Part shown: piece by piece, positions 1 through 19,905 of the stretch
Layout of the letters: every line of letters begins with the position of its first letter
Position numbering within the stretch: position 1 is the first letter of the stretch
IMG/VR virus record: IMGVR_UViG_3300022932_000016
Coordinates: 1-19,905 of that record
Reading direction: 5' to 3' (one strand)
Source: a virus
Taxonomy: Duplodnaviria; Heunggongvirae; Uroviricota; Caudoviricetes
DNA: 19,905 nucleotides
Program-made: the position numbers and the translations under genes
Notes under the pieces: generated by a model
What the model was told of the DNA's origin: nothing
The model's input: only the letters and a program-made list of their open reading frames with translations
Databases searched by the model: none

Positions 1-269
1 GCAGGTCGCAATACGACTTCTTTGCTCTTTTCACCGCTCTTTGTCGCAATATGAAAGAACTCATCGGTTTGAGTGATGAGTTCTACTTTAAGCAGACGGT
101 TAACGAGCTGCTTAACTGTACCTTGTACGAAGCCAGATCGTGTGCTGATTGTTCCGATGGTAGACCGTGGATCAGTTGCTATAAGAAGTATAGCAAGTCG
201 TTCATCAGAAACGAGGTCTTTGAACCTACTGTCGCTGAAGAACCAAGTGTCTACCGTTGTTTTACTCAT
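1..269 (-). CDS. Partial CDS running off the window; N-terminal winged-helix-like protein, possibly a replication initiator or regulator
   Basis: My translation: MSKTTVDTWFFSDSRFKDLVSDERLAILLIATDPRSTIGTISTRSGFVQGTVKQLVNRLLKVELITQTDEFFHI..., open to the edge. TGnTACAAT lies 6 nt upstream of the ATG. The MarR/wHTH-like pattern is recognised by eye only. Confidence 0.6.
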   Translation of the reverse strand, partial: MSKTTVDTWFFSDSRFKDLVSDERLAILLIATDPRSTIGTISTRSGFVQGTVKQLVNRLLKVELITQTDEFFHIATKSGEKSKEVVLRP

Positions 270-307
270 GGCTTGATTGTAGCACATGAGCCTCTGTTAT
301 CAATGGG

Positions 308-535
308 TTAAATACCGATTGCGTTTTTGAGTGCTGGTCGGTCGAAACCGCGCACAATAGTGTCACCGATGACGGTCACAGGGACACCGCTACCGACGTT
401 GAGAGATTCAAACTCTTTCATCGCTGCTTCGTCTTCGTCAATCATCTTTGATTCGTATGCAACCCCGAGAGAGTCGAGCCATTGCTTTTCTGTTTTACAG
501 AATGCGCACCATGCAGTGCTATAAATTGTTACCAT
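308..535 (-). CDS. nrdH: NrdH-like glutaredoxin (75 aa)
   Basis: VTIYSTAWCAFC (CxxC), GVPVTVIG (cis-Pro) and GFD motifs. AGGAG precedes the ATG at 535. Confidence 0.85.
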   Translation of the reverse strand: MVTIYSTAWCAFCKTEKQWLDSLGVAYESKMIDEDEAAMKEFESLNVGSGVPVTVIGDTIVRGFDRPALKNAIGI

Positions 536-536
536 A

Positions 537-704
537 TTACTCCTGACCGAGAATGATGTTATCGTTAAGTGCAATTTCACCCAGCATACGGACTTCGGCT
601 TCGGTTACTAGACGTTCACCGTCTACTCCCCAAAGTTCGGGGTCCATAATGCGAGCGTAAACCGTTGGGCTTACTTCTGGGTTAAGACCTTCGAAGCCCG
701 CCAT
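537..704 (-). CDS. Hypothetical protein (55 aa, MAGFEGLNPE...)
   Basis: Start chosen at the TGATG overlap with the upstream gene; the stop lies 1 nt before the nrdH ATG. Confidence 0.6.
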   Translation of the reverse strand: MAGFEGLNPEVSPTVYARIMDPELWGVDGERLVTEAEVRMLGEIALNDNIILGQE

Positions 705-889
705 CACTGACAGCCTTCGCACATCAGAGCGTCTGATGGGTCAATAGGGGCTGCAACTCGACCTTGCGCTTTGGCTGTATTATCAGCTGTAGCTTGGGCA
801 TTTGCCATAGCAGCGTCGATAGCGGCCAGCTTTTCTTCTAGTGTCATTGTGTCGTTGATGAGTGTTGTTGCGTTCATTTGTTGCCCCAT
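704..889 (-). CDS. Small Ala-rich helical protein ending in CxxCQ
   Basis: ORF track protein ending ...APIDPSDALMCEGCQ, tightly coupled to the next two genes. Confidence 0.7.
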   Translation of the reverse strand: MGQQMNATTLINDTMTLEEKLAAIDAAMANAQATADNTAKAQGRVAAPIDPSDALMCEGCQ

Positions 890-952
890 TTTTAGTGTAA
901 ATAATAAGCACCTCTGTTCGAGTGCTTGGTTGTTCTGTACTTAGTATAACGG

Positions 953-984
953 GATTTGTCACGACACATTCCAAGTGACAAATC
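953..984. other. Perfect 10-bp inverted repeat at the distal end of the tRNA array
   Basis: GATTTGTCAC (953-962) / GTGACAAATC (975-984). No U-tract on either strand, so a processing or stability hairpin is more likely than an intrinsic terminator. Confidence 0.5.
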
Positions 985-995
985 AAATAAAATCT

Positions 996-1068
996 TGGTT
1001 CTCACGCTAGGACTCGCACCCAGATAATCGGTTCCAAAGACCGAGGTCCTACTTTAGACGACACGAGA
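996..1068 (-). tRNA. trnQ: tRNA-Gln(UUG)
   Basis: Acceptor TCTCGTG/CGTGAGA, anticodon arm TCGGT CTTTGGA ACCGA, variant T-loop TGCGAGT, encoded CCA. Confidence 0.9.
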
Positions 1069-1071
1069 TTA

Positions 1072-1147
1072 TGGGGTAAAAGATGAGAATTGAACTCACG
1101 TTATCGGCACCACAAGCCGACGTTCTAACCATTGAACTACTTTCACC
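1072..1147 (-). tRNA. trnH: tRNA-His(GUG)
   Basis: G-1:C73, anticodon arm TCGGC TTGTGGT GCCGA, T-loop TTCAATT, CCA. Confidence 0.93.
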
Positions 1148-1152
1148 ACGCT

Positions 1153-1216
1153 TGGCTCTGCACACGGGTTGCAACGTCATTGGGGAGATATCATGCCCTT
1201 TGACACATGTGCAGAG
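1153..1216 (-). ncRNA. CCA-ended tRNA-like RNA A (64 nt, no anticodon arm)
   Basis: CTCTGCACA/TGTGCAGAG terminal stem followed by CCA, D-arm-like GTGT CAAAGG GCAT and a degenerate T-arm ACG TTGCAACC CGT. Sits between tRNA-Ser and tRNA-His with 2- and 5-nt spacers. Confidence 0.6.
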
Positions 1217-1218
1217 TT

Positions 1219-1302
1219 TGGCGGAAGATTGGATAATCGAAAACCATGCTTTCACACTCATCGCTTAGCGGGCGAGTCCAGTACCTTACTGGTTAATCTT
1301 CC
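1219..1302 (-). tRNA. trnS: tRNA-Ser(GCU), atypical (C33)
   Basis: Acceptor GGAAGAT/ATCTTCC, loop CC-GCT-AA, variable arm with GAAA loop, T-loop TTCGATT, G73, CCA. Confidence 0.85.
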
Positions 1303-1305
1303 ATG

Positions 1306-1393
<88 letters not shown>

Positions 1394-1402
1394 ACATTTT
1401 TT

Positions 1403-1490
1403 TGGTCGGTCTAGCTAGATTCGAACTAGCACGAGGTGTTAACCTCCGCAGGGTTTAAGCCTGCTATGTCTACCATTCCATCATAGACCG
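1403..1490 (-). tRNA. trnL: tRNA-Leu(UAA)
   Basis: GCAGG CTTAAAC CCTGC, long variable arm, TTCGAAT, A73, CCA. Confidence 0.95.
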
Positions 1491-1495
1491 TTATT

Positions 1496-1582
1496 TGGTA
1501 CCGAAGGCGGGACTCGAACCCGCAAACTCTTTCGAGCACTGGTTCCTAAGACCAGCGTGTCTACCAATTCCACCACTTCGGC
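1496..1582 (-). tRNA. trnL: tRNA-Leu(UAG)
   Basis: GCCGAAGTGGTGGAATTGGTAGAC start, CTGGT CTTAGGA ACCAG, TTCGAGT, CCA. Confidence 0.96.
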
Positions 1583-1587
1583 ATATT

Positions 1588-1672
1588 TGGTGTGCTTACT
1601 CAGATTTGAACTGAGATGAGATTAACTCGGTAGCTTTTGAAACTACTGCGTATACCGTTCCGCCATAAGCAC
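1588..1672 (-). tRNA. trnL: tRNA-Leu(CAA)
   Basis: GTAGT TTCAAAA GCTAC, variable arm, TTCAAAT, CCA. Confidence 0.93.
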
Positions 1673-1677
1673 ATATT

Positions 1678-1752
1678 TGGAGAAACGTATCAGATTTGCA
1701 CTGATGTAAAACGGGTTTGCAATCCGTTGCGTAGCTGCTCCGCCAACGCTTC
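1678..1752 (-). tRNA. trnC: tRNA-Cys(GCA)
   Basis: ACGGA TTGCAAA CCCGT, U73, variant T-loop TGCAAAT, CCA. Confidence 0.9.
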
Positions 1753-1757
1753 ATATT

Positions 1758-1873
1758 TGGCACCCCCGCAAACCTTTAGGGTGAGCTAACAAGTGTTTTT
1801 TATAACGCGTATGTTGCACTTGCTTGCCTGCGTATCTACTCAGGTAATTAAGCTGAGCACTACAAACGGGGGT
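1758..1873 (-). ncRNA. CCA-ended non-cloverleaf RNA C (116 nt)
   Basis: 8-bp terminal stem ACCCCCGT/GCGGGGGT + G + CCA. Hairpins GCTCAG/CTGAGT, AGCAAGTG/CACTTGTT and ACC-CTAAA-GGT. Flanked by 5-nt AATAT spacers like the neighbouring tRNAs. Confidence 0.65.
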
Positions 1874-1878
1874 ATATT

Positions 1879-1949
1879 TGGTGAAGTAGGACGGAATCGA
1901 ACCATCGCCTTTTGATTTACAGTCAATCGGGTGCCCTGCACACTACAAC
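1879..1949 (-). tRNA. trnY: tRNA-Tyr(GUA), degenerate, short variable loop
   Basis: TTGA CTGTAAA TCAA, T-loop TTCGATT, CCA. Two T-T mismatches in the acceptor stem and a shrunken D-arm. Confidence 0.7.
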
Positions 1950-1954
1950 ATATT

Positions 1955-2031
1955 TGGTGGTTTCGGTCTGAATTGAACAGACGACCCCCTGTTCTTCAAA
2001 CAGGTGCTCTAACCAACTGAGCTACAAAACC
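1955..2031 (-). tRNA. trnF: tRNA-Phe(GAA)
   Basis: CCTGT TTGAAGA ACAGG, canonical D- and T-arms, CCA. Confidence 0.96.
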
Positions 2032-2075
2032 AAGTCGTACCTATCAGTTATAGACTATAGGTAAGTCTGTCTTGT

Positions 2076-2156
2076 TCGGGGAGCCAGGAGTTGAACCTGG
2101 GCATCGGGACTATATTACTCAGCTGCCCGCAGCACTATCGTTATGCTTACTCCCCG
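2076..2156 (-). tRNA. tRNA-like gene with a Pro-type acceptor, a 17-nt anticodon loop and no encoded CCA
   Basis: Perfect acceptor CGGGGAG/CTCCCCG + A73, D-arm AGCA/TGCT, T-arm CCAGG TTCAACT CCTGG. Anticodon stem CGGG/CCCG encloses CAGCTGAGTAATATAGT. Confidence 0.7.
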
Positions 2157-2161
2157 TTATA

Positions 2162-2236
2162 TGGTCAGTCCAGTAGGGTTCGAACCTACGGTCTCTTACT
2201 CCCAAAGCAAGCGTGATACCACTTCACTATAGACTG
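2162..2236 (-). tRNA. trnP: tRNA-Pro(UGG)
   Basis: C1-G72, CTTGC TTTGGGA GTAAG, TTCGAAC, CCA. Confidence 0.95.
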
Positions 2237-2241
2237 AAACT

Positions 2242-2316
2242 TGGCTCTAGATATTGGAATCGAACCAATCGCCTTCTCCTTAACAGGGAGCTGCCCTACC
2301 GATGGGCCGATCTAGA
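2242..2316 (-). tRNA. trnN: tRNA-Asn(GUU)
   Basis: CTCC CTGTTAA GGAG, G73, TTCGATT, CCA. Confidence 0.95.
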
Positions 2317-2321
2317 TTATT

Positions 2322-2396
2322 TGGCGCGACCAGCGAGAATTGAACTCGCGACTCTACCGTGACAGGGTAATATATTAACCACTATACTATGATCGC
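2322..2396 (-). tRNA. trnD: tRNA-Asp(GUC)
   Basis: TTACC CTGTCAC GGTAG, G73, TTCAATT, CCA. Confidence 0.95.
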
Positions 2397-2401
2397 AGAT
2401 T

Positions 2402-2484
2402 TGGCACACGTACACAGATTCGAACTGCTTAGCTTTCGCACAGGTTTTGGAGACCTGTTCCCATCGCCACTAGGGAGTACATGT
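2402..2484 (-). tRNA. trnW: tRNA-Trp(CCA) with an enlarged variable region
   Basis: CAGGT CTCCAAA ACCTG, variable region TGCGAAAGCTA, TTCGAAT, G73, CCA; 83 nt. Confidence 0.88.
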
Positions 2485-2489
2485 ATATT

Positions 2490-2845
2490 TGGGTGCTGGG
2501 TTTTGTTGATTTGTTACCAGCGTCTCGGTCAAGGTTAGCCCGCATCACGCGTGACTATCCTTGTCGAACCGATCAGACCTTTCATCGGTAGTCTGAATGA
2601 GCCTTATACTCTAGAGTCGCTTATCTCTCTTGAGCAGGGTGCGCTGAACGCTCCATAGGTCGGCAGACCTGTCGTACAACCATATTCGAGGGATAGGAGT
2701 GTATGCCCCAGCTTAATCTATCGCTCTTTGCAATAGACCCTCTGTTAACTCGACCACGCGCTACCCATCTCGGTTTCAAGCGTCGTCACAGAGTTTCACT
2801 CTCCGTTTGCAGCTATACCGAGCCAAAGCCTTGTCCGTCGGTTTA
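2490..2845 (-). ncRNA. Large structured RNA D (about 350 nt, 5' end approximate) ending in CCA
   Basis: No long ORF. Many stems, including CTCGGT/ACCGAG, GGGT(A)GCGC/GCGCACCC, TCTATTGC/GCGATAGA, AGGTC/GACCT, TCAGAC/GTCTGA and CAAGG-TAGTC-CGC/GCG-GGCTA-CCTTG. The 3' end ...CCCAGCAC-CCA lies 5 nt before tRNA-Trp. Confidence 0.7.
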
Positions 2846-2851
2846 ATTGTT

Positions 2852-2887
2852 AAAAAAAGACACCTACTTTTTTGGGTAGATGTCTTT
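2852..2887 (-). terminator. Intrinsic terminator of attenuator 2
   Basis: 12-bp stem AAAGACATCTAC/GTAGGTGTCTTT with an 8-nt loop, running into a U-tract. Confidence 0.85.
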
Positions 2888-2938
2888 CGTTGTTTTTGTT
2901 TTCAAATCTTCTTATGAAGAAAACGACAAGACACCTAC
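2876..2938 (-). promoter_or_regulatory. Antiterminator of attenuator 2
   Basis: GTAGGTGTCTT-G-TCGTT (in the last codons of the leader ORF) pairs with AACGA-AAGACATCTAC, the 5' arm of the terminator: 16 bp, mutually exclusive with the terminator. Confidence 0.8.
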
Positions 2939-3004
2939 ACTAAATTGATCTGGGCAATTTGACCAGAGCTGTGAGAGTAGTGAGTGACTATATAATGTCT
3001 TCAT
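2912..3004 (-). CDS. Leaderless attenuator leader peptide 2 (30 aa)
   Basis: MKTLYSHSLLSQLWSNCPDQFSVGVLSFSS*. The ATG is 6 nt after TATAAT and the ORF overlaps the antiterminator. Confidence 0.8.
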   Translation of the reverse strand: MKTLYSHSLLSQLWSNCPDQFSVGVLSFSS

Positions 3005-3010
3005 AATTTC

Positions 3011-3040
3011 ATTATACCATAAAAATAAATGGCAGTGCAA
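3011..3040 (-). promoter_or_regulatory. Sigma70-type promoter of tRNA unit 2
   Basis: TTGCAC-N18-TATAAT with an extended -10 (TGgTATAAT). Confidence 0.8.
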
Positions 3041-3055
3041 TAGATTTAATAATTT

Positions 3056-3130
3056 TGGTCACCCATACCAGAGTTGAACTGGTCTTGCATGATTGAAAAT
3101 CATGTGTCCTAACCGATAGACGAATGGGCG
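3056..3130 (-). tRNA. trnE: tRNA-Glu(UUC)
   Basis: CATGA TTTTCAA TCATG, TTCAACT, CCA. Confidence 0.94.
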
Positions 3131-3135
3131 ATATG

Positions 3136-3212
3136 TGGTGAAACCGATAGGGATCGAACCTATGACACCCTGATTAAGAGTCAGGTGCTCTAACCAACTG
3201 AGCTACGGTTCC
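3136..3212 (-). tRNA. trnK: tRNA-Lys(CUU)
   Basis: CCTGA CTCTTAA TCAGG, canonical arms, CCA. Confidence 0.96.
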
Positions 3213-3309
3213 GTATCGTGAGAAGGTGCTACGAGAAGTTTCGGCTCATACGTCCATGCAATTCCTGCCTGGTTTGACCTCGTAATCATACTTGCTACCA
3301 ACATGTATT
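3213..3309 (-). ncRNA. Structured 97-nt spacer element E
   Basis: TACGAG/CTCGTA stem enclosing the hairpin CCA-G-GCA GGAAT TGC-A-TGG; much longer than the usual 2-8 nt spacers. Confidence 0.35.
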
Positions 3310-3385
3310 TGGTGGAGTTGCAGAGAATCGAACTCTGGTGAAGACGTTGCAAACGTCCCATAATAAACCGTTATATGACAACCCC
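3310..3385 (-). tRNA. trnA: tRNA-Ala(UGC)
   Basis: G3-U70, GGACG TTTGCAA CGTCT, TTCGATT, ACCA. Confidence 0.95.
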
Positions 3386-3393
3386 GAATTGTT

Positions 3394-3469
3394 TGGTAGT
3401 TCCCGCTGGACTTGAACCAGCACCAGCTTCGTTAGAACCGAAGTGCCCTATCCATTAGACCAGAGAACC
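3394..3469 (-). tRNA. trnR: tRNA-Arg(UCU)
   Basis: CTTCG GTTCTAA CGAAG, TTCAAGT, CCA. Confidence 0.93.
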
Positions 3470-3697
3470 TTATATTTCTGCTTTGAGGTATTTATCGAGC
3501 AGGTCGTTGACTTGAGTAATGTGAATCATACCAGCTTGTTTCACAGCTATTTCACCAAAGTGTCTGCGTAGTACTTCAAAACCCTGTTCGAGTGCTTGCG
3601 TTTCTTCTTCAATGATGTCGCGAGTTAGGTCATGCACTAGACTTTCAGCTTGTCGTTTGACTAAGTTTGGGTCTGGGTCTTTGCGGTATGCTTCCAT
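3470..3697 (-). CDS. Hypothetical protein (75 aa) inserted in the tRNA array
   Basis: MEAYRKDPDPNLVKRQAESLV..., TATAAT (3704-3709) 6 nt before the ATG, stop abutting tRNA-Arg. Confidence 0.7.
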   Translation of the reverse strand: MEAYRKDPDPNLVKRQAESLVHDLTRDIIEEETQALEQGFEVLRRHFGEIAVKQAGMIHITQVNDLLDKYLKAEI

Positions 3698-3713
3698 ACT
3701 CTCATTATACGTA

Positions 3714-3788
3714 TGGTGCGGGTACACAGAATCGAACTGTGATCCCCTGATTGGAAGTCAGGTATATTAGCCGTTATACTATACCCGC
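3714..3788 (-). tRNA. trnG: tRNA-Gly(UCC)
   Basis: CCTGA CTTCCAA TCAGG, TTCGATT, A73, CCA. Confidence 0.94.
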
Positions 3789-3795
3789 ATTGATT

Positions 3796-3873
3796 TGGAG
3801 CCCCTCACGGAGTCGAACCGTTCTTCGTACCTACCACGGTACGCGTGCTAACCAGCGTTACACTAATTGGGGC
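3796..3873 (-). tRNA. Aberrant tRNA-Thr(GGU)-like gene with an 8-nt anticodon loop
   Basis: GCCCC/GGGGC acceptor with distal mismatches, D-arm GTGT/GCAC, CGTAC CGTGGTAG GTACG, 4-bp T-stem with TTCGACT, CCA. Confidence 0.65.
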
Positions 3874-3876
3874 GTA

Positions 3877-3950
3877 TGGGGCCGCCACTCGGTACTGCCC
3901 CGAGGTCGATAGTTTACAAAACTACTACTCTACTATTGAGCTATAGCGGC
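3877..3950 (-). tRNA. trnT: tRNA-Thr(UGU)
   Basis: GTAGT TTTGTAA ACTAT, variant T-loop GGCAGTA, D-loop AATAGTA, CCA. Confidence 0.9.
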
Positions 3951-3957
3951 ACGTTCT

Positions 3958-4033
3958 TGGTAGTCCCAGAAGGAATTGCACCCTCGACACCTTGTTCCGA
4001 AGACAAGTGCTCTATCTGCTGAGCTATGGGACT
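3958..4033 (-). tRNA. trnR: tRNA-Arg(UCG)
   Basis: CTTGT CTTCGGA ACAAG, variant T-loop TGCAATT, CCA. Confidence 0.92.
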
Positions 4034-4036
4034 ATA

Positions 4037-4140
4037 TGGTGCACGGGGGTAGCTTTAGGCTACCTCTATTCTAATAACGCTTTGGTGCACCTCTACGCTT
4101 TCGATTCTCGAGCCACGTTGCAACGATGTGCTCTCCGTAC
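4037..4140 (-). ncRNA. CCA-ended non-cloverleaf RNA B (104 nt)
   Basis: Terminal stem GTACGG/CCGTGC + A + CCA, 3' hairpin GGTAGC-CTAAA-GCTACC, 5' hairpin GAGC...CGTTGCAACG...GCTC, flanked by 5- and 3-nt spacers. Confidence 0.65.
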
Positions 4141-4145
4141 TAATT

Positions 4146-4230
4146 TGGTTGCGGGGACGGGATTCGAACCCGTGTATCTTGCGACAAAGGGATATGAGCC
4201 CTCCGAGAATGACCACTTCTCAACCCCGCT
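4146..4230 (-). tRNA. trnfM: Initiator-type tRNA-Met(CAU) with a long variable arm
   Basis: 1:72 mismatch (A-A), three G-C pairs GGG/CCC in the anticodon stem, loop CTCATAT, variable arm TGTC-GCAA-GATA, ACCA; 85 nt. Confidence 0.9.
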
Positions 4231-4235
4231 ATATG

Positions 4236-4312
4236 TGGTCGTCCCTCTAAGATTCGAACTTAGGACCTCCTGTGTGTAAAACAGGTGCTCTAGCCAATTG
4301 AGCTAAGGGACG
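4236..4312 (-). tRNA. trnV: tRNA-Val(UAC)
   Basis: CCTGT TTTACAC ACAGG, TTCGAAT, ACCA. Confidence 0.96.
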
Positions 4313-4320
4313 TTATTGTT

Positions 4321-4394
4321 TGGTCGGTGTAGGTGGTTCTGCCCCACCGTGTGCAGAATATAAGTCTGCTGTTCTACTATTGAACTATACACCA
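4321..4394 (-). tRNA. trnI: tRNA-Ile(UAU)
   Basis: GCAGA CTTATAT TCTGC, variant T-loop GGCAGAA, D-loop AATAGTA, ACCA. Confidence 0.88.
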
Positions 4395-4401
4395 GAATGC
4401 T

Positions 4402-4478
4402 TGGTTGGACGAGTAGGATTTGAACCTACGGTCTCCTGAATATCAGTCAAGTGCTTTAACCAGCTAAGCTACCGTCCA
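4402..4478 (-). tRNA. trnI: tRNA-Ile(GAU)
   Basis: CTTGA CTGATAT TCAGG, TTCAAAT, ACCA. Confidence 0.95.
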
Positions 4479-4485
4479 TTATTTT

Positions 4486-4560
4486 TGGTGGGCTCGGTTG
4501 GAATCGAACCAACGTGGTACAGATTAAAAGTCTGCTGCTCAACCACTGAGCCACGAACCC
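4486..4560 (-). tRNA. trnK: tRNA-Lys(UUU)
   Basis: GCAGA CTTTTAA TCTGT, TTCGATT, ACCA. Confidence 0.96.
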
Positions 4561-4567
4561 AAGATAT

Positions 4568-4589
4568 AAAAAAAGAGCTATATAGCTCC
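4568..4589 (-). terminator. Intrinsic terminator of attenuator 1
   Basis: GGAGCT-ATAT-AGCTCT followed by a U-tract that ends 7 nt before tRNA-Lys(UUU). Confidence 0.75.
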
Positions 4590-4613
4590 AACTATGACTT
4601 GAGTTGTAAGCTA
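4583..4613 (-). promoter_or_regulatory. Antiterminator of attenuator 1
   Basis: TAGCTT-A-CAACT / AGTTG-GAGCTA (11 bp) sequesters the 5' arm of the terminator; it begins 2 nt after the leader stop codon. Confidence 0.75.
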
Positions 4614-4615
4614 AC

Positions 4616-4777
4616 TTATTCCTTTTTCTTTTCACCCCGTTTTGTTAATGTACCCATAATGAACCCTGTCGCCACTGCTATAGCAATAATGCCGCCAGCA
4701 ATCACTGTCGTCTCTTTGGTGCGCTTGACGTATTTAACTAGGTCAGTTGCTTCTTTTTGAATCTTTTGGGTATTCAT
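4616..4777 (-). CDS. Leaderless leader ORF 1 (53 aa), putative attenuator peptide with a hydrophobic segment
   Basis: MNTQKIQKEATDLVKYVKRTKETTVIAGGIIAIAVATGFIMGTLTKRGEKKKE*; the ATG is 7 nt after TATAAT. Confidence 0.75.
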   Translation of the reverse strand: MNTQKIQKEATDLVKYVKRTKETTVIAGGIIAIAVATGFIMGTLTKRGEKKKE

Positions 4778-4784
4778 AGTATTC

Positions 4785-4812
4785 ATTATACACATATTAG
4801 TATATAATGCAA
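4785..4812 (-). promoter_or_regulatory. Sigma70-type promoter of tRNA unit 1
   Basis: TTGCAT-N16-TATAAT. Confidence 0.7.
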
Positions 4813-4814
4813 AA

Positions 4815-4943
4815 TGCGCGGGGGCACAGCAACGGGTAGTGAGTGCACTATATCTGTTGGATCGTAAGACCAACCATAATTTACTGATTATAAAGCGATG
4901 CGCCAAATCAGTCATGTAGACCTCTTAGCGGGGGTCTATTTTT
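4815..4943 (+). ncRNA. Candidate structured small RNA or leader ending in an intrinsic terminator
   Basis: TATAAT at 4803-4808. Hairpins TAGTG/CACTA, GTTGG-ATC-GTAA-GA-CCAAC and ACTGATT/AATCAGT, then the terminator TAGACCTC/GGGGTCTA + TTTTT (4917-4943). Confidence 0.4.
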
Positions 4944-4968
4944 AGTGTATAGTAGCTGTTAGAAAACT

Positions 4969-5172
4969 ATGACAAAATACTCTATATACGAAATCGGTGA
5001 AAAAGCAAACAAGAACCGAGACTCTCTCGACTTCGAAAAGTGGTTAGAGCGCACCCTCAAACATATAACTGAAAAGATCGACCCAGAGTTCAATCGAGAA
5101 AAGTTTGCGGAATGGCTCGAGGAAGACGACGAAAAACCATTTATTTCTGGTAAAAATCGCTATTTTTGGTAG
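4969..5172 (+). CDS. Hypothetical protein (67 aa)
   Basis: ORF track; first gene of the plus-strand block. Confidence 0.65.
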   Translation: MTKYSIYEIGEKANKNRDSLDFEKWLERTLKHITEKIDPEFNREKFAEWLEEDDEKPFISGKNRYFW

Positions 5173-5204
5173 AAACAAAGGACTTTTCCTGCTATAATAA
5201 GAAT

Positions 5205-5636
5205 ATGAAAGATATTCAGAACGAAGCAGAAACAGGTGTACAAACCATCACAGAGCTACAGCTGAACCTCGCGCAAATCGAGAACGAGCTGCAAACCAAC
5301 CCTAAGTTCATTGAGTTCCTACGCGTCCAGGACGAGCTTAACGCAAAGCGTTCAGAGTTCGATTCGACAATGAAAGACTTGATGATTGAGCGGTTCAAAG
5401 ATACTGGTGAAAAGAAGCTAGAAGTTGGTAACGCAACTTTCGCGCTGACACCACGTGAAGAGCTGATAATCACAGACGAAGACAAAGTTGACGATGCCTT
5501 CGTTACTAAAGTAACCGTAAAGAAACTCGACAAAGAAGCAGTGAAGGCTGTTCAAGTTCTTGAGGGTCGCCTCGTTGACGGAGTCGGTGTTCGACAATCA
5601 TTCGCATACAAACTAACCATTAAGGATAACGAATAA
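5205..5636 (+). CDS. Siphovirus Gp157/Gam-like coiled-coil protein
   Basis: N-terminal coiled coil plus IITDEDKVDDAF...KKLDKEAVK...VDGV pattern, directly upstream of RecT. TGcTATAAT lies 6 nt before the ATG at 5205. Confidence 0.7.
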   Translation: MKDIQNEAETGVQTITELQLNLAQIENELQTNPKFIEFLRVQDELNAKRSEFDSTMKDLMIERFKDTGEKKLEVGNATFALTPREELIITDEDKVDDAFVTKVTVKKLDKEAVKAVQVLEGRLVDGVGVRQSFAYKLTIKDNE

Positions 5637-5637
5637 A

Positions 5638-6315
5638 ATGGCAGTAAATCTACAAGCACTAAAAGACAAGCTCATCGAGAGCAACCAAGACGCAAACAAA
5701 GTCGGTAAATCAATCGCGTATCTAAGCGACAGCAAAGTAAACGAAACCGTGCAAAAGCACACCAACCAAGAAATGTACTCACTTATCGTTAAGTACTTGA
5801 ACGTAGGCACCAACCTAGACGGTGTCAACGTCATCTTAGCGGGTAAGAACATGGGTCTTGTGACATACCAAGGTTACATGAACAAAGTGAAGCAACTGCA
5901 CCCAGACGTATTCTTTGACGTACAGCTCGTACGTGAAGGTGATGAGTTTGAAGTCGGTAAGCGTTCTGGTCTTGTTGAATACACCCACAAGATCGCGAAC
6001 CCATTCGCTAGTTATGACGACAAGAAAATCAACGGTGCATACTGTGTCGTGAAGTTCGACAACAACGAGTCAATCGAGCTATTGAACGAACGCGACTACA
6101 ACGAAATGCAAGGTGCTTCAAAGAGCAGTTACACATGGAAGAAGTGGCCATCAGAGTTTTGGCGAAAGTCTGTTATTAAACGGGCATGTAAGGTATACTT
6201 CTCAGAAGAAGTCGCTTTGCTCGAAAAGGTTGATAACGAAGACCACGGGTTAGCTGAAGACGACGATACAAGTGATAACGCACTCGACGCAATCGTAGCT
6301 GCAAAGAAAGGGTAA
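5638..6315 (+). CDS. recT: RecT/Red-beta-like ssDNA annealing protein
   Basis: YQGY...I.GAYCVVKF...WKKWPSEFWRKSVIKRACK motif with an acidic tail. Confidence 0.85.
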   Translation: MAVNLQALKDKLIESNQDANKVGKSIAYLSDSKVNETVQKHTNQEMYSLIVKYLNVGTNLDGVNVILAGKNMGLVTYQGYMNKVKQLHPDVFFDVQLVREGDEFEVGKRSGLVEYTHKIANPFASYDDKKINGAYCVVKFDNNESIELLNERDYNEMQGASKSSYTWKKWPSEFWRKSVIKRACKVYFSEEVALLEKVDNEDHGLAEDDDTSDNALDAIVAAKKG

Positions 6316-6318
6316 ATC

Positions 6319-6723
6319 ATGGGGAACCTTACTGGACGAATCAAAGAAGAAGAGAACGGTAAGGGGCTATGGCTGCTCGTTGATGACTTAGGTGGTCAAC
6401 GAGCAGAAAACCTGATAGACGAGCTTACACAACCCCGCACAACTGGTAGCGTAGCTTGGGCAGTTTTACCCGAAGAAATCGAAGCAATTCGTGACGCTTG
6501 TAACGACTACCTACGCGACAAGGAAGTTGACAGTATCGACATTGTATGGTCTGTTGACGACGTGTTTAACGTGATGTATGATTATGAAGAGAAAGACACC
6601 TACAGCGAAGACGATTACGAACTCGCTAGACAGGTTTTACAATACGTAAAGAATCATCACGACGCTACAGTCGGTGTTTCATGGGAGACACTTGAGTACG
6701 CGCTCGATCACCTAAGAGGATAA
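6319..6723 (+). CDS. Hypothetical acidic protein
   Basis: ORF track; tightly packed in the operon. Confidence 0.7.
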   Translation: MGNLTGRIKEEENGKGLWLLVDDLGGQRAENLIDELTQPRTTGSVAWAVLPEEIEAIRDACNDYLRDKEVDSIDIVWSVDDVFNVMYDYEEKDTYSEDDYELARQVLQYVKNHHDATVGVSWETLEYALDHLRG

Positions 6724-7029
6724 ATGTTCGACCTAGAAAAAGAGCAAATGCAGACGATAGACCGCTTACATGCAATAGGTGACTTTTATAAGGCGAAACA
6801 GAAAGCAAACGATAAATGGGAGAAGCGGTGTTTACACGGTTCGTTTCTCTTTATGTTCCCATCACTCTTAATACCCTATACACCCGTTAAGTTTATCGCG
6901 CTCGCACTACAGTTAGTTGTGTTGGGCGGTTTTTTATATTTCTCAAAGAGAGGTATGAAGCTACTGAAAGAACACCACCGCATGATAGAAGTAGAACAAG
7001 AATACATATCAAAGGGTCTTTATGAGTAG
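6724..7029 (+). CDS. Hypothetical membrane protein
   Basis: Hydrophobic stretch FLFMFPSLLIPYTPVKFIALALQLVVLGGFLYF. Confidence 0.7.
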   Translation: MFDLEKEQMQTIDRLHAIGDFYKAKQKANDKWEKRCLHGSFLFMFPSLLIPYTPVKFIALALQLVVLGGFLYFSKRGMKLLKEHHRMIEVEQEYISKGLYE

Positions 7030-7300
7030 AATACTCGGTCACCTACGCATCTTTCAGGCCGTGCAAGCTGACTTGAAGATGGACAATAACTGGGCTAGTA
7101 ACAGCTACCAATACAACGGTGCTGACCCGTTTAATCTTGAAGATGACGCTTTCCCAATCACGGTTGGTCTTATCAACCAGTATGTAGCCGAAAAACAGAT
7201 CGAAGTAGTCGACGAGCTGCTCACTACACTAACTCGCACAGACAGCAGAGAAGTGCTTGAAAAACTAAGAATTGAACTAGAAAAAGGTCTACCTAAATAA
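7022..7300 (+). CDS. Hypothetical protein
   Basis: ORF track; overlaps both neighbours (TAATG junction at 7300). Confidence 0.7.
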   Translation: MSRILGHLRIFQAVQADLKMDNNWASNSYQYNGADPFNLEDDAFPITVGLINQYVAEKQIEVVDELLTTLTRTDSREVLEKLRIELEKGLPK

Positions 7301-7860
7301 TGATTACTTACCACGACAAAATTGAACAAAACACGCCTGAATGGTTTGCTATTCGCGAAGACCACCCACTTACAGGGTCAACTTCGTATGAGTTTCTACT
7401 AGCCCGTAACCCAGCAACGTACGTTCTCAAAGAGAGCAACTTCACTGGTAACAAGTACACGGAGCGTGGTCATACGTTAGAGCCTGTAGCAAGGAAGCTC
7501 CTAGACCGCGTGTACGACATCAAAACGCTTGAGACGGGTTTCGTTACCAATAGCGACTTCCCGTGGTCAGGCTGCTCTCCAGACGGGTACACAGACGTAT
7601 ATATGGTCGAGATCAAATGCTTTATGAAAGAACGACACCTACTGAATGCGGTGACGACTGACGCGAAGATTTTATCCCAAGTGCAGTGGAACATGATGAT
7701 TATGGGCAAGAAGAAGGCGCTACTCGTTTTCTTTTGTCCTGATAATACGCTAGAACCGTCCGAACAGCTTATAATTAAAGAGATAGACGCTAACCCGCAT
7801 ATCTGGGCTAATATGAAGAATAGGATCGAAGTTTATGGCGCAGCAAGAACTAATACTTGA
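7300..7860 (+). CDS. YqaJ/lambda-exonuclease-like PD-(D/E)xK nuclease
   Basis: Q.T.EWF..R....TGS, RGHTLEP.AR, CSPDG, EIKC and QVQW motifs. Confidence 0.9.
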   Translation: MITYHDKIEQNTPEWFAIREDHPLTGSTSYEFLLARNPATYVLKESNFTGNKYTERGHTLEPVARKLLDRVYDIKTLETGFVTNSDFPWSGCSPDGYTDVYMVEIKCFMKERHLLNAVTTDAKILSQVQWNMMIMGKKKALLVFFCPDNTLEPSEQLIIKEIDANPHIWANMKNRIEVYGAARTNT

Positions 7861-8155
7861 GAAGATAGTTGAATCGTTATCGAACCCCAACCGAGTATAT
7901 CTAGAAGAGCAGGGCACGTGGGTAGGCAAACTTTATACCGACAAAGGGCTACCCCTCGACATCTCAATCGCTGAACTGAAAAAGCGAAACGTAACCGAAG
8001 ATGATATGTTTATCATTATTGAGGGTGCGCTCACTTGGTTTGTACAGCACAAGCGAAACTCTGGTGCGACAGAGAAAGCGTTGAATCGACAGCGCGAGCA
8101 GAATAACAAGATTATGGCAGCTTTTCTAGCTGGTAAAGAAACGGGTCTCTATTAG
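7835..8155 (+). CDS. Small protein resembling the helical LYDTYGFPLD segment of alanyl-tRNA synthetase
   Basis: GKLYTDKGLPLDISIAELKKRNV; the similarity is recognised by eye only. Confidence 0.5.
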   Translation: MAQQELILEKIVESLSNPNRVYLEEQGTWVGKLYTDKGLPLDISIAELKKRNVTEDDMFIIIEGALTWFVQHKRNSGATEKALNRQREQNNKIMAAFLAGKETGLY

Positions 8156-8394
8156 TGTCTAGATTAGAAACTCTGCACATGGACGGGCTGTTTAGCGATG
8201 AAGACATCGAGAACCGCTACTACGTCATTAGACAATGTATCGACTGTATGGCTTTTACCAAGTGGGACATTCGCAACAAAAATACGTACAACTGCGCTAC
8301 CTGTGGAAGCGGTAAGTTCGACTCTAATCGACAGCACTCAATTCGTACGCACCATAACTTTATTGGTAAAAAGGGTCGAAAAAAGGTAAAATAG
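8155..8394 (+). CDS. Zinc-ribbon protein
   Basis: CIDC-x14-CATC and a basic C-terminus; GTG start overlapping the previous TAG. Confidence 0.65.
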   Translation: MSRLETLHMDGLFSDEDIENRYYVIRQCIDCMAFTKWDIRNKNTYNCATCGSGKFDSNRQHSIRTHHNFIGKKGRKKVK

Positions 8395-8398
8395 GGTT

Positions 8399-8974
8399 AT
8401 GAAACAGACTCTCAAAGAACTCGCTGAAGAAATCGAAGGTATGTCACTGCGCTATAAAGTGCAAACACTACTACGACCTAAGACGTGGTCACGTATACAT
8501 AAGTTTCGTCGTCAACGTATCTCGCGCGGTTACAGCGATAAAGATATGTGGCACAGTGGTGACCACCTAACAACCCTCATCTCAGAGAGCTTAAAGTGGC
8601 ACGAAACTCAAGGTATGAGCGACTTTCAAGAAATGTTCAAGATGTGGGTAGAAGACGGTACTAACTTCGGGTATAAAAACCTCAAGCAGGTGTACACCGA
8701 CATCGACAACTACCTCGCTTTTGATCGCGGTGACTGGTCTACTGGTCTAGCGGGTCAAATAGTGAACCTCGAAGACGCGTATATATCTGACGGTGAAACA
8801 GACACCTCTCGCATTACTGTTGAATGGCGTGACGAGAAGACTGGTAAAAAACTGACCGAAGCTCGCGTCAAAAAGCTGATGGACGAACACCACGAAAAAG
8901 TCGAAAAGCTACACGACAAATCGGTCAACGCGTTAACTTTCTGGGCTCACCACGCTCGACAGTTCTGGGACTAA
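8399..8974 (+). CDS. Hypothetical protein (191 aa)
   Basis: ORF track; RGYSDKDMW motif near the N-terminus. Confidence 0.75.
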   Translation: MKQTLKELAEEIEGMSLRYKVQTLLRPKTWSRIHKFRRQRISRGYSDKDMWHSGDHLTTLISESLKWHETQGMSDFQEMFKMWVEDGTNFGYKNLKQVYTDIDNYLAFDRGDWSTGLAGQIVNLEDAYISDGETDTSRITVEWRDEKTGKKLTEARVKKLMDEHHEKVEKLHDKSVNALTFWAHHARQFWD

Positions 8975-8975
8975 T

Positions 8976-9116
8976 ATGACCGAACGCGAATATGTTTACG
9001 AAGTTGGTCTGACACCAGATGACAAAGCGCGCTTGCAACGTATGCTAGGTATTAGTACACTTAGTCTTGAAGATTATGAGAATGCTCGTAACGTAATAAA
9101 CGAAATAGAAGAATGA
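8976..9116 (+). CDS. Hypothetical protein (46 aa)
   Basis: My translation MTEREYVYEVGLTPDDKARLQRMLGISTLSLEDYENARNVINEIEE*; ATGA overlap with the next gene. Confidence 0.6.
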   Translation: MTEREYVYEVGLTPDDKARLQRMLGISTLSLEDYENARNVINEIEE

Positions 9117-9730
9117 AAGTATTAGCAGTTGGCGACACTCACCAAAAAGAGTGGATTTTAGACAAGGTCGAAAAGATCGCTGGTAACTACGATAAGGTAG
9201 TTCTTTTAGGTGATTATCTTGATAACTGGGGCTCTACTGGCTTCGACCGCATCTCGATGATTCTCAAAGTGAAGGGTCTTGTAGAACGGAACCCGAACAT
9301 TATCGCTATGTGCGGTAACCACGACCTATGTTATTTCAACAAGAAGTACAGCGGTATGTATTCTGGTTGGGATAAGCACGCTCAAATGATGTTCGACGCT
9401 GAACCCCACCTCACTGACTTCATGCGAAAACTACCAGAAACCCACGAGATTGACGGGGTGACTTATTCTCACGCTGGTCTTACTGACGACTGGACACCAA
9501 ACCGACACCCACTCGCAGATGACGGGCACATGTGGGTTCGACCCGACAACGGTTTTGTATACAAACCCAACCAAGTATTCGGTCACACACCGAGCAGGAC
9601 TTGCTGGGAAGTACAGCAGAACGTCTGGTGCGTTGACACATTCTCGCAATACCCAGACCTCACCCACTTCGGTGACTGTAGCGTACTTGAAATTGTAGAT
9701 GGGAAGACTTACACTGTTACTCAGTTATGA
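9113..9730 (+). CDS. Calcineurin-like metallophosphoesterase
   Basis: GDTH, GDYLD, GNHD, HAG and GHT motifs. Confidence 0.9.
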   Translation: MKVLAVGDTHQKEWILDKVEKIAGNYDKVVLLGDYLDNWGSTGFDRISMILKVKGLVERNPNIIAMCGNHDLCYFNKKYSGMYSGWDKHAQMMFDAEPHLTDFMRKLPETHEIDGVTYSHAGLTDDWTPNRHPLADDGHMWVRPDNGFVYKPNQVFGHTPSRTCWEVQQNVWCVDTFSQYPDLTHFGDCSVLEIVDGKTYTVTQL

Positions 9731-10482
9731 GAATCTTAGTCACTGGTTCTGAGGGGTTTATCGGTCGTCACGTTGTTGTTACGGCTCGTAATAGAGGGCA
9801 CAGCGTCACTTGTGTTGACCACCAAATAGAAAGTGCTCGATACCTTAACCAATATGATATTGAGAGCTTCGACGCGGTTATTCACTTAGCTGCATACATA
9901 GACATCGGTGAATCTTTCAAAGAACCTTGGAACTATGTTTCGAACAATCTAATGCAGATGAAAAACCTCGAGTTCGCGAGACGAGTGGTGTTCGCTTCTA
10001 GCGCGGCTGTATACGGTAAGTTCTCACCCTACGGTTACACAAAGCGTCTCGGTGAATCACTACTGCCTAAGAATAGTATCTCGCTACGTCTATTCAACCC
10101 GTTCGGTCCTGGCGAAAACCATAAACCAGAAAACCACATCGTACCAATACTAGCGGGCAACTCAAATGAGGGTAACGTGACCACGCTTTACCACAACGGT
10201 GAGCAGGTTCGCGATTTTATTCATGTTAGTGATGTCGCTCTCGCTTTCGTTATGGCTGCAGAGTCTGATGCGACTGGTGCTTACGACCTTTGTAGCACAC
10301 CGCTATCTATTAAAAAAGTTGCTGAGCTTATGAAAGTACCGTTTGAACTATCAAAAAGGTCGCGCGACGCGGGTGATACTATGAGCTTAGTTGGTGACCC
10401 GCTACCACTTGAAAAAGCAATCGGTTTTACACCCAAAAAAGATGTCAAAGAAATGCTAAAAAACTGGCGATATTGGTATTGA
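9727..10482 (+). CDS. NAD-dependent epimerase/dehydratase (extended SDR)
   Basis: VTGSEGFIG, HLAA, SSAAVYG, YGYTK, RLFNPFGPG and RDFIHVSD motifs. Confidence 0.92.
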   Translation: MRILVTGSEGFIGRHVVVTARNRGHSVTCVDHQIESARYLNQYDIESFDAVIHLAAYIDIGESFKEPWNYVSNNLMQMKNLEFARRVVFASSAAVYGKFSPYGYTKRLGESLLPKNSISLRLFNPFGPGENHKPENHIVPILAGNSNEGNVTTLYHNGEQVRDFIHVSDVALAFVMAAESDATGAYDLCSTPLSIKKVAELMKVPFELSKRSRDAGDTMSLVGDPLPLEKAIGFTPKKDVKEMLKNWRYWY

Positions 10483-10530
10483 TTTTACTGCGGCTTCTGA
10501 CTTATAATTAGCCTATAAAGGGGCTATAAG

Positions 10531-10734
10531 ATGTACAAAGCAAAAACAAAGTTCAAGAGCAAGTCACACAACGCGAGGGTAGTTAAAGAGGGCGAAGTAT
10601 TTGAGCTAGAGGCTATTTACCACAGCCCTTTCGATATTGGGCGTTCAAAAGTTGAACTTACGAGCACAGAACGACCGATGTTCCTGTCTATTACACACAA
10701 TGAGTTTAATGAGTTTTTCGAAGAAGTTGACTAA
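10531..10734 (+). CDS. Hypothetical protein
   Basis: ORF track; TATAAT upstream. Confidence 0.6.
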   Translation: MYKAKTKFKSKSHNARVVKEGEVFELEAIYHSPFDIGRSKVELTSTERPMFLSITHNEFNEFFEEVD

Positions 10735-10790
10735 TGGTCGATTGATGTTCATACTTAGATATGAAAGAGATAAAAACATAAAGGAAAAGT

Positions 10791-11723
10791 ATGAAAAAAC
10801 CTATTCTACGCATGATGGTTGGTCTGCCTGGCTCAGGTAAGAGCACAGCAGCTAGTGAACTAACAGACAACAGCACCCCTGAAGAAACTTGGGTGCAGGT
10901 TGAAAAAGATATTATTCGTAAAGACGGAAGTCTTTTTGAGGGCGGTAAGTACGACCACGACCGAGGTGACGAAGCTATCGTTATTCGTGAACGCAACCGT
11001 CAGATTCGTGACGCGCTACGAGCTGGTAACAGTGTAGTCGTTTCAGACACAAACCTAGACCCCAAGCACCGTGGTCAACTTCGAATGCTGGCTACAGAGA
11101 CCGACGTAGATTTTGAAGTCGATGACAGCTTCTTAGACGTATCGGTTGATGAATGTATTAAACGTGATGAAGACCGCGAACAAAGTATCGGTAAAGACGT
11201 TATCTTAGATATGTATTACAAATACGTACACCCAGGCTTTCACCAACGTCGTTCTGACTGGAAAGACAAGCTACCACGTGCGTTCTTGTGCGACATCGAC
11301 GGTACGCTGGCTCACAACTATACTGGGCGAAGCTGGTACGATCTTGACCTAGTAAAGAATGACACACCAAACTACGCACTGACACACATCTTCGACGCTA
11401 TCGACCTGTTTCGTGATGACTTTTCACGTAAGCACACGAAGTACACACACATCATTCTCTTGAGTGGTCGTAAAGAGGGTGCTCGGGCTGCTACAGAAGC
11501 ATGGTTAGACCAATGGTCAATACCGTATGATGAACTCATTATGCGCGCAGACAACGACGACCGACAGGACGCCATCACAAAGAAAGAGCTGTACGAGCAA
11601 CACATCAAAGACCGATACAATGTTCTTGCGGTATTTGATGACCGTCCACAGGTAGTCGATATGTGGCGACGTGACCTTGGTTTGATGGTATTTCAAGCTG
11701 CTGACCACGACTTGAAGTTTTAG
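10791..11723 (+). CDS. pseT: Polynucleotide 5'-kinase/3'-phosphatase (T4 PseT-like)
   Basis: N-terminal P-loop GLPGSGKS with DTNL; C-terminal HAD domain CDIDGTLA, SGR, K and FDDRPQVVDMWR. Confidence 0.9.
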   Translation: MKKPILRMMVGLPGSGKSTAASELTDNSTPEETWVQVEKDIIRKDGSLFEGGKYDHDRGDEAIVIRERNRQIRDALRAGNSVVVSDTNLDPKHRGQLRMLATETDVDFEVDDSFLDVSVDECIKRDEDREQSIGKDVILDMYYKYVHPGFHQRRSDWKDKLPRAFLCDIDGTLAHNYTGRSWYDLDLVKNDTPNYALTHIFDAIDLFRDDFSRKHTKYTHIILLSGRKEGARAATEAWLDQWSIPYDELIMRADNDDRQDAITKKELYEQHIKDRYNVLAVFDDRPQVVDMWRRDLGLMVFQAADHDLKF

Positions 11724-11746
11724 GGATTGATAGGTAGTATAGGGAT

Positions 11747-11923
11747 ATGAATAAAAAAGAACTACTAGCGAAGGCAAAGCTCGCGAACGCTCTGATTGAA
11801 GATAAGGAGTCTCGGGTGATTCTGAGTCTCTTTATCGACAATCTCAAGCTGGATATTGAGAACGAAAAGCCAACTTTAGGGTTCAGGTCTAGTAAGGACG
11901 ATGATGCAGACAGAGAAACTTGA
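11747..11923 (+). CDS. Hypothetical protein (58 aa)
   Basis: My translation MNKKELLAKAKLANALIEDKESRVILSLFIDNLKLDIENEKPTLGFRSSKDDDADRET*; fills the gap between genes. Confidence 0.6.
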   Translation: MNKKELLAKAKLANALIEDKESRVILSLFIDNLKLDIENEKPTLGFRSSKDDDADRET

Positions 11924-12182
11924 ACCACTACACCGACTTGCAGAAGAAATCATGCGTGATGACGCTGCAGGTAAACTTCCGTTACATTATACTCACGATG
12001 ATATAATCGCTGTGACTGTAGTGTTTTCTCACGTAATGGGTGCACGTTTTGTGCAGTACCTTGAGAAAGAGAAGATAGGGCTAGGGGCAAGCAGAAAACT
12101 CACGAAGGGCCTAGGAGCCAAGATAAGTGACACTGTTATGTATGCAACCGATATAGACGTAAAAATAAAAGAGGTAGTATGA
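11901..12182 (+). CDS. Hypothetical protein
   Basis: ORF track. Confidence 0.65.
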   Translation: MMQTEKLEPLHRLAEEIMRDDAAGKLPLHYTHDDIIAVTVVFSHVMGARFVQYLEKEKIGLGASRKLTKGLGAKISDTVMYATDIDVKIKEVV

Positions 12183-12313
12183 GCAAAAACGAAGAAGAAG
12201 ACAAAGGCGGAGCACTAATTGTAGGTACAGCCGCAGCAATTGTTATCGCGTGTATTGTAGCTGTCGTAATCGCATTGGCAATTGCAGCAATCAAGTGGAT
12301 CCTGGGTCTTTAA
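12179..12313 (+). CDS. Small membrane protein (44 aa)
   Basis: My translation MSKNEEEDKGGALIVGTAAAIVIACIVAVVIALAIAAIKWILGL*; ATGA overlap and GAGG upstream. Confidence 0.65.
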   Translation: MSKNEEEDKGGALIVGTAAAIVIACIVAVVIALAIAAIKWILGL

Positions 12314-12414
12314 CAGAGGTACTTTGGTCTGCACAATTGGGTAGCCAGAAGCCCAAATCCGTGTATAATAAGAAGAGTAATAACTATGAAAAGGGCGAAA
12401 GCCGAAGGGATAAA

Positions 12415-12801
12415 ATGGCAGACTTAAATACCGTCACCATCACAGGGCGTCTTACAAAAGACCCAGAACTAAAATCAACAACAACAGGCAAGAACGTCGT
12501 AAGTTTCTCTGTAGCAGTAAATGGTTACAAAGAAGGCGACACTAGCTTTATCGACGTTACCGCGTGGGAAAAGACTGCCGAATTAGTTGCTAACCACTTC
12601 AGCAAGGGTTCACGAATCCTACTGCAAGGTCAGTTACAGCAACGAACATGGGACAAAGATGGTCAAAAGCACAGTAAGATCGAGATCAACGCTCGTGAAA
12701 TCGTGTTTATCGACCCAAAGAAGCAAGATAGCGGAAGTCAAGACGTAGTCATCGACGACATTGACGACAAGCCAATCGACTTATCAGCAATCCCATTCTA
12801 A
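12415..12801 (+). CDS. ssb: Single-stranded DNA-binding protein
   Basis: LNTVTITGRLTKDPELK, FIDVTAWEKTAE and KGSRILLQGQLQQRTW, with an acidic tail ending IPF. Start set at the ATG at 12415. Confidence 0.95.
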   Translation: MADLNTVTITGRLTKDPELKSTTTGKNVVSFSVAVNGYKEGDTSFIDVTAWEKTAELVANHFSKGSRILLQGQLQQRTWDKDGQKHSKIEINAREIVFIDPKKQDSGSQDVVIDDIDDKPIDLSAIPF

Positions 12802-12819
12802 TAAACATCGAAACAAAAA

Positions 12820-12850
12820 AGAAAACCCACTCTCGCAGGTGGGTTTTTCT
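12820..12850. terminator. Bidirectional terminator between convergent genes
   Basis: AAAACCCAC/GTGGGTTTT stem with an A-run before and a T-run after. Confidence 0.75.
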
Positions 12851-13064
12851 ATCTCATTAAGCTAACGAAGCTGAGTTTAACGTATCTACGACCGTGCTTC
12901 TTAGCAATTGCTTTACCACGTTCGTCTATAGCGTCTAAGATCGGTTGCGCGCGTTCGTACGCTTCTTCACGAGTAATCGCACCAGTGTTATAAAGACGTT
13001 TAATTTCATCTATCTGGTTGATGTTCGCTTCAGCGTAGTCGGTTACTTTGCTCGTGTCTGTCAT
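12849..13064 (-). CDS. Hypothetical protein (71 aa)
   Basis: ORF track; TGaTATTAT lies 7 nt before the ATG. Confidence 0.7.
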   Translation of the reverse strand: MTDTSKVTDYAEANINQIDEIKRLYNTGAITREEAYERAQPILDAIDERGKAIAKKHGRRYVKLSFVSLMR

Positions 13065-13077
13065 ATAAAGTATAATA

Positions 13078-13437
13078 TCATTTATCTTCGTCTACGTCAA
13101 GGTCTGTGCTGATGAAAAACATGTGACGAGCGAGTTTATGGTGGTATTTGAACTCGAACCAGTTGCTTTTGTGCTTGTGAATAGCCATCGCTACCGTTTG
13201 GTCATTGAAATAACCCACGTCAACCGTGTTGATTACCCCTACAACTGGTGGTCGCAAGACACCGTCGATAGTAACATTACTACCCATTGTGTCACTGACC
13301 AGTACCCTCGGGTACAGTGACGCTTGTTCTACCATGACCTTATTATAACTATTTTTGAGCTTTCGTAAATAACATTCGTGCCCAATCTTCGTGTATAATG
13401 ATACATAGCGGACCAGTCGGTTAGTACCTTTTTTCAT
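13078..13437 (-). CDS. Hypothetical protein (119 aa)
   Basis: ORF track. Confidence 0.65.
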   Translation of the reverse strand: MKKGTNRLVRYVSLYTKIGHECYLRKLKNSYNKVMVEQASLYPRVLVSDTMGSNVTIDGVLRPPVVGVINTVDVGYFNDQTVAMAIHKHKSNWFEFKYHHKLARHMFFISTDLDVDEDK

Positions 13438-13517
13438 TTAGTAATTCATATAATTTATATACAGGAGTAATACAAGCCGACTCGCTACCACCGTGAAAAC
13501 GAGAGAGAGCTTACATT

Positions 13518-13766
13518 ATGAGTATCAAACAATTAGTGTTGTTTGGTGGTGTCAGTGTCGCGATAATCTTGATTATCGGAGCTTTCATCACCGTTTTACC
13601 TGATCGCAAAGATACAGAACCAACTGTCACAATTGAACAGTTGGACAACCAATTAAAGACCATACAGTCAGATAACGATTCTGGCTTAATTTCACTTGAA
13701 GAGAAGCAAGAAACACTTGCCACACTTGAAACCGAGCGTCAGTCGCTCGAAGCGAGACTTAGATGA
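13518..13766 (+). CDS. Membrane-anchored coiled-coil protein
   Basis: N-terminal hydrophobic helix followed by a charged helix; ATGA overlap with the CHAP gene. Confidence 0.7.
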   Translation: MSIKQLVLFGGVSVAIILIIGAFITVLPDRKDTEPTVTIEQLDNQLKTIQSDNDSGLISLEEKQETLATLETERQSLEARLR

Positions 13767-14341
13767 TAGTCGAGTTCGCTGTTGCTTCACTGATGTCGCT
13801 ACAAGGTATACCTGCGTTACCTAACCCGCAACTAGAACAGCAGCGAGTTCAACAAACAATGATGGTCGAAATGACCAAGCAAATCGCAGAAGAAAAAGCA
13901 GAACGAGAAAAGATCGCGACACAGCGAACAGAACTCGAAGCACAAATTAAGGCAGCAGATGATGCTGTAGCTAACCTCAAGAGCTTCTTTGTTGAGCCTG
14001 GACGCGATTCACCGAATAAAGGTGGTAACAGTTACGCTTGGGGGCAATGTACGTGGTACGCGCGCTCTCAACGACCTGATATAGGTAGTTTCTGGGGCAA
14101 CGCTAATAGGTGGACGTCTTCAGCACGAGCAGAAGGCTTTGAAATCGGTAAAGAACCCAAGATTGGGGCTATCGGTGTAAGTTACGCTGGTTGGGCTGGC
14201 CACGTGTTTATCGTTGAAAGTATGTCTCGCGACAAGACCGAGATGACTATTAGCGAAATGAACTACGCGGGCGGTATTGGACGCGTTAACGTACGAACTA
14301 TCTCATCTGTTGGTTATGATTTCATCTACAGCCTAAAGTAA
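13763..14341 (+). CDS. CHAP-domain peptidoglycan hydrolase with an N-terminal signal and coiled coil
   Basis: NSYAWGQCTWY, WGNANRW, GHVFIVE and ISEMNY motifs. Confidence 0.9.
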   Translation: MIVEFAVASLMSLQGIPALPNPQLEQQRVQQTMMVEMTKQIAEEKAEREKIATQRTELEAQIKAADDAVANLKSFFVEPGRDSPNKGGNSYAWGQCTWYARSQRPDIGSFWGNANRWTSSARAEGFEIGKEPKIGAIGVSYAGWAGHVFIVESMSRDKTEMTISEMNYAGGIGRVNVRTISSVGYDFIYSLK

Positions 14342-14392
14342 ATCTGTGTTAGAATCAGTTCATATATGACATAGATATAGGGGAGGACGATC

Positions 14393-14617
14393 ATGGTCGG
14401 CAAACGCAAACGAATAAGGAATACTATTCGAACAGCTCAAAAGCACGGGGTAAACCTAAACCCGAAAGAGCTGGCGTCATGCACGGGTAAGATTCGTCAC
14501 GCAACCTATGAAATAGCGAAAAACTTTAATATCGAGAAGGGTGACGCGGTGAAAGCCTACAAGTGCCACTTCTGCCCCTTCTATCACGTCGGTCGCGCAC
14601 CGAAGAAAAACAAATAA
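14393..14617 (+). CDS. Small basic zinc-binding protein
   Basis: CTGK...A...AYKCHFCPFYHVG; GGAGG Shine-Dalgarno sequence. Confidence 0.75.
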   Translation: MVGKRKRIRNTIRTAQKHGVNLNPKELASCTGKIRHATYEIAKNFNIEKGDAVKAYKCHFCPFYHVGRAPKKNK

Positions 14618-14913
14618 TGGAATTACTATTTATTCTTATCGGCCCTTTGGCTGTATGGCGCATTGTTCACATGATACAAGAAGAGTCTGGTCCAGGAGCT
14701 ATTTTTGACCGATTCAGAGCGTGGGCTGCAACACACACTTCTGATGAACCAGGGCACTTCTTTGACGGTCTAACTTGTTTTAAGTGCTGTAGTGTCTGGA
14801 TTGCTGGGATATACTCACTATTTTTAGGGCTTAACCCCCTTGAATGGTTTGCAATGACTGTCGCAATTTCTGCTGTCGCAATCTTCATAAACATAAAGTT
14901 CAGCAAATCTTAA
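14617..14913 (+). CDS. DUF1360-like membrane protein
   Basis: AVWRIVHMIQEESGP...FDRFR...LTCFKCCSVW plus two hydrophobic helices; TAATG junction. Confidence 0.7.
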   Translation: MELLFILIGPLAVWRIVHMIQEESGPGAIFDRFRAWAATHTSDEPGHFFDGLTCFKCCSVWIAGIYSLFLGLNPLEWFAMTVAISAVAIFINIKFSKS

Positions 14914-14975
14914 TAGACCCCCCGTTTTTTTAAGCGTATAATACGTAGTAGGAACACAAAGCGGGGGTTTTACCA

Positions 14976-15056
14976 ATGAATACAGAGGAACAAGAAGCAC
15001 AAGCGGAGAAAAACTTGATTGAACTTATCAAGGAGCTAAATGGCAAAAGTGTATGA
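14976..15056 (+). CDS. Possible micro-protein (26 aa)
   Basis: MNTEEQEAQAEKNLIELIKELNGKSV*; ATGA overlap with the next small ORF. Confidence 0.35.
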   Translation: MNTEEQEAQAEKNLIELIKELNGKSV

Positions 15057-15172
15057 AGCCTCACGACCACATAAACTGGTTTGCGGTATCTAGTCGATTT
15101 GTCCTTACGACAATCGTCTTTTTCACCATAATCTCTGTGGTCGCCCACTTACTGACTAAACTTACTTACTAA
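15053..15172 (+). CDS. Possible small membrane protein (39 aa)
   Basis: MKPHDHINWFAVSSRFVLTTIVFFTIISVVAHLLTKLTY*; converges on the minus-strand gene. Confidence 0.45.
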   Translation: MKPHDHINWFAVSSRFVLTTIVFFTIISVVAHLLTKLTY

Positions 15173-15552
15173 CTAATATATAATTTCGGTTGCGTATCCC
15201 TAATGTAGGGTATCTGCGCTCGCATTGCTTCAATTGAGAGGTGAGCGAGCTTTTTTTCTATCTCTTTGCAACGAGGGTGCTTGAGTGCCTGTTCAACAAG
15301 CCGCGAGTATTCATCAATACCGTCAAGAACGTGAAAGTCACGGTCTAACCGCGTAACCACGAACTGTGCTACGTGTATTGAAGGCGTAGGCACAGCTGCG
15401 GTCATCTTGTGTAGAAAGTTGTGGGCTTTAACGTCCATATCTTGAACGATAAGACTGGGGTTCTCGCGAATACCCTTTGTAGCGTAGTGACCCTCCCAGA
15501 AACCAGCGTTGTGAGCTGTGTGGTGGTCGTTAGTTTTGTATCTCTCCATCAT
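15169..15552 (-). CDS. Hypothetical protein
   Basis: ORF track; AAGGAG precedes ATG ATG at 15552/15549, overlapping the end of the upstream gene. Confidence 0.7.
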   Translation of the reverse strand: MMERYKTNDHHTAHNAGFWEGHYATKGIRENPSLIVQDMDVKAHNFLHKMTAAVPTPSIHVAQFVVTRLDRDFHVLDGIDEYSRLVEQALKHPRCKEIEKKLAHLSIEAMRAQIPYIRDTQPKLYIS

Positions 15553-16561
15553 ACTCCTTACCATCATAATACGCCTTACCGTCTCTAAATAGAATATGGT
15601 CTACTTGATAATTACCGTCACCGTAGTCGCGAACGTGTGTCATACCTTGTTGCCAGTTCTCTTGATAGTGTACAGGAAGATTGTGATCGTCGACTGCTGA
15701 GTGAAAACCTGGGACTTCACCAGTAGTGCGGCAAAGTGCTCCAGCTACGTATGCACCAAGTACTTTACCTCTTCGGTCGGTACGGTGGAATGATTCTGCT
15801 CGGTGAGCGTGACCTTGCATGACGTTTCGGTCTGGATTTTCTTTAGACAGTTTTTGTGCAGTAGAACCACTAGCTGAAGACATAGTACCGTGCATAAATG
15901 CGAAGTCATCAGCGTATTCGAATGCGGCTGCACCGTAACCACCTACCCAATCAACGCCTACGTGCTGTAGATTCGCGAGGTATGGGTATGTCATTACTGG
16001 GTATTCGTCGCTAGAACCAGCTTGTCGAACACCGTACATCTGTGGCATATTCTTCAATGTGTAGTTCTTTAGACGCACGTTGTGGTTCGAGTCTACCTCT
16101 GTAATCTTAGCGTGAGGGTTATCTGAGCGAAGACCAGCGTAGAAGTCGTGGATTCGTTGCAGCGAAGGTCCTAGAGTCCTGTGAAAGTGGTCTGAATCGG
16201 GGTTGAATCGAGATAAAGCCGCGAAGTCAACTGAGTCGCCAAGGTTGACAATATGGTCTGGCTGCAAATCTCTGCAGATAAACCTAGCTAACCGCATAGC
16301 TCGCTCATCGTGGATAGGTAGAAGCTCACCGCTATCAAGTCGTCGATAGTCGATTTGGCTGTCGCCCATTGCAACAATTGAAGTGAACGGTCGGTCTACG
16401 CCTTTCCGTCTACTAGGGGTAATGCGAGCTGCGACAGCTGGTGAGAACGGTTCGCGGTCATCTATGTACTCGTACGACTGCAGGGTTGTGTGATCCCATT
16501 CGTTCGTTTCGCGGTTAAATGCCGCTGATTCCCATTCTTTTGATAGTCGCTTCTCGCTCAT
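15530..16561 (-). CDS. Metallophosphoesterase (calcineurin-like fold)
   Basis: GDSQ, GDSVD, DSNH, HG and GHAH metal-binding motifs. Confidence 0.85.
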   Translation of the reverse strand: MSEKRLSKEWESAAFNRETNEWDHTTLQSYEYIDDREPFSPAVAARITPSRRKGVDRPFTSIVAMGDSQIDYRRLDSGELLPIHDERAMRLARFICRDLQPDHIVNLGDSVDFAALSRFNPDSDHFHRTLGPSLQRIHDFYAGLRSDNPHAKITEVDSNHNVRLKNYTLKNMPQMYGVRQAGSSDEYPVMTYPYLANLQHVGVDWVGGYGAAAFEYADDFAFMHGTMSSASGSTAQKLSKENPDRNVMQGHAHRAESFHRTDRRGKVLGAYVAGALCRTTGEVPGFHSAVDDHNLPVHYQENWQQGMTHVRDYGDGNYQVDHILFRDGKAYYDGKEYDGEIQN

Positions 16562-16674
16562 TGGTGTACCCCTGTTGTGTGTTTATTTTGTGCTCAGATG
16601 AAACAACAGCCGTACGCTTTGTACGACTGCTGTTCGAATTAAATGATCGAAGCGGGGATTTCGCCCGCTACTCA

Positions 16675-16842
16675 TTATAGTTGCTTGTTACCCGTGAAGT
16701 AGACTTGTGCGCCTACCAAGATACCCACGACTGGTGCAACCCAACCGAATTGACCGCCACCTGGGATAAGCCAGAGTACAATCGCTACGATAATCGCTGC
16801 TACGAGTCCTGTTAATGCTGCTTTTACTAATAGTCCTAACAT
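16675..16842 (-). CDS. Small two-helix membrane protein (55 aa)
   Basis: My translation MLGLLVKAALTGLVAAIIVAIVLWLIPGGGQFGWVAPVVGILVGAQVYFTGNKQL*. Confidence 0.7.
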   Translation of the reverse strand: MLGLLVKAALTGLVAAIIVAIVLWLIPGGGQFGWVAPVVGILVGAQVYFTGNKQL

Positions 16843-16866
16843 GTTACTGTATAGTCTCCTTATTTC

Positions 16867-17115
16867 TTATAGACCTTTTGCGGTCTTTTGTGCTTCATCA
16901 ATTGCTACGTCTGTTGCGGCTTTGTTAGCTGCGTCGATAGCTGGGCTTACGTTGAATGCGGCAAGCGCACCAGCGACAGCAACTTCAGCTGACCAGAGAG
17001 TCACTTCTAGGTCACCAATGATACCGATTGAAAGCAGGTAGGCAATTACAGGTGTACCCACTGCTGTGAGAATGTAGATTGCAACGCGTAGTTGATATGG
17101 AATGTTCAATGTCAT
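16867..17115 (-). CDS. Holin-like membrane protein
   Basis: Two hydrophobic helices (VAIYILTAVGTPVIAYLLSIGII; VTLWSAEVAVAGALAAFNV) and a charged tail. Confidence 0.65.
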   Translation of the reverse strand: MTLNIPYQLRVAIYILTAVGTPVIAYLLSIGIIGDLEVTLWSAEVAVAGALAAFNVSPAIDAANKAATDVAIDEAQKTAKGL

Positions 17116-17136
17116 ATTACTGATCCTTGTTTATGT

Positions 17137-17910
17137 TTAGAATAGCCCGTTTACGAACTTCAGAATGCTACTGATAACACCTGTGTCTTCCTCTGCTGGA
17201 GGGGTTGTGGTGTTATTGGTAGTTGTGTTGTTCGTAGTTGAGTTGTTTGTTACAGGTGCAGGTGTGGTAGTCCGAGAGGTGTTATTGTTCGTTGTGCTGC
17301 CTGGGGTAACGGTTGTAGTGCTACCTGCGTTGGCTGCTTCAAGTTGCTGTATCTTAGCTTGGAGTGCTTCGACTTGCTGTTTTACACTTGCAGGGTCTAG
17401 AGAGGCTTCTTCAACTGTGAATGTAACTGTTCGGTTAGTTTCACAGTGGTCTCGCCATAGAATTACGTCGGTGTAGCATACGTCGAAGTTGAGGTAACAG
17501 TCGCGTGGTAGACCGTCAAATTGCGTTACGTCAGGGATAACGATTGCGTTATCGCGAGGGGGGTTCTGACCAACGGGTCGAGTCGCAGGGATAGAGTCAA
17601 GCTGGATTTCTCGCGCTTTACGTCCGCTACTAGCTTCACAGATAATCGTTCGAATGCTTGTACCCGTTGCGTTAACCAGCTTCTCTGATTTGCTACTGAA
17701 GACTAGAGTGTCGCCAGGGTTAAAGACGGGTTTGTCACCGTTATAGTTTTTGACATCTGTAATCTCAATTTGCCAGTTCGCTAAAACATCAATAGGTTTG
17801 TTCATCAGATAGATAAAGAGACCAAGGATTATTACCAAGAACGATAGGTTGATTAGTATGAGCGGTCGGTGAATGACCCAAGCCCACCAGCCTTTAATGT
17901 TTATTTTCAT
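17137..17910 (-). CDS. Membrane-anchored exported protein with a Thr/Asn-rich linker
   Basis: N-terminal TM segment, Cys-containing beta-rich domain, coiled coil, T/N-rich low-complexity stretch and an amphipathic C-terminus. Confidence 0.8.
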   Translation of the reverse strand: MKINIKGWWAWVIHRPLILINLSFLVIILGLFIYLMNKPIDVLANWQIEITDVKNYNGDKPVFNPGDTLVFSSKSEKLVNATGTSIRTIICEASSGRKAREIQLDSIPATRPVGQNPPRDNAIVIPDVTQFDGLPRDCYLNFDVCYTDVILWRDHCETNRTVTFTVEEASLDPASVKQQVEALQAKIQQLEAANAGSTTTVTPGSTTNNNTSRTTTPAPVTNNSTTNNTTTNNTTTPPAEEDTGVISSILKFVNGLF

Positions 17911-17915
17911 GGCGA

Positions 17916-18125
17916 TTACAATGTTCCTTTTGCTAGGAAATATATTCCTGCAGCTACTATTGCGGCAAGCACCACCGTAATAATACGATTATTTAATAGT
18001 GACGCTAGATTGATACCACTTTTGTTGGCGTCAACATACTGTTTCACCTCCGTCAGCTGCGGCATGATTATTTTGTCTTGATTGAACTCAAGCTCGCTCA
18101 ACCGCTCTGTGGTACTTTTTGTCAT
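17916..18125 (-). CDS. Small C-terminally anchored membrane protein (holin-like or lysis-associated)
   Basis: IITVVLAAIVAAGIYFL TM segment; GGAG upstream. Confidence 0.65.
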   Translation of the reverse strand: MTKSTTERLSELEFNQDKIIMPQLTEVKQYVDANKSGINLASLLNNRIITVVLAAIVAAGIYFLAKGTL

Positions 18126-18222
18126 CTAATTTACTCCAGCGGGGCTGGTTCGTCCGTCTACTATAGTGCTATGTTATGTTTGTGTTTGTTCAACTTTTAT
18201 TATAGCGGGAAGTAGGATTTAG

Positions 18223-19368
18223 CTAGGCTAGATGATCGAGGTGGTGAGAGGGGTTATACCAGCCGTCAGTCTTGAGATCGTGAAGCCGAGAGAGGTAAGC
18301 GTCAAACTGTAAAGCGACAGGTTCAAGAGAGAATCGTTCTTGCGCTCGCTTACGAATGACACGACGTTGCGCAGTTGTAAAGTTTTCAGTCCTACGTACT
18401 GCTTCTAAGAAGTCACCGAATGTATTGCAACGGTAACCGTCTACACCTTGCAAAACAGTTTGAGCGAAGATACCGAAGTTTGTAGTGATAACAGGTGTAC
18501 CAGATAATAGAGACTCAACGTGGACGTTACCGCCTGGCTCAAGATAAGTCGTAGGCATAAGCACAGCGTCAGCGTGGCTCATCAGCTTACCGCGTTCTTT
18601 AACACCGATTGTGCCGATGTATTCACCGTAACCCGTGAACTCTTGCCCTTCGTTAAGCTGACCAGCGATAATAAGACGCTTGCCGAGGTGTTGTGCAACC
18701 TGTTGAGCGATATTATAGCCCTTGCGGTCAATTAAACGACCGATGTATAGAAGATAATTACCCTTTTTGTCACCGCGTTTCACAGCGAATGGGAACTGTT
18801 CTTTAGGGTGGTAAGGTGGAATCACTGCATCGTAAAACTTTCCGTCATCATCGTGACGTTCACCGTACACATAGTGTTGGTGGGTGATAGACTCGAATAC
18901 CTTATAAGGCGAATAAACACCTGTGTAGCCAATAAACAGCTCAGGTGCGATAAGGTCAGGTAGCGCGTCAGTGACTTGCTTCTGGCAGTAGCCAGCTAAA
19001 ACACCAAATAGAACGTCTTCGTCTGGGTGTTCTTTGATATAATCTTGCAAAAATGTGATAGTTCTGTCGTTATATAGAACCCAGTGGGGGTCGTTAGGCT
19101 CCCAAGTCAGGTTGTACATCGTCTTTTTGTACGCGAGTGGGTCACCGAAGAATCTTTCTTGTTCTTTTTTGGTGATAATCGGTACGTGTGAGTGCCCTTC
19201 TTCGTCGATGTCGCAGTCTTCTCCACCAAGTGTAATTACTTTGTACCCAATACGGGCCATCATAATAGCAAAATTGCGCACCTTAGATTGGTACGCGTCA
19301 CTGGAGTATTCTGTGGTCAAGTGTGTGTGTGGTAGTCCTGCGACTACAATAGTAAATCTATCGCTCAT
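18223..19368 (-). CDS. GT-B fold glycosyltransferase (GT4-like)
   Basis: YLLYIGRLIDRKG, EPGGNVHVESLLSGTPVIT and GVDGY motifs; TATAAT lies 6 nt before the ATG. Confidence 0.9.
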   Translation of the reverse strand: MSDRFTIVVAGLPHTHLTTEYSSDAYQSKVRNFAIMMARIGYKVITLGGEDCDIDEEGHSHVPIITKKEQERFFGDPLAYKKTMYNLTWEPNDPHWVLYNDRTITFLQDYIKEHPDEDVLFGVLAGYCQKQVTDALPDLIAPELFIGYTGVYSPYKVFESITHQHYVYGERHDDDGKFYDAVIPPYHPKEQFPFAVKRGDKKGNYLLYIGRLIDRKGYNIAQQVAQHLGKRLIIAGQLNEGQEFTGYGEYIGTIGVKERGKLMSHADAVLMPTTYLEPGGNVHVESLLSGTPVITTNFGIFAQTVLQGVDGYRCNTFGDFLEAVRRTENFTTAQRRVIRKRAQERFSLEPVALQFDAYLSRLHDLKTDGWYNPSHHLDHLA

Positions 19369-19400
19369 ATACTTATTATAATACAGGAAGACCAGTTATG

Positions 19401-19769
19401 CTATTTCGAGCGTGGAATGCGTCCAGCGCGCTCTCCTGAGCTGGCAGGGGCTTTATTTCGTTGCATTAGTATACCTTTTCTACGGTTGCATCGTATGTGG
19501 GCTAACGCGAGGTTCGAGTATGAAGAAGTACCACCTCTTGCGAGTGGCTTGATGTGATCGACTGAGTACATACCCGTCATCGGTGTCTTGCAAAGATAGC
19601 AAAGACGTTTTTGTTCGATTAGCTTCTTACGCCGCCATGTTTTGAAAGCAGCGGTGAGTTTCTTGCGTTCGAATGCGGCTCGTCTCGCTTTAATCTGAGA
19701 TGGGGTAAGCATACCAATGTCACGCTTTTTGCGTTGCACCCATTTAGAGCCAACCTTTACCCAGACCAC
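19401..19769 (-). CDS. HNH endonuclease
   Basis: CYLC, VDHIKPLARGG and NLALAHIRCNRRK motifs. Confidence 0.88.
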   Translation of the reverse strand: MVWVKVGSKWVQRKKRDIGMLTPSQIKARRAAFERKKLTAAFKTWRRKKLIEQKRLCYLCKTPMTGMYSVDHIKPLARGGTSSYSNLALAHIRCNRRKGILMQRNKAPASSGERAGRIPRSK

Positions 19770-19770
19770 T

Positions 19771-19905
19771 TTATATCCAAGCGGCTTTTGAAACTGGAAC
19801 GAGTTGAATCTGGAACTCTTCGAGTCGACAGATAGTCACTGCGTCGAGAGTCACGTCCGCTGCGTAGAACTTTGCGGTCTTCATAGACATCGTAGCGTTG
19901 TCGTA
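19771..19905 (-). CDS. Partial CDS (C-terminus of a gene starting outside the window)
   Basis: Open frame ...YDNATMSMKTAKFYAADVTLDAVTICRLEEFQIQLVPVSKAAWI*, stopping 1 nt before the HNH start. Confidence 0.45.
   Translation of the reverse strand, partial: YDNATMSMKTAKFYAADVTLDAVTICRLEEFQIQLVPVSKAAWI

What the first reader, a model, noticed from the sequence alone, without database searches (positions are those of the whole stretch)
2490..2850. Unidentified highly structured RNA of about 350 nt, first in unit 2 and ending in CCA
It occupies the first slot after attenuator 2, has no long ORF, and folds by eye into many helices with purine-rich GAAA/GCAA-type loops on the minus strand. Alternative partners exist: CTCGGT can pair with either ACCGAG copy, and TCGGT with ACCGA in a hairpin loop, which suggests a pseudoknot or switch. 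Its 3' CCA is followed by the same short spacer as the tRNAs, implying it is processed like one. Large phage RNAs near tRNAs (GOLLD, ROOL) are known but are longer, and I cannot match this one to any family from memory.
Basis: partly seen in the sequence, partly recalled or inferred. Interest (0 to 1): 0.8.

Follow-up and report, generated by a model that had tools for sequence, protein, structure and literature searches.

The report
Modular structured RNA in phage tRNA-array
The 350-base gene-free stretch is a real, conserved, well-folded RNA region made of separable modules, and its first 100 bases belong to a large uncatalogued RNA family found almost only in phages, often among their tRNA genes, whose job is unknown.

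Summary
Minus strand 2844-2490 is non-coding, conserved and structured: 17 of 101 predicted pairs show compensatory changes among 4 relatives, and 24 of 45 in the 3' part among 8. It has no Rfam match even at E<=10.

It is not shown to be one 350-nt RNA. It has three modules that also occur apart.
- Element 1 (2844-2747) belongs to a widespread family with about 22 invariant bases in two internal loops. A strict pattern finds it in 118 metagenome contigs, 96 IMG/VR contigs (31 long-form plus 65 short-form) and only 4 MAG contigs among 185,579 species genomes. Covariation is strong (0 of 500 shuffles). My model also finds it, unannotated, in Streptomyces phage Braelyn and Microcystis phage Mwe-JY13.
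- Domain 2 (2742-2688) is a dispensable insert.
- Element 3 (2685-2490) has six helices and is confined to this phage clade.

The 3' CCA is confined to the window's closest relatives. The proposed alternative pairings resolve into two ordinary helices. tmRNA, RNase P RNA, GOLLD/ROOL and tRNA are excluded or unsupported.

Function is unknown. My best guess is stable trans-acting RNAs cut out of the tRNA precursor. This scan met Element 1 before on other DNA (e1-4039248, read there as a rewired tRNA). My data argue against decoding.

The parts
2747..2844 (-). Element 1. It is an irregular hairpin of about 100 nt. It has a closing helix P1 (2844-2837 with 2755-2747) and core strand A, GGACAAGGCUUUGGC (2836-2822). 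Helix P3 is CUCGGU/ACCGAG (2822-2817 with 2774-2769). A variable insert carries a GAGUGAAAC-type hairpin (2804-2790). Core strand B is GAUGGGUAGCG (2769-2759). It belongs to a widespread phage RNA family that is not in Rfam.
   Evidence: Covariance model R1, built from 111 family members, hits 2742-2849 at 71.8 bits, E 2.9e-17, and this is the only copy in the 83.9-kb genome. Family covariation: 92.7% of cells paired against 74.8% in shuffles, score 0.45 against 0.13, 0 of 500 shuffles as high, and slid controls pair at 26-49%. The R-Y pair is A-U in 87 sequences and G-C in 32.
2688..2742 (-). Domain 2. A GAGGG/CCCUC helix encloses two hairpins (UCUAUUGC-AAAGA-GCGAUAGA and GGGG...CCUA). It is a variable, dispensable insert between Elements 1 and 3.
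   Evidence: It is present with compensatory changes (U-A to C-G, A-U to G-C) in the window, L003, L004 and L006. It is replaced by unrelated sequence in L012 and absent in L017.
2490..2685 (-). Element 3. It starts with junction AUAUGGUUGUACGAC (2685-2671). Then come hairpins H1 (2670-2657), H2 (2654-2638) and H3 with loop AGAUAAGCGA (2636-2607). Junction UAAGGCUCAU (2606-2597) follows. H4 has the conserved loop ACCGAUGAAAG (2596-2573). H5 is UCGGU/ACCGA enclosing a variable hairpin (2572-2525). H6 has the 17-nt loop UAACAAAUCAACAAAAC (2521-2495). The tail ends in CCA (2494-2490).
   Evidence: RNAalifold on 8 homologues gives 45 pairs, 24 of them with changes on both sides. Profile searches over all fetched loci find homologues in only nine distinct loci of the window's clade: L003, L004, L006, L012, L017, L121, L063, L056 and, as a core only, L013. 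L056 lacks H5 and H6, and L013 lacks H2 and H3.
2402..2484 (-). tRNA-Trp(CCA) lies 5 nt downstream of the RNA. It sets the likely 3' processing point, because RNase P cuts at its 5' end.
   Evidence: ARAGORN. The CCA-AAUAU spacing is shown.
2852..2895 (-). Upstream terminator hairpin and U-run of the leader/attenuator. The RNA begins just after it, and the sequence UUUAACAAUUAA after the U-run is conserved across relatives.
   Evidence: Read from the sequence. The consensus scan did not call this terminator. The attenuator reading comes from another finding and was not tested here.

Best explanation
The region encodes tandem, independently folding, structured non-coding RNA modules, not a single tRNA-like 350-mer. 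They are co-transcribed with the second tRNA unit.

Element 1 (about 100 nt) is a member of a large phage-specific RNA family. Its function lies in a conserved core of two purine/G-rich internal loops plus a GGA bulge, held by covarying helices. The tip of the hairpin is free to be a tetraloop or a large insert.

Element 3 (about 195 nt, six helices) is a second structured RNA, limited to this clade, that rides behind it. Domain 2 is a dispensable insert.

Inferred, not shown: the modules are released from the polycistronic precursor by the host's tRNA-processing enzymes. RNase P would cut at the downstream tRNA-Trp, and endonuclease cuts would fall in the A/U-rich spacers. They then persist as stable RNAs acting in trans on something common to very different hosts, such as a component of translation or tRNA metabolism, or a small molecule. 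They are not regulators of a neighbouring gene.
For: Real structure and conservation:
-.

Modularity:
- Element 1 stands alone directly before tRNA-Trp in L080, L081 and L083, and between arbitrary tRNAs elsewhere.
- In L018 and L019 Element 1 is followed by other things.
- An Element 3 core stands without Element 1 in L013.
- Domain 2 is absent in L017 and replaced in L012.

Family size and restriction to phages:
- 118 metagenome contigs, 31 plus 65 IMG/VR contigs, and 4 MAG contigs in 185,579 species genomes.
- GC of the host contigs runs from 28 to 69%.
- Confirmed with the model in cultured Streptomyces phage Braelyn and Microcystis phage Mwe-JY13, unannotated in both.

Covariation:
-.

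The tip is dispensable:
- Short forms cap P3 with UUCG or GNRA tetraloops.

Gene-like behaviour:
- One copy per locus in 65 of 65 loci, and one in the window's own genome.
- Same-strand tRNA within 500 nt in 77 of 139 long-form and 23 of 59 short-form loci, and never an opposite-strand tRNA.
- Many copies lie far from any tRNA.
- No recurrent neighbouring protein and no recurrent downstream gene.
- In L080 the element has a -10-like box upstream, and its closing stem is followed by a U-run.
Against:
- In the window's own clade Elements 1 and 3 are always adjacent and in the same order, separated only by the 55-nt domain 2 where present, or by short spacers. They could therefore work as one molecule there.
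- No partner or ligand is identified, so 'trans-acting on a conserved host component' rests only on breadth of distribution and lack of a conserved neighbour.
- Element 3 rests on only 8-9 sequences from one clade.
Confidence: 0.55

Rival explanations
1. This is one 350-nt multi-domain RNA. It would be processed like a tRNA to a 3' CCA end, with Element 1, domain 2 and Element 3 as domains of a single functional molecule in this phage clade.
For: The three parts are contiguous, separated by spacers of only 3-5 nt. They come in the same order in the window, L003, L004, L006, L012, L063, L121 and L056. The window, L003, L004 and L006 end in CACCCA followed by the tRNA-type spacer. The tail GCACCCA is complementary to UGGGU(A)GC in Element 1 (my reading of the sequence).
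Against: Each part occurs without the others. The CCA tail and its complementarity are lost in L012, L017, L121 and L063. No covarying long-range pair links the modules. RNAalifold offered two different weak 3-bp closures in two runs.
Confidence: 0.2
2. This is a cis-acting element of the tRNA operon. Element 1 would be part of the attenuator or expression platform, or a folding and processing signal that helps cut or insulate neighbouring tRNAs.
For: In the window's clade it always follows the leader terminator directly. In L080 its closing stem plus U-run looks like a terminator in front of tRNA-Trp. Family members abut tRNAs at tRNA-like spacing.
Against: About half of the copies have no tRNA within 500 nt. 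It takes any position in arrays, next to any tRNA, with one copy per array. There is no recurrent downstream gene. About 22 invariant bases across hosts from 28 to 69% GC is more than a processing hairpin needs.
Confidence: 0.1
3. Element 1 is a new small self-cleaving ribozyme that frees flanking tRNAs or itself from the precursor.
For: It has ribozyme-grade conservation in internal loops with a free tip. It is phage-associated and tightly packed against tRNAs. HDV-like theta ribozymes are known next to phage tRNAs (PMC10879173, listed; only its title and abstract snippet were read).
Against: It matches no ribozyme family of Rfam at E<=10. Its fold is a simple nested rod with no evident pseudoknot. 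No cleavage site can be inferred, and nothing was tested at the bench.
Confidence: 0.07
4. Element 1 is a non-canonical, decoding tRNA with a rewired D-arm. This is the reading of the earlier scan note e1-4039248 for the Streptomyces-phage short form.
For: It occupies tRNA slots. It has a long terminal helix. About a third of members carry ACCA after the inner helix P1b (40 of 111). Some short forms have a 7-9-nt apical loop.
Against: The tip is a UUCG or GNRA tetraloop in several members and a 24-62-nt multi-hairpin insert in the long forms, including the window. There is no T-loop. The ACCA is internal, followed by the 3' strand of the outer helix. ARAGORN and the Rfam tRNA model do not call it. 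The window copy has no CCA after its terminal helix.
Confidence: 0.03

Closest known systems
Bacteriophage T4 stable RNAs rnaC and rnaD (species 1 and 2 RNAs; NC_000866 70908-71171)
   Same: They are small stable structured RNAs of unknown function, encoded in a phage tRNA cluster on the tRNA strand at tRNA-like spacing.
   Different: There is no sequence or model similarity. R1 finds nothing in the T4 region. rnaC keeps a canonical T-arm, which Element 1 and Element 3 lack. Stray similarities (GAGUAGCG, AUAUGGUUG) are short and untested.
GOLLD (RF02032) and ROOL (Rfam) large ornate RNAs
   Same: They are phage or prophage-associated structured RNAs, often near tRNA genes, with unknown function (my own knowledge, plus the title and abstract of 10.1101/2024.12.08.627333 listed).
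   Different: They are much larger, about 600-800 nt against 100 and 195. No Rfam hit was found at gathering or at E<=10.
tmRNA (RF00023, RF01849, RF04321)
   Same: Similar size (~350 nt), a CCA end in the window, and a position in phage tRNA clusters. A local resemblance of CUGAUCGGUUCGAC to the tmRNA 5' region was noted.
   Different: No Rfam or ARAGORN call. No T-arm and no acceptor stem. The UUCGAC resemblance is not conserved: it is UUUGAU in L003, L012 and L017, and it covaries as part of H5. Relative L015 carries both this RNA and a separate true tmRNA. No SmpB gene is in the genome.
Bacterial RNase P RNA (Rfam RNase P families)
   Same: A structured RNA of ~350 nt tied to tRNA biology.
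   Different: No Rfam hit. By my reading, none of the conserved P4 sequences (GAGGAAAGUCC, ACAGAA...GGCUUA) is present. The 5' and 3' ends do not pair, and the 5' module closes on itself.
HDV-like theta ribozymes next to phage tRNAs (PMC10879173)
   Same: They are small conserved RNAs packed against tRNA genes in phage genomes.
   Different: Element 1 is a nested rod without the double pseudoknot. No cleavage is shown. No Rfam ribozyme hit was found.
Unnamed candidates in 'Identification of over ten thousand candidate structured RNAs in viruses and phages' (PMC10690425)
   Same: That survey mined intergenic regions of IMG/VR, the collection that holds this window, for covarying structures of 29-151 nt. 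Element 1 could be among them.
   Different: This could not be checked, because the supplementary alignments are not held. The text names no tRNA-array family of this kind.

Membership tests
tmRNA | Match to a tmRNA covariance model or an ARAGORN tmRNA call | tested here: not met
   There is no hit at gathering or at E<=10. The same tools do find true tmRNAs in relatives L019 (88.3 bits) and L015 (60 bits) at another place.
tmRNA | tRNA-like domain: a 7-bp acceptor stem with G3:U70, a T-arm and a 3' ACCA | tested here: not met
   The 3' hairpin has a 17-nt loop and no T-loop. No 5' strand pairs with the tail, and the tail is not conserved.
tmRNA | SmpB partner available from the phage | tested here: not met
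   PF01668 is absent from the 83.9-kb genome, while the control rang in 12 of 14 genomes. A host SmpB would still exist, so this is weak evidence.
RNase P RNA | Match to an Rfam RNase P model; P4 pseudoknot with its conserved sequences | tested here: not met
   There is no Rfam hit. The conserved P4 strings were not seen when I read the sequence. That comparison is from memory.
GOLLD / ROOL / other Rfam 15 families (4227 models) | Covariance-model match | tested here: not met
   No match inside 2490-2850 at E<=10. None for the divergent homologue in L015 or for a short form in L230.
tRNA (canonical or rewired) | Anticodon loop of 7 nt kept across the family | tested here: not met
   Tips are UUCG or GNRA tetraloops, 8-10-nt loops, or inserts of 24-62 nt.
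tRNA (canonical or rewired) | T-arm with T-loop, and a terminal NCCA after the acceptor stem | tested here: not met
   There is no T-loop. The ACCA seen in 40 of 111 members is internal to the closing helix. The window copy has none. ARAGORN and RF00005 are silent.
Element 1 family (uncatalogued; defined here by model R1) | Core strands GGAC-R-AGGCU-NN-GGC and R-UGGG-W-AGCG-N-G-Y-GG in register | tested here: met
   The window has GGACAAGGCUUUGGC (2836-2822) and GAUGGGUAGCGCGUGG (2769-2754).
Element 1 family (uncatalogued; defined here by model R1) | Helices P1b, P2 (R-Y), GCU/AGC and P3 formed | tested here: met
   All are formed in the window row of A5. R1 scores 71.8 bits, E 2.9e-17. The window was part of the seed alignment, so the score is partly by construction. 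Independent members such as Braelyn and Mwe-JY13 score 50-54 bits.
Small self-cleaving ribozymes (hammerhead, twister, twister-sister, pistol, hatchet, HDV-like, hairpin) | Match to the class model, or the class's conserved core | tested here: not met
   No Rfam hit. Catalysis itself is not testable with these tools.

The most novel reading that the evidence does not exclude
Element 1 is a new functional RNA class on a par with riboswitch aptamers or small ribozymes. It would be a roughly 65-nt conserved core that phages of very different hosts express at tRNA-like levels. That core has two G-rich internal loops (NNGG facing RUGGGW), a GGA bulge, and often an embedded ACCA. Its role could be to bind a universal target, for example tRNA 3'-CCA ends or a defence-signalling nucleotide, acting as an RNA sponge. 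Alternatively it could cut itself out of tRNA precursors.
Probability: 0.15. Interest if true: 0.9.

Novelty: new member of a known kind. Interest (0 to 1): 0.62.

Why it matters
Phage tRNA clusters have held unexplained stable RNAs since T4's rnaC and rnaD. Here one slot of such a cluster holds a member of an RNA family found in 214 pattern-matching contigs. Its core is invariant across phages of Actinobacteria, cyanobacteria and probably Gram-positive hosts. It is nearly absent from cellular genomes and is missing from Rfam and from GenBank annotation.

That level of conservation usually marks a ligand pocket, a catalytic centre or a binding site for a universal partner. Cultured carriers exist: Streptomyces cluster phages such as Braelyn, and Microcystis phage Mwe-JY13. 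The function is therefore directly testable.

For this window the result also corrects the annotation. The stretch is not one tRNA-like 350-mer but tandem RNA modules behind a leader terminator.

Tried and rejected
- **tmRNA, including a circularly permuted form.** Rejected. There are no model hits, the UUCGAC look-alike is not conserved, relatives carry a separate true tmRNA, and there is no SmpB.
- **RNase P RNA, SRP RNA, 5S-like, T-box, group I intron, intron-split tRNA.** No Rfam hit. No tRNA halves or T-arm were seen on reading.
- **Y RNA with Ro60.** No TROVE gene.
- **T4 rnaC/rnaD homology.** None.
- **Protein-coding.** No conserved ORF.
- **18-mer CTGATCGGTTCGACAAGG scan.** The two extra hits, L008 and L010, were chance matches inside a GC-rich coding region.
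- **Exact 28-31-mer scans of IMG/VR.** These returned only the three close relatives.
- **BLAST of the window's RNA against 50,697 GenBank phages.** No match.
- **Conserved protein neighbour.** None. The largest cluster covers 18 of 161 loci and consists of generic DNA-metabolism genes. No recurrent downstream gene.
- **Literature search for the core strings.** Only unrelated primers.
- **Supplement of the IMG/VR structured-RNA survey.** Not held.
- **Long-range pairing between modules.** Only weak 3-bp suggestions that were inconsistent between runs.
- **CGCUUG (Element 1 insert) with UAAGCG (H3 loop).** This complementarity is specific to the window and not conserved (my reading).
- **The 71 GenBank records.** These are weak BLAST matches with E up to 10. 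Only Braelyn was confirmed with the model.

Full report
**Setting.**
The window is the first 19.9 kb of an 83.9-kb IMG/VR virus record. Positions 996-4560 hold a minus-strand array of tRNA genes: 22 by ARAGORN and 24 by Rfam. Nearby genes are phage recombination and RNA-repair genes (RecT, exonuclease, polynucleotide kinase). The finding occupies 2490-2850, between a leader terminator and tRNA-Trp (2402-2484).

- The region has no conserved ORF. The longest ORFs (52 and 47 aa in the window) change strand, frame and place in five relatives.
- The minus strand folds to -113.7 kcal/mol, z -2.29 against dinucleotide shuffles. The plus strand gives z -1.34. On its own this is a modest signal.
- The strong evidence is comparative. 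I reached relatives through the neighbouring RecT gene and through DNA patterns.
- On four sequences, RNAalifold gives 101 pairs, 17 of them with changes on both sides. On eight sequences of the 3' part it gives 45 pairs, 24 with such changes.
- There is one copy per genome.
- Rfam 15 has no match at gathering scores or at E<=10. This holds for the window, for the most divergent full-length homologue and for a short form.

- All tRNAs of the array encode CCA, and most are followed by a short A/U-rich spacer of the AAUAU type. The RNA's end, CACCCA-AAUAU, follows that formula.
- That end is kept only in the closest relatives L003, L004 and L006. L012, L017, L121 and L063 end differently. A CCA end is therefore not a feature of the RNA.
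- The alternative partners resolve cleanly. CUCGGU pairs with the first ACCGAG: window CUCGGU/ACCGAG, L003 CACGGU/ACCGUG, L004 CACAGU/ACUGUG. This helix covaries across the whole family.
- UCGGU pairs with the 3' ACCGA, which becomes CCGAU/GUCGG in L003.
- The ACCGA in the hairpin loop is part of a conserved loop, ACCNNUGAAAG. Its NN varies (GA, AC, AA, CU) while UCGGU stays fixed, so that pairing is not maintained. I found no support for a switch or pseudoknot.

**The stretch is modular.**
Profile searches of relatives and reading of the slots show three parts.
- Element 1 (2844-2747) stands alone directly before tRNA-Trp in L080, L081 and L083. It is followed by other RNAs in L018 and L019.
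- Domain 2 (2742-2688) is present in the window, L003, L004 and L006. It is replaced by unrelated sequence in L012 and absent in L017.
- Element 3 (2685-2490) follows Element 1 in the window, L003, L004, L006, L012, L017, L063, L121 and L056. In L056 it lacks the last two hairpins.
- A reduced core of Element 3 occurs without Element 1 in L013.

**Element 1 is a member of a large family.**
- A pattern built from its two conserved strands (GGACRAGGCTNNGGC, 34-64 nt, GATRGGTAGCG; about 23 specified bases, so my rough estimate is a handful or fewer chance matches) found 118 metagenome contigs and 31 IMG/VR contigs.
- It found only 4 contigs, all from MAGs, in one genome each of 185,579 prokaryote species.
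- A variant for short forms found 65 more IMG/VR contigs.
- Host contig GC runs from 28 to 69%.
- The consensus is an irregular hairpin:
  - an outer helix P1a;
  - an internal loop (one purine facing ACCA, AU or A);
  - P1b of 4 bp;
  - a GGA bulge;
  - a 2-bp helix whose R-Y pair is A-U in 87 sequences and G-C in 32;
  - a 2x3 loop (AG facing GNG);
  - the invariant GCU/AGC;
  - a 4x6 loop (NNGG facing RUGGGW);
  - P3 of about 5 bp;
  - then a free tip.
- On 111 distinct sequences the 14 core pairs are formed in 92.7% of cells, against 74.8% in column shuffles. The covariation score is 0.45 against 0.13, with 0 of 500 shuffles as high. Sliding the partners by 1-3 columns gives 26-49% paired.
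- The tip is a UUCG or GNRA tetraloop in the shortest members and a multi-hairpin insert in the long forms, 52 nt in the window. The function must therefore lie in the internal loops.
- A covariance model (R1) finds exactly one copy in the window's genome (71.8 bits) and one in each of 65 short-form loci.
- R1 also finds unannotated copies in Streptomyces phage Braelyn, inside its tRNA cluster (50.7 bits), and in Microcystis phage Mwe-JY13 (54.1 bits).
- Weak BLAST matches suggest about 68 related Streptomyces phage records and two Arthrobacter phage records. I did not confirm these with the model.

**Context of the family.**
- Of 139 distinct long-form loci, 77 have a same-strand tRNA within 500 nt and none has an opposite-strand one. 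For short forms the figures are 23 of 59 and none.
- Where tRNAs flank the element, spacing is tRNA-like. The core pattern starts 7-23 nt after the upstream tRNA, which is about the length of the 5' strand of the closing helix. No particular tRNA is preferred.
- No protein family recurs nearby. The largest cluster covers 18 of 161 loci and holds generic phage nucleases, HNH enzymes and RNA ligase. No downstream gene recurs: the largest cluster is 3 of 146.
- In L080 the element has a -10-like box upstream, and its closing stem is followed by a U-run.
- Together this reads as a single-copy RNA gene that uses tRNA operons as a convenient place to be made and trimmed. It does not read as a leader of some gene.

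**Element 3.**
- Its six helices all covary among the window, L003, L004, L012, L017, L121 and L063. Examples: H4 UCAGACU/GGUCUGA against GUGGGAA/UUCCCAC against GUAGAG/CUCUAC; H6 GCUGG/CCAGC against GUUAAG/CUUAAC.
- Four single-stranded pieces stay conserved: RGGUUGUR at the start, the H3 loop AGRAUAAGCGA, the H4 loop UACCNNNRAAAG, and the H6 loop ACAAAUCAACAAAAC.
- I found it only in this phage clade, and it matches nothing known.

**What it is not.**
- tmRNA was the obvious candidate: about 350 nt, a CCA end, a tRNA cluster. But no model or ARAGORN call supports it, and there is no T-arm or acceptor stem. The local UUCGAC resemblance mutates to UUUGAU as part of a covarying helix. Relatives L015 and L019 carry a separate, genuine tmRNA, and the genome has no SmpB.
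- RNase P RNA, SRP RNA, T-box, group I intron and Y RNA/Ro60 find no support.
- T4 rnaC and rnaD are analogous in setting but unrelated.
The family-wide view here shows tetraloop tips, large inserts, no T-loop and an ACCA that is internal when present. This argues against any decoding role, though I did not examine that note's particular copies.

**Most likely mechanism, and how sure.**
- Shown: conserved structure, modularity, family membership, restriction to phages, association with same-strand tRNAs, single copy, and no conserved protein neighbour.
- Inferred: the modules are transcribed with tRNA unit 2 once the upstream terminator is read through. They are then released by the cuts that mature the flanking tRNAs and persist thanks to their long closing helices.
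- Also inferred: they act in trans on something shared by very different hosts. The G-rich loops and the frequent embedded ACCA make a tRNA-end or nucleotide-binding role an attractive guess, but nothing tests it.
- I put about 0.55 on 'tandem independent stable RNAs acting in trans'. The rivals get 0.2 (single multi-domain RNA in this clade), 0.1 (cis-acting operon element), 0.07 (new self-cleaving ribozyme) and 0.03 (odd tRNA).

**Novelty and interest.**
As a kind of thing it is familiar: an orphan structured RNA in a phage tRNA cluster. As a family it appears undescribed. It is absent from Rfam 15 and unannotated in GenBank phages, and I found no paper naming it. It may hide among unnamed candidates of PMC10690425, which I could not check. 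Its breadth, invariant core and cultured carriers make it a good experimental target.

Noticed in passing
L018:5953-6026 (minus strand); L005 about 7305-7376 (minus strand); L149, upstream of its tRNA-Trp: Related phages carry a ~73-nt 'tRNA-like-domain-only' tmRNA look-alike. It has acceptor stem GGGGCUA/UAGCUCC with G3:U70, a UCGAC D-region, a capped P2 hairpin, a T-arm with a GGCGGUA loop, and ACCA. It has no room for a tag reading frame. Rfam tmRNA_permuted scores 29.4 bits, E 2.6e-4, below the gathering score. In L005 and L018 it occupies the slot just before tRNA-Trp that Elements 2 and 3 fill in the window.
   Followed up: partly
L019:1848-2284 (minus strand); L015:2307-2667 (minus strand): Relatives of this phage encode full tmRNA genes (Rfam 88.3 and 60 bits) downstream of the tRNA array. 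The window has none.
   Followed up: no
window 2402-2484 (minus strand): tRNA-Trp(CCA) is 83 nt long with a long variable arm, which is unusual for tRNA-Trp. Rfam's tRNA model does not call it, and only tRNA-Sec gives a weak 28.6 bits. The same 83-nt form is in L003 and L017, while L018, L019 and L005 have a normal 72-75-nt tRNA-Trp.
   Followed up: no
window 1882-1952, 3880-3950, 4324-4394 (minus strand): Three tRNAs are called by Rfam (33-49 bits) but missed by ARAGORN.
   Followed up: no
family alignment A5; for example L066:315-410, L098:1150-1246: In 40 of 111 long-form members (and many short forms) the 3' strand reads G-[3 nt]-ACCA-G between the inner and outer closing helices, opposite a single purine. 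This embedded acceptor-end look-alike (NCCA after a 4-bp helix) may mark an RNase P-type processing site or a mimic of a tRNA end.
   Followed up: partly
L080:3916-4035 (minus strand) and flanks: Here Element 1 has a TATAAT-like box about 60 nt upstream. Its closing stem is followed by a run of U before tRNA-Trp, so in this phage it looks like a self-contained promoter-RNA-terminator unit.
   Followed up: no
L012:9237-11102; L015:12644-14502; window 10791-11723: Relatives pair an RNA ligase (PF09414) with the polynucleotide kinase-phosphatase, which is the T4-type tRNA repair pair. The window has the kinase-phosphatase, but no RNA ligase ORF was seen next to it.
   Followed up: no
window 2845-2860 and relatives: The sequence UUUAACAAUUAA just after the leader terminator's U-run is conserved even in distant relatives (L005, L018, L019, L063, L121). 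It may be a processing site or part of the terminator.
   Followed up: no

Follow-up and report, generated by a model that had tools for sequence, protein, structure and literature searches.

In an uncultured phage with an 83.9-kb genome, the second tRNA operon appears likely to be headed by a ribosome-operated transcription attenuator, which would tie transcription of the operon to decoding by the same tRNAs that it encodes. The element, all of whose features are on the minus strand, was located in a 19,905-nucleotide stretch of viral DNA, the whole of which is referred to here as the window, and its parts are listed in Table 1. A 30-codon leader ORF directly follows a promoter and is itself followed by a strong intrinsic terminator, which sits between the leader and the first gene that would be regulated, a 366-nt structured RNA. 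The attenuator interpretation is supported in that every sequence-level prediction holds; there are no bench data. The phage probably makes the unit-2 tRNAs only when ribosomes decode the corresponding codons slowly.

Table 1. Features of the proposed attenuator, the tRNA unit behind it, and the sister element (window coordinates)
Feature	Position	Strand	Details
Attenuator 1 (proposed), before tRNA unit 1	4574..4813	-	Promoter, ATG 4777, 53 codons, terminator 4589-4574
-35-like hexamer TTGCAC	3035..3040	-	18 nt upstream of -10 hexamer; read directly
Extended -10 promoter element TGgTATAAT	3011..3019	-	Read directly; invariant in 4 genomes
Leader ORF	2912..3004	-	ATG 3004-3002, 30 sense codons, stop TAA 2914-2912
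AAGACAT 5' copy	2995..3001	-	Codons 2-4, transcript nt 4-10; read directly
Region 1, anti-antiterminator strand pairing with region 2	2975..2988	-	Codons 6-10; RNAalifold consensus
Small conserved hairpin within ORF	2949..2967	-	Codons 13-19; present in every fold
Region 2, antiterminator 5' strand	2922..2938	-	GTAGGTGTCTT + one bulged G + TCGTT; codons 23-28
Region 3	2876..2891	-	AACGA + AAGACATCTAC; common to antiterminator (with region 2) and terminator (with region 4)
Intrinsic terminator	2852..2888	-	13-bp stem (2888-2876 with 2867-2855), 8-nt loop, 7 T (2858-2852)
366-nt structured RNA, proposed first regulated gene	2485..2850	-	Ends in CCA; fold z-score -2.3
tRNA unit 2	996..2484	-	W, D, N, P, F, Y, C, L(CAA), L(TAG), L(TAA), S(TGA), S(GCT), H, Q
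Terminator-like hairpin closing unit 2	906..927	-	

The -35-like hexamer matches the consensus at three of six positions, and so was missed by a consensus scan, and it differs between relatives (TTGCAA and TTGTAT). Six nucleotides separate the extended -10 element (3019-3011) from the ATG at 3004, at which there is no Shine-Dalgarno sequence. Transcription is inferred, in the absence of transcript data, to start at A3004 or beside it, giving a leaderless mRNA. Leaderless starts are common in this phage: an ATG was found exactly 6 nt past TATAAT at 6 of 64 hexamers, with 1 expected (p = 6e-4). Three of the six cases open ORFs of 85, 143, and 381 codons, the longest encoding a 381-aa glycosyltransferase whose family match starts at residue 1. 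For polymerases coming from unit 1, which meet no terminator before the attenuator-2 element, the start of the leader would be an internal AUG lacking a Shine-Dalgarno sequence. An internal promoter for unit 2 was considered and dropped, as a consensus scan of the minus strand from 2850 to 996 gave no sigma-70-like site. The 366-nt RNA had no Rfam match at E values up to 10; in relatives it consists of conserved blocks around a variable insertion. Unit 2 also holds tRNA-like elements.

Using ARAGORN with default settings, 12 tRNAs were identified downstream of the leader. A Tyr(GTA) tRNA at 1879-1949 was added by Rfam and by relaxed ARAGORN, and a Ser(GCT) tRNA at 1219-1302 by relaxed ARAGORN alone. 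The resulting set, in which 14 isoacceptors serve 11 amino acids (W, D, N, P, F, Y, C, L, S, H, and Q), is the one listed in an earlier description of this DNA made without database searches (the sequence-only reading), which had proposed that the leader samples every member of it. This was borne out: 24 of the 30 codons fall within the set, and a codon is present for 14 of 14 isoacceptors. The six off-set codons encode M, K, T, V, G, and V, again as proposed, and all are accounted for. The first is the start codon; the K and T codons (AAGACA) are there because of the copy of AAGACAT, the core of region 3, near the transcript 5' end; and VGV is encoded, in line with the same reading, by the antiterminator strand (GTAGGTGTC, within region 2). 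Isoacceptors are distinguished by the leader, in which the three Leu tRNAs are matched by TTA, CTA, and TTG and the two Ser tRNAs by TCA and AGT. A caveat at the codon level is that CTC, which is used twice, needs U34:C reading by tRNA-Leu(UAG). Each tRNA is represented by one to five scattered codons without tandem runs, and as the codons are scattered, the response to any single tRNA may be weak. Seven of the nine Y-ending two-box codons of the leader are the minor, T-ending ones that are read by wobble, whereas phage genes favor those ending in C (p = 0.004); this preference could merely reflect the AT-rich composition of intergenic DNA.

Such composition also bears on whether the leader ORF arose merely by chance in intergenic DNA rich in AT and pyrimidines. 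The unit-2 amino acids mostly have T- or C-initial codons, which DNA of this kind easily yields, and the promoter sequence just before the ATG, when read as 12 codons, likewise gives mostly unit-2 amino acids. Across all stop-free 30-codon segments in six frames of the whole genome, 378 of 50,577 attained 24 in-set codons. However, the leader was the only one of these segments that combined at least 24 in-set codons with coverage of all 14 isoacceptors, and the sole other locus in the genome with such coverage has 18 to 19 in-set codons. With composition fixed by mononucleotide shuffling of the ORF, just 2 of 39,268 stop-free cases met both thresholds (p about 5e-5), as did 1 of 200,000 draws from phage codon usage. 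Given also that the ORF fits exactly into the space separating a promoter from a switchable terminator, with its frame conserved, an origin by chance is scarcely credible.

To the sequence-only reading, two copies of one 11-mer, in the leader and in the terminator 3' arm, appeared to compete for a single partner. Both copies of GTAGGTGTCTT were confirmed as exact, at 2938-2928 (codons 23 to 26) and at 2867-2857, and each can pair with AAGACATCTAC at 2886-2876 over 11 bp that include one G.U pair. When up to one mismatch was allowed, GTAGGTGTCTT had five matches in the window compared with 0.43 expected, and none of 200 shuffles reached five. The leader copy together with a 5-bp extension (TCGTT:AACGA) forms an antiterminator of 16 bp. 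Computation of the two alternative folds, which the same reading had called for, gave -21.5 kcal/mol for the antiterminator versus -16.0 kcal/mol for the terminator, and the global folds were within 1 kcal/mol of each other (terminated, -36.1 kcal/mol; antiterminated, -35.1 kcal/mol). With the upstream 113 nt shuffled, all 16 region-3 bases were sequestered in 0 of 2000 cases. The helix between regions 1 and 2 is of 11 to 12 bp (RNAalifold consensus columns 17-30 with 63-75) and overlaps the regulatory codons at codons 6 to 10; no covariation is available for it. The 5' copy of AAGACAT has the same letters as the core of the terminator 5' arm and is able to pair with region 2 or region 4, the latter being its partner in the antiterminated fold. 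The computed optimum of the nascent RNA is 1:2 pairing at 82 to 118 nt, 2:3 pairing at 124 to 148 nt, and 1:2 with 3:4 pairing from 154 nt. For untranslated RNA the modeled outcome is ambiguous, as kinetics would lead to 1:2 pairing and termination and thermodynamics at the decision point to 2:3 pairing and read-through.

Comparison of leader 2 was confined to three close relatives (L003, L004, and L005), whose DNA is about 91% identical. All three retain the frame and stop, and the changes in the leader comprise four synonymous and two nonsynonymous ones (p = 0.04 for at least four of six being synonymous). Codons 1 to 25 carry synonymous changes alone, each inside the codon set of one isoacceptor. 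The amino acid changes are at codons 26 and 28; the former is TTG, which is not conserved, being GTG in two of the three relatives. In L003 and L004 one of these two changes, U to A in region 2, is compensated by an A-to-U change in region 3, such that TCGTT:AACGA becomes TCGTAT:ATACGA; this is one compensatory pair in all. No double-sided change was reported by RNAalifold on the MAFFT alignment, because the compensating columns were misaligned. The terminator stem is maintained in the relatives via one-sided changes. In the small hairpin within the ORF, inferred to be a possible RNA polymerase pause hairpin, a CCA-to-CCG change turns a U-A pair into U.G, and the pair is kept.

Searches for further leader-2 relatives by the exact terminator pattern, a back-translated WSNCPDQF pattern, and an 18-mer of the downstream RNA returned the same three sister contigs only, as did an alignment search of metagenome contigs with the intra-cluster ORF. 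As a protein query against viral contigs, this ORF recovered the three sister contigs plus L014 and L015. For cultured relatives, megablast and blastn searches with the region yielded similarity to tRNA-Glu only, and tblastn with the polynucleotide kinase yielded nothing above 40% identity. Distant contigs identified via the kinase or phosphoesterase (L006, L007, L034, and L038) had no tRNAs in reach.

A promoter followed by a terminator about 150 nt further on is the anatomy of a small RNA gene too, and the element might be an independent small gene with a promoter and terminator of its own, its product being a peptide of 30 aa or a small RNA of ~150 nt. The tRNAs would then be transcribed only by polymerases that read on from unit 1, and the codon match would have no regulatory role. 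The frame is conserved, as it would be in such a gene, and small ORFs are frequent in phage tRNA clusters, those of T5 having Shine-Dalgarno sites and no switch. This explanation is nevertheless doubtful, since it does not account for a 16-bp antiterminator that beats the terminator, uses its 5' arm, was matched in none of the shuffles, and is maintained by compensatory change, nor for global folds so close in energy. The peptide has no membrane segment or recognizable motif, and in composition it mirrors the tRNA set; the scan described above also left unit 2 without another promoter.

In the proposed attenuation mechanism, RNA polymerase would begin at or next to A3004, and the AUG-first transcript would be translated as a leaderless mRNA; translation of the ORF is itself inferred. 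Two folds would then be open to the transcript. Pairing of region 2 (2938-2922) with region 3 (2891-2876) would form the antiterminator and lead to transcription of the 14 tRNA genes together with the 366-nt RNA before them, and pairing of region 1 with region 2 and of region 3 with region 4 (2867-2855) would form the terminator. If the leader is read smoothly, the ribosome should be at codons 20 to 30 or at the stop while the polymerase makes regions 3 and 4, a timing that is inferred. Sitting on region 2, it would let the terminator form, and transcription would stop after about 150 nt. A ribosome waiting at any of codons 4 to 19 would instead mask region 1 and free region 2, so that the antiterminator could form and the operon be transcribed. 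The leader could thus act as an OR gate reporting slow decoding by any operon-encoded tRNA, the inferred physiological signal, and would close a negative feedback loop on tRNA supply.

The geometry was examined with a masking model in which the ribosome was assumed to cover the RNA from 15 nt upstream of the first A-site base to 12 nt downstream of it. With the A site at codons 2 to 19, 15 to 16 of the 16 antiterminator pairs are kept in the nascent RNA; at codons 20, 21, and 22 the model leaves 12, 9, and 4 pairs, respectively, and at codons 23 to 30 it leaves none. Codons 4 to 19, where a stall still permits the antiterminator, call on just 12 of the 14 tRNA species encoded downstream. Both Phe codons (21 and 28) and the sole TTG (26) sit where a stall masks the antiterminator strand, and according to the model a stall at these would favor termination. 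A ribosome at the stop codon had been predicted to cover much of the upstream copy of the 11-mer and to favor termination. The second part of this prediction stood in the model, the optimum of the full-length RNA being the terminator, and the first did not: of the 11-mer, no more than a few bases at the 3' end are hidden, together with the whole extension, and 9 of the 16 antiterminator pairs are still possible in the prefix.

Before tRNA unit 1 lies a sister element, in which the ATG is placed 7 nt after TATAAT and an antiterminator hairpin begins 2 nt past the stop. In its leader, 45 of 53 residues are among the 9 amino acids that unit 1 serves, and the two leaders match their own units reciprocally, with complementary amino acid sets (Fisher p = 9e-9). 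The unit-1 leader of L014, a more distant relative, has a different sequence, with 25 of 29 residues in the 8-amino-acid tRNA set of L014 itself; Glu codons are absent from this leader, as tRNA-Glu is from the L014 unit. The L014 record holds unit 1 only, so no comparison of leader 2 could be made from it.

These matches weigh against a reading in which the element is a translation-coupled attenuator that senses general translational capacity or infection timing, and not particular tRNAs, with codon composition being secondary. The geometry would allow this, as it needs only a ribosome that reaches, or does not reach, codons 20 to 30; the codons for each tRNA are few and scattered, and untranslated RNA may read through by default. 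It remains unlikely, however, because it leaves unexplained the coverage of all 14 isoacceptors at the probability given above, the complementary set in the unit-1 leader, and the L014 leader that tracks its own tRNAs down to the absence of Glu.

Leader-peptide transcription attenuators are known from enterobacterial amino acid operons, including trpL, hisL, pheL, and leuL. In common with these, the phage element has a short promoter-proximal ORF with codons that would report the operon product, four segments in which 1:2 and 3:4 pairing is opposed to 2:3 pairing and ribosome position would select between them, and regulatory codons that overlap region 1. Unlike them, it would regulate tRNAs and a structured RNA and not biosynthetic enzymes, its mRNA is inferred to be leaderless, and region 2 is inside the ORF, with the stop codon between regions 2 and 3. 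In place of the tandem codon runs of hisL and pheL, it has one or a few codons for each of 14 tRNA species. It shares no sequence homology with these leaders. The best Rfam match to a curated leader family was Phe_leader, with 18.7 bits versus a gathering score of 55 (E = 2.2); at gathering thresholds Rfam returned tRNAs only, and at E values up to 10 this subthreshold match plus noise. Multivalent attenuators are also known, namely the ilvGMEDA leader (Ile, Leu, and Val codons) and thrL (Thr and Ile codons), and the phage leader would likewise integrate several different codons as an OR gate. Those leaders cover two or three amino acids of one pathway, whereas that of the phage covers 11 amino acids and 14 isoacceptors, a set that is fixed by which genes the operon contains.

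The textbook status of ilvL and thrL as multivalent leaders raises the possibility that the phage leader is a classical amino acid sensor, responding to uncharged tRNA as in trp, his, and ilv and reading the nutritional state of the host; a stalled ribosome is blind to whether a tRNA is missing or uncharged. Against this, extra tRNA is no relief for amino acid starvation, and the leader separates Leu and Ser isoacceptors, which fits tRNA species and not amino acids. A nutritional sensor was accordingly judged very improbable. Genes of the translation apparatus are controlled through tRNA sensing by the pheST attenuator (pheM leader) and by T-box riboswitches, which resemble the proposed element in regulating parts of the decoding machinery according to tRNA state. 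The pheM leader senses one tRNA and controls a synthetase, neither of which applies to the phage leader, and T-boxes bind uncharged tRNA directly with no need for a ribosome, in contrast to the ribosome-operated device proposed here. No Rfam match to a T-box riboswitch was obtained, even at E values up to 10.

Why phages carry tRNAs is debated, with codon usage, host tRNA degradation, and escape from anticodon nucleases all put forward, and to our knowledge the timing and dosing with which phages express their own tRNA genes are essentially unknown. If the attenuator reading is true, the phage senses the decoding of precisely the codons read by the tRNAs of the operon and makes up for shortages by feedback, which would favor "replace what is lost" explanations of phage tRNAs. 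Leader-peptide attenuation would then reach from amino acid metabolism to the decoding machinery, and a case of attenuation on a leaderless mRNA would be added. The leader would also serve as a sequence-only predictor of which tRNA genes share one transcription unit and as a compact natural sensor for multi-tRNA supply. Leader-peptide attenuation of tRNA genes was not found described in the full-text literature searched, old T5 papers in subscription journals excepted.

More tentatively, and with less confidence than in the attenuator itself, codon-barcoded leader ORFs could be a general device of tRNA-rich phages, a block-wise decoding sensor with a counter-defense role that has recurred by convergence. 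The sensor of each tRNA block would list the species encoded behind it, and the block would be switched on when any of its own tRNAs is depleted, e.g., by host shut-off or anticodon-nuclease defenses; this would make the attenuator a component of a counter-defense feedback loop, and its occurrence in unrelated phages would be convergent. The evidence for recurrence consists of attenuator 1, L014, and a partial look at Caulobacter phage phiCbK. The tRNA array studied here is large and, as in the T4 and T5 clusters, has small ORFs and unidentified stable RNAs among its tRNA genes, and T5 is annotated with several stable RNAs in its tRNA cluster. T5 was rejected as a precedent, as the small tRNA-region ORFs examined have Shine-Dalgarno sites and ordinary protein-like composition and are not followed by a terminator/antiterminator pair. 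In phiCbK, which is an unrelated phage of unrelated sequence, switches were not folded and tRNA assignments were checked only in part. It is alike in having annotated rho-independent terminators directly before tRNA blocks, each after a short ORF, and 31 residues of its 45-aa gp335 are P, K, L, A, or S, the ARAGORN amino acids of the next 10 tRNAs.

The window makes up the first 19.9 kb of the record of an uncultured phage, 83.9 kb in length. Besides genes for a RecT-like protein, a polynucleotide kinase, phosphoesterases and a glycosyltransferase, the window carries a tRNA array on the minus strand, in which 22 tRNAs were identified by ARAGORN and 24 by Rfam. Relaxed ARAGORN settings and a reading of the extra Rfam matches added Thr(TGT), Ile(TAT), Tyr(GTA) and Ser(GCT); with the tRNAs missed by default ARAGORN counted, the two units of the array jointly serve all 20 amino acids. 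The 571-nt gap separating unit 1 from unit 2 contains attenuator 2, in which a promoter and a 30-codon leader ORF are followed by a standard intrinsic terminator, a 13-bp hairpin with seven T. Past this terminator lie a 366-nt RNA and then tRNA-Trp. As a consensus scan of the minus strand from 2850 to 996 found no other sigma-70-like promoter, unit 2 would, within the limits of such a scan, be reached only via the attenuator 2 terminator.

Coordinates of the tRNA units, the two attenuators and associated features (window positions unless stated)
Feature	Position	Strand	Details
Attenuator 1 promoter	4813-4785	minus	
Attenuator 1 leader ORF	ATG 4777	minus	53 codons; leaderless, 7-nt spacing from TATAAT
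Attenuator 1 antiterminator hairpin	begins 2 nt past stop	minus	captures terminator 5' arm, -10.0 kcal/mol
Attenuator 1 terminator	4589-4574	minus	
tRNA unit 1	4560-3056	minus	K, I, V, M, R, T, G, A, E
tRNAs missed by default ARAGORN	3880-3950 and 4324-4394	minus	Thr(TGT), Ile(TAT); Rfam and/or relaxed ARAGORN
Thr(GGT)-like element, doubtful	about 3796-3873	minus	missed by default ARAGORN
Attenuator 2 weak -35	3040-3035	minus	
Attenuator 2 extended -10 element	3019-3011	minus	TGgTATAAT
Attenuator 2 leader ORF	ATG 3004, TAA 2914-2912	minus	30 sense codons; ATG six bases past -10 element
GTAGGTGTCTT, upstream copy	2938-2928	minus	inside leader ORF
AAGACATCTAC	2886-2876	minus	complementary to both GTAGGTGTCTT copies
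GTAGGTGTCTT, downstream copy	2867-2857	minus	forms terminator hairpin with AAGACATCTAC
366-nt RNA	2850-2485	minus	first gene behind attenuator 2
tRNA unit 2	2484-996	minus	W, D, N, P, F, Y, C, L (three isoacceptors), S (two), H, Q
tRNAs missed by default ARAGORN	1219-1302 and 1879-1949	minus	Ser(GCT), Tyr(GTA); Rfam and/or relaxed ARAGORN
Terminator-like hairpin	927-906	minus	consensus scan
ATGs 6 nt after TATAAT	19368, 13335, 5205, 3697, 3004; genome position 61423		ORFs of 30 to 381 codons
Unit-1 leader element of L014	L014:4934-5099	plus	

The codon content of the leader matches the unit that follows it far beyond chance. The 11 amino acids of unit 2 make up 24 of the 30 residues of the leader peptide (window:2915-3004:-), and a readable codon is present for all 14 unit-2 isoacceptors; the three Leu tRNAs, for example, are matched by TTA, CTA and TTG, and the two Ser tRNAs by TCA and AGT. 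The same amino acids form 45% of residues in the long ORFs of the phage, a background against which 24 in-set residues among the last 27 would be improbable (p = 2.5e-6). As pyrimidine-rich DNA favors the unit-2 amino acids, whose codons mostly start with T or C, a stricter null was needed, for which all 50,577 stop-free 30-codon windows in the six frames of the whole genome were used. At least 24 in-set codons were found in 378 of these, full coverage of the 14 isoacceptors is reached at two loci in the genome, and the leader alone combines the two, which bears out the sampling of unit-2 isoacceptors proposed in the sequence-only reading. Both criteria were met by 2 of 39,268 stop-free mononucleotide shuffles of the leader ORF and by 1 of 200,000 sequences drawn at the codon frequencies of the phage.

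The leader's six off-set codons, which are not random either, comprise AAG ACA and GTA GGT GTC in addition to the start codon. AAGACA(T), at transcript nucleotides 4 to 10, repeats the core of region 3, the segment shared by terminator and antiterminator, and GTA GGT GTC derive from GTAGGTGTC, which is region 2, the 5' strand of the antiterminator. All leader codons are thus accounted for by either the tRNA set or the RNA switch. Phage genes favor the C-ending codon in Y-ending two-codon boxes (GAC, 70%; AAC, 75%; TTC, 68%; TAC, 70%), and seven of the nine such codons in the leader have the T-ending, wobble-read form (p = 0.004). This is consistent with a sensor set for slow decoding, but AT-rich intergenic composition could also be the cause.

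Attenuator 2 contains two exact copies of GTAGGTGTCTT, one in the leader and the other in the terminator 3' arm, both complementary to AAGACATCTAC, as had been noticed from the sequence alone. When the alternative folds were computed, region 3 was found to be common to both, and the antiterminator (16 bp, -21.5 kcal/mol; 2940-2873) exceeded the terminator (-16.0 kcal/mol) in strength; in the former, the upstream GTAGGTGTCTT pairs with region 3 and, past one bulged G, the helix extends as TCGTT:AACGA. All 16 region 3 bases were sequestered in none of 2,000 shuffles of the upstream 113 nt, and the energy of the nascent RNA was -29.4 compared with -18.7 +/- 3.3 in shuffles. The consensus fold of four genomes contains two further pairings, of region 1 (codons 6 to 10) with region 2 and of the 5' AUGAAGA with the ORF end. 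When the whole transcript was folded, the terminated state (1:2 plus 3:4, region 4 being the terminator 3' arm) had -36.1 kcal/mol and the antiterminated state (2:3, with region 4 bound by the 5' AAGACAUU) -35.1 kcal/mol; these are nearly equal, and attenuator 2 is thus predicted to be bistable. With increasing chain length the optimal fold was 1:2 at 82 to 118 nt and 2:3 at 124 to 148 nt, and the terminator became optimal only at 154 nt.

A ribosome was represented by masking the RNA from 15 nt upstream to 12 nt downstream of the first A-site base, followed by refolding; this is a model, not data. With the A site at codons 2 to 19, 15 or 16 of the 16 antiterminator pairs were kept in the nascent RNA, falling to 12, 9 and 4 at codons 20, 21 and 22 and to none at codons 23 to 30. 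From these counts, smooth translation to the leader end would favor termination, and a ribosome waiting at codons 4 to 19 would favor read-through. The idea that a ribosome at the stop codon favors termination held in that the modeled full-length optimum was the terminator, with the qualification that nine antiterminator pairs remained possible. The 16 codons from 4 to 19 call on 12 of the 14 unit-2 tRNAs; both Phe codons (21 and 28) and the only TTG (26) are located in the masking zone and so cannot work as first supposed.

A Shine-Dalgarno sequence is absent at the leader ATG. The leader nevertheless has the geometry of a leaderless mRNA, one often used by the phage, and its translation is inferred from this. 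Across the whole genome, an ATG exactly 6 nt past TATAAT occurs six times among 64 hexamers, compared with 1 expected (p = 6e-4). These cases include a 381-aa glycosyltransferase whose family match begins at residue 1, a 143-codon ORF (ATG 5205) and a small ORF in unit 1 (ATG 3697). Leaderless mRNAs appear to be routine in the phage and presumably in its host too.

The tRNA array is also carried by three sister contigs (L003, L004 and L005) with approximately 91% identity in the inter-unit gap, and the frame, start and stop of the leader are intact in all three. Six substitution events were identified in the leader ORF. Four are synonymous (CTC to CTA, TCA to TCT, CCA to CCG and TTT to TTC), each within the codons of one isoacceptor, and two, L26V and F28Y, are non-synonymous and lie in the 3' tail (p = 0.04 for at least four synonymous of six). 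F28Y results from a U to A change in the region 2 extension, for which A to U in region 3 compensates to give TCGTAT:ATACGA, a helix that is used by L003 in RNAfold; the remaining region 3 changes (U to C and A to G) still pair with both copies of the 11-mer. As a single compensatory event, this may be taken as supportive but thin evidence for the antiterminator.

Independent support comes from a further candidate with the same parts, attenuator 1, which precedes unit 1. The nine unit-1 amino acids account for 45 of the 53 residues of its leader, and the compositions of the two leaders are reciprocal (45:8 versus 6:24; Fisher p = 9e-9). Alone, the unit-1 leader is weaker evidence, as it could pass for a small membrane protein. 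Stronger evidence comes from a more distant relative, L014, in which the unit-1 leader is a different 29-codon leaderless sequence, 6 nt past TATAAT, with an antiterminator beginning directly past its stop. Twenty-five of its 29 residues belong to L014's own eight-amino-acid tRNA set (p = 4e-5), and a Glu codon is absent from the leader and tRNA-Glu from the unit. In this comparison, leader composition tracks the tRNA genes and leader sequence does not, as predicted by a sensor and not by a structural peptide. Unit 2 was absent from the L014 record, which is 56% complete. Neither the unit-1 leader nor the L014 leader has AGR codons, which tRNA-Arg(TCT) would read.

The proposed mechanism is that of classical attenuators, the closest in logic being the multivalent ilv and thr leaders and the closest in target the pheM-pheST attenuator. 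Attenuator 2 lacks the tandem codon runs, biosynthetic targets and Shine-Dalgarno start that are usual for the class, and it belongs to no curated leader family in Rfam. Full-text literature, in which most subscription journals were not covered, yielded no account of tRNA genes controlled by a leader peptide. Phage T5 has small ORFs in its tRNA region without the attenuator 2 pattern. In the part of Caulobacter phage phiCbK that was examined (47000-53000), annotated rho-independent terminators immediately precede three tRNA blocks, and a short ORF stands ahead of each terminator; 31 residues of gp335 (45 aa) are P, K, L, A or S, the amino acids assigned by ARAGORN to the next 10 tRNAs, and another 32-codon ORF begins 7 nt past a Caulobacter-type -10 element. 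An attenuator is the best explanation for the element before unit 2, and we consider it fairly likely, the main uncertainties being the lack of expression data and the codon specificity of the signal.

The 366-nt RNA had no Rfam match at E values up to 10. Its fold z-score is -2.3, and its 3' end is CCA, ahead of the usual AATAT-type spacer. In sister genomes it consists of conserved blocks on either side of a variable insertion, and an 18-mer from its core matched no contigs other than L003, L004 and L005.

A third exact copy of GTAGGTGTCTT was found at 6593-6603 on the minus strand, within an ORF of the plus strand, and a copy with one mismatch at 7632-7642; both are probably due to chance, though the count exceeds expectation. 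The small ORF in unit 1 (3470-3727, minus strand) belongs to no Pfam family and shares 67% identity with L014 over the whole alignment and 72% in the best tblastn segment. Conservation starts just upstream of ATG 3697, which, rather than GTG 3727, is probably the start (75 aa, leaderless). Array slots at 2037-2160, 1758-1873 and 4037-4140 (minus strand) are occupied by tRNA-sized elements without a normal cloverleaf; in the first of these, acceptor-like ends and a hairpin resembling a T arm were read by eye.

What the first reader, a model, noticed from the sequence alone, without database searches (positions are those of the whole stretch)
4037..4140. CCA-ended RNA B: an acceptor stem and CUAAA hairpin without a cloverleaf
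It fills an exact tRNA slot between tRNA-fMet and tRNA-Arg. It has a 6-bp acceptor-like stem plus ACCA, and a 6-bp hairpin with a CTAAA loop where a T-arm would be. No T-loop or standard anticodon arm is present. The same CTAAA-loop hairpin position occurs in RNA C, suggesting a family. Inference: a decoy or mimic for enzymes acting on tRNA 3' ends (nucleotidyltransferase toxins, CCA-modifying toxSAS, exonucleases), or a specialised aminoacyl carrier.
Basis: partly seen in the sequence, partly recalled or inferred. Interest (0 to 1): 0.7.

Follow-up and report, generated by a model that had tools for sequence, protein, structure and literature searches.

The report
Phage tRNA-mimic RNA with CUAAA loop
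Between two tRNA genes this phage encodes a conserved 104-base RNA that keeps the "handle" end of a tRNA but replaces the usual T-loop with a fixed CCUAAAG loop; three otherwise different phage RNAs share this handle, which makes it an uncatalogued variant of the long-unexplained small RNAs of phage tRNA clusters.

Summary
RNA B (4140-4037, minus strand) lies between tRNA-fMet and tRNA-Arg(UCG) of an 84-kb phage. It has a 6-bp acceptor-like stem, ACCA and a 6-bp CUAAA hairpin, and neither ARAGORN nor Rfam recognises it. It is 97-100% conserved in five close relatives.

A 92-nt sister type occurs in tRNA arrays of three other phages. Its fold covaries (8 of 29 pairs change on both sides, none broken) while the loops stay fixed. 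In B, the 92-nt type and RNA C, the 7-mer CCUAAAG sits exactly at T-loop positions 54-60, 12 nt before N73-CCA; 0 of 261 array tRNAs carry it.

The 5' two-thirds of the three types do not align beyond chance, so they share a 3' module, not a whole-length family. The discriminator varies (A, C, G), which argues against an aminoacyl carrier and weakens a CCA-toxin decoy.

Most likely this is a processed stable RNA on a tRNA top-half chassis whose loop is read by a partner. It is a new variant of the T4/T5 "stable RNA" kind. The scan has noted that kind on other phages, but my look-ups found no note of this module on other DNA. Expression, host and function are untested.

The parts
4037..4140 (-). 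RNA B, 104-nt non-canonical CCA-ended RNA (four-way junction)
   Evidence: conserved 97-100% in L001, L002, L003, L005, L121
4135..4140 (-). 5' strand of the 6-bp acceptor-like stem
   Evidence: pair probability 0.97-0.98
4110..4133 (-). Arm P2 at the D-arm position, capped by the palindrome UUGCAA (4123-4118)
   Evidence: predicted, probability 0.81-0.97; invariant in close relatives, so no covariation evidence
4076..4099 (-). Arm P3 at the anticodon-arm position (internal loop, UGCA tetraloop); no 7-nt anticodon loop
   Evidence: predicted, probability 0.77-0.93; the two substitutions seen are unpaired or G-C to G.U
4048..4064 (-). Arm P4 at the T-arm position, 6 bp, loop CUAAA
   Evidence: probability >=0.99; the stem covaries across homologous 3' modules while the loop is fixed
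4053..4059 (-). CCUAAAG 7-mer in exact T-loop register (positions 54-60; A57 and A58 in place), 12 nt before the discriminator
   Evidence: gap-free alignment with three array tRNAs; distance count
4037..4046 (-). 3' acceptor strand, discriminator A and encoded CCA
   Evidence: sequence
4146..4230 (-). upstream tRNA-Met(CAU), initiator-like
   Evidence: ARAGORN and Rfam
3958..4033 (-). downstream tRNA-Arg(UCG)
   Evidence: ARAGORN and Rfam
1758..1873 (-). RNA C: different interior, 8-bp acceptor + 2 nt + 3-bp hairpin, same CCUAAAG loop (1780-1774) at the same 12-nt distance, discriminator G
   Evidence: homologue in L036
4574..4813 (-). promoter-like site (4813-4785) and terminator-like hairpin (4589-4574) in front of the tRNA unit that contains RNA B
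   Evidence: consensus scan only, counts not above shuffles

Best explanation
RNA B is a small stable non-coding RNA made as part of the phage's polycistronic tRNA transcript. Its 3' part is a tRNA top-half chassis: acceptor-like stem, stacked hairpin and NCCA, with the same 12-nt length from loop to discriminator as a tRNA (shown). The host's tRNA-maturation enzymes would cut it out and the stem plus CCA would protect it (inferred from how tRNAs and the T4/T5 stable RNAs are thought to be handled; my knowledge). In place of the TPsiC loop it carries a fixed CCUAAAG loop that three different RNA types keep (shown). It has no usable anticodon and no constant charging identity (shown), so it would not decode. 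The likeliest job is an uncharged tRNA-shaped ligand: the loop, at the elbow position, is read by a protein or docks on another loop, and the exchangeable 5' arms give each type its specificity (inferred; partner unknown). It is an optional cassette that occurs in different array slots.
For: Conservation at tRNA level in phages 85-91% identical in the flanking DNA, while the neighbouring Val and Arg genes differ by up to 15/77 and 30/76. A 92-nt sister type in three arrays: L036 in the same slot, L147/G001 after Met(CAU) in a phage whose terminase is 32% identical, L184 between Pro and Asn. In it 87/87 cells pair, 8 of 29 pairs change on both sides, 0/500 shuffles reach this, slid controls pair 26-47%. 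Four different P4 stems around an unchanged CCUAAAG, plus RNA C's 3-bp stem. Loop-to-CCA distance 13 nt in B, all three 92-mers and both C types; one 14-nt exception in a C homopolymer run in L003. 0 of 261 array tRNAs have this loop. Slot empty or differently filled in L109, L102, L110, L111, L033, L115, L247. Precedent for expressed non-tRNA RNAs in phage tRNA clusters.
Against: No expression, end-mapping or binding data. Covariation rests on three sequences of the sister type, two of them closely similar; RNA B's own type has no double-sided change. Homology of B to the 92-nt type is secure only for about the last 40 nt, and those homologues were found with patterns that contain the loop, so loop invariance is partly built into the search. 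The independent parts are RNA C, the L036 copies (found through a protein) and the constant distance in L184. No partner protein identified; no Ro60/TROVE gene in the genome.
Confidence: 0.5

Rival explanations
1. Decoy for enzymes that attack tRNA 3' ends (toxSAS pyrophosphokinases, MenT/AbiEii nucleotidyltransferases, exonucleases): an uncharged stem-NCCA soaks up the toxin.
For: Encoded NCCA on a stable stem in every copy. The phage carries a polynucleotide kinase and some relatives an RNA ligase, consistent with pressure on tRNAs. toxSAS act in phage defence (10.1101/2024.07.05.602228).
Against: FaRel2 selects on acceptor pairs 1, 2, 4 and 5. Acceptor sequence and discriminator differ between types (G1-C72 versus C1-G72; A, C or G73), while the fixed element is the distant loop. 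Nearly 30 real tRNAs with CCA sit beside it and would offer the same end.
Confidence: 0.15
2. Self-associating structural RNA: palindromic P2 loops let copies kiss or dimerise into a scaffold, and the tRNA-like end is only a processing handle.
For: The P2 loops of B (UUGCAA), the 92-nt type (GUAC in an invariant 9-nt loop) and C (AAUU) all have self-complementary centres. RNA A keeps a palindrome through a double change, UUGCAA to UUAUAA. ROOL and GOLLD, large RNAs linked to tRNA arrays and phages, form oligomers (PMC12286853).
Against: Noticed post hoc; a 4-nt palindrome in a 9-nt loop is common (about 1 in 3). B's palindrome partly follows from its own stem. The predicted duplex of C's loop is negligible (-0.4 kcal/mol). 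It does not explain the fixed CCUAAAG.
Confidence: 0.12
3. Decayed or rearranged tRNA gene, or a neutral spacer.
For: Exact tRNA register of the 3' end; the array holds several deviant tRNAs; the slot is empty in relatives.
Against: 0-3 changes in 104 nt among relatives, all compatible with the fold; compensatory changes in the sister type; the same non-tRNA loop in three types and in distant phages, and in none of 261 tRNAs. An origin from a tRNA is plausible; neutral decay is not.
Confidence: 0.07
4. Specialised aminoacyl carrier (for example for cell-wall or lipid aminoacylation, or a non-canonical tRNA of the allo-tRNA sort).
For: Stem + NCCA and tRNA-length top half. The P3 loops read UGCA or (A/G)GGCA, which contain the Ala anticodons UGC and GGC.
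Against: No G3.U70; discriminator A in most copies but C in L184 and G in RNA C; only 6 acceptor pairs; the P3 loop is 4-5 nt with no U33; no tRNA or tRNA-Sec Rfam score for any copy.
Confidence: 0.06
5. Small ribozyme or cis-acting processing element that helps mature the flanking tRNAs.
For: Invariant loops and junction (9-nt P2 loop, AACAA linker) in the 92-nt type look like a tertiary core. tRNA-linked phage ribozymes are known (my knowledge: theta ribozymes).
Against: No match to any Rfam ribozyme; flanking tRNAs are mature-looking and adjacent where the cassette is absent; its own NCCA end suggests a product, not a cutter.
Confidence: 0.05

Closest known systems
Phage T5 stable RNAs I, III and IV (AY543070; 107, 106 and 103 nt; annotated 'stable RNA with unknown functions')
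   Same: Same size class, in a phage tRNA cluster, closed by an acceptor-like stem, no TPsiC loop; RNA I ends in GCCA.
   Different: No CCUAAAG hairpin in their sequences, and none is hit by models R2 or R3; no shared module among them was seen.
Phage T4 rnaC and rnaD (species 1 and 2 RNAs; NC_000866 70908-71171)
   Same: Transcribed from the tRNA region, stem-closed, CCA-ended, role unknown (PMC3014915, PMC9697503).
   Different: rnaC keeps a canonical UUCGAAU T-loop; neither has the CUAAA module; no model hit.
Canonical bacterial tRNA (Rfam RF00005)
   Same: 12 nt between the 7-mer loop and N73-CCA; A57 and A58 in register; G53-C61 in RNA B; four-way junction.
   Different: No U54-U55-C56, no D-loop GG, no 7-nt anticodon loop, pair 7:66 mismatched, 54:60 can pair; no Rfam or ARAGORN score.
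YrlA-type Y RNAs (Rfam RF02553) with Ro60/Rsr
   Same: tRNA-mimic small RNAs also found in phages.
   Different: They keep a T-loop and lack a free acceptor end (my knowledge); no Rfam hit; no TROVE gene in this complete genome.
allo-tRNAs and tRNA-Sec-like RNAs with non-7/5 acceptor/T splits (Mukai et al. 2017; from memory)
   Same: Keep a total acceptor + T length with a different split (6+1+5/6 in B, 8+2+3 in C).
   Different: Those keep a T-loop and an anticodon loop; these RNAs have neither.

Membership tests
tRNA (RF00005) | Acceptor stem of 7 bp with N73-CCA | tested here: not met
   6 bp, then an A.C mismatch; NCCA present
tRNA (RF00005) | T-loop with U54-U55-C56-R57-A58 | tested here: not met
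   CCUAAAG in register; only A57 and A58 fit; 0 of 261 array tRNAs have it
tRNA (RF00005) | 5-bp anticodon stem with 7-nt loop and U33 | tested here: not met
   P3 loop of 4-5 nt
tRNA (RF00005) | Covariance-model score above the gathering threshold | tested here: not met
   no hit at E<=5 or E<=10 for B or the 92-nt type
T4/T5-type stable RNAs of phage tRNA clusters (a descriptive class) | Lies inside a phage tRNA cluster, same strand, tRNA-like spacing | tested here: met
   phage genes
T4/T5-type stable RNAs of phage tRNA clusters (a descriptive class) | Terminal stem with (N)CCA, non-cloverleaf body | tested here: met
   compared with T4 and T5 RNAs fetched
T4/T5-type stable RNAs of phage tRNA clusters (a descriptive class) | Accumulates as a discrete stable RNA in infection | not testable with these tools
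   no RNA data
T4/T5-type stable RNAs of phage tRNA clusters (a descriptive class) | Sequence homology to a named T4 or T5 RNA | tested here: not met
   models R1-R3 hit none of them in L119/L120; blastn of cultured phages gives chance hits only
YrlA-type Y RNA | Ro60/TROVE gene nearby or in the genome | tested here: not met
   PF05731 absent from G000; controls ring in 2 of 14 genomes
YrlA-type Y RNA | RF02553 match | tested here: not met
tmRNA tRNA-like domain | G3.U70 Ala identity, T-loop, RF00023 match | tested here: not met
   pair 3 is A-U or C-G; the genome's tmRNA is a separate gene
Structural T-loop motif (pentaloop, trans pair 1:5, U-turn) | Three-dimensional fold with an intercalation site | not testable with these tools
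   sequence fits Y-U-N-R-A from memory; needs probing or a structure

The most novel reading that the evidence does not exclude
These phages use a modular 'CCUAAAG top-half' as an alternative tRNA elbow: a portable chassis, cut out by the tRNA machinery, onto which unrelated RNA arms are grafted, and which a dedicated host or phage protein (for example a defence sensor or effector that reads tRNA elbows) recognises. That would give a first defined, testable structural signature for part of the T4/T5-type stable RNAs.
Probability: 0.25. Interest if true: 0.8.

Novelty: new variant of a known kind. Interest (0 to 1): 0.52.

Why it matters
Non-tRNA RNAs in phage tRNA clusters have long been known from T4 and T5, and their role is still unknown (PMC3014915, PMC9697503). 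Here one such RNA comes with natural variants that separate what is held fixed (the loop sequence, the 12-nt tRNA ruler, NCCA) from what is free (stem sequence, discriminator, 5' arms). That gives direct mutational tests of processing and binding. It also shows that an invariant non-TPsiC loop can occupy the tRNA elbow position in three RNA types. The limit is that the phages are uncultured, the host is unknown and only a handful of sequences exist.

Tried and rejected
ARAGORN relaxed and Rfam at permissive E-values: nothing for B or the 92-nt type. blastn of B, the L036 copy and RNA C against cultured phages, and of the L147 copy against plasmids: chance hits or none. Pattern scans for the 5' palindrome, for RNA C's loop region and for loop + CCGTG returned only close relatives and chance hits. 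I first read short shared words between B and the L036 RNA (ATCGTT, TAGRGG.GCAC) as homology of the interior; shuffle tests did not support this, so I dropped it. Pairing of the 3' end with the internal GGUGCAC is possible but 3.2 kcal/mol worse than the acceptor fold. No antisense target of 12 nt or more in the phage genome. No Ro60/TROVE and no PF09414 RNA ligase in G000. Host: GTDB scans with RecT and with the tmRNA 5' end found nothing; terminase relatives among cultured phages are below 40%; Atlas gave only phage clusters. The long tmRNA tags and G55 T-loops made me suspect a Patescibacteria host; this is from memory and untested. Literature searches for CUAAA with T-loop and for CCA-ended phage RNAs found no description. 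The single metagenome scan went to RecT and gave no new copy, so metagenomes were not scanned for the RNA itself.

Full report
Setting. The window is the start of an 83.9-kb phage record with tape-measure, portal, terminase, tail-fibre, RecT, Gam-like and polynucleotide-kinase genes and a standard tmRNA. A minus-strand array of nearly 30 tRNA genes runs from 4560 to 996. The host could not be assigned.

Observation. RNA B reads 4140 to 4037 on the minus strand, 5 nt after the CCA of an initiator-like tRNA-Met and 3 nt before tRNA-Arg(UCG). It has a 6-bp acceptor-like stem, A73, CCA, and a 6-bp hairpin with a CUAAA loop, all at pair probabilities of 0.97 or more. Both features together occur in 3.5e-5 of shuffles. 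ARAGORN and Rfam see nothing. Two further arms (nt 8-31 and 42-65) make the predicted fold a four-way junction with non-canonical arms.

Conservation in close relatives. Four phages 85-91% identical in the surrounding DNA carry B with 0, 1, 2 and 3 differences, and a fifth (L121) carries it unchanged, while the flanking Val and Arg genes differ by up to 15 of 77 and 30 of 76 positions. The changes are unpaired, turn a Watson-Crick pair into G.U, or add a C to a C run. None touches the loop. There is no double-sided change in this type, so its arms P2 and P3 rest on prediction.

A sister type. A homologue of the small ORF inside the array led to L036, where the same slot holds a 92-nt RNA with the same AGC-CUAAA-GCU hairpin and NCCA. 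Two pattern scans each added one copy in a tRNA array among chance hits: L147, in a phage whose terminase is 32% identical, again right after Met(CAU), and L184, between Pro and Asn, with no blastn similarity to this genome. A model built from L036 and L147 scores L184 at 99 bits. Over the three, all 87 cells pair, 8 of 29 pairs change on both sides, no shuffle of 500 reaches this, and slid controls pair 26-47%. The 9-nt P2 loop, the AACAA linker and the CCUAAAG loop are invariant. Caveat: three sequences, two of them similar.

What is shared and what is not. The model of the 92-nt type finds B as its best hit in the window at exactly 4037-4140, but only at 15 bits, E = 0.055. The reciprocal model scores the 92-mers at 14-19 bits, level with ordinary tRNAs. 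Interiors align no better than shuffles (p 0.29-0.88). So the demonstrable kinship covers about the last 40 nt. RNA C is a third type, with its own homologue in L036, an 8-bp acceptor and only a 3-bp hairpin.

The key regularity. In B, all three 92-mers and both RNA C variants, CCUAAAG is followed by exactly 12 nt and then N73-CCA; L003 has one extra C in a homopolymer run. A gap-free alignment puts the 7-mer on the T-loop of the array's own tRNAs, with A57 and A58 in place. The split of the 12 nt between hairpin, linker and acceptor differs between types, and the stems differ in sequence, yet loop and distance hold. None of 261 distinct tRNAs in 17 array loci has this loop. Part of the invariance is built into my search patterns; RNA C, the two L036 copies and the distance in L184 are independent of them. 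The discriminator is A, C or G and pair 1 is G-C or C-G.

Optional cassette. The slot after Met(CAU) is empty in L109, L102, L110 and L115, holds a second Met(CAU) tRNA in L111, a 46-nt stub in L033 and two other CCA-ended RNAs in L247. L109 is as close in RecT (91%) as L036 (89%), so the element is gained, lost or exchanged quickly.

Mechanism. Shown: position, stems, ruler, fixed loop, lack of an anticodon, variable charging identity. Inferred from general knowledge: RNase P and the 3' trimming enzymes recognise the acceptor-plus-T helix and NCCA, so the RNA would be released with the tRNAs and stabilised. Processing alone would not require a fixed non-canonical loop, so I infer that the loop is read, by a protein or by a tertiary contact, and that the RNA acts as an uncharged tRNA-shaped ligand with type-specific arms (0.5). 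A CCA-toxin decoy remains possible (0.15), but toxSAS specificity lies in acceptor pairs, which vary. Self-association through palindromic loops is a post hoc lead (0.12). Decay (0.07), aminoacyl carrier (0.06) and ribozyme (0.05) fit poorly.

Comparison. It resembles T5 RNAs I, III and IV and T4 rnaC/rnaD in place, size and closure; the T4 RNAs are expressed and of unknown role. It is not homologous to them, is not a tRNA, Y RNA or tmRNA fragment by the tests listed, and I found no paper on the CUAAA module. Earlier scan notes describe the T4/T5 kind on other phages; a sequence look-up of the 92-nt type found nothing.

Verdict. A real, conserved element; a new variant of a known but unexplained kind, marked by a shared alternative-elbow module. 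Interest 0.52.

Noticed in passing
window 1153-1216 (-); L003, L005, L036 copies: RNA A keeps a 6-nt palindrome near its 3' stem: UUGCAA here, UUAUAA in L036 (a double change that preserves self-complementarity); its terminal stem also covaries; the L036 copy ends in CUA, not CCA.
   Followed up: partly
window 2098-2156 (-): tRNA-like gene with a full T-arm but an oversized anticodon loop and no CCA; L036 has an ARAGORN tRNA-Leu(GAG) in this slot and L105 a related CCA-ended form called Gly(GCC).
   Followed up: no
window 3213-3300 (-); L033, L111, L147, L247, L250: Another non-tRNA element next to array tRNAs with a conserved core CAAACC/UCAGCAGGA(A/G)UUGC, present in distant phages; no Rfam match in the window.
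   Followed up: no
window 2490-2880 (-): Large structured non-coding region; its first part (GACGGACRAGGCU...GAUGGGUAGCG) recurs in L036, L105, L110, L111 and L184.
   Followed up: no
window 3796-3873 (-): Deviant tRNA with an 8-nt anticodon loop and a 2-nt bulge after the T-stem, conserved in close relatives; L109 has Thr(GGU) in this slot.
   Followed up: no
L033 5783-5828 and L247 7485-7520: Small H-type pseudoknot with a GUUAAAC linker right after tRNA-Met(CAU); looks like the first stem of a pistol ribozyme from memory; untested.
   Followed up: no
L007, L111, L115, just upstream of tRNA-Trp: About 75-nt RNAs that look like the tRNA-like domain of tmRNA alone (GGGG...ACUCCACCA or GCUCCACCA end), without a message.
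   Followed up: no
L105 5117-5291 (-): A 175-nt non-tRNA insert between Tyr and Asp with a CCUAAAG-capped hairpin whose stem ends 12 nt after the loop but without CCA; not hit by models R1 or R2.
   Followed up: partly
L012 9778-10130 (-) (genome 66778-67130); L241 7517-7855: Phage-encoded tmRNAs with long tags (26 and 24 residues); ARAGORN labels them permuted, but Rfam matches the standard one-piece model for the G000 copy.
   Followed up: partly
window 3470-3697 (-): 75-aa ORF inside the tRNA array, directly after a TATAAT-like element and conserved at 73-96% in relatives; no Pfam family.
   Followed up: partly
window 10791-11723 (+); L105, L109, G001: Polynucleotide kinase is present but the RNA ligase gene that precedes it in L105 and L109 is missing from this genome and from G005.
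   Followed up: yes

Follow-up and report, generated by a model that had tools for sequence, protein, structure and literature searches.

A 53-codon open reading frame (ORF) and an intrinsic terminator lie directly upstream of the first gene of a phage tRNA array, and their arrangement raises the question of what decides whether transcription enters the tRNA genes. In the current view, such genes help phages to cope with codon mismatch and with tRNA-cutting nucleases of the host; the control of their expression has hardly been studied. The locus belongs to an IMG/VR phage record of 83.9 kb (46% G+C), of which the first 19.9 kb (19,905 nucleotides) make up the window that we analysed. An earlier note on this DNA had read the unit as an attenuator in which the ORF is the leader. 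With moderate confidence, we favour a modified form of this reading: the unit may be a translation-coupled transcription attenuator in which a conserved, leaderless membrane-protein gene doubles as the leader.

The tRNA array and its entry point

The array occupies the minus strand at 996-4560. ARAGORN counts 22 genes in it, and Rfam adds tRNA-Ile(UAU) at 4394-4324, tRNA-Thr(UGU) at 3950-3880 and, as a weak match, a third at 1952-1882, which brings the number to about 25. The tRNA-Ile(UAU) that the earlier note had placed downstream of the leader was missed by ARAGORN, and the Rfam match, with the anticodon loop CUUAUAU, bears it out. A polynucleotide kinase is also encoded by the phage. Searches of 50,697 phage records with megablast, blastn and tblastn gave only tRNA-level matches, and the neighbouring RecT-like and Pnk proteins matched distant phages only; by these searches the phage is without a close cultured relative.

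The first gene of the array is tRNA-Lys(UUU) (4560-4486, minus strand), which starts 7 nt after the T run of the terminator and is separated from the terminator stem by 13 nt. We found no sigma-70-like promoter on the minus strand between 4574 and 3709: TATAAT is absent from it, and so is any -10 box close to the consensus that has a usable -35 box. Transcription of the first eight tRNA genes, Lys(UUU) to Gly(UCC), thus needs read-through of the terminator, and these genes should be reached only by polymerases that pass it, barring a promoter of an unrecognised type.

At 3709-3704 (minus strand) there is a promoter-like TATAAT, followed after 6 nt by the ATG of a 75-codon ORF (3697-3470). A single base separates the end of this ORF from tRNA-Arg(UCU), and there is no terminator between them. 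An extra promoter is therefore available to the last four tRNAs of the group that the earlier note had called unit 1. The ORF also shows that the array contains ordinary small genes and that some of its ORFs are not attenuators.

The 53-codon ORF and its start

The ORF runs from the ATG at 4777 to the TAA at 4618-4616 (minus strand, 4777-4616 with the stop codon). Its product has a basic amphipathic N-terminal part, a transmembrane helix at residues 23-44 and a tail rich in Lys, Arg and Glu that ends, as the earlier note had read, in KRGEKKKE; four of the last eight codons are Lys codons. The same note had listed the codons in use correctly, since ACC, ACT, ACG and ACA, AAA and AAG, ATT and ATA, and GAA and GAG all occur.

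Six close relatives have 87-98% protein identity. Among them, 15 of the 23 variable sites in the ORF fall on third codon positions, and replacements in the hydrophobic stretch are exchanges among Ala, Val and Thr. The dN/dS comparison that the earlier note had proposed gives 0.12-0.3 within the close clade, which indicates purifying selection on the protein. Scans of viral contigs with the protein and with a profile, a search with the back-translated pattern ETTVIAGGI and a metagenome scan all found the close clade only. Two divergent members, P0006 from a profile search of 1.84 billion representative proteins and P0007 from a follow-up search, have 53 residues and 58-62% identity; the divergent homologues are on short metagenome contigs, L011 and L013. 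Between clades dN/dS is 0.17-0.22, with synonymous sites near saturation (pS about 0.65).

The protein alignment has 25 invariant columns and a length of 53 in all copies. The stretch E22-I30 (ETT.IAGGI) is conserved, with only position 25 varying (V or A, in L005). Three helix glycines are among the invariant columns, and G38 and G42 are invariant. Over 19 residues the mean hydropathy is as high as 2.09, and AlphaFold models the protein as a single uninterrupted helix (pLDDT 71). For the 53-aa protein, we found no match above noise in Pfam, PHROG or PDB and only weak leads in the ESM Atlas, all below 0.9 (including DUF883_C at 0.77); the sole matches in the profile search of the 1.84 billion representatives were the 53-aa family itself.

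The third-position bias and the low dN/dS indicate that the ORF is translated. Purifying selection, a fixed length of 53 codons and a transmembrane core together lead us to conclude that, by the measure of these comparisons, it is a real, conserved small single-pass membrane protein that belongs to no described family. The earlier note had warned that its hydrophobic residues 25-41 could be a genuine membrane helix, and this warning was well placed, as the hydrophobic segment covers residues 23-44 of a conserved small membrane protein. What has to be given up is the idea that the ORF is a mere leader, given its dN/dS, its constant length, its conserved core and its single-helix model.

Such strong conservation at a fixed length, which alone explains the presence of the ORF, makes a simpler explanation a serious one. 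An ordinary small membrane-protein gene could be transcribed from a promoter of its own and end in a terminator that is constitutively leaky. The hairpin upstream of the terminator would then only keep read-through at a constant level or stabilise the short mRNA at its 3' end, the position of the ribosome would be irrelevant and the tRNAs would be made as a fixed fraction of the transcripts. We think this explanation possible but somewhat improbable, and we return to it below wherever the evidence touches it.

Upstream of the ORF lies a sigma-70-type promoter (4813-4785, minus strand) with TTTGCA at 4813-4808, a 17-nt spacer and TATAAT at 4790-4785, matching the consensus at 10 of 12 positions. 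Its -10 box ends 7 nt before the ATG at 4777, so that the mRNA, whose transcription start we infer from the promoter, would have no 5' leader or almost none. The sequence GTGTATAAT is kept in all three clades, where it ends 7, 9 and 10 nt upstream of the ATG, and a Shine-Dalgarno sequence is absent before the ORF in each of them. The longer frame reported by gene callers starts at an upstream ATG inside the -10 box; in the divergent homologues the sole ATG is the one that aligns with 4777.

The combination of TATAAT with an ATG 5-9 nt later repeats at other gene starts across the whole phage genome, including those at 19368, 13335, 5206, 3697 and 3004, and the gene at 19368 encodes a 381-aa glycosyltransferase. 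This spread means that leaderless starts are a general habit of the phage and its host, not a hallmark of attenuators, and it suggests that leaderless mRNAs are widespread here and that the host translates them well. It also fits the leaky-terminator explanation, as leaderless small genes are common in the phage and one of them lies in the array with no terminator.

We considered a possible third unit upstream (minus strand, 4812-4915), with a promoter-like sequence at 4915-4887, a 9-codon ORF and a weak terminator-like hairpin at 4828-4815. It was rejected as probably not functional: the fold is no better than those of shuffled sequences, and the ATG is ATA in L015. The close relative L012 carries an inserted HNH endonuclease gene (1014-1541), which separates the divergent genes from the promoter of the 53-codon ORF and leaves the promoter-ORF-terminator unit intact.

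Terminator, antiterminator and the position of the ribosome

The intrinsic terminator (4589-4568, minus strand) has a 6-bp stem formed by 4589-4584 and 4579-4574, a 4-nt loop and seven Ts at 4574-4568. At -6.8 kcal/mol this short stem is weak, and the terminator could simply be leaky, as the explanation by a fixed read-through holds. Just upstream, the antiterminator (4613-4583, minus strand) consists of a 5' arm at 4613-4602 with A4607 bulged, an 8-nt loop at 4601-4594 and a 3' arm at 4593-4583; its 11 bp give -10.0 kcal/mol, and it is the minimum-energy fold of the region. The earlier note had described an 11-bp antiterminator that starts 2 nt after TAA and captures the 5' arm of the terminator, and both points hold. 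All six bases of that arm (4589-4584) lie within the antiterminator, so that the two hairpins are mutually exclusive.

With the terminator held fixed and the 26-nt segment upstream of it shuffled or drawn from the genome, at least five of the six arm bases were captured with an advantage of at least 3 kcal/mol in about 1% of the shuffled or random genomic segments. Under one simple rule, capture of the whole 5' arm is unique among the 37 terminator-like hairpins of the whole phage, in a scan whose 40-nt folding window is too short for the partner in the second unit of the array (3016-2858). We consider this predicted terminator/antiterminator pair to be real and statistically unusual, and the fact that it holds the sole captured arm among the 37 argues against an ordinary leaky terminator.

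In free RNA, the A-rich end of the ORF (codons 49-53, 4632-4621, minus strand) can pair with the 3' arm and the U tract of the terminator. This pairing encloses the antiterminator, and a similar long-range pairing is found in L011; it may be a simple by-product of the Lys codons. We saw no pause or synchronising hairpin.

Both divergent homologues have the same layout as the window: a promoter next to the ATG and an ORF of 53 codons are followed by antiterminator, terminator and U tract and, 4-7 nt further on, by tRNA-Lys(UUU). Their hairpin sequences are unlike those of the window. The antiterminator of L011, in which 550-563 pairs with 569-582 (13 bp, -16.2 kcal/mol), begins inside the stop codon and captures six bases of the eight-base terminator arm at 577-584. 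In L013, 494-498 pairs with 520-524 and 502-506 with 512-516 (-10.2 kcal/mol in nascent RNA), and five of the seven arm bases are captured. The stability of the L011 and L013 antiterminators is matched by 3-4% of shuffles. In all three clades the antiterminator starts within -1 to +2 nt of the stop codon. A fixed tuner of read-through has no need of a 5' arm that adjoins the stop codon in this way, but the spacer of 26-27 nt leaves little room for it elsewhere.

The shared arm itself has changed between the divergent clades. Where L011 has A578, L013 has G521; the partner in the terminator 3' arm has changed from U594 to C537 and the partner in the antiterminator 5' arm from U554 to C497, so that both helices keep their pairing. 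A second compensatory change affects the terminator, in which L011 and L013 have a G-C pair against U4584-A4579 in the window. These pairs were compared by hand, as a MAFFT alignment of the 3' UTRs across clades puts the stems out of register, and three clades are too few for a covariance model. The close relatives are too similar for covariation to be visible among them: both stems are invariant, and changes in the 3' UTR fall in loops and flanks, save A4583G, which keeps a U-G pair. Loop base 4582 of the terminator has three states among the relatives while the stem is kept. We regard the comparison, which is based on three related clades and one three-way event, as good though thin evidence that both predicted helices are maintained across clades. 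A change in the shared arm that keeps the pairing in both helices also speaks against the leaky-terminator explanation. For the earlier note, conservation of a membrane protein with loss of the antiterminator was the outcome that would tell against an attenuator; the homologues do conserve the protein and keep the antiterminator as well, which is a mixed outcome.

We then modelled a ribosome on the ORF by hiding the mRNA up to 13-15 nt past the first base of the A site and folding the remainder. With no ribosome, or with the A site at least three codons before the stop codon, the antiterminator forms in the nascent RNA of all three clades. Moving the A site to the last sense codon or to the stop codon abolishes it in all three, as a matter of geometry. 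The earlier note's statement that the antiterminator starts inside the footprint of a terminating ribosome is thereby upheld in terms of geometry, as only a ribosome on one of these two codons blocks the hairpin. In the window, the equilibrium probability of the terminator is 0.05-0.24 with the ribosome absent or early and 1.0 with the ribosome at the end of the ORF. The corresponding values are 0.5-0.9 and 1.0 for L011, and 0.8-1.0 and 1.0 for L013. The terminators of L011 and L013 are, on sequence evidence, stronger than that of the window; in L013 the terminator state is favoured over the antiterminator state by 4.8 kcal/mol, and in L011 the two states are about equal. Given the high probability of the terminator without a ribosome in these two clades, a switch there would have to be kinetic, with the antiterminator forming first. 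The classical trp attenuator also works kinetically. That the terminator of L013 wins at equilibrium with or without a ribosome is equally what one would expect of an ordinary gene with a leaky terminator.

The hairpins could also form an RNA-processing or insulating element, which would serve as a site where mRNA and tRNA precursor are cut (for example by RNase III or RNase E) or would protect the 3' end after RNase P cleavage, with the T run being incidental. Their place exactly at the junction of mRNA and tRNA, 7 nt before the RNase P site, would suit such a role, and so would the minimum-energy fold of the free UTR in L011 and L013, which consists of two adjacent hairpins and not one exclusive hairpin. 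We treat this as a minor and quite unlikely alternative. In all clades a GC-containing stem is followed immediately by an unbroken run of 6-7 U, as is characteristic of intrinsic terminators. RNase III would need longer stems, and processing requires neither the overlap of the helices nor its compensatory upkeep.

Under the translation-coupled attenuator that we favour, host RNA polymerase would start at or within a few bases of the ATG at 4777, and a 70S ribosome would load on the leaderless 5' end and trail the polymerase through the 53 codons. A ribosome that keeps pace would occupy the last sense codon or the stop codon during the synthesis of 4613-4574, with its footprint covering 4613 to about 4606. 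From the stop codon to the U tract there are 48 nt, a distance that would fit a ribosome close behind the polymerase. With the antiterminator blocked, the terminator with its 6-bp stem and seven Us would fold, and transcription would end 7 nt before tRNA-Lys(UUU). If initiation failed, or if the ribosome lagged anywhere in the ORF, including the Lys codons near the stop, the stronger antiterminator would form first, tie up the 5' arm of the terminator and let the polymerase continue into the tRNA genes. Slow translation would then raise the output of phage tRNAs. In this scheme we infer from the sequence that translation is leaderless, how ribosome and polymerase are timed relative to each other and whatever response there may be to the supply of tRNAs. 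The ORF would serve two purposes in this scheme, as a membrane protein and as the leader of an attenuator.

A second promoter-ORF-terminator unit with a 30-codon ORF is located 1.6 kb downstream (3016-2858). A copy of the 3' arm of its terminator (GTAGGTGTCTT) lies inside this ORF, about 10-20 nt before the stop codon, which points to the same logic built from unrelated sequence. The earlier note had claimed that its attenuator 2 shares the logic of the first and not its sequence, and on a reading of the sequence we agree, since a competitor for the terminator arm lies under the path of the ribosome here too. That an unrelated unit has such a competitor is a further point against a terminator that is merely leaky.

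Leader composition, known attenuators and host defence

The tRNAs between the 53-codon unit and the unit at 3016-2858 serve K, I, V, M, R, T, G, A and E, and those after the second unit serve the other eleven amino acids. In the 53-codon ORF, 45 of the 53 residues belong to the set of nine, compared with 55% in the phage proteome. This level is reached by 0.6% of the 53-aa windows of the proteome, in 2 of 109 proteins, and only 6 of 167,960 sets of nine amino acids cover as many residues. When both leaders are considered together, the real partition of the amino acids ranks first.

There are simpler sources of such a match. The nine amino acids are, save Arg CGN, those with purine-first codons, and the caveat in the earlier note about a purine-rich ORF proved apt, with 64% purine in this ORF and 43% in the second leader. 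In a 44-aa control membrane ORF on the plus strand (12179-12313), which does not lie near tRNA genes, the nine amino acids make up 80% of the residues, and in the divergent homologues 77%. The nearly equal composition of a membrane ORF that lies away from tRNA genes counts in favour of the leaky-terminator explanation, and this explanation is also at ease with L009, a more distant relative in which an ORF and a tRNA have no terminator between them. The choice of codons is not tuned to U34 anticodons, as GGA and GUA are absent, Gly being encoded by GGC, GGG and GGT and Val by GTT, GTC and GTG. A codon-level match to U34 anticodons was tried as support and adds none (33 of 53 codons under strict wobble, by hand count). 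The control ORF at 12179-12313 has an acidic N-terminus and an A/I/V-rich transmembrane helix.

The leader is thus rich in the amino acids that the earlier note had named (45 of 53 residues), and the meaning of the match to the downstream tRNAs is confounded by the make-up of a membrane helix, purine richness, the control ORF and the homologues. Because of the purine-first set, the 80% control, the 77% in the homologues and the lack of a U34 codon bias, we consider the match suggestive for the pair of units and weak for the 53-codon unit alone. That the unit senses the supply of the downstream tRNAs is an attractive but unproven idea.

Leader-peptide attenuators are well known from trpL, hisL, leuL and thrL, from the multivalent leaders of ilvGMEDA and ilvBN, and from pheM, the leader of pheST; their peptides are disposable and have 14-32 residues. 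The phage unit resembles these enterobacterial systems in that a translated ORF lies close to the promoter, an intrinsic terminator precedes the genes under control and the antiterminator uses the 5' arm of the terminator. It would also work like them, as a ribosome at the stop codon is predicted to mask the 5' strand of the antiterminator and cause termination, and a lagging ribosome to allow read-through. In pheM/pheST the same logic acts on genes of the translation apparatus. Unlike these systems, the phage unit would regulate tRNA genes, and its leader, at 53 codons, codes for a membrane protein that is conserved. It has no run of a single codon and no 1:2 pause or anti-antiterminator hairpin, its mRNA would be leaderless and its antiterminator lies wholly after the stop codon.

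The E. coli pyrBI attenuator has a 44-codon leader and is controlled by the coupling of transcription and translation. Both it and the phage unit have a long leader ORF, and in both the distance between ribosome and polymerase, not a single amino acid, would decide on termination. The sign is opposite: a close ribosome prevents the terminator in pyrBI, whereas in the phage unit it would permit the terminator by blocking the antiterminator. T-boxes bind uncharged tRNA directly and need no translation. The phage unit is like them in a choice between terminator and antiterminator that would report on tRNA status and in its association with translation-related genes, but has no Rfam T-box match in 4561-4812; a cmscan of positions 1-5300 of the window with E up to 1 returned tRNA-type matches only, none of them within 4561-4812.

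If the attenuator is real, the phage would make tRNAs in proportion to its trouble with translation, with the logic of attenuation applied to the decoding machinery, and a conserved protein-coding gene, not only a disposable mini-peptide, could occupy the position of the leader. In a full-text search of the literature we found no description of leader-peptide attenuation of tRNA genes.

It is tempting to speculate about host defence. The nuclease PrrC targets tRNA-Lys(UUU) (PMC10264068), and two further studies report that phage tRNAs can rescue infection from tRNA-targeting defences (PMC11555353, PMC12409363). Promoters, terminators and attenuation go unmentioned in the phage-tRNA papers PMC10264068 and PMC12482277. 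Like the tRNA arrays discussed as counter-defence, this phage has about 25 tRNA genes and a polynucleotide kinase, and the first tRNA after the switch is tRNA-Lys(UUU). The 53-codon gene might then act as a counter-defence sensor, with a host anticodon nuclease or depletion of tRNAs stalling ribosomes on its Lys codons or on others, so that the antiterminator forms and replacement tRNAs are induced, tRNA-Lys(UUU) first, while the same frame makes a membrane protein. We think this doubtful as a specific proposal, and a link of the unit to host defence is conceivable. Should it be true, it would be a case of feedback control of tRNA genes by translation of a leader, which we did not find in the literature.

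The relatives also show some minor features of the arrays. L009, found by RecT synteny (69% RecT identity), has no 53-codon ORF and was uninformative as a source of covariation, since a different ORF is fused to a tRNA-Met with no terminator between. This ORF has 76 codons, is rich in Q, E and M and ends 3 nt before the tRNA-Met, and a terminator is found only past that tRNA. The tRNA array of L009 (3617-4684) is sparser and is broken by a 145-aa gene that, judged by eye from its sequence, is presumably QueD-like (6-pyruvoyl-tetrahydropterin synthase). The tRNA-Met(CAU) of the window (4146-4230) has 85-86 nt, as if with a long variable arm, which is unusual for Met or Ile2, and this length is conserved in L009 (4365-4450). 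In L013, a 70-nt tRNA-like gene at 791-860, between Ile(UAU) and Val(UAC), is called Cys(ACA) by ARAGORN; its position 33 is C and its anticodon stem has 4 bp, so it may be degenerate or non-canonical.

On the plus strand of the window, a strong terminator-like hairpin at 4917-4938 (9 bp, -11 kcal/mol, followed by TTTTT) precedes the divergent plus-strand gene at 4969 and may stop antisense transcription that leaves the tRNA array.
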